The notes under the pieces: generated by a model
Database searches by the model: none
What the model saw: only the letters and a program-made list of their open reading frames with translations
Told to the model about the DNA's origin: nothing
From: Torpedo marmorata
Taxonomy: Eukaryota
Direction of reading: 5' to 3'
NCBI GenBank assembly: GCA_977017645.1
Contig: OZ360220.1
Coordinates: 224,564,001-224,628,000, forward strand
DNA length: 64,000 nt
Position numbers and translations under genes: made by a program
Shown here: positions 1-64,000 of the stretch, in pieces
How the letters are laid out: each line of letters starts with the position of its first letter
How positions within the stretch are numbered: the first letter of the stretch is position 1

Positions 1-187
1 ACCAGACTGAGGTGGGTGTCACCTAAAAATAGAGAAATCGATGTTTATGCTGTTGGGTTTAAGGCTATCCAGGAGGAATATGAAGTGTTGTTCCTCAAGT
101 TTACATTTGGCCTCACCCAGGCAATGAAAGAGGATAAACACATCAATGTGGGAATGCTGCAAGAAATTGAAATGGGTGGTGACTGTA
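1..187 (-). mobile_element. Penelope-like (GIY-YIG) fragment, continuing at about 9021-9080
   Basis: Minus strand at 9021-9080 encodes LGDRLAERMLFV and continues into HFN..HSH-type sequence at 1-187, like the PLE copy at 24045-24640. Confidence 0.55.
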
Positions 188-249
188 AATTAGATTAGAT
201 TAGATTCAACTTTATTGTCATTGTGCCAAGTACAAATACAAAGCCAATG
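188..249 (-). mobile_element. 3' tail of the Rex1/Babar LINE split off by the BEL insertion
   Basis: GACAATAAA plus (TCTAA)n microsatellite on the minus strand; sequence joins 5933 across the CAATG TSD. Confidence 0.8.
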
Positions 250-819
250 TGTAGCGACTTCGATCCAATAAATAATTGCTTGGAGGCTAGGTGAGACACT
301 TGTTCATGACGCGTTTCAATTAATTTACTACCAAGTCCAATATGATCAAAAGGTTTATTAACAAACGATGACTTGTAGCAATCTATAATGTAACGATCTT
401 CTTTAACGTTCCATAAATAACTTAACATAATGTCCATAAAAACGATCCTCAATAACGAAGTATAAACGATCCGTGCTAACGATCAACGAAAATTATGAGG
501 ATCTCACTCACCCTCCTCAGTTATTCCATGTTGTATAATAGTTTCCCGATTCGCACGCTGCCCCACCGCGCATGCTCCAGCCAGCACTCCAATACACCTA
601 CGCATTGAGCATGCTCCAGCCGGCACTCCAATACACCCACGCACTGAGCATGCTCCAGCCGGCACTCCTATATACCAATGCACTGCGCATGCTCCAACCG
701 GCACTCGCACGTGCGCACCACAACAAAGATGGCCCTCCAAACTACGGGACGCCTCCGACGCCCGCGGGGACCAACGGAATGCCGCCATGAAGGTAAGAAA
801 CAAGCCTTTGGCTCTTACA
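250..819 (-). repeat. 3' LTR (570 bp) with 3 full plus 1 partial 39-bp tandem units
   Basis: Direct repeat of 5435-5927; unit gcatgctccagccggcactccaatacacccacgcactga at about 569-706. Confidence 0.92.
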
Positions 820-2399
820 CTGGCCCCTAATTATTATAATGAGACGTAATTTCTTAAATAATAATTATACAATCAATTACAAATAACAATAAACCTATAA
901 CATTCAAACAATATACAAATCTTCTTTCTTCATAAGACCAGAGTTTACCAGCACATAACCTTGGAAAAAGAATGATCTTTACCATAACTCTGGATCAATA
1001 AATTCTGTAACCTGTGTAGTATACAAAAAACAACAAAATACAGTCAGTTTGCACTTATCAAAGTTCCTTTATCTCCAGAATCTTTGAGTTAGAATGTTGA
1101 CCAGTAAACCTCAAATCTTCCTCAAACAAATATATACAGTTTTCCTTTTGAATTTAACATGAGGTACGTCTTCAGCATGTCGTTTCGCTTTCTTCAGCAT
1201 TCCACTTCTCATCGGAAGAATTTGAACTTTCAGAACCAGATTTTGAATATTTATCTGATCCTCTCGACTTTAATAAACGAGTCTCTTTAACCTTTCCTGC
1301 AACAGATTTGCTTGTCCTTTTCTTTCTTTTCCACAGTTGATCATAAATAAGATAATATTCAAACGACATTATTTCTTCAAAGTCATCAACAACCACCACA
1401 TTTGTAGAAACCTTCTGTAAAGAAGTAGACTGCTCCACTTATGGCTCATACAAATCTCTAACTAAAACTGCAGTCTTTTCAACCACCCTGGTTTCTATTG
1501 CCTTTTCCTGCAATTCCAGATCCAATTTTGCAACTTTCAATTCAGTCTCATTTTATGACCATTTATTTTATGACCATTTATTAGATTCTCTTTCTGCATT
1601 CAATTCTTTCAATAAGAAAGTAATTCTCTCATTATCTTCTGAGAAATTAATAACTTGATCTGAAGTGAAAAGATCATGTGATACATTGGTACTTCTGTTG
1701 TCAGCCCTGCTGTGGTAAACTTGAAATGTTTGAATTTCTTCATCTTGCTTGTTACATTGCTTTCTTTCTACATTGCTAGTAGCTGGGTCTTCAAGTTACA
1801 TTCTTGATTGTTTTCTATAGTCAGCTGTTTTGTGTTATTAACCAATGACTTGTTCTCTTTCAAAAGATGAATCTCTTCCTCTAACCTTTTACATCTTGAT
1901 AATGCTGAATCTTTTTCTTCAATAACTATTTCTTCAGCAGTTATTATTTTCTTCCGCTTTCTGGATTTGCAAATTTTCTTTACAATTAAATCTTTCTGGT
2001 TACTGTTTTCATGATTATCCAATATTTTCAAGTCCCTTTTCAACATTTTGTTCTCTGAATACAGTTGCATTAAATTGTCAGTCACATGCTTCTTTATTCC
2101 ATCAGCGCAATTTTCTGCGTTCAGTTTTGCAGCATGTTGCGACATTTCTTCATTGACCTGGTCTGCTGTAACCTCTGAGCTACAAAAGCTACTTTCAAAT
2201 TTGTTCTGTCATTTGTTTTAGTCCTGCCTCAGACTCAATTACACAGGAATAATCACCAGAAGTATTTGCAACATCTTCTAATACTTCATTTTCATCCATT
2301 TCTGATGAAAATAATTCCTTCAATGTTGTTTTAAATGCTTGATTTATTTTCACATTGCTCTGTTTTCTTTTCTTCAAAAGTGACTTTCTTATTTACAGT

Positions 2400-4870
2400 C
2401 CTTTGCTGTTCCCATAACTCATCAAATTTCACAACCGAAATCCTGTTAACATTTATCGCTAACTGTTCCTGAGCAATATCATTATTTCTTTCCAAAGGTC
2501 CATTTCGCTTACTCTGTATTACTTCTAGTGGTTCCAAAACCTTTGGTACATCTGAACCAATCAGCATCTCTATCTCACAGCCAATTTGAGGTAAGACCAC
2601 CGTTTAATATCATTTTGATGTGGAATGTTTCCTTCGTGCACAGGCATAGTTTTCTGAGTGTATAAAATTGGAAGATCACAAAATTCTTTGCCATGCAATC
2701 CAGCAACCTCTAAGCCTGAAACAACGCTGGTTTCAATGACCTTTTCTTGTCCCATGGTTTTCAACATAATCCTCGACCTTCTTCCCTGAAGATTAAGTTT
2801 GTTCATTAGTCCCACCGTGCTAAAAGATGCAGTGCTGCCTGGGTCGAGAAATGCATATGTATGTACTGCTGAATTCCATTTCTTGGTCTTGACTTGTACA
2901 GGCACTATTGAAAGTTTGCAGTTATCCCCAGTAAGACCACTTGTCTGAACCGAGGCTATAACACTGTTTTCTACTGTTTCCTTTGTTTCTGTTTGCTCCT
3001 TTTCCAATTCCTTCTTTCTTTGATGGATATGCAGCATTCTAAGATGCTTCAAATTGCATATATTAGTTAAGTCGCTTCTTGCAGTTTTTACTGATGTGCC
3101 CTTTACACAGACAGCTAAAACATACTCCATTTTCCTTTAAGAAAGCGATCTTCTCATTATATTCCTTCTTTTCCAACCGAAAAAAAATTTCCAAAGCATG
3201 TCCATCTTTACAGAACAAACAACTCTTCTCATTAGGCAAACTCTCCTTTTCCTTAGTTACTTTATCTTTTTCTTTACTTATAACTGAAACAGTAGTAGCA
3301 AAGGTACACTGTTTCAATTTCGGACTAGGCTGAGTCAGACCTCCTTACATCTTTGTTCCCCATTGAAGTGTCTCTGGTATTTCCATATATTGGATCTGTT
3401 TCAATGTACACCTGCCATTCAAGAAAATCTACCAAATCCTTTAAGGTAGCTCTTTGATCGTATTTTTCCTGGAAATCACAAGCCAAATTTCTCCATCTAT
3501 CCCACGTCCGGTAGGGTAATTTATCTAAGGTGATTCGCATATTACCAGGCACGTCAGGCTCACGAATATTATCGATATCTTCCATAGCATTACAACATCC
3601 TCTTAAAAAGAGTGTATGCTTGTAGAGCTTTTACATCATTCGGTTTTATTGATGACCATTTAAGAGCTTTATCCATATAAGCTAAAGTAATTTGATGCTT
3701 GTTGCCAAAATGCTGTTCTAGTAAAGACTTAGCTCTGTCTAATCCTCTATCCGAGGACATATGTTGACAACTCTTTACAAGTTCCCTTGGCTGTCCTTTT
3801 GTCAATATTGCGTCTAAAATATTTCATAAACGCTTGGTACTGAAGTGGGTCACCATCAAAAGCTTGTATCTCTTTCTTGGGCAAAGAAGAGAGAGACTGC
3901 AGCTGGATCATTGATGCAGCAATTTCATTTTGTCTTCCCATGGATAATAGTACGTTGCTCTGTTCACTGCCTCTTGCAACAGGTAATGTATTTGGAAACC
4001 TCACTGGTGTAGGTTCTCCCGTATTTCTGATGCTTAACTCGAATGCCAAGGGAGCTGCAGCGTTTGACCGAACCCACGTCGCAGCTTTTTCTTCGGATGT
4101 TACCACTGGTACATGTGACTTGATAACACCATGCTCTGAGAGGATTTGTCCTTGTATTTGCATGTCTTGTACCCGTGGTACTAAAATATCTACCCTTTGG
4201 GCTGGTTTGTTTTCCTGTGGCTCTTTTTTAGAATATGACTTCTTATCATCATACACTTTAGATAATTTACTCTGAACACCAGATACCATTGAGCCTTCTA
4301 GTACCTCTATTCTGGCCCTGGCAATAGCAATGTTTGCTTCCAGCTCTTGCTGCTCCTTTCTCTGCCTTAGCTGCTGGCTCTGCCTTAGGTGCTCCTGGCT
4401 CTGCCTTAGCTGTTCCTCCTTTTCTTCCAAAACATGCTTATCCTTAAGCGATTTTTATCGTGCAAGAAAAGCGGCCAATTCAGCTTTAATCATTGTACGT
4501 GCCGATGCAGAACTTGAAGTACTAGAAACTCTGGAGCTTAAACTAGAAGAACTTTGTTTGCTTCTCCTGCTTTCAACATTTGACACACTGTCACTTGATT
4601 GTATTTCGTCCTGCAGGTCACATGTTGTCTTCTTACCTTTTTCTCCAATTCGTATTGTTCATCCTTTGCATCTTCATCCTCTTTGTTTTCTTCATCCTTT
4701 TCATTTTCTTCATCACCATTTGGTGATACATCTTCAGCCATTTCCACGTTGCTGTCTACATGTTCAGTCGTTGTCTTTTGCACTGGTTTTGCAATGTCTT
4801 CATTCCCATTAACCGAAGCAGCCTGTTCCTCCATTGCCAGCTTCAGTCTTGCAATGAGAACCTTTTTGCA
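2400..4870 (-). pseudogene. Frameshifted BEL/Pao gag plus aspartic protease
   Basis: ORF fragments 3747..4430, 3590..3805, 3325..3585, 3063..3317, 2570..3130 and 2331..2600 form consecutive gag/Zn-knuckle/protease pieces. Confidence 0.85.
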
Positions 4871-5434
4871 TTGACTTGTATCTAGTTTCCGTCGCCTCAG
4901 TCTTCTTTGAGATCCGCAACCTTCATGTCTTCAATACATTGCTCAACAACCACGTCAGCTGCTGCTGCGGCCATTTTTTCTCGTCTTGTTCCACCGTCCG
5001 TCGAGCACGCACAACACAAGCCAAATCAACAGTCCCCAATGGACTAGCGGCAGCAAAATCCAAACTGTGTTCACGCTTGCCAAAGATACACAGGAGTCCA
5101 CAGACGTATGCCTACCGCTTCAGATGGCTGTAATGTGCTGCTATTAACAAACGAGATTACACCGCGGCATCCGTCAATAATATCGCTGATTTTCAAGAAA
5201 TGGCTCCACCAACGTGTTTATAGGACACTTTACTATAAGATTAGAAGCTCTGAATCCCTCTCTGGCCATTAACCATGGCAGATGGATGTGGATTACAAAC
5301 TGCCCCTAACTCGAGGCATTTCCAAGATGGCCACCATTTTATTTTAAATATCAATCCAAAGCACAGAGAGATTATTTTCTATCTTCTATCCTTCAATTTT
5401 CTGTTCCAATCAATAAATATTTTCGTGACTAAAT

Positions 5435-5927
5435 TGTAGCGACTTCGATCCAATAAATAATCGCTTGGAGGCTAGGTGAGACACTTGGTAGTAAATTAAT
5501 TGAAACGCGTCACGAACAAGTCCAATACATTCAAAAGGATTATTAACAAACGATGACTTGTAGCAATCTATAATAATGTAACAATCTTCTTTAATGTTCC
5601 ATAAATAACTTAACGTAATGTCCATAAATACGATCCTCAATAACGAAGTATAAATGATCCATGCTAACGATCAACAAAAATTATGAGGAACTCACTCACC
5701 CTCCTCAACGTTATTCCATGTTGTATAATACTTTTCCTGATTTGCACTGCCCCACTGCGCATGCTCCAGCCGGCACTCCAATACACCCACGCACTGAGCA
5801 TGCTCCAGCTGGCACTCGCACGTGCGCACAACAAAGATGGCCCTCCAAACTTCGGGACGCCTCCGATGCCCGCGGGGACCAATGGAACGCCGCCATGAAG
5901 GTAAGAAACGAGCCTTTGGCTCTTACA
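5435..5927 (-). repeat. 5' LTR (493 bp) with 1 full plus 1 partial 39-bp unit
   Basis: Starts tgtagcgacttcg and ends ggctcttaca, as does 250-819. Confidence 0.92.
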
Positions 5928-8900
5928 CAATGAAATGCAATTATCATCTAACCAGAGGTACAAAGAATAGTGCTATTTACAAGTAACTGCGAATAAAAGC
6001 AAGCGCTCCAGCAAACAAACAAGTATAAAAGTACTGACCGTACAATATTGGTGCAATACTGCTCAGCGCTGTGATGTAAGGTTCAGCAGGGTCACAGCCT
6101 CAGGAAAGAAGCTCTTCCTGAGCCTGCTGGTTCAGGAGCAGAGGCTCCTGTAGCACCTACCGGATGGAAGGAGAGTAAAAAGTCCATAGTTAGGGTGAGA
6201 TGCATCCTTGATAATGCTTTTCGCCCTGCCCAGGCAGCGTTTCTGATAGATGTTCTCAATGGTGGGCAATTGGGTGCCGATAATCTGTTGGGCAGTTTTC
6301 ACCACCCGCTGGAGTGCTTTACGGTCCGATACGGGACCGTTGCCATACCACACTGAGATGCCATAGGTGAGTATGCTCTCAATGGTACAGCGGTAAAAAT
6401 CCATCAGTATCCTGGGACAGAGGTGAGCTTTCTTGATGCTCCGCAGGAAATAAAGACGTTGTTGCGCCTTTTTGATCAGGATGGAGGAGTTCAGGGGCCA
6501 GGTGAGATCATCGGAAATGTGGACACCAAGGAATTTGAAGCTTGATACACGATCCACTACAGCTCCATTGATGTAGATAGGGGCATGAGTGTGGCTCCCA
6601 GCACGCCTGAAGTCCACAATGATCTCCTTGGTCTTCTGGGTGTTAAGGGCCAGGTTGTTGTCGGCACACCACATGGCCAGGTGCTGGACCTCATCCCTGT
6701 AGGCCATCTCATCATCCCCTCTGATCAGGCCAACCACCGTGAGGTCATCTGCGACATGATTATGAAGTTAGAACCACGTACAGGAGCGCAGTCATAGGTG
6801 AAAAGGGAGTACAGAAGAGGGCTCAGCACACAGCTCTGAGGCACGCTGGTGCTCAGGGTATAAGAATGGAGGAGGAGAGGTTGTCTAACTTAACAGATTG
6901 GGGTCTGTTAGTCAGAAAGTCCAAGGTCCAATTGCAGAGGGATGAGCTGATACCAAGCTGGCGAAGTTTGGCGATCAGCTTGGAGGGAATCACAATATTG
7001 AATGCCGAACTAAAGTCAATGAACAGCATTCTGAAATAAGAATTGGGGCTGTCCAAGTGGGTCAGGGCAGAGTGAAGTGCCGTGGAGATGGCATCCTCAG
7101 TCGACCTGTTGGTGCGATAGGCAAATTGATGGGAGTCCAGGGTGGTGGGCAAACAGGATTTCAAATGTTGATAGAACCAGTTTCTTAAAGCACTTTGCAA
7201 TGATGAGGGTGAGTGCAACTGGACGGAAGTCGTTCAGGCTAGTGGCAGTGGAATGCTTTGGCACTGGCACGATAGTGGCAATCTTGTAGCTTGTGGGGAC
7301 AACTGCCTGGGCAGGGACCGATTGAAAATGTCTGTAAAGACCCCGGCCAAATGCCCTGCACAGACTCTGAGCACACGGCCAGGTATGCCATCCGGACCAA
7401 CTGCCTTCCGTACATTCACCCTACACTGGGTGGCACAAACATCTGAGGTGGAAAGTGAGAGAGGCAGTTCACCAGGTGGAAGATCCGCTTTGAGGGTGAC
7501 CTCCTTGTTCCCTCGATCAAAGCGAGCGTAGAAGTAATTGAGCTCCTCGGGGAGGGAAGCAGCTGGAAGGGGGCACAATACTAGATGGTTTATAGTCTGT
7601 AATGATCTGTATGCCATGCCACATGCGCTGGGGGTCCGAGGAGTTGAGATGCTCCTCGATTCTTTGTTTGTATGCGTGTTTAGCCTGAGAGATTCCCCTC
7701 CTCAGGTCGGCCCTGGCTGAGCTGTAAGTCTTCCAGTCTCCAGACCTGAAGGCTAAATCTCGGTCTTTGAGCAGGAGGTGAACCTCACTGTTCATCCATT
7801 GTTTTTGATTAGCAAAAAATTTTATTTGTTTTTGTGATGTCACTCTATCTACACACTTGTTGATGTACTCGAGGACGAGTTGGTATATAAGTCAATATAA
7901 ATCTGAGAGTCTGTGGTAGCATGGGCAGCAAACGCGCTCCAGTCTGTGTGCTGGAACTGTTGCTGAAAAACAGAGTCAGCACCCTCAAGCCAGATCTTAA
8001 TAGACTTCATTGTGGGTTTCACACGTTTAATGACTGGGAAACAGAAACAATGAAAGATGGTCGGACTGTCCCAGGTGGGGGAGGGTAGTGGCTTTGTAAG
8101 CATCAGCCACATTTGTGTAGACATGATCTAAGGTTTTATTTCCCCTTGTGGTGCATGATACATTTTGGTAAAATCTTGGAAGCACGGTACGTAGATTGCA
8201 ATGATTAACGTCCCCAGCGACAATAAAGGCTCCGTCTGGATGCAATGTCTGCAGCTTGCTGATAGCAGCACTGAGGTCTTTCATGGCGTCCAGTGGTACA
8301 TTAACTGCAACAGCAATGATACATGTAAACTTTTGTGGTTGATAAAAAGGTCTACACTTAATAATCAGGTATTCCAGATTCGCAGAGCAATAAGTATCAG
8401 CAATGGTAGAGTTAGTGCACCATGATCGATTCACGTAGATGCATTACCACCCTCTCTACTTTTATCCATCACTACTGCCTCTCTGTCAGCCCTGAAGACC
8501 GTGCGCCCTTCCAGTTCCACCACGTTGTTTGGGACATCGCTGTTTAGCCACGTCTTTGTAAAAAACATGACGTTGCAATCCATAAGACTTCTTTGTGTGA
8601 GGGTCCAAATCCTTAGTTCGTCCAGCTTGTTCGTCAGAGACCGAACATTGGCGAGGAAGATGCTAGGTAGTGCTGGCCGATGTGGATTCAGCCTTAGCCT
8701 AGCACACAGGCCTCCACTCTTCCCCCGTCTTTGTTTTCGGTCTCGATGCCGGCGCCGGGCCCTTCCGGTCAGAGTGAGTTGAATACGCGCCCGCGGTGTC
8801 CTTACTAACTCCGGAGGCAGTTGTTCAAAGTTGAATGGATAATCCAAATCTGTATTGTTGCATCAGTAATAAATGACCAAAAGTGACTGTTTGCTGTAGG

Positions 8901-9020
8901 TGTAGTTCACATCGCCGAATCGAACGAACACGCAGGAAACAAGCAGATAAATTAACGCTATTTTTCTAAATCCGGTAAAACACTAAGCCTCGCGATACAC
9001 ACGCGCCGCCATCTTATGCC
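5928..9020 (-). mobile_element. Apparently full-length decayed Rex1/Babar-type LINE (APE endonuclease + RT); its 3' tail lies at about 188-249, beyond the LTR insertion
   Basis: ORF fragments [70 protein letters not shown]. The 5' end has AAGATGGCGG; the tail at 188-249 reads (minus) gacaataaagttgaatctaatctaatct. Confidence 0.88.
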
Positions 9021-9780
9021 AAGTTCAAGCTTAGACCCACAGACAAAGAGCATGCGTTCGGCCAAGCGGTCACCCAATGGCAAAGCCAAAACTATTTGAT
9101 TCCATTTTCTTCCCTGCCCATTGTTTGAAGGTGAAGCCACTTGTAGCAGCAGCATCCTTCTTCTATCCTGACCTGCTTCCAATTCCATACCCTCTCCCTT
9201 ACCAAGTCTTTGCATTTCATCTCCATAACATTGCCCATTCACAAACATGTCCCAACTTACCTGTCAACAAACCCTCCTGTGCCTTTATTACCTTCAGACT
9301 TCAGTATTACATCGTATCACTGGCCATCTTCTCACCTTCTGTAATCTAGCATTCATTCAAAGCCAGGCTGCTCTTATGTTGACTTGCACCAAGTTTGCAT
9401 CATTCAGCATTCACACACTTTGGCTGGTAATGTTTCAATTTAAAAAAATTCATCCTTGTATTCAAATTCCTCCATAGTCTCCAAATATGAATTAGGAGCA
9501 GGGGAAGGTAACTCAGTCCCTTTAAACCGCGGCTTATCTGATTGTTTTCCTGTTCACCCATTCTTTATGATGAAGAATCTATCCAACGTTACCTTAAAGA
9601 TTCTGCTTTCCCCCACCCTATGAGGAAGAGTGTTCCAAAGGCTCATAAACCCAGAAGAGAAAAATATATTGCCTCTTCTCTGCCTTCAGTGCTAACCTTA
9701 TATTTCTTTTCAAATAATGTCCCCCCCCCTAGTTTTAAATTCTCTTTCAAGAGGAAATGTTCTTTCCACATTCCTCCAAG

Positions 9781-11066
9781 AAACCGTTCCATAGACGATG
9801 CTTTAGCCTTGTCCCTTCACTCCGTCCTGGCCCACCTGGAGAACGACGTCTCACACGCCAGGCTGCTGTTCATCGACTTCAGCTCGGCGTTTAATATGAT
9901 CATTCCTCAGAGGCAGGTGGAGAAGCTGTCCTCGCTGGGACTCAACACCCCTCTCTCCTGGGATCCTGGGCTTCCTAACGGAAAGACAAGTCTGTCTTGG
10001 TCGGTAGCGGAATATCGAGCACTGTCACGCTGAGCACTGGCGCACCTCAGGGCTGTGTGCTCAGCCTGCTCCTGTTCACGCTATTGACCCATGACTGCAT
10101 CGCCAGATCCAGCTCCAACAGTGTCATCAAGTTTGCAGATGACATAACAGTAGTTGGCATCATCAGCAACAACGATGAGTTGCACTACAGAGAAGAGGTG
10201 GAAAATCTCGTGAAATGGGTCGAGAGTAACAACCTGAGTCTCAACATGGACAAGACGAAGATGATCGCGAACTTCAGGAGGACCAGGAACGACCACCCTC
10301 CACTACACATCAACAACTCTGTTGTAGAGAGAGTGGAGAGCACAAAGTTCCTTGGAGTTCACTAAACTAGTGACCTATCGTGGATACTCAACATCTCCTC
10401 ACTTGTCAGGAAAGTGCAACAGCGACTGCACTTCCTGAGAAGACTGAAGCGGGCAAAGCTACAGGCCACCATTATGCCAACCTTCTATAGGAGCTCTATC
10501 GAGAGCATCCTGGCCGGCTGCATCACAGTGTGGTATAGTTGCGGCAGAGAAATGGATCGGAGGTCAATCCACAGGACCATAAGAGGTAGAGAGGATCAAT
10601 GGAGTCTCACTCCCCCCCCCCCCATCGACGTGATCTACCGGGATCATTGTCTGAAGAGGGCACGCAAAATCATTGAGGACCCCTTCCACCCTGCACACAG
10701 CATCTTTCAGCTGCTCCCATCGGGAAAAAGATACAGGAGTATCAGAGCCAGCACCAACAGGCCGAGGAACAGCTTCTTCCCACGGGCAGTGAGAATACCG
10801 AACAACCAAAGGAACTGCTCACAATAACCATCCGAGACACTCATATTCATGGAACGATATTTATTTATTTGTATATATGAATACTAATCCTGCATATGTA
10901 TTGTTTGTCTGTATGTATGTTATGTCTGGTTGTATGGCTGCATGTTTTGCACCGAGGACCGGAGAACGCTCTTTCGTCAGGTTGTACTTGTACAATCAGA
11001 TGACACTGAATTTCATGCCTTGTTCATGACAATAAATTCTGATTCTGAATTCTGAATAAACTTGAC
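9781..11066 (+). mobile_element. 5'-truncated Rex1/Babar LINE RT fragment, inside an older CR1-like fragment
   Basis: [52 protein letters not shown]; tail ends gaataaacttgac. Confidence 0.88.
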
Positions 11067-11801
11067 ATTCACCCTGTCAAGACCCTCAGGATCTTATAAT
11101 TTAATCATTCCCTCTCACTTTCACCTTCCTATCTCCATAACCTTGTCCAGATTTTCACACTCCAAAGTATTATCACTCCACCATTTCTCCTATTTTAATT
11201 GTAGTTAGAAGCCATGCATTCAGCTACCTAGTTCCAAAGCTCTGGAACTTCCTCCCCAAAACACCCTCTCCTCAAGAGAATTCCTTAAAATTAGACTGAG
11301 CTCTTGGTGACCCATTTTTCATGTTTATGTAATAAATGGTCAAATTTTTCTGATAGCACACTTATAAAGCTGTTTGCAATAGTTCCACCCAGTTTGATTA
11401 GCTGTATTAAGAAAGTTATTGTCATTAATCTCATGTGTAATGGATTTAAATGATATGCTAAAAATTATCTTCCAGCCTGTGATTTTCTGTTCAATTTGCT
11501 AGTCTGACACTAATTGCTAAGAAACAACTCAGAGATTATGCTAAAACAAACAGATAGGAAATGCAAAACCAATTATCTTATCATAAAATCTGACACCGCC
11601 CGTATTCAAATTCTGTTCATGAGCTATCAAGACTCATTCACACACCTAACCATGCACTAAGAGCTGTTACACAAATAATACAATTTTGTGACTTCACATG
11701 GCTCCAATCCAAACACTTTCTCTGCACAATCCACAATGCTCTCTCATTCTATCCTGATGATATACGTTCAGAATTTGGTTTATTGATCCACATGTACTAG
11801 T

Positions 11802-12657
11802 TCTTACCCGGAATTGTATAGATGGCGGTGCTGCCGGAGCCGCTGTAACGGCAGCGCTGCCGCTGGTGCGGAGCCGCGGGGAGCGGACATACAGCGCTCC
11901 CGCGGGGTCCAGCCGCCCAGTCGACTGCCGTCGGTTCCGCACGGGCTTTGAACGGCCCGTTAAAGAAGCCGACGGTGGTTTTATTTGAGATCCCGCGACC
12001 GCGGGGTCTGCGCCCAAGATGGCAACGCCTATTAATCGGCAGCAGCCACGAGGGGCTGCAGACTCCGGGGAAGCGGGGGACTGGAGCAGGGCACCAGTGG
12101 ACGGGAAGATCACCACCGTCTGAGAAGGAGAAGCGGAGGAGACGACCCACGGGACGGTGAGCACAGCGGCGGACCGGTGAGGGGCTCTGAGGCTGAAGGA
12201 CCAGTGCATGCGGCGGGCTGCTGGCGACACGAGGCGAGGAACCCGCGGAGGCTGTGGGCTGCTGGAGACTGCTGTCGGGGGACTCACGACGGGCTGCGGA
12301 CTGCTGGAGGTTGGCTCGAACTGGCTGGAGGAGTACCAGGTATCGGAACCGGGATGTGAGGGGGTGCTGAGGGCGACCTGACCGTGTTGGAGGTTCGGAT
12401 CTGGAGCTCGGGATGCCGATCATTTGGACTGGACTCTGTGTGGCTGCGGAAGCGCTGGAGGCGAATCTATGGACACTCGGTGACTCTGGGGGGACTCTCT
12501 TTTGCTTCTCTTTCTCTGACTGTAAGGAATGTAAGAGGCGGTTAGGCAATTTCTGCCGATGGCGAATCTGTCTGCCTTGCAGCAGGCAAAAAGAAATTTC
12601 GTGGTATATGACACTGTCTTATTGCTATGACAATAAATTGAAATTGAATCTTGAATT
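11802..12657 (+). mobile_element. CpG-rich non-coding retroelement with a LINE-type 3' tail
   Basis: GC-rich block with AGATGGCG/AAGATGGC motifs and a tail ending gacaataaattgaaattgaatcttgaa. Related copies at 25486-25707 and 42917-43680. Confidence 0.75.
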
Positions 12658-15600
12658 CACCCTCATAATGTTCCTAATTGGTGAGCTGGCAAAATTTCAA
12701 CCAGCAATCCCTCAATGGGTCATCTTACAACTAGATTCAAAATTTTTCAAAACTAGCAAGGCAGAGGAAACAAGTAGATTGCTGAACATACATTTAATAC
12801 TCCTGTAATATGGACCACAGAACACTGAAGTCTAAATTCTGGCTTCCAATATCTGGTCTGTTAAACAGATCCCTCATCTCAACAACACATTTGTGATACC
12901 CGAAGGAATGAAGTGTCAGTGCAGGGACAGTACCTTAATGATGGTAACCCAAAATACAAGAACAAGTGATCCAGGTAAGAATTCTCTCCAATGGCTGAAG
13001 TTATACCTTGAACCCTTTTACTGGGGAGCCTTGATACCACTTCCAGGCAGTAACTTCACCACACGTCTGGAATCCATGTCTATGGTCCATGTTTGGACTA
13101 AGGCTGTGATGAAGTGTGGAACTGAATGATCCTGGTGAAACCAAAACTGGCATCTTTATGGAGATTATTGGTGAATGAATAAATAATGATAATGGCCCCA
13201 TCAACCACATGAAATAATTTTAATGATGACTAAGCCTAGCCGAGACAACAGTGAACCAGACAGGATTTGTCATGCTTTTTATGAATTATCATGTAGATGC
13301 CAGTTTTGTAAATGTACTGGAAACCTGGCGAGAGGTGCTGCTGGTTCTGGAGCACAGGTTCCTCCCATCAAGCAGAAGACACACGTGTGAAAACTGTTTG
13401 AAGACAGTTTCTTTCCGGTTGTCATCAGACCCTTGAACAGACGTCTTATATTTAAAAGATGATTTCACAAACCCTACTTCATCACAGCTCTTGCACTGTT
13501 TTAACTGTACTATTCTCTGAATTTTTTTTTATTATTGCACCACCTGTAGTACTTAAATATGGATTGAATTGTCTGGATAGCACATAAAACAATGTTTTCA
13601 CTATCTCAATACAAATGACAATAAACAATTCAAGTACTACAGCTGAGATCCCCACTGATCCCACAGCCTCTGCTATATCTGGAGCTCCCAGGCATTTCTA
13701 GATATCTCATGGAATTAATCAAATTTGTTGTAGACTTGCTTCTGTGATGGTGGGATTTCAAGTGGATGCAGAAAGGGATCATCCATTCTGGCTCCACATA
13801 GTTGTGAAGACTTCACCCTTAACTTTAGCAATCATTTGCTGAGCCCTGTTATCTGTGAGGATGGAGATGTTCTTTGGGTCTCCTCTCCCATTAGCTGACC
13901 AGTTCTGATTAGATCTCCTCATCTTATGATACCAATATCAGTGCCACACTACCTCAAAGCTGAAATATGCCAACTTCACATCAACCTGGAATCAAACCAT
14001 TACACATCTTTGTATGTCCTCATAAATTTCAGCAATCAAATTAAATTGGCCATTTTACCCTTAACTCAGTCAAAGGTTAAAGGCCGACACATAATTGTAG
14101 ATAGTCAGTGGCTGTGGTTAACAGACCCTGGTCTCATTGGGAAATGAACAGATCCCCACCGAAGCTAATTCCAATAATTCTTTTCTTTTACAGAGTATTT
14201 AACTGGGCTTAACATGGCACTCATTTAGTTAACCAATTTATGGGCTCTGGTCTTCCTCCTCTTCCCATTAAACCCTATGCCAGGTACAATCCAAGAACCA
14301 ACTGATGAAAGGAAGGATGAAATAAAGTCTTGTGGACAATTATCTTTTTCTTTCATGGTTTTTTTTCTTGGAATAGAATTTCCTAAGTGGATCTTTACAA
14401 ATGATCAAACACGGATTCTTCAACTTAAAGGTCAAACCTTTGTCTATTCTTTCAAAGTAGTGGAAATCTCGATGTAAGAATGGAGGGATGCCATTGTACT
14501 TGATTTCTATTAGTCTTTGGTTTACTGGAAGCAAAACCAGACATGGTCTTGCAAATTCAAATTTTATTTTGCATAAATATTGAGATGCTGCAAGACTGAT
14601 AAAAATACTATATCAATAGATTTTGTTTATGCCTTCATTACAAATAGCAAATTAATAAGGCTTCACTGAAATTACTAACTCAATGCCAAATGATAAAAAT
14701 TAATTCAATTTTCCTGCAGTGGATTTATGCCCTCTGGGCATTCTCAAACAAATTCCCAAGTTACATTCACCAAGGATTAAAGTCAACCAATGAAGATTTT
14801 TATGCCATTAATTTTAGTTGGTTTGAAATGCAGACTCAAAAGTACTGTAATAAGATTGCACAATTCCATAGTCCCAAGTTTTAGATTTCCTTGTACTTAA
14901 AGTACATTTAACTTTATAAATCACAGCTTCATTAAAACATAAAGAAACAACTTTGAATCCTTTATAATTCAAAGTTGTCTATTATCACATCTAGAAATGG
15001 ACATAAAGAAAAAATATCATCTAAAATTTCCAATTAACAATTAAACCCAAAAGAACAAAACTACTCTTCGAAAGGTTACCTTTTGAGTCGACTGGCAGCA
15101 TTTAAGATCCAGTGCATCATTGAAAATATACTTAAAATTGATTGCGCGAGTTCCTGTGGCAAACTCAGTTTCAGTCTACCATAACAGCACAAGTTTACAC
15201 TATCCAATGAATTTCAATAGCAGGGCTGATATTGAAATGTCATTTAAGCAAAAGTAATGGCAGAACAGCTTATCTCAGTTGGAAATCTTTGGACATTTTA
15301 ATGTAATTGCACAAATGTCCTTCAAATGAAGATATTTTGTCATGTGCAGACAAATAACAATGAGCGAATCGAGACTCAACATGAGCTTAACATTAAATTA
15401 TTCTCCAATAAATACCGTTATTAATGCCCATCATGATAATATGCTGACTATTCCAGCACAAAAATCATTTTACTTCTCATTCACTTCAGGTGAGTTTCCG
15501 TTGCAATTAATTGCAGAGGACAATTCCTTGGCCAAGAATTTACTGTCAGCAGCAAGCCAGCGACCTACATAAAGTTAAGCCTTACCTCATGCATATCCCT

Positions 15601-16180
15601 GGGAAGGAACTAGAAGAGTAACTGACTCCATCACTCATGGGAAAGCTCCATTGATATAAATGCCATGGCCTGGAGTGGTTCAGAACCATTCTCTTCCATA
15701 ATCCAGCTGTTGACTATTGAAAACCAGTGAAGACATGGCCCCTGGCTTGGCTGGATATCAAAACTCCATTTTCCATAGCGTATGGTATTCAGTGAATAAG
15801 GGACTTCAATTAGTTAAGGGCAATGCTATGGGTATATATAGAAAAAAAATACATTCATTTTTTTGTTTCTGCAAGCAGATAAAGGCAAGGCAAATGTGGA
15901 ATCCAAGTCCTGTGTGATAATGGAAACTTCAGCACATCACAGGTGCAGAAAGTGTGATCACCCAGATGGGTTTCAGCTCTGGGCTTTGGAGCTTGAGCAA
16001 CTGTTGACAACCTCATGGATGGAGCACAGTGATAACATTTTAGGGACAATATGTTTCAGGAGGTGGCCACACTGCAAATCAACAGAATTCAGTCGGAAAA
16101 TATCTGGGTGACTGCCAGGCTAACAGAATGAAGACAGTCAGGAGACCCCTGAAGGTCTCCAACCATTATTTGGATCTGAA

Positions 16181-16396
16181 TAAAAGGTTCCATTATTGTC
16201 ACGTAATACTACATTTAGAATGTAACATACATGAAATTCTTTAATTCTACCGTAAGGCAGACAAAGGGTCGCTATTTTGTCCAGCACCCCTCACAGAAAC
16301 CTACAACACCTGGTGTTCCCAGGCGGTCTCCCCTCCAAGTACTGACCAGTCCTGTGCCTGCTTAGCTTCTGAGATCAGACAATCCCAGTCGTATTG
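16181..16396 (-). mobile_element. 5S rRNA-derived SINE (SINE3-like), copy 1
   Basis: Minus strand gtctgatctcagaagctaagcaggc...cagtacttggaggggagaccgcctgggaacaccaggtgttgtagg matches the 5S rRNA box A/box C region, followed by a non-5S tail. Confidence 0.88.
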
Positions 16397-16869
16397 ACTG
16401 GAGAGAGGGTTCCCCTAGAGTCTAGAACCAGAGCCAAGACAATAGCTGTACAAGAAAGGACAACGTTCAAGTGAGCAATCGGTACAAAAAATAGAATAGG
16501 AATAAAAGTTGTAAAAAAAAAAAAAGGGCAAGGTCAATTTTATCAGGCTAAGTTATTTACCGACAGCAGACTGAAAACAGCAACTCAAAGTAAATAAATC
16601 TCAGGGCAATGGAGCAAAATTCAAGGCGTTTATGGCAAACATGTTCCCTCAAAGAAAAAGGGTGGAACTGCCAAATCTAGAGTATCTGGATGATAAGATG
16701 CACAAAGGGCCAGATACCACAAGGTTAATACATACAAATTTGAGAAGAATGTACAAAGTAGAGAAATTAAATTAAAAAGCAATTTAGTCAAGCAAAGAGG
16801 GGGCATGAAAGACCAAGAAGATAATGAAGGATAGGACTGAGATGTCTGTGGGGAGGCAGAGGAAGCTGA

Positions 16870-17390
16870 GAGGGCTATTGAGGAGATGAGATGTGCCCTC
16901 CTCTACACAGGTGAGACCAAACACAGATTGGGTGTCTGCTTTGCTGAGTATTTGCACTCTGTCCTCAGGTGCCAGCCAAGTTAATTCCTCTAGCCATTCC
17001 CACACAGACCTGTGTCCTCATCCATTGCCAATGTTAACATAGAACATATCAGATTCCACCTGTGTGACCTAAAACCCAACAGCATGAACATTGAATTCTC
17101 CGTATTCTCGTAACCCCACCATAATCCTGTTCCACTATTTTCATCTGTCTTTTGCCTATTCCCATTTTGCTATCCCCTACACCTAGTCTGCCAGTGGTCT
17201 CTCCTCTCCACCCTCATGTGTCCAATATCCGAACACCTCGTGGCTCCTCTCCCCCCCTCCCCCGCCTTTATGCTTGCTCTCTTTCCTTCCCACCATAGTC
17301 CCGAGAAAGGGTCTCGACTAGAAACGCTGACTGTCCATTTCTCTCCATTGATGCTGCCTGACCCGAGTTCCTCCAGTATCTTTGTTTGAT
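16870..17390 (+). mobile_element. Degenerate Penelope-like fragment (GIY-YIG C-terminus, pyrimidine tract, tail)
   Basis: ctctacacaggtgagaccaaacacagattgggtg (YTGETKHRLG); tail gatgctgcctgacccgagttcctccag. Confidence 0.65.
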
Positions 17391-17779
17391 TAGCATACAA
17401 GCATAGAACATAACAGCACAGTACAGGCCCTTCAGCCCACAATGCTGTGCCAACCTACATAAACCTACTCCACATCAATCTAACCCTTCCCTCCCTCACT
17501 GCTCTTAGCCCTCCATTTTTCTTATATCCATGGGCATCTAAAAAAATTTGAATGCCCTTATTGTACCAGCAATGCATTCCAGGCACCCACCACTCTGTGT
17601 AAAAACAAAACCTACCTGACATCTCCCCTAAACCTCCCTCACTCACCTGCAGTTTCTGGCGTTTATCAATTTGTTGTAAAGGAGTGGTTCAACAAAAGTG
17701 ATCTGCAAACACAGGCAATGCAGATATGTGCAAAATTCACACAAGAAAGACCCGGATGTCTATTACATACTATTATACA

Positions 17780-19620
17780 GCATAGAAAATCACCCCAACT
17801 CACCCATGCCAACCAAGATGCCCAATCGAAGTTAATCCCATTTGCCTGCATTTGGCCCATATCCATACCTATCTATGTATCTATCCAAATGTCTTTTGAA
17901 CATTGCAATTGTGTCTGTCTCTGTCACTTCCACTGGCTCATTCAATATACCCACCACCCTCACTGTGCTCAATAAGCCCCTCAGATACCACTTAAATCTC
18001 CCCCCCTCATCTCAAACCTTCTACTCCTCTACCCTAAGAAAAAGACTGATCTATCTCATCTATGGTTCTCATAATTCTATAAATCTCCAGAAGTTCACCC
18101 CACAGCCTCCTTCGCCACAGGGAAAATTTATCCCAGCCTATCCAGTCTCTCCTCATAACTCACACCCTCCAGCCTCAGCAACACTATTTTGCATGTTTGC
18201 CAGTTTAATCAGATCTTTCTTTTATCATGGGAACCAGAAATGTACACAATACTCCAAATGTGGTCTCACCAATGTCTTGAACAGCTGTAACATGACAACC
18301 AAACTCTTGTACTCAATGTCCTGACTTATGTGGGCTCACTCTTAAGTTTTAAGAATAAATTGGATAGATACATGGATGGGAGAGGTCCGGAGGGTTATGG
18401 AATGGGTGCAGGTCAGTGGGACTAGCGGACTGATGTTTTGGCACAGACTAGAAGGGCCGAATGGCCTGTTTTCTGTGCTGTAGTTTTCTATGGTTTTAAT
18501 GAAGGCAAATGTACCATATGCCTTCTTCACCACCCTGTCATCTGTGTCGCCACTTTCAGGAAACTATGCACCTGTATCCCAATGTCTCTCTAATACACAA
18601 TAATCCACCAGGCTGTGCTGTTCACTGTATATCCCCTGCCCTGGTTTAACTTCCTAAAATATATCATTTTGCCTTTTTCCAAGTTAAATTCTATCAGCCG
18701 TTCCTTTGTCCACTTTTCCAATTGATTATAGCCGTCTTCACTGTCCACTCTATCACCAATTTTGGTATCATCTGCTAACTAACTAATCATGCCAACTGCA
18801 TTCTCATCCATATTGTTAATATACAGTATATGACAAATTACCCAACATTGATCTCTGTGGAACCCCATTGGTCCCTGGGCTCTAATCTTTAAAACCCTCC
18901 AGTACATCCTCTGACTCCTACCACCAATCCAATTTTGTATGTGTGTGTCTGGCTCACCATGAATCTCACATGATGTGACCTTTTAAACCAGCCTACCATG
19001 CAGCACCTTGTCAAAGGCCTTGTTAAAGTCCACGTAGACAACATCTGCTGCCCTATTTTCATCAATTCTCTTGGTCACCTCTTCAAAAGATTTGTGAGGC
19101 ATGACTTCCCATGCACAAAGCTATGCTGACTATCCCTAATCAATTCTTGACTTTCCAAATGCATTTAGATCATCCCTCAGGAACCCTCTCTCAAAATCCC
19201 CTCCTGTAACATGTCCCATCACTGATTTTAGGCTCAGCAGCCTGTAGTTCCCAGGCCTGTCCTTGCATACCTTCTTAAATAAAGGCACTGCATTAGCCAC
19301 GTTCCAGTTTTCTGGCACCTCACCCATAGCTAATAAGGATAAAAAAATCTCTGCCAGGGCCCAGCAATTTCGTCCCTTATTTTCCACAATGTCCCAGGTT
19401 ACACCCACACAGGCCTGAGGGATTTATCCACCTTTATGCATTGCAGGACTGCCAACCCTTTTTTGTAATGTTGATATGCTTCAGGACACTGCTGCTCTCT
19501 TCCCTGAACTCACTAGCTTCCACGTCCTTCTCCAAGATAAATACAGGAAAGAACTATTCATATAAAACCTCGCCCATCTCCCATGGCTCCACACACTGAT
19601 GACCATACTGATACTCAAGG
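17780..19620 (-). mobile_element. Decayed CR1-type LINE fragment, with an opposite-strand CR1 3' tail at about 18342-18495
   Basis: GEVPENWNVANAVPLFKK..DRPGNYR in ORF 19136..19408; typical CR1 RT nucleotide motifs. Confidence 0.8.
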
Positions 19621-20384
19621 TCCACTGACAATTGAATATTACTGTACATGCCTGTGCAATTCCATGTTTTTAATGTATCATATGGACTTTAGATCCAGAA
19701 GTTTAATAAAATAATAAACTATACGATAGTAGCATTAAGTAATGCTAGTGAATAACGCACAGAAACATTGTATTCCTGACAGAATTTCAAGGCCATTATC
19801 TCTATTCACATGTGAAATTGGAATGGCATTACATACTAATTCGGAAAACCAAAGTTATTATCACAATCTTGACAGAAGATTTGGTATTCCATGCACTTAA
19901 TGATTAACTTGTCTCACTGCCGAGGCATTGTCTGATGGAAACATTTGCCAGTTGCCTCCAAATCCAGCAATTCATAGTAGGCCCAATATTTTTGTTGGGC
20001 TGTTCTCGTGTATACAATTTACCTAAAGATCCACTTTGCAACTGCTGAGCAAATAGACAAATGCAGTGTAGTTCTGTTTTTACTGTAACTTGAAAATAGC
20101 ACAAGATGCAAAAATGTAGCACGGAATGAAACAATTGCTCTAATAGAAACTGGATATAAAATACAGTTCTCTTTTTGAACTGTGCAGAGCAGCTGCACAA
20201 CATTCCACCAGGAGCTTGAGAATAGGAAAAGGAAGACAGGACTTATCTAATGATGATGAAAATTAATGATGGAAAAGTTAAACCATCTATGGCCTGGCCT
20301 TGGACCAGCTGAAGATAATGGGGAAAATAAACACCTTCACCCTCTTCTACAATGTGTAAGCAAAAGCAATGCAGGGAATGAGTG

Positions 20385-21510
20385 AAATTCAGAATCAGAA
20401 TTTATTGTCATGAACAAGTCACAAAATTCGTTGTTTTGCGATAGCATCACAGTACAAACATTTATATAAACCACCTCACAAAGATAATTAAAAATAGTGC
20501 ACAAAAAGTCAAAGTAAGGCAGTGTCTTTGGTTCATTGATCATTCAATGGCAGCGGGGAAGAAGCTGTCCTTGTGCCGCTGAGTGCTCGTCTTCAGGCTC
20601 CTTAACATTTTTGCTGATGGTAGCAGAGTGAAGAGGGCATGGCCTGGGTGGTGGGGGTCCTTGAGGATAGAGGCTACTTTCTTAAGACACCGCCTCTTGT
20701 AGATGTCCTTGGAGTGAAGTGTAGTGCCAGTGATGTCGCAGGCCGAGTTAACAACCCTCTGGAGTTTTTGCGTGTCCTGAACATTGGCACCTCTGTGACG
20801 CAACCAGCCAGAATGCTCTCCACGGTACATCCGTAAAAGTTTTCGAGAGTCTTCGGTGACATACCGAATCTCCTCAAACACCTCACAAAGTATAGCTGCT
20901 GGCGAGCCTTCTTCGTGATTGCATCAACATGGAGGCTCCAGGACAGTTCCTCGGAGATGTTGACACCCAGGAATTTGAAGTTCCTGACCTTCTCCACTAC
21001 TGAACCCTCGAATGTTGAGTGCAAGGTTGTTGGTGTGACGCCACTCAAAGAGCTGATCTATCTCCCTCCTGTACGCTTCCTCATTGCCGTTTGTGATTCT
21101 GCTGACAACCGTGGTGTCATTGGCAAATTTGTAGATAGCATTGGAATTGTGCCTGGCCATACAATCATGGGTGTATAGTGAGTAGAGCAGTGGGTTAAGC
21201 ACGCATCCTTGAGGTGCGCCTGGGTTGATAGTTTGATAGTCAGTGAGGAGGAGATGTTGTTTCCAATTCGTACTGTCTGTGGTCTTCCGATGAGGAAGTC
21301 AAAGATCCAGTTGCAGAGGGGGGTGCAGAGGCCCAGGGTTTGGAGCTTGTTGACCAGCAATGAGGGAATAATGGTGTTGAAGGCTGAGCTGTAGACAATG
21401 AAGAGCAGCCATATGTATGAATTGCTGTTTTCGAGGTAATCCGGAGCTGAGTGGAGAGCCAGTGATATTGCATCTGCTGTGGAGCAATTGTGACGATAGG
21501 CGAATTCAGC
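20385..21510 (-). mobile_element. 5'-truncated Rex1/Babar LINE
   Basis: PLLYSLYTHDC, YKFAND, FKFLGVNISE, KKARQQLYFVR, HPGHALFTLLPS; tail gacaataaattctgattctga. Confidence 0.88.
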
Positions 21511-23179
21511 CGCGGTGAATCATCAAGTTCAATTACACAATAGAACTAGTAAAAATTATTGCAATTTCTCTGCTCTTTCAAGATGATTTTGTGTGTAACA
21601 TAGACAGGGGACTTTTCCCAAGCATTGATGCATCCTGTATTTTATTTTCATTCTGTTACTGCATAGTATATATTTGCTTAAAATACTTCAGTTTCCATTA
21701 CTAAATTAGCCAAGGAGACTAAATGCAGTTTTCCCAACGATTATTTAAAAATTATTTTAATGCTTATCATAGCATTACTTCCTGTCATTATGAACAGTGG
21801 CTTGAAGTCTGCATAATGGCTAATCTGGGCCCTCAAACTGACTCTCTTGCCAAGAAAATTCAAAACGAAAACCTCAAGAGGCAAATGCAAATCATCTTTT
21901 GAAAAGAAAACCCAATCGTGCATCACAAGCAAGATGGCAGGCTCCCTAATGTGAAAATAATGCCTATTATTCAGCTCTGTTTCCTCAGCTGCCAAACCAA
22001 TCCCCATGGGACCAATAATTTCCAGGCTGTAAGAAATAAAGGAAGCATGTCTGAAAAACAGACCTGAGGCCCATGACAACTCATTTATCCTCACTAGCTT
22101 AAACTCAAGCATAATGTGGTTAATGCACGAATAACCGCATCGTGTTGATAAATAACTTGATGTGCTGTGAATTCAAACAATTAGATGGTCATTAAACGCC
22201 AAATAATATTATATAATTCTATGCTGCACCTGGTGTAAATTATGACATTTTAATTCACCTACATACTCATTATGATACATGTTATGCATGTGTGGCTAAC
22301 TGCATCTTAATGAAAGAAACATAATAGGGGAAAGAACAAAGTACATTCAAGCATTAAAAATGTCATTTTTAAAGATGACCTCTATACACATGAGGAGAGT
22401 AATTAGCAGAGTACAAGACAAGCTAAGGATTTTCATTGGCTTATCAAGCCCACATTATAGTTTGAAGAACTGAATTTTGTTAGAATTTAAGAGAGGCAAT
22501 TGTAAAATGTCATGGGCAATTTGTTATGAAGACACAAAAACTATACATCTCAAACAATCGCAAATTAAAGTGTTTCCTACATAAAGAAGAAACCTGTTAA
22601 TTTCCATTACTTTCTAAAATGGTAATTGACTATCCAATTTGGACAGGAAATTATTTATGTCATTCAGAAGCATTGGAATAAAATTGCTTGAAACTGTTTT
22701 CTAGACACAAAATGTGCATTTCAGGTGTGCCAATCAATCAGTACTCAAGTACTAGGCAAGACCCAGACTGGCTCCCATTCCTCACTTGAATGGATAAGCG
22801 GGTTACCAGTATTATCCACAGTGCTGAGTGGCAGCTTGCCCAATTAGTGGAAAGGAGGAACATGGGAAAGAAACAGATGCATTTTAACCACAGGAGCAAA
22901 GAATGGTTACAATAGTCAATAATGGAGATAGCAGGCAATGATACCCCACCAAATGGCCAACACCCTCCCCCTCACCTTCTCTAGCATTTTCGCTTGGACG
23001 TACAGGAGACTGGCAGGGAGTGGGAAAACTGAATCCATCTAGCACACAGACAACCTGACAGAGCTTGAAGTCCAATGAAGTTAAACGGCCTAACCATCAT
23101 CTTCTGTTTCATCAATGCTTTTCCAGCATTGCAGATCAGAAATGGATTTGTTGGCAAGTTTATACAGTATGCAATCTGG

Positions 23180-24040
23180 AACACAAGAAATAGGAGCAGA
23201 AGTAGATCATCCAGCCCTTTGAGCCTGCTCTGTCATTCATCGACATCCTGGCTGGTCTTCTACCTCAGTGTCAATTTCCTGGACAATCCCCATATTCTCA
23301 GATTTCCTTAACATCCAGAAATCTGTTGATCTTTGTTTTGAGTGAACTTAACAACAACCTCTACAGTCCCCTGGAATAGAGAATTCCAAAGATTCTCTAC
23401 TGTCAGAGAATAAATATTTCTCATCTCAGTCCTCAACTGCCTATCCCTTGTATCAAGACTTTGAACCCAAGTTCCAAACTTCCTTGCTGGGGCAAACATT
23501 CCCTACACATCTAATTTGTCAGACCCTGTAAGAATTTTGTATGAGTAACAAGATAGTAATGTAGAGACTACTATCAGCAGTAGGCCATTTGGCCTTTCAG
23601 CCTGCTCGACCATTCAACATGATCATGGCCGATCATCCATTTCAGCACCCTGTTCCAGCCTTCTTCCCACATCCCTTGGTCTTTCAACATGAACAAATGT
23701 AGTAGAGTCACAGAGGCATGGAGCTCTACAGTGCAGAATTAGGACCCTCGGCCCACCACGTCCATGACAACCTTTTTCCCATCTACATTAATCCCATGTG
23801 CCTTCCATGCCTTGCCTACTTAAATGTCTCTTAACAGTAGTGATTGAACACCACTCCACCACCTTCATTAGCAGCAAGTACCAAATATCAACCACACTGC
23901 AAAATAAAAACCTTCTCCTCATTCCTCTTTCAAAACTCCTTTCTCTCACCTTAAATCTTGTTTTTGATAGCCTCACCATGGGAAAAAGGTTCTATTTGCC
24001 CGATCTACACCTCTTTTACTCCAGAGAAAACAAACACAGC
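23180..24040 (-). mobile_element. Cluster of old CR1-type 3' end fragments
   Basis: ENLWNSL and VVDIWYLL-type C-terminal motifs and ggccattcggcc-type CR1 tails. Confidence 0.55.
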
Positions 24041-24044
24041 CTAT

Positions 24045-24640
24045 CTATTGGCATTGTGTGCAGATTTACTGCATCCGGTGCTCCCTTTGTGGCCTTTTCT
24101 ACATTGGAGAGACTGGGCGATCACTTCGCTGAGCACCTTCACTCCGTCCGCAACAGTAACAGAGACCTCCCAGTAGCCAATCATTTCAGTTCTGTGTCAC
24201 ACTCCCACACTCATGTCTGTCCATGGTCTTATGTACTATCCCACCAAAACCACCCACAAATTGGAGGAACAACACCTGATTTTCCGTCTGGGCACTCTCC
24301 AACCAGATGGCATTAACATTGACTTTTCCGGTTTCTGCTAACCTGCTGCCCTCTTACCCCTCCCTCCTTCCCTTCCCCTTTCCAGTTCTCCTCCCTCCCT
24401 TCACCTAGCCATCCCTCCTCCCCTTGATCGCTGCTGTCCCCTCCCTCCCTTCTCCACCTATCACCTCCTGCCTTTGCGACCACACCTCCCCCCCTTACTC
24501 TTTTGCTCGGACGCCTGCCGACATTTTTCCATACCTTGATGAAGGGCTCAAGCCCGAAACGTCAGTTATGTGTTTTTACCTCTGCTATATAAAGGACACT
24601 TTTTGATTTGCTGAGTTTCTCCAGCATTGTGTGTTTTTAC
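24045..24640 (+). mobile_element. Penelope-like element 3' portion (GIY-YIG endonuclease remnant plus tail)
   Basis: RLGDHFAEHLHSVRNSNRDLPVANHFSSVSHSH; KLEEQHLIFRLGTLQPDGIN in another frame; tail with a hammerhead-like core. Confidence 0.85.
24530..24570 (+). ncRNA. Minimal type I hammerhead-ribozyme-like motif of a PLE tail
   Basis: catacc-TTGATGA-a-gggc(tcaa)gccc-GAAA-cgtc-agttatg: core boxes, stem II hairpin, palindromic ACGT stem III; C3 replaced by U. Confidence 0.55.
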
Positions 24641-25485
24641 TATTGGTAAACTCCTCCAATACAGGCAAATCCTCTTGAATTGCTATTGCATTCCATCTAG
24701 CACACAGCATTGTGGAATTTGCATCCCAGAGCCATCCACTGGTATGTCAATATTCTATGCCTGCTATGGGAGATTCAGTCTACATTTAAATATTACAGAA
24801 ATACTCCAGGATAACCTGAGAATATGTGGCTTCCAATCAGCTAGCTTGCACTGAATTAGTTTGTGCCCATAAACACACAGCCAACATCTCTGCAACATGA
24901 CTTACAAAAATCAATCTCTGGTCACAGTGCCACTTCTGGCTTTGCTGGCTGTTTAGCATAGGATCAAGGATCTCCTCAGGCTTTCAAAGCATGGATATGA
25001 AGAGACGTGTCCCAATACTCAGATTTTTATTTTCATAGAATTTTAGGAGAACCTGGAGACAGCTCGATGAGAATACTCCCCTGGAAATCGAAATGGGCAA
25101 TGTACCCACTGCCAATTCCTTTCCTACATCAGATCATCCTCCATCCATCCACCTCTTACTCTCTCTCATCTGCTCACTAAGATGGGGTATACAAAATAAT
25201 TATAATTGCAAGACCCAAGCAATAGTGAAAAGTGTCTTGGATCTTGTGTACTATTCCATGATTGCATTTTGTAGCACAAGCTACATTCACTGTTGCATTT
25301 CACACCAACTTTTAACCCACATTTACAGGTGCCATTCAGTTTCTAGGCAAATGTCCTCTCTGAAGATGAACGCAGGATAAAAGCTGTCTAGCTGCCTCCT
25401 CCACATTGGACATGACCTGATGACCAATATTCTTCACATGTGGCCTCAGGTTAATTTGATATTGACCAATAGAAGGACCAACAGA

Positions 25486-25707
25486 CCGGAGGCTGCGGAA
25501 GCGCTGGAGGCGAATCTATGGACACTCGGTGACTCTGGGGGGGGGGGGGGGGACTCTCTTGCTTCTCTTTCTCTGACTGTAAGGAATGTTAGAGGTGCTT
25601 AGGCAGTTTCTGCCGGTGGCGAACCTGTCTGCCTTGCAGCAGGCAAAAAGAAATTCCATGTAATATGACACTGTTTTATTACTATGACAATAAATTGAAT
25701 CTTGAAG
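25486..25707 (+). mobile_element. 5'-truncated copy of the CpG-rich retroelement
   Basis: Near-identical to about 12441-12655 (ggctgcggaagcgctggaggcgaatctatggacactcgg ... gacaataaattgaatcttgaa). Confidence 0.85.
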
Positions 25708-26262
25708 AACTTACTACTCTTTTTAAAAAAAAACAATATGCAACGTTGCAGTAATGCCATGAGCCAGCAATTTAACCAAATAACACATCTGAAAGATTAG
25801 ATGTATTTATTTTCATATAATTGTTTTAAAATTAACATTGCTGCCTGAGAAAAGAACATCCCAGTGTGTGAGAAGATAACAGTTTTAATGGAGCAAGGAA
25901 TGCAACACTGGTGTCATGACCAGTAGTTACCACACGTTCAAAATTACCACTAAAAACAATCAAACGGTTTTTAAATCACCTTTCCATTTGTGAGAGCTTT
26001 CTGCAGCCAAACAGGTTGTTGAATGTCCCATATTACAACAAAGACTATATTTCCAAAATACTTTGCTGACTGTAATGCACCTTAGGAGATCCTGATGGAC
26101 ATGTGCAAGTAGCTGCATATATAAATGCACTTTTTGCTTTACTACACAATGAAATATTGTCAAATAAATCCAAATCTCAGCAGAAGACACCGAAACAAAT
26201 AGTAAGCAGAACAAAAACAAGTGAAAGATATACTTACCTTTAATGGGCTGCATACCCACAGA

Positions 26263-26316
26263 GCTGCTGAACTTTCCCCTAACCACAACGCTGCTGAACT
26301 TTCCCCTAACCACAAC
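26263..26316. repeat. Perfect 27-bp tandem duplication
   Basis: gctgctgaactttcccctaaccacaac x2. Confidence 0.95.
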
Positions 26317-26904
26317 TTGGGAATGCCAGGAGCTGCTGATACATTTGTTTCTCTTTATTTTCACAGCATGATTTCCAAACAATGGATGAGCAGATAATAA
26401 ATACTCAAGATCTGCATGGCAACACATTCATTAAATTCACCTGAGGTAAACATAGACATCAAGTGCTTTATTGAGTGCGAATGTTTGTCAGATCTAAACA
26501 ATTACCGGTAGATCATTCTGAACTTAATTAAATATTCACAAGAGTTTTACCTACTACAAAATGCAACAAAGTACAAGCTCAAAAGAGAGCTGACCACATT
26601 GGAAAACCAATTCTGGTGAAAATTTGTGAATTCCAAATAAAATAAAATGATCTCAGGTTTTATGGACCACTCTGAATGGCCAATATTCCTCACTTTAGCA
26701 AAGGTAAGTAATGAGTCTGGAGCAGTGCTTAATTTAACGTCAGTGAACAATAATTCCTATTTTTAATTCAAGTAGTACCTATAGATGTAGGATTTGGTCA
26801 CAACAAAGACTTACCCAGCCCAATCAACTCTGCACCTCACATTTAGCAACATGTCTAAACTAAGAAAGCTCTACCATAGCATGGATAATTATCACCCAGA
26901 CATG

Positions 26905-27860
26905 GCTATATATAAATGACCTGGACGAAGAGGTGGAAGGATGGGTCAGTAAGTTTACAGATGATACGAAGGGTGGAAGAGTTGTGAATAGTGTTGAAGT
27001 TGGTCGTAGGTTACAAAAGCATGTAGACAGGATGCAGAGTTGGGCAGAAAAGTGGCAGATGGAGTTCAATCCAGATAAGTGTGAGGTGATGCATTTTGGA
27101 AGGTCAAACCAGAAGGCTGAGTACAGGGTTAATGGTCGGATACTTAACTGTGTAGAAGAACAGAGGGACCTTGGGGTCCAAATCCATACATCTCCCAAGG
27201 TTGCCGCTCAGATTGATAGGATAGTTAAGAAGGCTTATGGGATGCTGGGTTTCATTAGTTGGGGGATTGAGTTCAAGTCGAGAGGTCATGTCGCAACGCT
27301 ACAAATCTCTGGAGAGACCACGTTAGAATATTGTGTTCCGTTCTGGTCACCTCATTATAGGGAGGATGCAGAAGCTATGGAGAGGGTGCACAGGAGATTT
27401 ACCAGGATGTTACCTGGATTGGAAAATGTCTTATGAGGCAAGGTTAGCAGGGCTGGGACGTTTCTCTTCGGAGCTAGAAGGATGAGAGGTGACTTAATAG
27501 CGCTCTACAAGTTTGTGAGAGGCATAGATAAGGTAGACAGCCAGTGTCTTTTTCCCAGGGTGGGAGTAGCAAACACCAGTGGACACCTGTACAAAGTGAA
27601 GGGTTAAAGTTTAGGGGAGACATCAGGGGTAAGTTTGTTTTTTTTATAAACACAGAGTTTATGGATGCCTGGAATGCCTTGCCAGAGGTGGTGGTGGAGG
27701 CTGAAACATTAGGGGCACTTAAGACTCTTAGGCAGGCACATGGATGAAAGAAAAATAGAGGGTTACAAAGTAGGAAGGGTTTCGTTTTTTTTTTAGTAGA
27801 AATATATAGGTCGGCACAACATCAAGGGCCGAAGGGCCTGTATGGTGGTGTAGTGTTCTA
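26905..27860 (+). mobile_element. CR1-type LINE 3' fragment
   Basis: SKFTDDTK, WAEKWQMEFNPDKCEVMHFG, RDLGV, LEYCVPFWSPHY, RRFTRMLPGL. Confidence 0.92.
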
Positions 27861-28190
27861 TTATCTATTTGCAGAGTAAAACCATTCACCCCATCCCAGA
27901 CATTTTTATTGTAATCTCTGGAATGCTCTGTCTCACCAGCACAGCAGATCCCACAGAGATGGCAGCACAAGGGTGTAACTGAGTCCCAAGGAATTCTCAA
28001 CATTCATTTCAGACTGCATGAAGTCTCAACTATTAAATCAAAACATAGGCAAGGAGATCTGCTCATTCCCTCATGTACATTCATGAGGCATCATAGGCCT
28101 GCAGCAAAATATCTTGTCAAGTCCTTGAGGAGGAAAGGCCCATCATTCCATACAATAACACCTATGGAGAGGAGTTTCTCTATGGAAATA

Positions 28191-28420
28191 GGGGCCGCAG
28201 TTAGTGTAGAGGTTAGCGCAACACTGTTACAGTGCCAGTGACTGGGGTTTGAATCCCACGCTGTAAGGAGTTTGTACATTCTCCCCATGTCTGCATGGGT
28301 TTCCTCCCACCATTCAAAAAGTACCAGGGGTGTAGGTCAATTGGGTGTAATTGGGCAGCACGGGCTCGTGGGTTGAAAGGGCCTGTTACCATGCTGTATG
28401 TCTAAATTTTTAAAAAAATT
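28191..28420 (+). mobile_element. tRNA-derived HE1/V-SINE-like SINE
   Basis: Box A-like tagtgtagagg, box B-like ggtttgaatcc, V-domain-like ggagtttgtacattctccccatgtctgcatgggtttcc, and a CR1-like tail. Confidence 0.8.
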
Positions 28421-29934
28421 ATGCAACATATTGCATATAGACAGATAGCCACACAGCAATTCAACTGTTTCTGTCAGCCATAGTCAAGATCATAGGTAAT
28501 CCAAAGACACTGTTAGGATATGAGCAAAACAGAATTGTCACAATGGCAAGTGGTGGATGAGTCTATAGCAGCCATTGCAGGACAGTGAACAAAATCTGCT
28601 CTGGCTGGGGAAGTACTTTGATCGTGACTATGTTTGTAACAGGATTCTCTCTTTGTTCATCAAAATCCAAAGGTTGCTTTGGATTCAGTGGCTACTGAAA
28701 ACGACACTCCATTGGCCTCCGCTTCATTTATAAATACCCGTGAAATGGATGGGAACCTTTGAAAGAACCACATCTATATTTTGAGACCAGCTTGGCTATA
28801 CTTATCATTCATCAATTTGAAAATGGTACGAGTTCAAGTGATCATAAGGGTGAGTAGTAACAGTGAATCCATTGGATATTCCGGATATTTATTACACAGT
28901 GCTCTTTTCAAGGTACAAGGTTCAACTCTTTAATGATGAGAGGGGTGTCTGCTATAACTGCATCCAAGTGATTTTGGAGAAAACTTCATGCTTTCTAATG
29001 TTTAATTCTTCATTCGGATGTTTAAAATCAATAAATATGATGTGGTACAATTATACATGGTATACTTTATTTTTCATAGCCTATTTAAACTCAATTCCAG
29101 GCAACATAATGTCTAATCAACATTATAATAAATAACAACATAATTACAAAATGTGGAAATATTTTGATGATTAATATGTGCTATTCTTTGCAAGTGCCCT
29201 CTGAGCTGGGATGAAGCAGCTTCAGTGTGGCTGCTTCTAATCACCATGGGGACGTTCATGATCAGCTCCACTCCTGAAAAAGCAGCTTTTAACAGTTGCA
29301 TTCTACCTTTGTGGCCACAATCTGAGATAGCTGGCTGTGGGACAAATAAAAATGCACTACCTATGCAGAAGTTGCGGAAATGCTGTACTCCTGAGGAGTG
29401 ACAGCAATTTCACACTTCCACAAAGCCTATTAAACAGGAGTGCGAATGTACAGTGGACCAATTAACGTGCACTACCATCGACACAGAATCCACAAAGCCA
29501 ATAATCAAATCCCAGAGAAATGTCATCCTTGAAAGCATCAGTATTTTCTTGGGAGTCATTCACTGCTGAAGAAGGTCCCAATCAAGATCATTCTGACCCT
29601 GGATGATATTTCTGCTCCTGGGATGAAATTAGCAGAGCTCAGTCCAAAACCCTGAGGCATGAAAACATTTGAGGTGCGTGCACCTCCCAAGAAACTAAAA
29701 CAGCCTATTAGCTGCTTCTAATGGTAGTTGGACCTTGGCAAAAGAGGCATATCATTTATATAAAGAAAGTGAAGCCTCCCAGCCCCTCACAACTACCTGA
29801 GAGCTTGGAGTTGGACGTTTTGACACAAACAGTATTTTGTACATTCAGTCAGAACCATCTCAATAAACACCTGCATCAGCCTTCTCATGAATGGTCCCCT
29901 TTCACGGTCTTCATCAGAGCTCAGGAGACAAGAG

Positions 29935-31105
29935 ACTAGAAGAGATGCAGACACTGGAATCAGGGGCAATAAACAAGTTGATGGAGGAACATAATGAGTC
30001 AGGCAGCATCTGTGGAGGTAAAGGGAATGTCGTTTCAGGTCAAGACCCTTCATTAAGAATGAATGTTGAGAGAGAGGATAGCCTGTATAAAGGGAATAAA
30101 GGAAATGAAACAGGAGTCAGTGGTTGATTGGTGGACTGAGGAGAGGTGAAGGTTGAGGGGAGGGAGGGGGCTCAGACTTGGGATATAGGTGACCAATTAG
30201 TGGCAAACAACTGCTGGCAACACTTGCTCTTACACCTCCTCCCTCACCACCATCCATGGAGCTAAATAGCCCTTTTTGGTAAGGCAAAGGTTCATGTGCA
30301 CATACTCTAACCTCGCTTACTGCATTTCATGCTCCCCATGTGGGTTCCTCCACATCAATGAAATCAAGTCTAGACTAAGCAACTGATTTGCAGAGCACCT
30401 GTGCTCTGTCCACAAAGACCACCCCAAGCTCATGGCAAAGAACGTTACAGGACCAGCAAAAGCATGAAGAAAATTAAATGTCCAGCTCCTTCAAATAATG
30501 CAAAAGATGGACCTGCATGCCATTTCAACACCCTTTCCTATTCCCACACTGATCTTAGCTTTCCACTCTGCCAAGGGGAGGCTTAAAACATCCCATTATA
30601 CCTGGGTAATCTATAACCCAACAGCATGAGACAGAATTTTCTAATTTCAAGTAATCCTTATCACCTGGGTGCCCCATCTCGCCTTCCTATTCACCTCCCA
30701 TTCCTGTCCCCTTTCCCCCAAACTCCTTTAGCACCCCATTACCATCTCCTTCCACCTCCTGGTTCCATGCAGCTGCTACCTATGCCCCTATCTACTTCCA
30801 TCTGTCAATACCACTTTCCTAATGGTTTCCATTCAGACCTTCCTGGTTTCTCAGGTTCTGGCACAGTTAGCCCTTCTGTTCCTGCTTATCACTCTCCACC
30901 AGCTGTCTCCACCTTCACCCTCCCTATTTGGCTCCATCAGCCCTTTGCCTCTTTTTTTCCCCCACTCCTTTCACTCACCCCTTCTGCTCTTTATGTAGCT
31001 ATATTGTCTTTCCGCATTCAGTCTTGAAGGATCCTGACCCAAAATGTTGACCTACATTTATTTCCCTCCACGGATGCTGCCTGACCCACCAAGTTTCACC
31101 AGCCA
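29935..31105 (+). mobile_element. Degenerate Penelope-like element with an inverted tail copy at its left end
   Basis: An antisense tail (29935-30200) precedes a sense GIY-YIG remnant and a sense tail (cggatgctgcctgacccaccaagtttcaccagc). Confidence 0.65.
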
Positions 31106-33195
31106 TTTTTTTTTTTTTTAATATAATTCATCGGAGCTCAGGGTACAAGCAGATTTGACTCTTGTCCAGCCCATTAGTGTCAAACATTCCTTTTGTGCAA
31201 TGTGTCCTGTGATCCATGCTTTCTATTCTCATGGTCTCAGTATTTATGAGCTAATATGTAATTGGAATCAAGCAGAATAAAGCAGCATGTTCAACCTTCT
31301 ATTTTAGCAGTCGACCTGGAGATGAGAATTGTGGTTGCATTTCTGGAATAACCCAAGGTAGATGAGTTCATGGTCCTTTTTTGGAAATTAGCCAGCACAC
31401 ACACAGATATGTGTGGATGGGACTGCCAATAATGATCGATAAATTGATGAAGGTACAAGAGATGGGTACACATGGAGACTGATAGCTTCTCCTGGTGCAG
31501 CAGCTGGTGGTTCCTTGTGACTTCAATTTAAAAGACAAAGGCAGCAATTTTTAAAATCAGTCCATTTATGAAAATGGTGCCGAACTGAATCTGTGATTAT
31601 GGTGGGATGTGCTCAAGTGTGGGGATGCATTGCAGCTGAAGGCTAGAAATTTGAGGAGGATCAGAGCTCTCATCTCAACCTATCTCTTGAAGTCATGATA
31701 GAGTTTATGGCATTGCTCCATGTTAGTCAGGGCTGTGTTCTAGGTGATGAGCTTAGCCATCACATTCCACAGGCTTCTCCCTGGTCCTTGAAGGGTGCCT
31801 GGCATGCACTGGTGTGGATTTAATCTACCAGGACATGCAAAGCAATAAGGCTTAGAGCACACTCCATCCTCTCTCATGTCTTTTTGCCAGTCATGGTGGT
31901 CATCAAATCTAAAGCAGAAAGTTTGTTTACACATAGAACATCTCTTCAAGCAAAGCAGCACTTGGCTTAGTTCTGGAAGCTGCATGAAGTTTAAACAGGA
32001 GGCATCAGAACCCAGTTCCTCTTGTATGGAAGTCTTGCCAGAAAATAAAAGTGCTTGCTTTGATGGACAAGAATTGTGAATTTATAACCACAATCTTAAT
32101 GTGACAAAATGGTTCATAATGGATGCACCATACAATGACATTTTAAACTCAAAGGCTAATGAATTTCTTGATATAATTAGTTGTTTTCAGATGTGGAAAC
32201 TTATCCAGAATGCAAATTGAATCAGCAGTCTCAGATGGTGCTATTTCTTCTTGAATTATTCAGAAAAATCATGCACTGACAACACCAAAATCCTCTTATA
32301 CAAGAGTGCACATGTATGGCTTTTGATTTGTGTCTTCAGATCTAAACTTGCTGCTGAAGTTTCAAGATTCCAAAACTTGTATGGGGTTTTTATAATCCCA
32401 CAATTCAAATCTGCTCAAGAAGAGCCAAGGACAACCAAAATGGTGATAAGACACAAATGTATTTGAATTTGCAATAACACATAAATGGTGAAGCGTTAGA
32501 TTTGACATCCTATTTTGCCAGCATGTTAAACCTTTAGGAAATGATGCTAGGAAAGTAAGTGTTTTTGATCAACATTTTGTACAAATTCAGTGAAAATGCC
32601 CAGTTACTGAAGTAACACTAACTTTTCAAAACCGCTGCAAAAGAGTGATCAAGAAGAGCAAATACACCACCAATTGTGTCATTGTGCACTTTTAAATTAT
32701 GCATTTAGTTGCAAAATTAAAAGAGATTTGTAGTGGGAAACAAATGCTCACTGAAGTGTTTAAAACGTGGTCATGAGTTTGTACATCTTGCCAAATATCA
32801 ACCCAACAATACAGATATGCATCACCCATGACTTTGTGCAGCATAAAGCGAATTCTTCCTCCCAGTAGCTTTTCAATGATAACTAATGATCATGTAATGA
32901 CCAGGTAGTCAATTTGAGGCACTCAATTACCCAGTATAAGTCAGAAAGCAATGAGATACAAAGTATAGAAAGAGCGCAAATATCCTCAGGTGGTCTTTTG
33001 AGATCAAATGTAAAATCTATTCCAATATTTAATAGTCATATAGAAATAGTACTAAGTATTTCATGGACAGGCAGGTTATAAGAAAATAAAGAACTAATGT
33101 TTTCATGTCCATTTGAAAAAAAAAAATTTTGTCTTACTACCTCCACATTTTAAATATGATAAGATGGTGGAAGTGGGATATTTGTTAATACTTAC

Positions 33196-33212
33196 TGTGC
33201 CTGGGTCCCTCT
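33196..33212 (-). CDS. TLE1: TLE1-like 17-nt micro-exon (about exon 8), completing ERDPGT
   Basis: Minus strand reads ggaaacag|AGAGGGACCCAGGCACA|gtaagt. Phase 1 in and phase 0 out fits the preceding exon; the peptide resembles the recalled mammalian TLE1 DREPGT. Confidence 0.88.
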
Positions 33213-33328
33213 CTGTTTCCACAGTAATCACAAAATGCAAAGATATGGTGGTTCAGATACAAAGGCAAAAAAAGAAACAAAGAAAAAAGAAATTAGAACA
33301 CAAGCAGACAGATGCTTTCACAACAGCT

Positions 33329-33334
33329 TTTATT
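33329..33334 (-). terminator. Candidate intronic polyadenylation signal AATAAA with a downstream GU/U-rich tract
   Basis: Minus strand reads gAATAAAagctgttgtgaaagcatctgtctgcttgtgttctaatttcttttt, about 117 nt upstream of the micro-exon. Confidence 0.45.
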
Positions 33335-36297
33335 CTTTCATTTCATTGCACATTCCTAATACATTTTTGTTTAAAGTTCCACTTTAACATTTTTCAGTAT
33401 AGCAGTTCTTTGCATACAACCCCTGGCCTCAGAACCACTGACAGAATAAATTACTGCTGGGTTATTAAATTAAAATGGCATCAAGAGAATTATTTGACAA
33501 GTGCAATTCTTAGTCATTAAATTATATGGATTCACAGCATATTGATTCTCAATACAGATTTGTTTTTAATAAGAAAAATCTGTTGAATTTAAGAGAACAA
33601 AATTATTTGACACGATTACAAACTGAAAACCTAGGAACATCAAGTACTTTTTTCCCTCTCAGTACACATTTCAAAAAGATGACCAGTATAGACAGAAAGA
33701 AGAATAAACCAAGAATATGAACAGCTCCCTTCTGCTTCTTGCCAGTGTAACAATCCACAAAACAAACTTAGGTGAAATGAGGAAAATTGCACAGTGGAAC
33801 CCTCTAAATAAAGCTCCAGACCAATTCTGTTTCAGCTCAAATGGAATTTCTTTTACATTAAAAATATCCATATTTCTAGATCCCCTCCATCTTAAATGTC
33901 ACTATGTGACTAATGTTTTGTGTTTCTTGACAATTTTTTTAATATTTTTTTTAATGGACTGGGAAATGGAAAGAGATAAAATTGAAGTTGGTGCATGTTT
34001 TAATTTAGATTAGTGGAGAGAACAAATATTTATTTGGTCCATGGTTTTCCTCACACCACTCCAGCTGCTCTTCAGTTTTCATTAATATTAGAAATTATAT
34101 TTTCATGATGAAAATTACACCAATATCATCGCTCCATCTGCAAGAACTGTACAAAATTTGAAAGCATAATTCAACAATTCTCAAAAGCATAGAGTTAAAA
34201 AAAACATCAAATTTAGATGGACTTGTTTTTTTTTTTTTTTTTTTTTTAAAAAGACAGGGGCAGCAGGGGAGACAAAAAAAAGGACCAAAAAAAATGACGA
34301 AGAGTGCAGCTTTCAGTGTTTGTCTATGCTGAATACTGATTACAAAAAGGACCAAACATTTTGTAGGCATGATGCATGGCATACAAGCAGAAAATATATT
34401 GTTATCAGATACTTGGACCATGCACAAATCTTTACTAATTTAGTCAAAACACATGTGGCCCATTTAGTTTTTCTCTTGACTACTTTTGACCCAAGCGGTC
34501 AGAAAACTGTGACCTAATTCACATGGATAAGGTTTGTTCAAAGTATTTAGGTAAAGAAAAAATCTTGCATCTGGCAAAGCCACTGTATATTTTAGATTAC
34601 TATTTAATCCAATTTTTAAAACATATCATTGGTTATGTAACTGTTAGAGCTTCCTTAAGAAAAAGGAAACAAAAGTACCGGTATATTGCACTTCAAATTG
34701 CCAAGTTCATTTTTTTTTAAATATAGTCAACAGGTTCTGGAAAGTTTGCATAGATATGTGGTGAAAAAGATGCACTATAATTTGCTGTACTCACAGGAGT
34801 ATATGTTTATGCATCATGTTAATTAAGTTGTAACATTTGAACCTTGTACCTCAAGAGAAGCAAGATCGTCTGGTTACAAAAGACTGCCTGAGGCAAGTAT
34901 GAAATTCTATATTGTTTTTGTGAAATCATTCTCATACAAGAGGGGAGGAGAAAAAAAAATGAGAATAGTAACCCATTGCCTGGAGTTAGAATGTGCACAT
35001 AATTTGAACATTTATTAAACAAAAAGCAAACAAATAAACATTTGATCGGGTTAATTTGATATGGCCAATGGGGACATGTATGGCCATGGGTGCAAATGAG
35101 GATCAACAGTTATTGGCAATTCACAATCCAATCAAAAGCAATCACTTAAGGCAAAGGTTCTATCCATGAGCTAACAAGACATTTAGATTAAGACACCTAT
35201 AAGTCACTTCAAACATTTTTTTTTAATTGTTGAATACAAAAGTGCCTCTGTCTCACCCGTTTTAAATTTGTTGTTTTAATAGTTCTGAAAGCAAACGTGA
35301 TAATTGGAAACGAAGAAAAAGGAATGGCTGTTTATGTAGGCATCAGTGCAATCGACTCCTTAACCCAATCATACAATTAGAAATGAAGATGCTGCAATGA
35401 CCAGATCTCACCAGAATAGGTCTACTGAACAAATTGCAAATGTTGCAGGAAGTAGATAGAATTAACAATCAATTGGCTTAGATAGACTAATTTCATAGAC
35501 ATATATTAATTAACTTGAGGACAATTAAAACAGCATAAAAGCAAGCAACCTTGTATTATTCCCATATAAACCATACATCATTAATTGCTGCTGCATTATT
35601 TCTCAAAACATGCCTTCCCCCAGGTGAAACAGTTTTTAATGAAGCAGCTGTATTGTAATAATGTGGCGAGGGGATTGGCACATTTCCATTCTACATCACT
35701 TCATTTACTCTGGTATCCAATTTGCATTTGGACTCGAGCCTTTGTCTAGCCACTTGAAACACTTTAACAAATGCACAGTAGCAACCAAGAAACTAGAGAT
35801 CAGTCCACAGACTGTAAACATTACAAATTAATTGACACGAATGCTGTGGAATGCAATCCTCTTGGCCCATGTAATTACAACATTAGCTGCATTAAAATGG
35901 GACAGCACTCATTATATTAAAACTAAGTTTAGAGCATGGCCTAAGCATGTCCTTGCCTGTTGAATTCCCACTTAATAATGGATTTTACACCCAAAGGTTT
36001 TTTTTTAAATGGGTATAATACTTCTATGTAAAAGTTGTGCTGCACATTTTAATGGTCAGCCAACAAAGAATATGCATTTATAATGTGGGTCAAACAGAAA
36101 ACAACAACAAATTCTTCAAAAAATAGTAGGTTCAGTTTTACAGAGCTAAAATTTAAACTGATTGTTTGGCCAATTGCTTAATACATTTTTTGCATCATTT
36201 TAATGATTTTGAAAACTGTACATACACAAAATTTAACTACGACAGAACTGAAGTTCACAAAACATTTTCAATCAGGCCTGCCTGCCTTGCTTCTCAC

Positions 36298-36502
36298 CTC
36301 TGTGGTGATCCGATTCATGATGCTTCTTATCTTCTTTCATGGAAAGGTGGGATTGTCCACCCAAAGCACTTGATAGAGCCAGAAGACCTGCACTGCTACC
36401 AAGTGAGGGGAGTGACGGAGGCTGGAGTCCTGAGGGATGAGGTGTGAGAGGTACTGGAGGTCCATGACCATGAGAGAGATGCTGAGCCTGAAGTTGCTGT
36501 TG
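36298..36502 (-). CDS. TLE1: TLE1-like GP-domain exon (205 nt; about exon 7), [68 protein letters not shown]
   Basis: Hand translation (absent from the ORF track). Acceptor atggacag|, donor G|gtgaga, phase 0/1. [19 protein letters not shown] is the TLE1-type motif. Confidence 0.95.
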
Positions 36503-36685
36503 CTGTCCATATTAGTATCACCACGAGTTGACCAATAAAATACAAGAAAAATGTAGTTATTTCAGAAAGAAATTCCTATGGAAAGTCAAAAAAGTTTAAC
36601 AGTGAGTAGAAAATATCAATTTTATCTCCTTGATTTCAATGAATACACACATTAGTGGGAAGCAATTGTGGAAGAAATTGATTTA

Positions 36686-37075
36686 CAGGTATGCGCCGCT
36701 TAATGTCCGTTCGGGCAACATCCGACCGCATATACGTCCGTGGTCCCATAATTATTCAGTTACCGCAAGTCTGCAGCAATTTAGAAAAAGCGATCGCTAG
36801 CTATAGGAAATTGTATACTGTACTGTATACCCAAACTGATCCAACTGCCCCGCTCTCTCCCCACAGCCCTGTATCAGTCCCAACTAATCCCACTGCCCCG
36901 CGCTCTCCCCACAGCCCTGTATCAGTCCCCCTACATACAAATAAAAAGTTTACAGGTACACTACAGTATCCCATATAGCTTTGCTAAGTATATAATATGG
37001 TGTTCACACAACGTCCACATCGCATAACGCCCAATTTCACAGAACGTATCTTGGACGTTAAGCGGCGCATACCTG
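36686..37075. mobile_element. Tigger/pogo-type MITE with an internal 48-bp tandem repeat
   Basis: TIR caggtatgcgccgcttaatgtcc / ggacgttaagcggcgcatacctg; TA TSD at 36684-85 and 37076-77; tandem unit at about 36834-36929. Confidence 0.9.
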
Positions 37076-37559
37076 TACTTGCAGTCACATAGACGTCATT
37101 GCACATTAGATGCAAAGTCTTTACAAGTCTTCCTTGTCGGTTATGAAATTGTATATGCTTTCTTTAAATGGTTGCCAATGCTGAAGTTCACATTTTCTCA
37201 CTTCTCAAGCCAGAAGGCTAAACTAATCTGTCATCTTGTACTGCTAACAAACTGCTTGATGTGGGATAACACTTGCTCAACAATTCACCAGCTCAAATAG
37301 ACTCTTGCCTCCAGTGACTTTCTGAAGCAGAATCCTAATCAAAGGGAAAGAAAGGAAAAGTGGGAGAGATGAAAGCAGAAGGAATGGGGTCCTGATAAGA
37401 CCCCTTTCCATGTCCACAGATCCCTCCAGGTTGCCGCGCAAGTTGATTGGGTGGTTAAGACGACATATGGCGGGCTGGCCTTTAGTCAGGAGATTGAATT
37501 CAAGACCAGTGAAGTAATGTTGCAGCTCTACAAAACTCTGGTTAGACCACACTTCAAGT

Positions 37560-38200
37560 ATTGTGTTTCATTCTGGTCACCGCATTATGGGGAGGATGTG
37601 GCAGCTTTAGAGAGGGCACAGAGGAGATTTACCAGGATTTTTTTTTCTTTTTTTTTTTTAAAAAAAGAGATAGAGCACAGCAACAGGCCACTCCGGCCCA
37701 CGAGCCCGTGCTGCCTAAATTACACAAGATGTTGCCCCAATTTGGAGAACACATTTTATGAAGTAAAAACACAATGCTGGAGAAACTCAGCAGGTCAAAC
37801 AGTGTACTTTATATAGCAAAGATAAAGATACATAACCAACATTTCAGGCTTGAGCCCTTCATCGAGGTACCTTGGCTCAAGTCTGAAACGTTGGTTATGT
37901 ATCTTTATCTTTGCTATATAAAGTACACTGTTTGACCTGCTGAGTATCTCCAGCATTGTGTTTTTACTTCAACCGCGGTGTCTGCAGACTTTCATGTTTT
38001 ACTTCATAAAATGTGTTCTCCAAATTGAGGCAACATCTTGTGTAATTTAGGCAGCACGGGCTCGTGGGCCAGAGTGGCCTGTTCCTGTGCTCTATCTCTT
38101 TTTTAAAAAAAAGAAAAAAAAATCCTGGTAAATCTCCTCTGTGCCCTCTCTAAAGCTGCCACATCCTCCCCATAATGAGGTGACCAGAATGAAACACAAT
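37560..38200. repeat. About 640-bp imperfect palindrome centred on back-to-back PLE tails
   Basis: 37560-37768 is the reverse complement of about 37997-38200, and 37760-37857 of about 37874-37970. Confidence 0.92.
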
Positions 38201-38330
38201 ATAAAGTACACTGTTATACCTGCTGAGTTTCTCCAGCATTGTGTTTTAACACATTTTATGAGGTAAGATTGACAGCTTGCTTGGGCTTTTCTCTTTGGAG
38301 CGACAAAGGACGTGAGGTGACTTAGTGGTA

Positions 38331-38758
38331 CCATATATGCCGGCATACAAGACGGTCCTTCAACTTTAAAAATGTCACCCCAAAACCAGGGGTCATCTTA
38401 TACACCAAGTATAAAAATCCGAAACTTAACAGCAAAGTCTCAGCGATCCCCCGTGGGGTCCATCCGCCCAGTCCGACTGCCGTTGGCTCCGTACAGGCTT
38501 TAAACGGCAAGTTAATGGAGCCGAGAGTGTTTATTTTAAAATATGCCTATAAAATTTAAACCTTTACTGGGTAGTTTGCTTTTAAAATATTGTGAATTAG
38601 TCTATTAAAATGTGCCTAGCAGCATCACTCCACTGGTCAGCGCTAAGTGCCAGACCTGGGGTAGACTTATACAACGAGTATAGCTCAAAACCTACATTTT
38701 AGGTGGAACTTCAGGGGTCGTCTTATACGCCAGTCATCTTATATGCTGGCATATACGG
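38331..38758. mobile_element. Tc2/Kanga-like (Tc1-mariner superfamily) MITE
   Basis: TIR ccatatatgccggcatacaagacg / catcttatatgctggcatatacgg; TA TSD at 38329-30 and 38759-60. Confidence 0.85.
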
Positions 38759-39569
38759 TATACAAGATTACAATAGACATAAACAAGGTGTACAGCCAGC
38801 TCCTTTTCCCCAGGGCAACAATAGCAAATAGCAGAGGACATCAATTTAAGATGATGGAGCAAAGCTTGGGGGAGATGTCAGAAGTATTTTTTTTGGTGGG
38901 TGCCGGGAATGCATTGTCAGGATGGTAAGAAGGACATTGAAATCACTCTTCGATAAGCACATGGATGAAAGAAAAATAGTTATGGGCTGGGAAGGATTTG
39001 ATTGATGTGAAGTAGATTTACATAGATCCGCACAACATCGTGGGCCAAAGGGCTTGCATTGTGATGTTCTGTTTTATGTTCTATTTTCTGAGAATGGAGG
39101 GCATGGTGGTTGGAAATTAAAAGCTGTGGGAGAAGGGTACCAATGACAGTAGTAGCAGTAGTGTTGGGACAAAGGGAGCATTTGACCAAGAGTGATATAG
39201 AATGTGGTGTATGGACTTGATAAAATTGAATTAGACTGAGTTGTACATTAAAAGGGTGATAAGGAAGGAAGAGCAAGGTTTGACTTCGTTCTATTCTCAA
39301 GATACAGTCATTGTCTTTCCTAAATTATGTCCCATATTACAAGGCCATTGCCTTAATAGTCAACCAATTTCACTGGTCTAGGCAGATACAGATAAGACAA
39401 TAATGATGGGCACTATTCTTTCCTTAAGAATACTAGATGATCCAGCTTGGTTTTTATGATAAACCAGTAGCTTCATCATTATCATTGCTGATATTGAGTA
39501 GGACTGGATTAAATGTAGGAAGGCAGTATGGAGGGAAAGGAGGAACCATAAATCAGGGATACAAAACCT

Positions 39570-40855
39570 CCAGACCACAATCAGTGAGGATTGGTAAGAA
39601 CATCTCCTCCACAATCTCCATCAGCACCGGAGCACCACAGGACTGCGTTCTTAGCCCCCTGCTCTACTCACTTTACACTTACGACTGTGTGGCTCGGTAT
39701 GACAATAACACCATCTACAAATTTGCTGACGAGCACCAATAGCCGGAATATGACTGGGATTGTCTGATCTCGGAAGCTAAGCATGCACAGGACAGGTCAT
39801 TCCTTGGAGGGGAGACCACCAAGGAACACCAGGTGCTGTAGGTTTATGTGAGGGGCGCTGTACAAAGTAGCGACCCTCTGTCTGCCTTTGAGTAGACAAA
39901 AATTAAAGAATTTCATGTATGTTACATTCTAAATGTAGTATTACGTGACAATAGTGGAACCTTTACATTTAATGGGTTGTATAAAGAAAGGCGATGAGTC
40001 AGCATACAGGAGGGAAATTGAAAACTTGACTGATGGTGCACCAACAACAACCTTGTACTCAATTTCACCAAAACCACAGAGCTGATTGTTGAATTCAGGA
40101 AGGGGAAACCAGAGGTGTACGATCCAGTGATCATTGAGGGAATCAGAGGTGGAGAGGGTGAGCAAATTTAAGTTCTTGGGAGTCACTATCTCAGAGGATC
40201 TTTCCTGGACCCAACACACTAATGACCATGAAGAAAGCACGCCAGCACCTCTACCTCCTCGGAGGTTTGGTATGACACCAGAAACCCTAGCAAATTTCTA
40301 CAGATGTGTGGTGGAAAGTGTGCTGACCGGCTGCATCACGATCTGACATGGGGACAATACCCCCAAGCAGAAAGCCCTCCAAAAGGTAGTGGACACAGCC
40401 CAGGACATCACAAGCAAAACCTTCCCCACTATCGAGAACGTCTACAGGGTACGATGCCGTCGGAGAGCAGCAGCAATCATCAACGATCCACACCACCCAG
40501 CACATGCTCTGTTCTCGCTGCTGCCATCAAGAAAGAGGTATAGGTGCCACAAGACTCGCACCACCAGGTTCAGGAACAGCTGCTACCCCTCCACCATCAG
40601 ACTCAACAACAAACTCAGAGGCTCATTTAAGGGCTCTTACTTGTGCACTTTATTGATTTCTTTTATTCTCTCTGTATTGCACAATTTACATTAGTTATCT
40701 GTTTACAGTTATTTATTTGTTTACGTGTACATTGTGTACAGTTTTCTTTTGCACTACCAATAAGTGGTAATTCTGTCTCGCCCACAGGGAAAAGAATCTC
40801 AGGGTTGTATGTGATGTCATGTATGTACTCTGACAATAAATCTGAAATCTGAAAA
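39570..40855 (+). mobile_element. 5'-truncated Rex1/Babar LINE interrupted by the 5S SINE
   Basis: RPQSVRIG, GAPQDCVLSPLLYSLYT, YKFAD, FKFLGVTISEDLSW, HPAHALFSLLPS; tail gacaataaatctgaaatctgaaa. Confidence 0.88.
39741..39971 (+). mobile_element. 5S rRNA-derived SINE (SINE3-like), copy 2, inserted in a Rex1 LINE
   Basis: gtctgatctcggaagctaagc...ttggaggggagacc...caccaggtgctgtagg plus the same tail as copy 1; interrupts the RT right after the YKFAD motif. Confidence 0.88.
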
Positions 40856-41299
40856 CATTTGAGAGACAATATCAATATCTACTCAGTGACCACTTTAAGA
40901 TAGGACTACGAGATGGCTGTAGGATGGTCACTTTTCTACATTGAGGCAGGACAGCCTCAACCTACAAAGATCCAGTTTGGGCTCTGTGTTGAAACTCCAC
41001 AGGTCAGAAGAAGTGACAGCCAGCCTGCAAATGGAGTGGCAGTTTGAGGCTGGAGGCAGCAGCAGAAGAGAAAGCAGATGTCACAGGATCTGACATTCAC
41101 CTTACTTCAACCCGAGCATTCTGAGTAAGCATTCAGTCTGCTTTGATTAACTGCTGCAGCATCAGACCAACTACTTGGTGTAATCATCATGCGTGATGTC
41201 CTTTCTGTCCCATCTCAAGGCCTATACTGTTAGCAACAGAAATTGCCAAAAAGTGTGCTTACAACCATGTTACCAACCATAAACATCAATTCTATTAGC

Positions 41300-42520
41300 A
41301 TTTAGAACATAATACAGCACAGGAACAGGCCCTGTGGCCCACTTCCCTCTGCCAAACATGATGTCCAAATCTAACCAATACGCTACAGCTTGCACTTGAT
41401 AGATATTCTTCTACCTCCCTCATATACAATGTCTACCTAGAAGCCTATTAAATGTTACTATTGTGTCCACCACTACTCCTGGCAGCCCATTCCAGGCATC
41501 CATCTCTCTGTACAAAATATTTGCTGTGCACATCTTCTTCCCCCTCACTTTACAAGCATGTCCTCTGGTGCGTGACACTTTTAACCCTGGGGAAAAGATT
41601 CTGACTGTTCACCCTATCAATGCCTCTCATTGTTTTTTTTAATATTTTATTTAAATTTTTTTAATCGCAAAATACATAAGATAAAATATAAAATTATCAA
41701 AATACATGTGATACATTTTCACCCTCCCTCCCTCCCCTCCCCAACCCCACTAATCTAATAAAATATAAAAAATATTTTTAAAAAAATAAAAATAGAAAAA
41801 AGAAAGAAAAAAAAGAATAGAGTAAGGGGAATGCCATCTATAAACTAATTCTATTGTGGAGGTCAAGCATGCCAGTAGATCCGATATCCAGAGATCATCA
41901 AATCCTTAAACCCACAGCTCTCATATATGGGCTCCAAATTTTTAAGAAAAAATGATATTTATTACGTAAATTATAGGTAAATTTTTCAAGTGGTTTGCAC
42001 GAACGAAGTTCTGCATGCCATCTTTCTAATCCTAAATCTAAATCAGATTTCCAAGTAATAGCAATGCATTTTTTTGTAACAGCTAAAGCAATTCATAAAA
42101 ATTCTACTTGATACATATTTAATTTCTTCTTAATGCTAAACTTTCTAATATCTCCAAACAAAAATATCATAGGATCCATTGGAAATGTAATCTTAAATAC
42201 TTTGTCTAAAAAATTTTTAACTTTCAGCCAACCTCTCATAGTTTTGTAAACTTCTATTAGATCTCCCTCAGCCTCTGATCCTCTAGAGAAAACAACCCAA
42301 CTTTGTCCAACCTCTTCTCAATATCTTATACTCTCTAAAGCAAGCAACAAACTGGTAAGTCTGTTCTGTACCCCTTCCCAAAACCTCCACATCTTTCCTA
42401 TAAAGGGGCAACCAGAATTGCACGCAGTATTCCAAGTGTGGCCTAGCCAAAGGCTTACATCACTGCAACAAGACTTCCCTACTTTTATACTCAATGCCCA
42501 CATTAAGCCTTCTTTACCAA
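41300..42520 (-). mobile_element. CR1-type LINE 3' fragment split by an L1 insertion
   Basis: RPHLEYCVQFW-type sequence near 42400-42450; CR1 tail near 41305-41345. Confidence 0.75.
41637..42231 (-). mobile_element. 5'-truncated L1-clade LINE 3' end with poly(A) tail
   Basis: Minus strand encodes an ORF2 C-terminal-like KKCIAITWKS...PLEKFTY...FLKIWSPY. A-rich tail; TSD cctctcat(t/a)gtttt at 41623-41636 and 42232-42245. Confidence 0.8.
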
Positions 42521-42916
42521 GGAGAACAGAGAAAAGAATTTGGAAAGTAAATTAATATCTACAGCCAGCTTGACCCTTCTCTGAGGCCCCGTCCTGAAGA
42601 TGGGGACAAGATATTTCCATAAAATTGGTAGATCTCACTACCATTTCATTTCAAAAATCACATATTCCATTTAATTGTTTTGAAAAGGTAGTCACCTTCA
42701 AAATTCTTCCCATGTTTATGGAAATAAATTTGTATTAAAATGATTGAATCGCATGAACAAATACTTAGATCACATTTACTGATTTAAGACAGTCATTTTT
42801 ATAAGAGCAATTTGTCAGTAAACTTTGATCTCCAAATTCAGCACAGAATTAATGTTGTTACAAACAATTAGTATGATAGGTTAGCTCACATCTAAATTTA
42901 CGAAACAGTCATCTAT

Positions 42917-43680
42917 AAGATTCAAGATTCTCTTATTGTCATGTAATAAAACAGAAAATGCAATATTGCACATATTTCCTTCAGTTTGCTGTAAGGCAGA
43001 CAAAGAGTTGCATTAGCCTTACTGTAAGAGAAAGAGAAGCCACAAAAAAAAGTCCCTTCAGAGACACTGAGTGCCTACAGATTCATCTCCAGTGCTCCTG
43101 CAGCTTCTGCAGCCACACAGACTCCTGTTCCATCCGTTGGTAACCCAAGCTCCAGATCCAAACCTCCAATACAATTAGGAAGCACTCAGTGCCCCAGGCC
43201 CCTCGGGAACTCTTCTTGTCCTCAGCACCCTCTCCAATCCCGGTTCCCATGAGCCAGCCTCCAGCAGACCGTGTAGTTCCTTTGATCGCAAGTCGCAAAC
43301 AGCCCGCAGCCTGTATGGGTCCTCAGCAACTGAACCCCTTGCTGGTCCGCTGCCGGTTACCTTCCTGGAGAGTCATCTCCTCTGCTTCTCCTTCTTAATG
43401 GGGGAGGTGGGGGCGTTCTCCCTGATTCTGGTGCCCTTCGCCGGTCGACTGCTCCCCTTGAGTTTGCAACCCCTCGATGCCGCTGCAAGCACAGGCGCCG
43501 CCGCCATCTTGGGCAGAGGCCCCGCCGTTGCCCAATTTTAAAATGAAACTCCTTTAACAAGCTGTTTAAAGCCTGTACGGAGCCATTGGCATTAGGACTG
43601 GGTAGTTGGATTCAGCAGAGGAGCGTTGTGTCTCCACTCCCCGCTCTCCCTGGGTCTGCACTAGCGACAGCGTTGGCTTT
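42917..43680 (-). mobile_element. Diverged copy or subfamily of the CpG-rich retroelement
   Basis: Minus strand has cccaagatggcggc, ggatctggagcttggg and ggctgcagaagctgcagg, plus the tail gacaataagagaatcttgaatct. Confidence 0.75.
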
Positions 43681-44121
43681 TTTTAAAATGCAGAAACAGA
43701 CAATATAATCTTGCTCAATATATTTGATCCATTTTTCAAAACAAAGTCTGTTAACAAAAAAATCCACTTGGAGGGCAGTGATTTATTGAAACTCCATCTT
43801 AGATCTGAATTTGAAAGAGCATGCCTGTTATGATGCAAATAGCTTAAAGACTGGGAAGACTAATAGTTACATCCATACATTGGATAGCCATTGACAATAG
43901 AAGCTCAAGTCAAACTTGATACGAGAAACTTAGTTATTTATGACTTCTGCAAGGCCTTACTGAATGTTTTATTAACTAGATGAAGATATTTAATTGAATT
44001 TTACATACAAGATTTAACAAAATCATAATGGCTACTCTCATTAACTGCAGAGATACAAAATTATCAAGTCTGTATAAATTAGTTTTTCAGTTCAATTTTT
44101 TCCACTTAACCTCCTAAAAGT

Positions 44122-44472
44122 AGCCCCATTCACATTGGCACTTTATCCTAGTAATTAACCGCCAATCTACCGGTTTACGTGCCAATGTGAACGCTCACGA
44201 ATCGGCACACAGGCGTCAGATCACCCCGGGGATGGACCGCCTAGGTAGGGTGTATCACCGCCGATTCGTTTTGAATTGGCGTACTGGTTAGCCCAGTGTG
44301 AAAGGGACAAGGAGTATCCTGGGACCAATTAGTGGAGGATAGCTACCCCTCTGCTCTGGGGTGCTGGGTGGTGAGTGTGAAAGGGCGCAGAGAACCGGTT
44401 AACGTTGGTCCAGTGTGAACGGCAAAAACGGCTTCTTGAACCTTTTACTGGTTAGCCAATGTGAAAAGGGCT
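44122..44472. mobile_element. PIF/Harbinger-type MITE
   Basis: TIR agccccattcacattggc / gccaatgtgaaaagggct; 3-bp TSD AGT; internal repeats of the (a/c)(a/g)tgtgaa motif. Confidence 0.8.
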
Positions 44473-46853
44473 AGTATTAAGCCTGTCATTCCTAACATCC
44501 TGTATTCTCACTGCAGTAAGGAGAGGAAAAGAACCAAACAGTCTGCTAACTAACATTTCGCAGAGCTAACTGGTGAGCAATAATAGAAAACTGTGCATTT
44601 GTTTCCATGACCCTACATTTTGCCCCAGGCAAGACTAGATAATGAAGCACAAGAATCTGGGGTCAGCCTTCACCTTCCTATGCTATTAACCATTCAGTTA
44701 CTTGTCTCAGTGATACCAGATGTTTATCTCCAAGTTGCAGTTGGATACACAATCAGTGTTTTATGAGCCAATTGAGCAAAAATGTTTTATTCAACAGTTT
44801 CGGATTTTGTAAGTAGCAATTGAGAACCAAGGACATGTCTTTGATAGTTGCTGAGACAGGAATAGCAAGAAGAAATAATAATCTCCACTCTCTCAGAAAA
44901 AAATGGAACAGATCTGTAAATTCAACCCACAGGACTGGATTTGTAGTATGAATCACATAGAAAGCGATGGTTAGATTTAAAAAACAATTTATTTCTATTT
45001 TAAAAGGCAAGTTTTTGGTTTGCCACATTTGAAGATTTAGCACTTATCACACCTGATCGTTAACAGACCAAGCTTCCTCTACTATTGATGAATACATGCA
45101 TGCTGCATTCCATATCTTCACCTGCATAAAAATTGGGGAAAGTGGAAGTGAGAGGAAATTAAAAGTTGAGAAATTATGTGTAGAGAAAGGTAAAAGAAAC
45201 ATTGAGAGCATGCAAAATTTGCTAGGAATCTCCACTTGATTTTGCTGTCTTTTTTTCCACAGCAGTGTCCCCAAGACCAGCATAACTGGTGCAATAGTTT
45301 GCAGGATTTTAAATGCAAATTACCTTTAGCACAACCTGATCAATTGGTCTCTTGTAATGGCTTTTAAAGTATTAGGCACCAAGCAGTCATGACCTTAGGA
45401 GAAATTAATATTCAATAGGAATTGTTTGTTTTCAAGTTTTTGAAGAGATTCCAAAAATCTAACTTATTTTTAAAAAGGTTTCAAAAGATTTTCTTGTGTA
45501 TATATGAAAGAGCTTGCTGCACCCCAAATGTGTTTTTTAAATTGCACACATCTATTTATTTGTATATATGAATACTGTGTATGTATTGTATGTCTGATGT
45601 GTGTTATGTCTGATTGTGTGTCTGCATGTTTTGCAGAGGACTGGAGAATGCTGTTTCATTGGGTTGTACTTGTGCAATCAGATGACAGTAAACTTGATAT
45701 CTCAAAATTCATTTTCAGCTACTTAAAATGAGGTTACTCAAAGAATGAAACATTAATAAAATATTTTTGTCATTGATAAGCCCACATCTGTTATTTAAAT
45801 TAATCATAAAAATATGAACAAATATTTGTTAGTCACATTTCAAAATATCCAGTTATGTTAGCCCCTGATAGATAATTCCTATTTAGGAAAAGCAATCAAA
45901 TTTGAAAGGGCATGGGTACAGAAATACTTTTTATAAAAAAAAGAAAATGTTCTTTGGAACTAGCAATTGTGCCCCAAAGGAAACTTATTCTATTATAAAA
46001 GCATGCAATACAAATGCAGAATTGCACAAATTCAGTTGTCTTGAACAATGCCACAGCCCTTCAATTCCAAACACATCAGTACAGAGCAACATGCATGCTG
46101 CTAATTATTTTCCAAAAGCCTACTTTAAAAACTATATTATGCATTTTAAAAGCAGTGATTTTTATATGATAAATTATATTAATAATAGAACAAGTACCAC
46201 TATTTTACAGTACACAATTTCTTACAGGTTAATATAATACACTTGGCACCCTATTTGACTGAGAACTTCAACAATAGGCTGCAAACTGGTAAATAAAAAT
46301 ATCTAAAGTCATCCAGATATTGGCACCATGAATGCTTAATAACACTTAATTAAAATCTACACGCTTGCTATTGGAAGCATGTTCACTGCAAAACAAGTAA
46401 CAAATTAGTCCTTCCCAATAATTACCACAGCTCACTCCTTAAAAATGTTGCATCCAATTTCTTTGAAAGTCATGATGCATATTTATTGGCAAAAACAAAA
46501 CTGCTGCCAATTAGTACATTTCATAAAAGCAGCCAAAATGTCATCACCAGAACTGAAGAAACAGAACATTTGCCAATACTTTCTACACTCTGCTAATTTG
46601 TCTCCCCAGTTAAACTCTAGAGCATAATAGGATAAAATCTGCAAAGCAGCATTTGGATTTCTCTGGATGTGGAAGGAAATAAATCATTCATATTAACCAG
46701 ATCCCAATTCAATACCGCTGACAAGTTTCTAACTGAACTCTCAAATAAACAGGGTAAAAATAAGCCAAGCACAATCTGCTGAATGAACTCAGCAGGTCAA
46801 GCAGCATCAGTGGGAGCAAAAGAATGATAGGCGTTTCGAGCCAAAACATATTA

Positions 46854-47061
46854 CAGATATACCCCGCTTTACGAAACGAGAGCCTTCCGAGGAAACCTTT
46901 CGTAAGCTGAAATGGCGTAAAGCAAAGACCCATTCACTACTATTGGAGGCTATTTTCGTAAAAGCGAAAACCCATTCAAAACCTTTCGTAAAAGCGAACA
47001 CGGCTTTCTTCGTAAAAGCGAATTTTCATAATTCGAGTATTCGTAAAGCGGGGTATACCTG
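46854..47061. mobile_element. Tigger-like MITE inserted in a PLE-tail hairpin remnant (about 46770-47165)
   Basis: TIR cagatataccccgctttacgaa / ttcgtaaagcggggtatacctg; TA TSD; internal ttcgtaaaagcgaa repeats. Confidence 0.88.
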
Positions 47062-48394
47062 TATCTTGAAACATTGACCATTCTTTTTCCCCTTTAATGC
47101 TGCTTAATCTGCTTTAGTTCCTCCTGCAGATGGTAATTAGCTTCAGATTCCAGCATCTATACAGACGCCTCCAACATGTCTCCATGCCAAAAATAAGGAC
47201 ATTTGACTTTAATATAGCAGTTGCTGAAGACAACTGATTAAATAGTGTTTTTATAAAACTCCAATAATTTAGCATGATTATTTTGTAGAAACAACTGTTA
47301 TATGTGGTCTTTCAATTATCACCTCAAATTATGGGTAAAGTATTTCATGACTGCCATTATACAGCACTTAATAAGGCATAGGATTCCTCAGATGCCAGGT
47401 TACAAGTCTTAAAGCTGACAGAAACCTCAGAATAAGTTTACGGATTTTTTTCCTTAAAGATAACCACAAGGAGAAACAGGCTCCTTTAAAAAAAATGCCT
47501 AGAAATGAATACAATACATTCTAGATGTATGCACTGTCAATCAATATACATTACAAGTATGGTGGTCTGATTAGCAACACAAACCATGCAAATTCAAACT
47601 ATAAAATCAAATGAACTATGTCTGGAAAATTCTAAGCAACAAAAAAAAGTGGCCATGAAACATGCAAATTATTTTCCAAATGTTCTTGTAGTCCACCAAA
47701 TGAATATTCTTTAGGAACAGGAATGCTCTGTACTAACTAGTCTTTCTGATGTTATCAACACACAAAAACCAATAACAGAAATCCTGATCAAAGGACTAAC
47801 CCAAGACCCAAAACAGAATCATCCAAGTTTCTAAGCCTGTACTAATTTTGTTGAAGCTCAAAGTCAGGAGCCAGATGAGCATACATTACCCAACTGAATC
47901 TGGCCATCCAATATAAATAAACTAAGTTTAAATGATGAAACAATTGTATCTGAACCAGTGAGCTCTCACCAAACATATGGATTGGAAAGGGGGCAGGGAA
48001 AAGAAAATGGAAAACAAAGCAATCCTGCACCAGCAGATGTTGGTGGCCGGCAGGATCCAAATCAGTGGGGATGCAGAGCTCAGCCATCTGAACACAAAAA
48101 GAAATAAGCATGTCCACACTCATCATCAATGAAGATAGGCAGATTATGAAAAAAAACATTTTGCACTGGTGAACAGGAGCCAAGAATATAAAATACATGA
48201 GCAAATTTCTTCAGAACCTTGTTGCGATACTGGTACCAAAATAAAAGCTCCTGCTCAGTTTGCTTTAAAGGAAAAGGATTCCAACGATGCAAGGTTTGAT
48301 TTCGTCACGTGCAGCATTGTAACTTTCACTTCAGCCGCACATTGGAGTTTAATAGATGGCAAAAAAGACATCACATTCTTTAGGTAATTGAAAA

Positions 48395-48600
48395 ATCAAA
48401 AGATATGCAGATACTGTAAATCTGAAATAAAATCAGAAAATGCTGGTGACACTCAGCAGATCAAGTAGCATCAGCGTGCAGAGAAAGTTAGTTAATATTT
48501 CAGCTCCACACAGTTGAAAGATCTTTGACCTCAAACATCGACTGTTTCTCTTTCCACAATTGCTGTCTCACCTATCGAATGTATCCAGCAAATTCTTCAT
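48395..48600. mobile_element. Old PLE-tail-derived inverted remnant
   Basis: gaaaatgctggtgacactcagcagatcaagtagcatc on the left and the complementary-type tgctgtctcacctatcgaatgtatccagca on the right. Confidence 0.5.
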
Positions 48601-50864
48601 GTAACCAACACTCTGCTTGTCCAAATTAAGTTCCACCCTGAGAACGGGACAAACAATTTTCAATATTGCCATATCAAAATCAACTTTAAACAGGTCCAAA
48701 CAGAATGTGCAAAATCTCAACAGAGGCAAAATAACTCAAAATTGGTAAGTTAATTGATCATGGTAAGTTACCCCTTGTGTGTAAGCGAGTGGTAGATCTG
48801 GGGGCAGGGCAGGGAGCGTTGAGAGGAATGTAGGAGAATAAAATAGGATTTGTGATTGATGGTCAGCATGGACTCAGCTGGCCAAAATGCCTGTTACTGT
48901 ACAACTCAGTGATTCTGTCACACCTCCGACACACTCTCTTCTCCATCTTTCCATTGGGGAGGAGGCCCAAGAGTATGAAGTCGCACACCAACAGAGAGTC
49001 AGTTTTTTCCCTGCAGCCATCAGGCTCCTGAATGAAGCCCACAACAGTACCCTCGTGCTGCTCTTGCTTTGTACGAATTGATCTTTACTCCATTGTAACT
49101 CTCAACTCTGTAATTGTGCTCTTGCACTTATACATTATATTGATATCTGTTAAAAGTTGACCTGTCAGACAGCTCATGGAAGTACCTTTCTCACTGCACT
49201 AAGTATAATGTGACAAATAAAGCTAAACTTTCATTGCTCATGAATTTGTTATTTTATATGAGACGATCGAACAGTTTGGGTCTATACCAAGAGGAGTTAA
49301 AACAATGAGAGGCCATCTTACCAAACACAGTAGATTCGGAGGACATATGACAGAATACATGCAGGGAAGTCTGTTCCCCTCATGGGAGAATTAGAACTTG
49401 GGGACAACAGCTCACAGTAAGGAGTCACCCATTTAAGATGGAAAAGAGATAACTATTTTAAAAATCATGAACCTTAGGAATTCTCGATCCCAAGAGCCGA
49501 GGAACTGAAGTCACTGAATTTACTCAAGGCTGGGTTAGATAGATTTTTGAATGATAGGGAAATTGAGGGCTAGGTGGTAGGATGGTAGATATCTGGCTAA
49601 AATTTAATGAGATAATGATTGATGTTTCAAGCTGGAAAGGTTTCATGGCCAACTCCTGCTCCCATCTCATATTCCTATTGGTCAGAGCATTTATTCTAAC
49701 TCACAAGTAACATCATCCATCTTCTTTATAAATTGCGATGGGCATGTCTAGTTGGTATCCTATTAAGAATCTATAAACTGGTTTTAACATAATTTTATAA
49801 AGTCCAGCCTATCTGAAGCTTTCACTCCTTCCCCTACTATAATGTGGTTGCATTGTGCATCAATTGTTGGATGCAAGGTGCAACCTCTGACACAGAAATT
49901 CAAGGGCAGCAGGCTCATATGAACACTAACTAATTTTTCCTGACAGTTGCAGATTATGCTAATTTGGGCATCTAATGCGTTGCTGCATTGCTGTGGGGAG
50001 TCAGAATTCTAGAACTCCGCACAATAGCTTTTCAATTGGAGATGGATAATAAAAATTAGCCTTGCCAAGAAGGAACAACATAATTAGAGCTGCAATATTT
50101 CTTAATTCTCTTTCTCCTTTCTTTTATTACTCTTCCTCATCTCTCAAAAACTACACATCTTCAAGAATCACTTTAAAAAGCTACAAGCTTTCATAAAAAT
50201 ACAAACATAATACGTCAAGCAGAACTGCAGCCTTTGCCTGCCCCATCTTCAGTCAAATGTTTCAGTAAGGTATTATTGAATTGGCCAATTACTCTGAAAA
50301 ATAACTTTCAAAAGATTAATTCCTTCGTGTGAAGCCAATACAGAGATTGAAAACCAGATGAAATTGGTGAAGTAACAAGGGAAGATATACCAACATATTA
50401 ATCCTCCAAATCTAATCACATGATAATGAAAGCACAATTTTTCTCCCAGAGCGCAGTAATACTACATTCGTACATATTTCCTGTAGGTTGTGATCTGATC
50501 AGTAGGGGTTATTTCAAAATTACCTTACATCACATTTCTACATCTTTTCTACTTTCGTGAACAGGTAGGTGCCTAGAAACCGCATTGTATAGTGCCATGG
50601 TTTTGAACATTATATAATCCAAGATGCATTAAAAAGTAAACTGGAAAAAAAAAGGGTATTTACTGCATAAACAGTGGTTTATGATTTTCAATCCTGAACA
50701 AGTCTTTTGCAGTAGCACATGAAGAACCCAGTGGTATCCAATGACATACAACATACATCTGGGCTACATGACTGATGAATGAAAGCTTGCTCCAGTATGA
50801 ATGGCACAGAATCAGTCAACCCAACTTCTGTACGACCTAAGAAATGTAGGGAAATTTTATCCTC

Positions 50865-52900
50865 TTAAAAAGACAGCAAGCGGGAGAGTCTGGACCAGCC
50901 AATTACGCTGGTGGAGCTGATGGGCTCTATCCATTCCTTTGGGTCGAGTAAAACTCTCAGAAGTGACAGCTTACCGGCTGAGTTGTACACAGTTCTGTGC
51001 GACTGGGTGGGCCCAGACCTGCTGGAAGTATACAACACTCTGCTCCTGGCAAGCAGAAAGTCAGACTCCATGGGGAAGGGAATCATCACCCTCATCTTCA
51101 AAACAGAAGGGGGAGAAGGAGGATATCATTGTTAAATGCTGACTATAAAAGGAGGGAATCCAAAATTGCATTAAACTGTTCTACATGGACATTTGTAGCA
51201 CAGTTCAAATCAATGGGTGGGAAACAGATAGCTTCCCCATCAAGTCTGGAGTCAGGCAGGGTTGTTCACTCCCTCCAGTTTTATTTGTGTGATGCATAGA
51301 GCCCTTTGCCGAATCCATCAGGAAGGATGAGAGCATAAGAGAAGTGACGCTGCCAGGCAGTGAAGGCACTCAGGTCAAGGCCTCCCTGTACATGGATGAC
51401 ATCGCTATTTTCTATTCAGACACACGATCTGTCTGCAGACTGATCAGCATCTGTGGCCACTTTAAGTCTGCATTGGGCATGAGGGTAAAACAGAAGAAGA
51501 GTGAGGCAATGTCCACCATCCCCTTCACAGTCAGGGCCTGAAGATCCTGGGGATCTGGTTAGGAAGGGTCGAGGCACGCAACAACAATTGGTCGGAGCAG
51601 ATCGCAAAGGTCCACCAGAAATTGGGACTGTGGGCACGGAGCTCCCTCTCAATAAAAGGGAAGAACCTGGTCATCAGGTGAAAGGTTCTCTCTGTATTTC
51701 TGCACGTGGCGCAGGCGTGGCCCATTTCCTGCATCTCCACCCTGGCGGTCACCAGAGCAGTCTCTCGGTTCATATGGGGATCCTAGATGGAAAGGGTCCG
51801 AAAGGTCACAATGTACAATGCGCCAGATAATGGGGACAAGAGCGTACCCAACGTGGCCCTCATCCTGATGGCCACCTTCTGATGTAGCTGCATCAGGCTG
51901 TGCGTGGAACCAAGTATGAGGGCACCAAGTGACGCTAAGTGCTGAGGTTCTACCTGTCCCAGGTGCTGTGAATGATGGGCCTAACCCCATTGCCACGCAA
52001 TGTCCCAGTCAGCTGGACTTTGCCACACCATTTCCTTGTGGAAATTTTTTTCCAGACCAACACCTTTGACCACAAGGCCACCAGGCAGTGGTCAGCACGA
52101 GATGAGGACTTGATGGACATAGTGGGGTGGTTCCCGGAGCAGACCGTCCAGGTCATCTGGCGGCAAGCTTCATCATCAGTGCTCACAAACAAGCAGCAGG
52201 ACTTGGCCTGGCTGGCAGTGAGAGGACTCCTCCGCGTCAGATCCTTCCTGTACAATCGGAACATCACCCACAACGCACATAGTCCCTGAGATGACTGAAG
52301 TGAAGTGGAGACAGTTGCCCATCTCTTTGGAGAATGCAGATATGCTAAGATTGTGTGGAGAAGGATAAAAGGGTCCTTTTCACGGTTCATTCCAACAGCA
52401 GCAAGACAGAGAACTCTGATTTATGAGCTGTTCCCAGGGATGCACACAGAGTCCGACATCCAGAACTGCTGGAAGACCAACTCTGTGAAAGACACACTTT
52501 GGTCTGCCTGAAACCTGATGGCCTTTCAGCACATGGAGATATCAGTGAGGGAATACTGCCGATTGGAACATTCCAGGCTGCAGGAGTACATGCTGAGGGA
52601 CACACTAAGGCTTGGCGCAGCCAACATGAGGGCATTGTGGGGAAGGACCACAGTCTAGAGTCCTTCGGTTACCGGGCATTGATGGGCTGAGGCTGAGGGG
52701 AAGCTCCTCAAACAACAGAGGGGGGAGGACTGACAAGGTGTCTCAGTGGTGGCAATGGTATAAATAGAAATGAATATAACAATGTACAGGGATGGAAATT
52801 CATTGATACAAAACTAAGGGTGGGAAGAGACTTTGAACAGTTTTGCTTTTGTAAATAATTGTGAATAAAAGTCTATTTTTGGTTAAAAAAAATAAATAAA
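50865..52900 (+). mobile_element. Decayed Tx1-like (L1 clade) LINE, 3' part
   Basis: DSLPAELY..WVGPDLLEVYN, GIITLIFK, ISLLNADYK, SLYMDDI, zf-RVT-like DLAWLAVRGLL and ETVAHLFGEC; ends aataaaagtctatttttgg plus an A-rich tail. Confidence 0.85.
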
Positions 52901-52984
52901 TAGGGAACTTGACGCAGCTGGTTCCAAGCCAATACACCTCTCTCCAGTCCACAACTTTGCAAGGTAGGCACCCGAATCTCAGAG

Positions 52985-53800
52985 TCACACAGATTTACAG
53001 CACAGAAACAGGTTCTTCGGCCCAACTTTGTCAGGCACCTCACTTGTATCCAAGAATAATACAAATATCTGTGTCAAGGCTCCTATAATTTCTTCTCTAG
53101 TTTCTCAATATCCTAGGATACTTGATCAGGCCCTAGAATTTATCTACTTTTGTGACTAAAGATGTCCAGCACCTCCCCTCCTGCAATATGAACTTTCAAG
53201 ACATCACTATTTTTTTTCTGGAGTTCCCTAGCCTCCATGTCTTTCACCATGATAAATAGAGATGAAAAATACTTGTTTAGGACTTTGCCTATTTCTTGAG
53301 GCTGCACATCTTGAAGGGACCCTGGTCTCTCCCATGTTACTCATTTGCCACTAATATGCTTGTAGAATCTTTTAGGATTCTCCTTAACCTTATTTGCCAG
53401 AGCAATCTCATGCTCCCTCCTGATTTCCATCTTAAGTTAACCCCTTATATCCTCTGCACTTAAGGAATTAACTTTATCTCACCTAACTACAACTCACATA
53501 TGCATTTGACTTTTTCTTAATCAGAGCCTCAATATCTCTGGTCATGCAGGGTTCCTTAATCTTTCCCAATTTGCCCTTCAGTCTAACAGGAAGATGCTGT
53601 CCCTGAATTCTCTTTCTCTCTTTTAAAAGTCTCCCATTTGCCAGGCATCCCATTACCTGCAAACAACCTCTCTCAATCAACCTTTTCAAGTTCCCGCCAA
53701 TGCCATCAACATTGGCCTTGCCCCAGATTAGGACTTTTAACTTGTGGACCAGTCCTATCTTTGTCCATAATTATTTTAAAACTAATGGAATTATGGAAAC
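52985..53800 (-). mobile_element. Old CR1-type fragments
   Basis: IQGQHLPVRLKGKLGKIKEPCMTRDIEALIKKK in ORF 53483..53689; CR1 tail near 52990-53030. Confidence 0.65.
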
Positions 53801-55641
53801 TATCTCCCACCCATGCTTGTAACCAACCACCTCCTACCCATAAGTCTACTGCCTCAACACCTGGCACACCCCCAACCTGAGACATCTACGATCATCCCCT
53901 CATCAAATGACAGAGGATGTGGAGGAAAGGCTTTCCTCATGCACGGTTAATCTCTTGTATTACAGATTTTTCAAACACCAAGCGCTTGTACAAAGCATTT
54001 GATTAGCATCTGTCTAATGCACCTCTGGCAGGCACTAACCAAATCCCAAGACAAAACATCTAATTTTATATTACAACATTGCACATCACTAATTAATTTC
54101 TATTAAACCTTGTGCAATTGTTAAAGTAAATTGCTAAAAATTAGCACATTGTAAATCAGTATGACACATCAGTAGCAGCAATAGACAAATGAACACAATC
54201 TGATAACAGAATGAGTAAAACTATTCTATACAGAAGTGCAATTTAAATAACTTTTGATTCCCAAAAATCTAGAATGACTTTTGGTTCTTTAAAAAGCTTA
54301 AAAGATCAAGCCCAAGTCCTGATTTCTTAGTTTAATTATGAGCATTTAGTGCATGACCCCCATTGTCCTTTACACTAGGTCACGTCCCTTCACGATGGAG
54401 GCAGATGCCATAAAATGGGTCAGGCTTTATTCATACCGCAGCTGTTGTTAGTATGAATAGATAGACTTCTGTTGTCTGCTTCCCTATGGGAGACAGGTTG
54501 ACACACTGCACGTTTAATGATGGAGCAAAGGTCCCAAGATTTGTCAGCCCAATTTTATGCTGCACTGGCTTGTCAAGATACACCGGTGTCTTTTATGCAA
54601 AATGATGCATGTGTCAGAGCATGAAACCAATTGTCCTACACAAAATAATTATGAAAACAGCCAATGGAAGTGTGAGAGAAAAGACAAGCAGAGTGACAGA
54701 GATAACTAGACCAAAACTGGTAGAGTATTTCATGAATCCACTGCCTAGTTAGGGAGACAATATTGCCATTTTGATAAGCGTTTGTAGTTTAATTGATACC
54801 TCAATTTTCTTAATTAAGATCTATGACCTTCAAACATATTCACCTCTCAGAAATTAAGTGGATATTTAGATGCAGTTGGATTTTAGGCACAACAACCGAA
54901 CAATTAAGGGACTAGTCCAAAAATTCCATGTACCTAGATGGAGAATGTGGCCAGGTTCTGCATGAATAGTTTGCAGCTTCCTTAACAAGAGGAAAATGAA
55001 GACAGCATTGTAACTAAAGAGAAATAATGTAAAATGGATGGGGTAAGTATGGCAAGGAAGAAAGCATAAAAGGGTTTAGTATCTTTAAAATTGGATAAAT
55101 GGCAAGACCTAATGAAATATTTTCCAGGCTGTAAAGATGACATTGAGACTCTTTTCATCACTATAATGCCAGCGACTGGAGGGCTCCTAAGTCTACCTTT
55201 TTGTTTTACTACAAATGAAATGTAGCTTCATTACTAGATAAATAATGAGAAACAATTCTGAGGAACAGAATAAATAAGTTTACTTAAGCACAGATTAATT
55301 AGGAACAGTCATTATGAATTTGAAGGAAGGAGCTTCCTTTCTTGATGGAACTTTTTGAGAAGAGGAGGGTAGTCAATGAGCACTCTGTTGTTCAATTTTT
55401 AACAAGGCCTTTGACAAGATCCCAAGATAGACTGGTCAAGATAAACATTGGATCTGAAGTCACCTCTGAGACAGGAAGAAGCAGTCAAAGGTTCATGCAC
55501 GTTTTTGAGATTGGAAAGCCTTTCCCAATTGAGTTCCTCAGGATTCCATACTCAATTTCTTGCATTTTAGAATGTATATTAAATACTTATACTTACATAC
55601 AGGGGCTATGATATCAAAGCTAGCAAATGCATCAAGATATA

Positions 55642-56905
55642 CAGTGTCCTCCATAATGTTTGGAACAAAGACTTTTTTTTCCTTTATTTGCCCGTGCTCC
55701 ACAAATTTAAATTTGTAATCAAACAATTCACATGCAATTAAAGTGCACATTCTAGATTTTATTCAAGGTTATTTGTATAAATTTTGTTTTAGCCATGTAG
55801 AAATTACAGCACTTTTTATACATTGTAAAGGGACTGGTATTCCAAGACCTCCGCTGCTGATGATAGAAGAATTCTCATCATAATGAAGAAAAATCCCCAA
55901 ACGTCTGTCCGACAAATCCGAACCACATTTCAGGAGGCAGGTGTGAATATATCAATGACTACTGTCTGCAGAAAACGTCATGAACAGAAATGCAGAAGCT
56001 ACACTGCAAGATGCAAACTGTATGGTTTGGATCTTGGGTAGTTCCTTTACGCCTCCACACTTTGCTCTTGCCATCACTCTGATGCAGGTTAATCTTGGTC
56101 TCATCTGTCCATAAGACCTTTATCCAGAATTCTGCAGGCTCTTTTAAATACTTCTTGGCAAACTGTAATCTGGTCATCCTTTCTGTGGCTAACTAGTGGT
56201 TTGCATCTTGCAGTGTAGCCTCTGTATTTCTTTTCATGAAGTCTTCTGCAGACAGTAGTCATTGACATATACACATCTGCCTCCTGAAGTGTGTTTCTGA
56301 TCTGTCGGACATACATTTGGGGATTTTTCTTCATTATGATGAGAATTCTTCTGTCATCAGCAGTGGAGGTCTTCCTGCGAATACCAGTCTCTTTGCGATT
56401 ACTGAGCTCATCAGTATGCTCTTTCATCTTAATGATGTTCCAAACTGTTGATTTTGGTGATCCTAAGGTTTGGGCGATGTCTCCAACTGTTTTATTCTTG
56501 TTTTTCAGCCTCATAATGGCTTCTTTAACTTTCATTGGCACAACTCTGGTCCTCATGTTGAAAAATGGCAACTACAGACTCCAAAGGTGATCAAAAACTT
56601 AGAAGCAAGCGTAGCTTTCTTATACCTGCACCAATGAAGCAACTAAACATACCTGAGTAATCACAAACATCTGTGAAGCCAAATGTCCCAAACATTATGG
56701 TGCCCAGAAATGAGGGGTGCATGTATAAAAAGTGCTGTAATTTCTACATTGTCAAACCAAAATGTATACAAATAACCTTGAATAAAATCTGGAAGGTGCA
56801 CTTTAATTACATGTGAATTGTTTGATTACAAATTTAAATTTGTGGAGCATAGGGGCAAATAAAGGAAAAAGAGTGTCTTTGTCACAAACATTATGGAGGG
56901 CACTG
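55642..56905 (-). mobile_element. Tc1-family transposon, internally deleted, with long TIRs and an internal inverted duplication; inserted in an old CR1 fragment
   Basis: cagtgtcctccataatgtttgg / caaacattatggagggcactg with TA TSD; about 180-bp TIRs. Transposase N-terminus IAQTLGSPKSTVWNII..RKTSTADDR..ARCKPL, then RLQFAKKY..VLWTDETKINL. Confidence 0.93.
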
Positions 56906-59900
56906 TAGATAGTCTGGTAAGTTAGGGAGAACGACAAATAGAATTTAATTCAGTGAAGTGTTGTATAACTATTTGTGGAGGTGCATCAATCCAAAACAAA
57001 GGCAATAGATAGGAGGATAATGAGAGGCCAGAAAGTACAGAGCAACTTCAGAATACATGTCGAGGAATCCTCAAAAATAAAAATCGGCTGAACAAATGGT
57101 CTTGCTTTACTAGGAAAGATGCAAATCCACTGGAGAGAATACAGGGAAGATTCAAAAGGATGTTAACAGGACAGAAAATGTGTAACTGTTCAGAAACAGT
57201 GGATAGGTTGGGTAAGTTTGCTTTAGAGCAGAGGAGGCTGATGGGAGACAATCAAGCTATGACTGAATTAAGCTGCATAAAATTATGAAGGACCTAAATA
57301 CGAGTCAATTGGAAGGACCCATTATTCTTTACAAAAGAAAAAGGTGGATAACATTTAAAGTAAATGTTAGAAGGATTGCAGGAGGGATGAATAAAAATAG
57401 TTTTCACTCAGAGTTAAGAATGTGGAATTCAACGTGTGAGAGTAGTCGATAGAAATTACATTGAAAAAGCATTTGGATGTGTTCATGAAGCGCCATGACC
57501 TGCAAGCTAGTGAATTAAAGGTTAAAGTTGGGGTGGGATAGGCTCAATTACTCTTTTACAACTGCCATCAACACAATGGGCTGGATGGCCTCCCTCTCTC
57601 GTGTCAGACACAATTTCAAAGGTTATCGGGGATATTTAATCAGGGGCTCAAGCTCCATTTCTTCTTGGGGAAAAAATATTGCAAATTTAACCATTTTGAA
57701 TTTGCTGGTCTTATGATGCATATCAATTTTAATTTATATACATGGCCTAATTCTGCTCCTATCTGTTAAGGTCTTAATGATGATTTTTTTTTTTTTTTTT
57801 TTAAACTTGGGAGGTATAGAGATTTACAGAATATATATTTTTGTATATGCAGAATTTTCAAAGCATCAGGATATAGATTTTCCTTGGAATATACACAGAC
57901 AAATAAACACTGAACCGACAGGGTGCATGTTTATGTTAGATTGATTTCTACAGTCAGATTTTGCACTGTCTCAAGATCGCCAGTTGCATGTAGGCTGCAC
58001 CCATTTTTTCTCGCATGGTGCAAGCCATAGTCTGCAATTGACTTTTGGTAATGCATGGCTTTTCCCAATGCAAGTCATTTTCTCCATTGACTAGAGCAGT
58101 GAACAGTTTTGGCAACAGTAGGGCTCCATCGCCAGCTCACTGCCTGTCAACCTGGCTGTTGAACCTGAACGATTATGAATTGATCAATCTTAAACATTCA
58201 AAATCATGCTGGACTTGGCAAAAATGTGTATTTGAAAAATAGACTAACCAACAGGTAAAAACATTTCAATGATGACAATCAAATTAAAGAGAAACCTTCA
58301 TTCACTTTTTCCACTGGTTTTAATGGTCTCACAGACTTGTTTGTGTCAGGTTAACTCGTCTGACAGCCCCACCCTGAGCGCCAAAAAAAATCCCATGAGC
58401 AATTCACCAGCAAAATCCTAATAAATGGAAGTTCCTTCTTACTTTTCTTAACAATTCTACATTACCTCTAAACAGATGTTGTGAGCTGGTCCAAAAGGAG
58501 AGCTGTTTAAATAAATTAAGGGTAACTTTGTCAGGTAGGTTCTGGATACAGTGCAAGGAGCTGTTACAAAAGGCCCCCTTTACAACTGCACAGCCACAGA
58601 ACAAGCAGCTCTGCAAGCACCTGCTTGGTTTATAGGTGGAGCAAAGGCATAGATCAATATGATCTAGTTTCTCCTGGCAATCATCCAAATGAGAACTGCA
58701 CTCAGAATAATGTGAAAAATTGTTCATCTATGCAGACATATTTTTTTTAATAGTAATGCATAGTCAGATATAACAAGCTTTTAAATTTGACCAGACACCA
58801 ACAATGTATTTTGTATTTCATGCTTAAAAAGGTGTGGATTTTCAGAAAAGGATGTGAAGCTAGTTTGCAGCAATTATGGAATAATGAACATTATTGATCA
58901 ATAAAGTAGACCAATTTAGTTAAAGGGAAGGTTATGAGAATGGAGAAGGAAGAAATCAGACACGGAAAAAGAGGAATGAAGGGCAAGAGTGGAGAAAATT
59001 GAGATTGTAATTTTATGCAAGGCTCAATAATCATGTGTACTCAATGCAGCATAGAAAATATATTCTTGAACATTACTACAGCACTCTTTCAGAACAAACA
59101 CCATGTACCATGAGAAAGAAAATGAAGGTCACCATGCTTCTTCATCTACTTGACTACAATAGCTTTCCAGAGGCAAACTGATGGTACATCAGCAATTGAG
59201 AAACTGAAAAAAAAGTTTAAGCTGTGTCCAATTCTTTTTATCAGCAATAATCCAGAGCTTTTCATTTTCATCTCCAGTTGTGATGTAATTTTGTACACAG
59301 ATGGATTAACTCATCTTTGTCCAAAGACGTCATTGGTCTTTGCAAGTCCTAATCCTTACAGCGGCATGTCTAATTATCATTAGAAAGTGTCTAGGAGAAC
59401 TATGAAAATCAGCAGGGTATCTTCACATGAGCAATTAACATAAATTGGTAAACAAGGAATCTGAATTTGCCAAATTCTCTCATGTATGAAAAAATTGAGG
59501 ACAGCCTCTATGAGAGTCTATTTTTTTCAACATACCGTAATAGAAACATTTGAATTTTATCCATTCATTTTTGATTGCTAATATATTGTAAGGAAGGAGT
59601 GAAGCAGAAAGCAGATGTACCAGCACTTACATGGATCAGAATAGCATGCAAGGCTCATTTAACAAAAATTGTGGGTGATTGACAATCTGGATATAATTCT
59701 CCAGTTAAAAAATAGAGAATGGTCTCTCGAGACCAACCATACATTCTGACTACATTTGACAGGCCATTTGAAAATACATACCACACTAGCCACAGATGTC
59801 CATGCACCTTGTAAACATTTTAGAATGTACGCAAGAGTGAAGTTTCTTATACATGGAGTCTTTGCAAGGATTGAAGATTTGCAAGGATTGAAGTACATAC

Positions 59901-60003
59901 AGCAAGTTATCCTAAAATACCAACACACAAACTTATACACATAAAAGTAAGCGAATAAGATGGGTATACACACTGTAAGAGGCAGACTGGGAAGCCCACG
60001 TAC

Positions 60004-60078
60004 CCCGATGATGCCATTCAACTCTGCCATGGTCACTTGCTTTGCACGTTCCACGGCCTGTGCCACCTGTTGTTGATG
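60004..60078 (-). CDS. TLE1: TLE1-like Q-domain exon (75 nt; about exon 6), [25 protein letters not shown]; an alternative donor extends it to 59974 (+[10 protein letters not shown])
   Basis: ORF 59659..60087 contains the conserved TLE peptide. Acceptor ttctttctgtgaacgag|; donors |gtacgt (60003) and |gtgtgt (59973). Confidence 0.95.
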
Positions 60079-60384
60079 CTCGTTCACAGAAAGAAGATTC
60101 TTGTGTTAAATCACTAACCTTCATAACTAAATCCTGCTGCATTTTAAAAAACAAATATAATTGCTTCATTTATCACATTTCAGAAGTAGACCAAATTCAA
60201 ACTGTGTAGACCAAAATACTTTTGAGAAACCCTTACTAAAGCTCCAGAATGCATACCAGTAAAAGGAATTATGTAAAAAAATGCCTATCCTGTATACGCA
60301 TGCCTCAATGATGTGAATATATCTGAACCTGATAATGTCCTCACTCATTTACTGCATACACCTACAAACTTCCTGCAAGAATCA

Positions 60385-60640
60385 TAGAATAGGGATTAGG
60401 AAATATTTCTTCAATCATAGGGTGGCAAATCTGTGGAATTTGTTGTCACAAAGAGCTGTAGAGGCCAAGTCATTGGGTATATTTAAAGTGGTTGATCGGT
60501 TCTTGATGAGTAAGGGTTATGGGGAGAAGGCAAGAGAATGGGGTGGACAGGAAAAATACATCAGTCATGATTCGAACTGCAGAGCAGACTCCAAGGAGCA
60601 AATGGCTTAATTCTGTTCCTACATGTTATTGCCTTATAAC
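60385..60640 (+). mobile_element. CR1-type 3' end fragment
   Basis: RKYFFNHRVANLWNLLSQRAVEAKSLGIFK; tail atggcttaattctgttcctac. Confidence 0.8.
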
Positions 60641-61377
60641 AGCGAAAAACTGTATTTTTCCACCATTTCCTCATGCTTTAATCAAGTTCAAAAGAGTTTA
60701 CAACATTTTAATTCAAACCCAGTTGAAATCTGCTCATTCCAAATAGATTTGGAATCATTCTTCCAAATCTTCCTGGTTCCCATTCTTGGTACCACACCAC
60801 CCACACAAGAAGTAGAGAGTGAAAGGAAATAAGAGAGCCATTTATAATATACATCACAATCTTACAAACATATTTATGGACAACCAAACATTTCTCAACA
60901 ATAGTTCCTTTCTGGGGATGAGGATTCATGAAATGAAGAACCATAGTGATAATTCCTTGAAACCATGTTCATCAATGAAAATAAAAACATGAAATAGAAA
61001 TTTCATCATCCAGCATGCCATGCCTGTGCTCTTCAAGCTCAGTCCAATATTCTTGCTTTCCATCTATAACCCAAGTTCCTTATCCACAAGTACCTGTCCA
61101 CCTATTCCATATTATTCACACAATCAGATTTCACCACCATTTCCAGTACATCAATTTAAACACCCTACAACTCAGTGAAAAACTCTCTAGATCCTTTACC
61201 AATGATTATGAATCTACAACTTTAGTTATTGACTCACTTGCCAGAGGAAGCAAGTTTACATATATATCTACCTATTAAATGCATCAAAAATCATTTCCTG
61301 AAGTAAACTAACTGATTTTTCCTCCCTCCGATCTCTTCATGTGGCAGACTGTGCTAAGATCCTGATTCACCCCCTCT

Positions 61378-61652
61378 GCAGGGGAAAGGTACAGGAGCCT
61401 AAAGTCGAGCACTCAATGGCACAAGGACAGCTTCTTCCCCGCTGCCATCAGATTCCTAAATAATCAATGAACCAAAGTCACTGCCTTACTTTTCGTGCAC
61501 TATTATTTATATATATATTTTTTTTTTTTAAATATTTTTTAATATATACTATGTAATGTCGTAAGATGGTTATAATATGAATGTTTGCACTATGATGCTG
61601 CCGCAAAACACCGAATTTCATGACTTGTTCATGACAATAAATTCTGATTCTG
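61378..61652 (+). mobile_element. Short Rex1/Babar 3' end
   Basis: Reverse complement of the 20385-20610 family end; tail gacaataaattctgattctg. Confidence 0.85.
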
Positions 61653-61904
61653 TGCTCTTTCTAATATTTGGACAATGAATGGAGAAAATACAAGTAAAAC
61701 CAATACAATCACTTAGTATTAAAATCTACAACACTTTTCATTGTATTGAACTAGCATATTATAGTACAAACACTGCAATATATCAGAACTGTTCAAAAAC
61801 ATGCTTCCCTAAAACAGTAACAGATGTTCACATACATCAGTGCTGATAACTACCCAATTTACAAATACAGAACATAATTGCATTTTGACAACGAGTTCAC
61901 TTAC

Positions 61905-61967
61905 TTCCTGAGACAGAAAGGGAATCACTTGTGCACAAATCGTATTCAATCTTTTCGCTATTTCTGT
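61905..61967 (-). CDS. TLE1: TLE1-like Groucho co-repressor, Q-domain exon (63 nt; about human exon 5), TEIAKRLNTICAQVIPFLSQE
   Basis: Hand translation of the minus strand gives the TLE Q-domain peptide. Flanked by a T-tract acceptor (tttttag|) and donor |gtaagt; phase 0/0. Confidence 0.93.
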
Positions 61968-63160
61968 CTAAAAAAAATACGACAATTGATTAATGGCAAA
62001 ATGAAAATCTCAACATTCAAAAGGTCAAAATCTTCAGTGAATAAATGTTACATTACAAGAAAATGAATGCATCAACCTTTCATGTTTTAATGTGAAATAG
62101 CACTTGAGAAAACATCAGTCCCAGTGTCATTAAAATTAGCACAGACTGAGTAGAAGTTCTCTTATGAATTTTGAATCAAAAATAAAGAATGTACTTTTCA
62201 GTTCTTTCCTTAAAGATAAAAAACTTTACATAACAAGGTCATTCTGAAAGTGTTAAATTGAACAGCCATCATGTGTTAGCAGTTTCAATAATTTCAAAAT
62301 GTAATCATTCTGGGAAATATGACATTGGCTGTTTACTGATCATTCTTATATGAAACATGCAACCAGAAGTGAGCAAAGTACTCAAAATGTGTAGACCCAA
62401 AGAATGCTACCATTTTGATCAGTCCTTCCTTTGACTAAATCTCTGCTGTTTTGGCTATGTGTCTGATGTACAGATTGCTCCTTAATAAAACAATCCATGG
62501 AGTACTACTGATGCCCTTTTTTCCCTTTCAAACTACAATCTGAGATGCGTGACAGCATCTGCAAGTTAGGTTAATTTGCACTGAGCTTCTGAATCCAATG
62601 CAGCAGCAATAACACATGCACCTGCACCCAGAACCACTCCCACCTTGAATTGCACTAACAAACGTGAGAAATAAATCATTTGTATTTCAAGTAGTCTTGA
62701 GAGGCTGAATTAGAGCAGAGGATAAAGTCTCACATGGAAACCGATGACAGTGCAGCATCGCTCCCTCTACCCTCCATGTTGTATCAGCCATGACAATGTC
62801 TGCAAGATTCTGCACTAAGGCTTAAACCCACAAGAGCAAATGACTGAGCCACGACTGTTTTTAATTAAACATTTCCCATTTGAAAATCAAAGTGCAAGAA
62901 AAACAGTTGCAATTAAATATAATTTACAGAAATTGTCATATTTCAGATTAATGAACTTGTGTCCTCGTGCAGGAATTTAACTGTTGTATCTAAAATGCCG
63001 GGAACTATTTTGTTCTCACAAAACTCGATTAATCTGTATATTTGTAGCATTTTCAAAAGTCGTCTACATTTTCCAATATTGCTTATTGGGATAAATGCTA
63101 TAAATACAGGAAGTTCAACACAAGTTGACATTAACAGATATTTTGAAAAGCAGGAACATA

Positions 63161-64000
63161 CCGTATATTTTGGCGTATAGGTCGACTCGCAGATAAGTTG
63201 ACCCCCCTTTTTCAGCCTCATTTTAATGGTTTTATTGTATATATAACCATATAACATTTACAGCACAGAAACAGGCCAGTTCGGCCCTTCTAGTCCATGC
63301 CGAACACATTCTCCCACCTAGTCCCAAAGTCGACCCCCAATTTTTGGGCTGTCCGGGCCTCCCAGCAACAACCCAAAATTTGTTACAACACCCCAATCGC
63401 CAAGTAACAAAGCTGTAAATTAAGTAAAAAAAAAAACCAGTAAAAAACCTTTGCTTCTGGCCAGGCAGATGCCAAACGGAGCTGGATCCAAGTCTTCAGC
63501 TTCGGCTGCAGCCAGAGTCGGCGACGGGCAACTCCATTCTCCACATCGGGTACGGTGCTGTCCGCATCGAAGAAGTCGCCTCACTGCCCGGTGCAGGAAC
63601 CACGGCTACGTGTCGGCTCCCGGGCAGGAGCGGCGACCTCGGTCTCCCGGGCAGGAGCGGCGACCTCAGGCTCGCGGGTAGGAGCGGGGACCTTGAGCTC
63701 TACAATTGTAGAATTTCTGGGTGGTTTATGGCGGCACCCAGTGGTGGGGAGGTGTCGGGGAGCGGCGGCACTGGTGGTGGGGAGGTGCTTCCAGGGTCGA
63801 CCTATACGCCGAATTGGTTTTTCATGGGTCAACTTATACGCCGAATCGGGTTTTCAAGGGTCGATTTATACACCGAATCGGGTTTTCAAGGGTCGACTTA
63901 TACGCCAAATCGGCGTGGAGCTGTTTTTGAGCTGATTTTAAGGTCTCAAAAGTATATCCGGCTTATAAGTTGACCCCCGTTTTTTGAGAGATTTTTGAGG
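63161..64000. mobile_element. Tc2/Kanga-like non-autonomous element with GC-rich tandem repeats and a nested CR1 tail (about 63247-63326); probably runs off the window
   Basis: TA|ccgtatattttggcgtataggtcgac TIR; repeats of ggcaggagcggcgacctc and gggtcgacttatacgccgaa; no right TIR visible. Confidence 0.75.

Follow-up and report, generated by a model that had tools for sequence, protein, structure and literature searches.

A young dispersed 5S rRNA-headed SINE family in Torpedo marmorata, with a tail likely derived from an older non-coding element and copying likely by a Rex1-like LINE

Introduction

SINEs with a 5S rRNA-derived head are uncommon, representing 2.3% of SINEBase according to the available text of PMC10946416, and in the accessible portions of the literature they are recorded on CR1/L2, RTE or I-type LINEs (PMC7245038, PMC3747384, PMC10886601, PMC6274825, PMC5786205). 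The zebrafish SINE3-1, AmnSINE1 and OS-SINE1 join a 5S head with an internal promoter to a LINE-type tail (PMC3747384, available part), as does the SINE described here. Unlike the latter, these three possess a Deu domain and CR1/L2-type tails: in the present SINE, a 114-nt head sits directly on a 120-nt Rex1-type tail, with no room for a central domain. Since this tail is fully explained by a non-coding element, no central Deu domain was recognized, and the family is set apart from DeuSINEs by its layout, not by the Deu sequence.

Ped-1, CoeSINE5, SINE-1_Pmo and HaSE3 also place a 5S head on a LINE-derived unit, and Ped-1/Ped-2, CoeSINE4/5 and HaSE1/HaSE3 are pairs of tRNA- and 5S-headed SINEs with a common 3' part, as found here (available text of PMC5786205 and PMC3747384). 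The partner of the four 5S-headed elements is an RTE LINE, whereas here the tail group is Rex1-like, with no more than a hint of a two-ended body. The clades recorded as giving two-ended units are RTE, Ingi, Vingi and R2, as far as the available parts of PMC5786205 and PMC2746220 go. One SINE-Rex1 pair appears in the accessible text of PMC3747384, SINE2-5_NV with Rex1-24_NV of a sea anemone; this SINE is cnidarian and tRNA-headed, and is likened to the present one by description, not by sequence. HE1, SacSINE1 and SINE2-1_CM/CmiSINE come from the same host class, the cartilaginous fishes, but have tRNA heads and CR1/L2 partners; in the available portions of PMC3747384 and PMC5499810, the SINEs recorded from this class are tRNA-headed only. 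The tail of CmiSINE, like the one studied here, came from another non-autonomous element (PMC5499810, available part).

Here, we analysed a 64-kb stretch of T. marmorata DNA, hereafter the window, together with the genome around it. We propose, with a probability of about 0.7, that the window contains two copies of a young dispersed 5S-headed SINE, likely propagated by a Rex1-like LINE and bearing a tail that likely comes from an older non-coding element. The published papers searched contain no description of the family; Repbase or Dfam may already include it.

Results

Two SINE copies in the window

The initial annotation had reported two elements with a 5S-derived head. The Rfam RF00001 model was indeed placed on both heads, at 38.7 bits for copy 1 and 25.4 bits for copy 2 (cut-off 38), and the two copies are 89% identical over 218 nt (Table 1). 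Copy 1 lacks 16 nt at its 5' end and has a 5-nt tail deletion in hairpin 1. For copy 2, first delimited at 39741-39971, the 3' end was retained and the 5' end moved 9 nt further out. Its insertion left the host LINE about 8 nt short; this host, a family A fragment, has its own two-hairpin tail, which ends near 40845. The tail of copy 2 is composed of a linker of about 30 nt, hairpin 1 (39879-39898), hairpin 2 (39913-39948), a GACAATA motif and a CCTTTA-type repeat. The shared tail, initially put at about 120 nt, measured 120-127 nt.

Inverted pieces of the element were seen at its own 5' junction, over 6 nt in copy 1 (16396-16401), over 34 nt at locus L028 (1461-1494) and as a long inversion around locus L118, which suggests fold-back or twin priming. 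Elsewhere in the window, positions 55637-56910 and 37762-38250 are long local inverted repeats, with arms of about 190 nt at 89-91% identity and nested inverted copies of a short repeat.

Table 1. Coordinates of the SINE copies and related elements within the window
Feature	Position	Strand	Remarks
SINE copy 1	16183..16395	-	family positions 17-234; 5'-truncated
Copy 1 head, 5S rRNA-derived	16298..16395	-	Rfam 38.7 bits
Copy 1 box A	16353-16367		box limits as we take them to be
Copy 1 box C	16320-16337		box limits as we take them to be
Copy 1 tail	16183..16297	-	
SINE copy 2, near full length	39732..39971	+	inside RT region of Rex1-like LINE
Copy 2 head, 5S rRNA-derived	39732..39844	+	
Copy 2 box A	39775-39789		box limits as we take them to be
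Copy 2 box C	39805-39822		box limits as we take them to be
Copy 2 tail	39845..39971	+	linker, two hairpins, end motif, terminal repeat
Host Rex1-like LINE fragment (family A)	39560..40850	+	broken RT and C-terminal region
Rex1-like LINE fragment, family B	20385..21520	-	young family, intact copies elsewhere; candidate mobiliser
Non-coding element, full-length, ~830 nt	11820..12650	+	young subfamily
Non-coding element, 5'-truncated copy	25491..25705	+	
Non-coding element, older copy	42915..43700	-	tail 72% like SINE tail over 92 nt

A dispersed family of tens of thousands of copies

Both window copies are members of one dispersed SINE family of ~240 nt. Exact head-tail junctions were found 18,967 times genome-wide and never in the reversed control, so that the family is not a chance match; exact tail matches numbered 23,705, with 0 in the control. 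Corrected for divergence, these counts correspond to about 28,000 copies (from the junction) to 39,000 (from the tail), which answers the call of the initial annotation for a genome-wide copy number. The 215,681 rough RF00001 candidates in the genome were left out of the copy count. The best 40 of 1,404 candidates, the self-match apart, are 93-95% identical and lie on 22 contigs of the 6.2-Gb genome. All 30 fetched loci contain a single full copy, with flanks that are unrelated except in two duplicated pairs. Thirty copies ordered by position differ by a mean of 2.3% from their majority and have common ends, the start falling within the first 6 positions in 19/30 and the 3' end being reached in 28/30. 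The family is thus shorter than 1 kb, interspersed, not tandem, and of at least 100 copies, the features by which SINEBase recognizes a SINE (available text of PMC3531059).

A spot sample of 40 x 10 kb (400 kb) contained 0 copies where 1.8-2.5 were expected, indicating either an uneven density or a copy estimate that is somewhat high. The density seen in the window, 2 per 64 kb, was therefore rejected as a genome average.

The true 5S genes lie in tandem on a single contig, separate from the SINE copies, and tandem 5S rDNA was rejected as the nature of these elements, in keeping with the dispersed SINE that had initially been proposed. The spacer of this rDNA (units of about 3.1-3.8 kb; L031-L036) contains a fragment of a family B LINE. 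Another tandem array, at C47:6615554-6635284, has a 40-80-nt spacing and includes the first part of the SINE tail; it is possibly a satellite derived from that tail.

The head retains the 5S promoter

The SINE head is identical to the genome's own 5S gene at 92/114 positions, colinear from position 6, well within the limit used for SINE3 elements (60% identity or more to 5S rRNA across 60 nt or more). Identity amounts to 20/33 over positions 6-38 and 22/22 over positions 39-60. With box limits that we take to be those of the 5S promoter, box A matches at 13/15, the intermediate element at 5/6 and box C at 15/18 positions. The genome's 5S gene ends in T5, and the family majority has no run above T3. 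On these comparisons, the head pattern is that of a promoter kept with RNA structure and terminator lost. The same comparison agrees with what had first been read: box A, a T-to-G change that falls at 5S position 84, and TTT immediately after the head.

All copies have in common 22 differences from the true 5S gene, one junction and a fixed 120-nt tail; these common changes and the extra body distinguish them from 5S pseudogenes. An explanation by 5S pseudogenes, by units of 5S rDNA or by isolated chimeras between 5S RNA and a retrotransposon RNA could draw on the copy 1 head, which scores above the Rfam 5S cut-off, but it is at odds with the 22 common differences at one junction, with flanks unrelated apart from the two duplicated pairs and with true genes confined to one tandem array. 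The shared diagnostic changes and the dispersal refute it for practical purposes, and a dispersed SINE family is retained.

A non-coding element is the closest relative of the tail

The fold of the SINE tail comprises two hairpins (z -4.2); the GACAATAA end motif and a 6-nt repeat come next. A terminal hairpin of 15-16 bp is the same in the SINE tail and in LINE family A. In 14 aligned tails, the hairpins are kept mostly by invariant positions or one-sided changes, with two-sided changes in 1/19 pairs, so that covariation lends the two predicted hairpins slight support.

The closest non-SINE relative of the tail is a GC-rich non-coding element of ~0.8 kb, present in three copies in the window. 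From the junction to the end, 97/119 positions of the SINE agree with the old subfamily of this element (30 copies, 7.3% diverged). Among tail hits below 87% identity in 1.08 Mb, 17/19 have the non-coding element upstream and 2/19 are tail-only. The element has a fixed 5' start and no long ORF, with about ten near-full copies in 400 kb, and its subfamilies, including loci L222-L251, are about 3% to over 7% diverged. Only 2/30 old-subfamily copies have a same-strand RT fragment upstream, each fragment being different, and we read these fragments as insertion hosts. We regard it as a likely polymerase II-transcribed parasite of Rex1-like LINEs. Its derivation from LINE A or B by simple deletion was rejected, since apart from a short start motif their 5' UTRs gave no match. 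A different repeat, at 38450-38536 of the window and at loci L022, L076 and L116, has about 90 nt in common with the 5' part of the non-coding element, beyond which it diverges into AT-rich sequence.

These alignments make it likely that the SINE tail derives from this older element and not, as first annotated, from an autonomous partner LINE. No LINE with the same tail was found at the loci examined in three pattern searches, 0/30 (of 197), 0/30 (of 359) and 0/20 (of 20), searches that would miss a LINE differing inside the pattern. One LINE with similar last 20 nt, at L141, was rejected, the tail being separate from the adjoining LINE. Direct borrowing from an unsampled autonomous Rex1-like LINE that is rare, extinct or lost, with the non-coding element as a sister borrower, appears unlikely to us. 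It is the usual route for SINE tails (PMC3747384, available part), and the searches relied on exact-match patterns or samples with only five LINE tail types compared; but the homology with the non-coding element reaches the head junction, the three targeted searches yielded no such LINE, and the count of 23,705 tails is near what the SINE alone explains.

With derivation from the non-coding element as the preferred origin, we looked at the other heads carried by the same tail. Among the loci read (30/197), some copies were truncated or had internal deletions, three had a 5S head with a variant junction, and three had a tRNA head. In this last group (L161-L169), the head is tRNA-Thr(TGT) in 3/3 copies; this sister has only 9 exact junctions in the genome and a tail about 4% diverged. 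Some 5S copies, at L113, L114 and L129 near 1500, display three T-to-C changes at the junction on a derived background. These changes perfect a small hairpin and match the tRNA-Thr-headed sister, and template switching or conversion is suggested as their source.

Rex1-like LINEs as candidate partners

The end motif of the SINE, followed by 5-7-nt repeats, also closes several LINE families that have an RT (RVT_1) and a PF09004 C-terminus; in the two main LINE clusters this ending comes after RT and PF09004 in 40/45 and 26/37 ends. The terminal repeats are of 6 nt in the SINE and 6-7 nt in LINEs A and B. The tail had been assigned to the GACAATAA-ending group of local Rex1-like LINEs, and end motif, two hairpins and terminal repeat all agree with this. 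Families A and B are called Rex1-like here partly from motifs that we presume to be those of Rex1. Rex1 elements have 3' ends in 5-7-nt repeats, according to the available text of PMC4635592.

The RTs of these LINEs share 55-65% identity with those of teleosts. The Rex1/Babar name given initially found no backing in nomenclature, as none of the 240 listed homologues is named Rex1. The peptide encoded by the published Rex1 forward primer is present in 97/240 of these homologues; that of the reverse primer is found exactly in 0/240 and in a relaxed form in 61, of which 54 lie 570-573 nt away, the published amplicon being of about 550 bp (PMC4635592, available part). At the DNA level, the published primers match A and B at 12-16 of 21-24 letters, no better than other RTs, and this comparison was set aside.

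Mobilisation by a non-Rex LINE (CR1, L2 or RTE), the situation in other vertebrate SINE3 families, is very improbable. The published vertebrate SINE3 partners are CR1/L2 or RTE in the accessible parts of PMC7245038 and PMC5786205, CR1-like LINEs are also found in this genome and the clade name of A and B is provisional; against this stands the succession of RT, PF09004, end motif and 5-7-nt repeat in the two LINE clusters. A CR1-like ORF of the genome is 77-78% identical to skate and devil ray proteins and 55-60% to shark proteins, which makes a batoid (ray or skate) the likely host.

We infer that a Rex1-like LINE mobilises the SINE. Across the five LINE tail types compared, the tail of LINE A has a weak similarity to that of the SINE (p 0.010; 0.020-0.043 without the end motif; 0.055 with the motif fixed), and for the four families B-E the similarity is not significant. 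With copies 5-9% diverged (n = 9), family A looks older than the SINE. In LINE B, 11/22 copies are at most 3.1% diverged, and five copies picked for intactness (L282-L286) have intact frames of 989-1,072 codons; what its tail shares with the SINE is limited to a 10-nt block, a short hairpin and the end motif. The best mobiliser candidate is family B by age and family A by tail shape. The two families have a short motif in common at their extreme 5' ends, and the 5' end of family A resembles its own 3' hairpin region.

A possibly two-ended body

The SINE body may itself be two-ended, as in RTE-based SINEs, a Rex1-like LINE supplying its first ~30 nt from the extreme 5' end and the remainder from the 3' end. 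This reading is compatible with the main explanation, which it would refine, and we consider it tentatively, leaning somewhat against it. For the first 32 nt of LINE B, the best alignment lies immediately past the head junction, at 21-22/30 positions of the family majority (p 0.013-0.15) and up to 28/38 of copy 2 (p 0.003-0.02), and the match falls at the same place in the tRNA sister and, for 4/6 queries, in the old non-coding element. These p values are post hoc and uncorrected; most LINE A 5'-end queries are not significant, and against the non-coding element none is. Moreover, LINE 5' ends match LINE 3' tails similarly (p 0.003-0.07), indicating that such matches arise easily.

Insertion scars

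The initial annotation had also suggested a search for target-site duplications. Duplications of at least 5 nt flank 26/100 copies versus 23.1 in the control, and those of at least 8 nt were 3 among 100 copies versus 0.6; long duplications were rejected, their frequency not being above the control. Empty sites in host repeats were located for 20/102 copies. Comparison with these sites revealed an overlap in 15/20 (12 of them of 2-5 nt, lengths that include microhomology with the element ends) and a loss of 3-28 nt in 5/20. What the suggested search yielded is therefore very short overlaps or small deletions in place of long duplications.

Occurrence in other organisms

The stretch was detected in twenty sequencing runs from eight organisms and ten studies, one possibly being the source. 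Contigs bridging the junction were found in 5/8 runs checked (organisms C, E, G and H); in the other 3/8 (organisms B, D and F), no listed contig bridges it by 31 letters per side. In organisms C, E, G and H, the letters at two head sites are 5S-like and those at three tail sites donor-like, so that an older form of the SINE is present there. None of the runs is listed as RNA; two that are presumed to be RNA contain the family in contigs, which give neither transcript starts nor strand. In one run of organism E, seven contigs have a tRNA head at the junction.

Discussion

Taken together, these results are best explained by the capture of a tail by a small-RNA head. At the origin, such a head would have been fused to the 3'-terminal ~120 nt of the non-coding element of 0.8 kb, and the 5S or the tRNA-Thr head would later have replaced the other at the same junction. 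RNA polymerase III would start at the internal 5S promoter and read past the lost terminator through the tail. The Rex1-like LINE protein would then bind the two-hairpin end, with target-primed reverse transcription begun at the 6-nt repeat, so that insertions would carry very short duplications or lose a little host sequence, some copies being truncated at the 5' end. Recognition of the tail probably depends on its shape and on the terminal motif rather than on extended sequence identity.

A more elaborate joint reading would make this the first 5S-headed SINE described in cartilaginous fishes, the first 5S SINE on Rex1 machinery, and a third-hand build: a two-ended Rex1 unit in a non-coding polymerase II parasite, captured by tRNA-Thr and 5S heads and spread on a LINE matched only in tail shape and terminal motif. 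As a whole, we regard this combination as rather doubtful. If the third-hand, two-ended reading were true, Rex1 would join the four clades yielding two-ended non-autonomous units.

The general understanding of SINEs is unchanged by this family. A Rex1-type 5S SINE in rays would nevertheless widen the known SINE-LINE pairings. In the series of tails carried by the LINEs, the old and young non-coding element, the tRNA SINE and the 5S SINE, the sequence varies while terminal hairpin and end motif are kept, which makes the series a natural set for testing what the Rex1 protein recognises. Finally, tens of thousands of young insertions and species-specific subfamilies would be usable as markers for ray phylogeny.

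Follow-up and report, generated by a model that had tools for sequence, protein, structure and literature searches.

A TLE1 intron of a cartilaginous fish ends in a probable orthologue of the human intronic poly(A) site

The intron that follows the GP-domain exon of a TLE1 gene in Torpedo marmorata ends in a sequence that appears, from blocks compared by eye, to be the orthologue of the mapped human TLE1 poly(A) site. It is the homology to this mapped site that lifts the fish site above chance, and we are strongly inclined to regard it as a conserved poly(A) site that is in use. The fish likely uses this orthologous intronic site, giving a short TLE1 with Q and GP domains, and we think it similarly probable that making this short protein is what the site serves for. 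Judged from sequence comparison, the choice between splicing and polyadenylation in TLE1 likely predates the divergence between bony vertebrates and the shark-and-ray lineage, which took place roughly 450 million years ago. An earlier note on the same DNA had proposed an old choice of this kind with a Q+GP-only TLE1 as its product, and that proposal is supported by a human isoform that arises in the same intron and has a homologous 3' end.

The TLE1 locus and its read-through tail

The window, which is the whole 64,000-nt stretch of DNA analysed here, carries on its minus strand the middle of a cartilaginous-fish TLE1 gene, as assigned from best matches and the micro-exon sequence. The top named matches of a 76-residue GP-plus-tail query are TLE1 from Mobula (92% identity across 96% of the query), Heptranchias (91% identity) and Scyliorhinus, and the micro-exon peptide ERDPGT matches the TLE1 proteins of the same three genera; a TLE4-like gene, which has DRDSVK instead, is found 2 Mb off on the opposite strand. 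A TLE1 Q-domain exon (TEIAK...SQE; 61905..61967, minus strand) was placed by tblastn with protein P0010. The last Q-domain exon (59974..60078, minus strand) scores 38.3 bits against Pfam TLE_N at a cut-off of 32 and has two candidate donors, at 60003 and 59973, the distal of which would supply 10 more residues. In the animal's own genome, the exons that encode residues 208-780 of P0010 are arranged in order 37-79 kb past the micro-exon, on the same strand; they include all WD40 exons, and the first of the series is 37 kb beyond the micro-exon. A Q domain (TLE_N) on the upstream side and WD40 exons on the downstream side mark the locus as a single long Groucho/TLE gene.

Between these parts lie the GP-domain exon (36298..36502, minus strand, 205 nt, ending in phase 1), an intron with GT...AG ends (33213..36297, minus strand, 3,085 nt, partly covered by contigs) and a 17-nt micro-exon encoding ERDPGT with a flanking G (33196..33212, minus strand), the last of these supported by tblastn and a frame check. 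Translation through the GP-exon donor yields the tail (G)EKQGRQA followed by a TGA at 36274-36272 (36272..36297, minus strand), which is to say eight residues and then a stop, as in the Grg1-S and TLE1-IPA isoforms. Re-verification returned every element on which the earlier note had built, namely the GP exon, the intron and its length, the GEKQGRQA tail with its TGA, the AATAAA described below with its distance of 117 nt to the micro-exon, and the micro-exon itself. Because the donor, G|GTGAG, dictates the 'GE' of the tail, these two residues provide no evidence of selection on the peptide.

The tail contains a tandem 4-nt duplication (36268..36289, minus strand), recognised by sequence comparison. 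Read in the shifted frame, 36282-36268 gives GRPD and a stop, a tail end known from birds and reptiles. GEKQGRQA is identical to GERHGRPD at four of eight positions and to GERPGKPD at three of eight, two positions being donor-forced. Through the duplication the last two residues changed from PD-stop to QA-stop, with the stop still at codon 9; hence the ancestral tail probably ended in G-R/K-P-D-stop, and its last two residues were altered in this lineage. Neither the duplication nor the distant branch point discussed below appeared in the earlier note.

That note had also reported no recognisable transposon in the intron. A search against the fish's own genome that skipped common words returned a single match, and BLAST of the intron against 163 kb of the fish's own DNA, made up of the window and 99 kb from other loci, gave zero cover; however, 24% of equally long window stretches likewise show zero cover, so the statement is true as far as a test of low power can tell. 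Rfam returned three matches on 33100-36600, all well under gathering scores.

Among short TLE1-type proteins, the length of the tail is nearly invariant. From 207 proteins we kept the 81 that are shorter than 300 residues and whose GP end is of TLE1 or TLE4 type with G or D as the next residue; the 126 left out are long forms, other paralogues or proteins that do not match the motif. The stop falls exactly 8 residues past HHR in 62 of 63 short TLE1-type proteins and in none of 18 TLE4-type proteins, whose tails run from 2 to 141 residues, and TLE4 thus appears to be under no comparable constraint on tail length. The 63 TLE1-type proteins are redundant and mostly unnamed, and some could have arisen as ORF calls from genomic or unspliced contigs; since such calls on unspliced DNA would look alike, the set shows conserved read-through rather than expression. 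A stop at codon 9 is absent from all four long paralogues in the fish's own genome; in one of them, the TLE6-like gene, the frame continues well beyond this point.

The tail reads GERPGKPD in cattle (NP_001091489.1), orangutans, bats, beaver and ground squirrel, which bears out the mammalian type given in the earlier note, GERHGRPD in several birds, and GERHGKPD in a rattlesnake 'GRG1-S', a coral snake and a skink. An arowana record labelled partial has GERPGKID, with seven of eight residues as in mammals. The gene model of Callorhinchus (P0001), by contrast, reads GERQAKQNW, with W at codon 9 and a frame that continues, so that the conservation of the tail foreseen in the earlier note holds in mammals, birds, squamates and arowana but not in this model. 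In cartilaginous fishes the peptide end therefore appears to be held more loosely than the RNA signals. Among the named matches of the protein searches there was no short TLE1 protein of a cartilaginous fish, an amphibian or a coelacanth. The stop position and poly(A) elements that this cartilaginous fish has in common with human argue that the short TLE1 is an ancient, programmed product rather than noise.

The poly(A) signal and its human counterpart

An AATAAA hexamer (33329..33334, minus strand) lies 117 nt before the micro-exon. The intron contains three AATAAA where 3.2 are expected from composition, and at this chance-level count the hexamer alone carries no meaning. The T fraction downstream of the hexamer at 33334-33329 is 0.66, while the other 12 of the 13 AATAAA/ATTAAA hexamers reach at most 0.44; a pyrimidine tract, however, is present at any intron end. 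The intron also contains an A22 run at 34247-34226, where internal priming could occur.

The comparison with human rests on the 3'RACE sequence of TLE1-IPA in Fig. S11 of PMC12456218, which gives 316 nt before the A tail and was compared and counted by eye. A 21-nt block of the intron (33343..33363, minus strand; chance 2e-6) and a 17-nt block (33439..33455, minus strand; chance 4e-4), the latter matched by eye, are identical to this product; for 330 nt against the intron, 2.4e-6 and 3.9e-4 matches of these lengths are expected, respectively. Human and fish have the same order of 17-nt block, 21-nt block and hexamer with its next three nucleotides (33334-33326), which are also as in human. The two blocks stand 80 nt apart in human and 75 nt apart in fish, and the hexamer, whose absence from other species would have told against the earlier note, stands 8 nt after the shared 21-mer in both. 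When 364 unrelated 330-nt pieces were taken from the window, two shared at least 17 nt with the intron, both of them A-runs, and among 2,000 random sequences one reached 17 nt and none 21 nt. The four paralogous micro-exon loci are without the 21- and 17-nt blocks, and BLAST of the first 400 and last 410 nt of the intron against five paralogous loci found nothing under E 0.25. An 11-mer at 33508-33498 that is also common with human was not counted, 0.8 such matches being expected by chance.

UGUA occurs at 33363, where it opens the 21-nt block and presumably represents a CFIm-type motif, and again at 33418. Behind the hexamer, a GU-rich and then U-rich tract (33258..33312, minus strand), recognised from composition and already remarked on in the earlier note, is a candidate downstream cleavage element. 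The intron end thus has the layout of a composite intronic poly(A) exon, with a hexamer, UGUA upstream and a GU/U-rich element downstream. The human tail begins 17 nt after the hexamer in the published RACE sequence, and the predicted fish cleavage site, a CA at 33313..33314 (minus strand), is placed 16 nt past the hexamer from this human end and the end of a contig described below. On use of the site, the first 2,985 nt of the intron would become part of a composite last exon.

Five sequencing runs hold 11-19% of the words of 33100-36600, the RNA nature of all five being a guess, and four of them were compared over 32500-34200, a stretch without the GP donor. X1, which is more than 99% alike, gave one contig at 33784-33313 (depth 4.9) with CA as its final letters; 6 of 480 letters were unaligned, probably at the 33313 end. 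This contig breaks off 16 nt past the hexamer, short of the micro-exon, in agreement with the transcript end near 33310 predicted in the earlier note, although contig ends cannot formally prove a transcript end. Together, the X1 contig and the GP exon would make up 0.19 of the stretch, which equals the word share of X1 and suggests that X1 holds the GP exon along with the 470 nt leading up to the site, without the mid-intron. Contigs from another species (90-95% alike), 33401-33921 in X2 and 33403-34139 in X4, halt about 90 nt short of the predicted cut; their depths, 419 and 634, were kept out of the argument. Nothing from X3 was placed on 32500-34200. In none of the four runs did a contig cover 32500-33312, an absence that in this kind of comparison does not count as evidence. 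Substitutions in X4 number 3 over the 158 nt closest to the signal and 38 over the 579 nt that come next (Fisher p 0.019, with a boundary picked post hoc and with 38 of the 41 places listed and the 3 unlisted ones assigned to the far part). For cleavage at 33313, the contig data amount to a hint, not proof.

Splicing or cleavage at the intron end

Skipping of the micro-exon leads to a stop one codon into the following exon, so that full-length TLE1 loses its frame; the inclusion of this exon should therefore be under strong selection. A branch-point consensus, CTAAT (33292..33296, minus strand, from a motif scan), lies about 80 nt before the acceptor and is the sole such consensus within the last 200 nt of the intron. 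The last 100 nt contain no AG, and a strong pyrimidine tract extends from the branch point to about 33258, with purine-rich bases closer to the acceptor. Both this branch point and the pyrimidine tract fall within the GU/U-rich tract, 17-55 nt downstream of the predicted cut. The dual role in cleavage and 3' splice-site recognition that the earlier note suggested for the U-rich tract would be compatible with this arrangement. With the cut predicted only 17 nt before the branch point, the candidate cleavage element and the splice signals are one stretch, and this overlap suggests that splicing and cleavage may be mutually exclusive. The GP donor forms 7 Watson-Crick pairs and 1 wobble with U1, like another TLE1 donor, and at such ordinary strength the contest is more likely to take place at the 3' end of the intron than via a weak donor.

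In 3'-end processing CFIm acts on UGUA, CPSF on AAUAAA and CstF on the GU/U tract. At the intron end these three factors would compete with SF1, U2AF65 and U2 for the same 55 nt. If splicing came first, the poly(A) site would be lost with the lariat, and transcription would proceed through the 37-kb intron to the WD40 exons; if cleavage came first, the branch point would be severed from the GP exon, the donor would be read through and a short mRNA would result. A minority of fish transcripts would accordingly end at about 33313, with a 3' UTR of about 2.96 kb and a Q+GP protein of 200-210 residues that is devoid of the CcN, SP and WD40 regions. With Q, whose dimer structure is solved, such a protein would still oligomerise and bind in the TCF manner; with WD40 gone, it would no longer bind WRPW/eh1. 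It would hence likely be a modulator whose effect depends on the partner, dominant-negative where that partner relies on WD40 and a repressor where it relies on Q. Tentatively, and with doubt and belief not far apart, we extend this to a hard-wired either-or switch that has existed since before the split of sharks and bony vertebrates, in which cleavage element and branch point share 55 nt and the conserved blocks set the ratio of short to long forms.

The material could be read in other ways. At this locus the RNA signals are preserved to the letter, whereas the peptide end drifts (by the frameshift here, and in Callorhinchus, where the stop at codon 9 is absent), and this pattern, along with the long 3' UTR and the 37 kb to the next exon, would suit a site used to throttle full-length TLE1 before the 37-kb intron, with the short protein a tolerated by-product in cartilaginous fishes. 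We consider this unlikely: seven of eight tail residues are common to arowana and mammals, the duplication preserves the stop at codon 9, and the human mRNA is stable, its level rising with and not against the full-length form (PMC12456218). The blocks might instead serve the splicing of the 17-nt micro-exon, the hexamer being a passenger and the fish intron slowly spliced or retained rather than cleaved. The shared blocks, however, lie upstream of the hexamer at fixed spacing, like poly(A) upstream elements, and the hexamer itself is shared; human cells cleave the same site (PMC12456218), the X1 contig stops short of the micro-exon, and four paralogous micro-exons do without such blocks. In view of these points we find this account improbable, even though the selection expected on micro-exon inclusion, the purine-rich proximal acceptor, the distant branch point and the lack of an A tail directly visible in the contigs all speak for it.

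An AT-rich intron could also bring together a common hexamer, a donor-forced GE and an early stop by chance. The AATAAA count equals expectation, a stop is met by every intron read-through, and the repeat-free state is common to 24% of stretches of the same length. The 21- and 17-nt blocks, identical in the human 3' end and spaced alike there, and the fixed tail length in TLE1-type but not TLE4-type proteins oppose chance, which we can scarcely credit and which is already refuted, provided that no error was made in comparing the human RACE sequence by eye. If the either-or switch is real, it would rank among the oldest traceable intronic poly(A) switches. The likely controlling bases can be named, as the hexamer and the 21-nt block, and edits to either would remove the short form while leaving the coding sequence of full-length TLE1 untouched.

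Known short Grouchos

The isoform as such is already known, as Grg1-S and TLE1-IPA. In breast-cancer cells, TLE1-IPA (TLE1-201, ENST00000376463) is reported as a minor truncated transcript with prognostic value; it encodes 200 aa, with 8 new residues after residue 192, and its RACE-confirmed 3' end lies in the same intron (PMC12456218). According to the same source, its mRNA has a half-life like the full-length mRNA's, and its level, which remained minor, rose and then fell after oestradiol and correlates positively with that of the full-length form (PMC12456218). This behaviour does not amount to evidence of a strongly regulated switch, even in human cells. The tagged, overexpressed protein is described as nuclear and dimeric, and its overexpression as lowering the oestrogen induction of TFF1 and GREB1 (PMC12456218). 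The fish site resembles TLE1-IPA in gene, intron, eight residues plus stop, 3'-end blocks, AATAAA and a cut 16-17 nt further on. It differs in its tail, GEKQGRQA as against the mammalian GERPGKPD, and in a 3' UTR predicted at about 2.96 kb, the fish side being known from sequence.

Mouse Grg1-S (Lepourcelet and Shivdasani 2002, as cited in PMC3698143 and PMC2997355), described there as an alternative splice product, is likewise a Q+GP-only product of the Tle1 locus, and a 200-aa rattlesnake protein named GRG1-S (P0177) has the same kind of tail; the mouse protein did not appear among the named matches. Judged by gene, intron, stop position and poly(A) site, the predicted fish form is orthologous to both TLE1-IPA and Grg1-S. 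With this UniProt name, a short TLE1 in reptiles is already on record. The earlier note had cast the short product as an antagonist, a view that is contested: Grg1-S itself is reported to have bound TCF4 and repressed a TCF reporter rather than opposing long Grouchos, and for several short forms the dominant-negative view is contradicted, according to the authors (PMC3698143). A partner-dependent modulator would fit the TLE1-IPA and Grg1-S data, and 'antagonist' alone would not. The debate over whether short Grouchos are antagonists or repressors has drawn mostly on overexpression (PMC2997355, PMC3698143), and the exact bases identified here make their in vivo role directly testable.

As far as our search extended, it is new that the poly(A) element and the branch point overlap, and so is the age of the isoform, the depth of whose conservation was not found in print. 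A literature search found no report of conservation of the TLE1 poly(A) site outside mammals; the main text of PMC12456218 makes no mention of Grg1 or of cross-species conservation of the isoform, and site conservation is not treated in the accessible text of PMC9692235.

IgM and similar cases represent intronic polyadenylation in competition with splicing. The fish TLE1 intron has in common with described cases an unused 5' splice site, an in-frame stop, an intronic poly(A) signal and a truncated protein (PMC11802343). The usual picture is one of a long intron with a weak donor (PMC11802343), whereas here the intron is short for its gene, the donor is ordinary and the poly(A) signal sits atop the branch point of the next exon.

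The earlier note had further called the product AES-like. This holds for domain content, in that AES/TLE5 (GRG5) has Q and GP without WD40, the predicted fish product ends 8 residues after GP, and Pfam finds only TLE_N in an orthologous 200-aa protein (P0167). It does not hold for locus or tail: AES has its own locus without WD40 exons, whereas the fish site is in an intron of a full-length gene, and a separate AES-like gene is present in the fish genome (contig C54). AES is proposed to originate from a TLE2 duplication (PMC2997355). AES-type proteins of bony vertebrates end in DG[DE]KSD, resembling the CcN exon and unlike the intron tail. In the fish AES-like gene the GP exon leads to DDGVQKPD and a stop, 8 residues ending in KPD, and the AES-like protein of Callorhinchus ends in DEGVQKPD. 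An origin of AES as a fixed copy of the read-through isoform was considered but found no support, the likeness of the tail DNA being at chance level (p 0.26; 467 of 1,105 random windows score no lower); the AES-like tail is nearer a CcN exon, with p 0.026 in one of four comparisons.

Predicted alternative splicing outcomes of TLE1

Skipping of the 17-nt TLE1 micro-exon (33212-33196 of the window) leads into the peptide HHRE followed by a stop one codon into the next exon, as read from the window together with L003. This would be a third predicted WD40-less TLE1 outcome, and its transcript is likely a decay substrate. Two candidate donors, 30 nt apart at 60003 and 59973, add or omit 10 residues at the Q/GP border depending on which is used, and both border forms are found among vertebrate TLE1 proteins (short forms of 200 and 210 aa).

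Similar sites and tails in other TLE genes

The corresponding intron end of the TLE4-like gene (L004, about 2250-2450) carries an AATAAA with UGUA close by, 184 nt upstream of the micro-exon acceptor; in the three other long paralogues of this genome, AATAAA is absent from the 260 nt at the equivalent position. TLE4 protein models of pika (P0094) and elephant (P0071) end in HQRGE and a stop. A TLE4 counterpart of the TLE1 site is possible, but a single hexamer per 260 nt is close to chance expectation.

An AES-like gene lies on the minus strand of contig C54 (L010:9635-9862, about 48.38 Mb), where the GP exon has no donor and continues into DDGVQKPD and a stop. The AES-like protein of Callorhinchus ends in DEGVQKPD, whereas the AES-type end of bony vertebrates is DG[DE]KSD. 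The Torpedo tail equals the mammalian TLE1 read-through tail (GERPGKPD) in length and shares its last three residues. Homology of these two tails found no support in DNA comparison, and their likeness possibly reflects convergence.

Near the AES-like gene is a fifth long TLE gene (L009; C54:47.54-47.63 Mb, plus strand), arranged tail to tail with the TLE2-like gene. Its exons include one for the Q domain, one for the GP domain, a micro-exon reading DRDQGS, and those for WD40. Judged by human gene order it would correspond to TLE6, which would then still be full-length in Torpedo.

Other sequence in the TLE1 introns

Within the TLE1 intron between the GP exon and the micro-exon, the sense strand carries 22 consecutive A (34226-34247), where oligo-dT could prime internally and confound 3'-end data. 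Broken reading frames lie in the long TLE1 introns at about 2300-4700, 6100-8450, 18600-21550, and 55500-56200; judged by eye, they resemble an LTR-retrotransposon gag/protease region, pieces of LINE reverse transcriptase, and a Tc1-type transposase.
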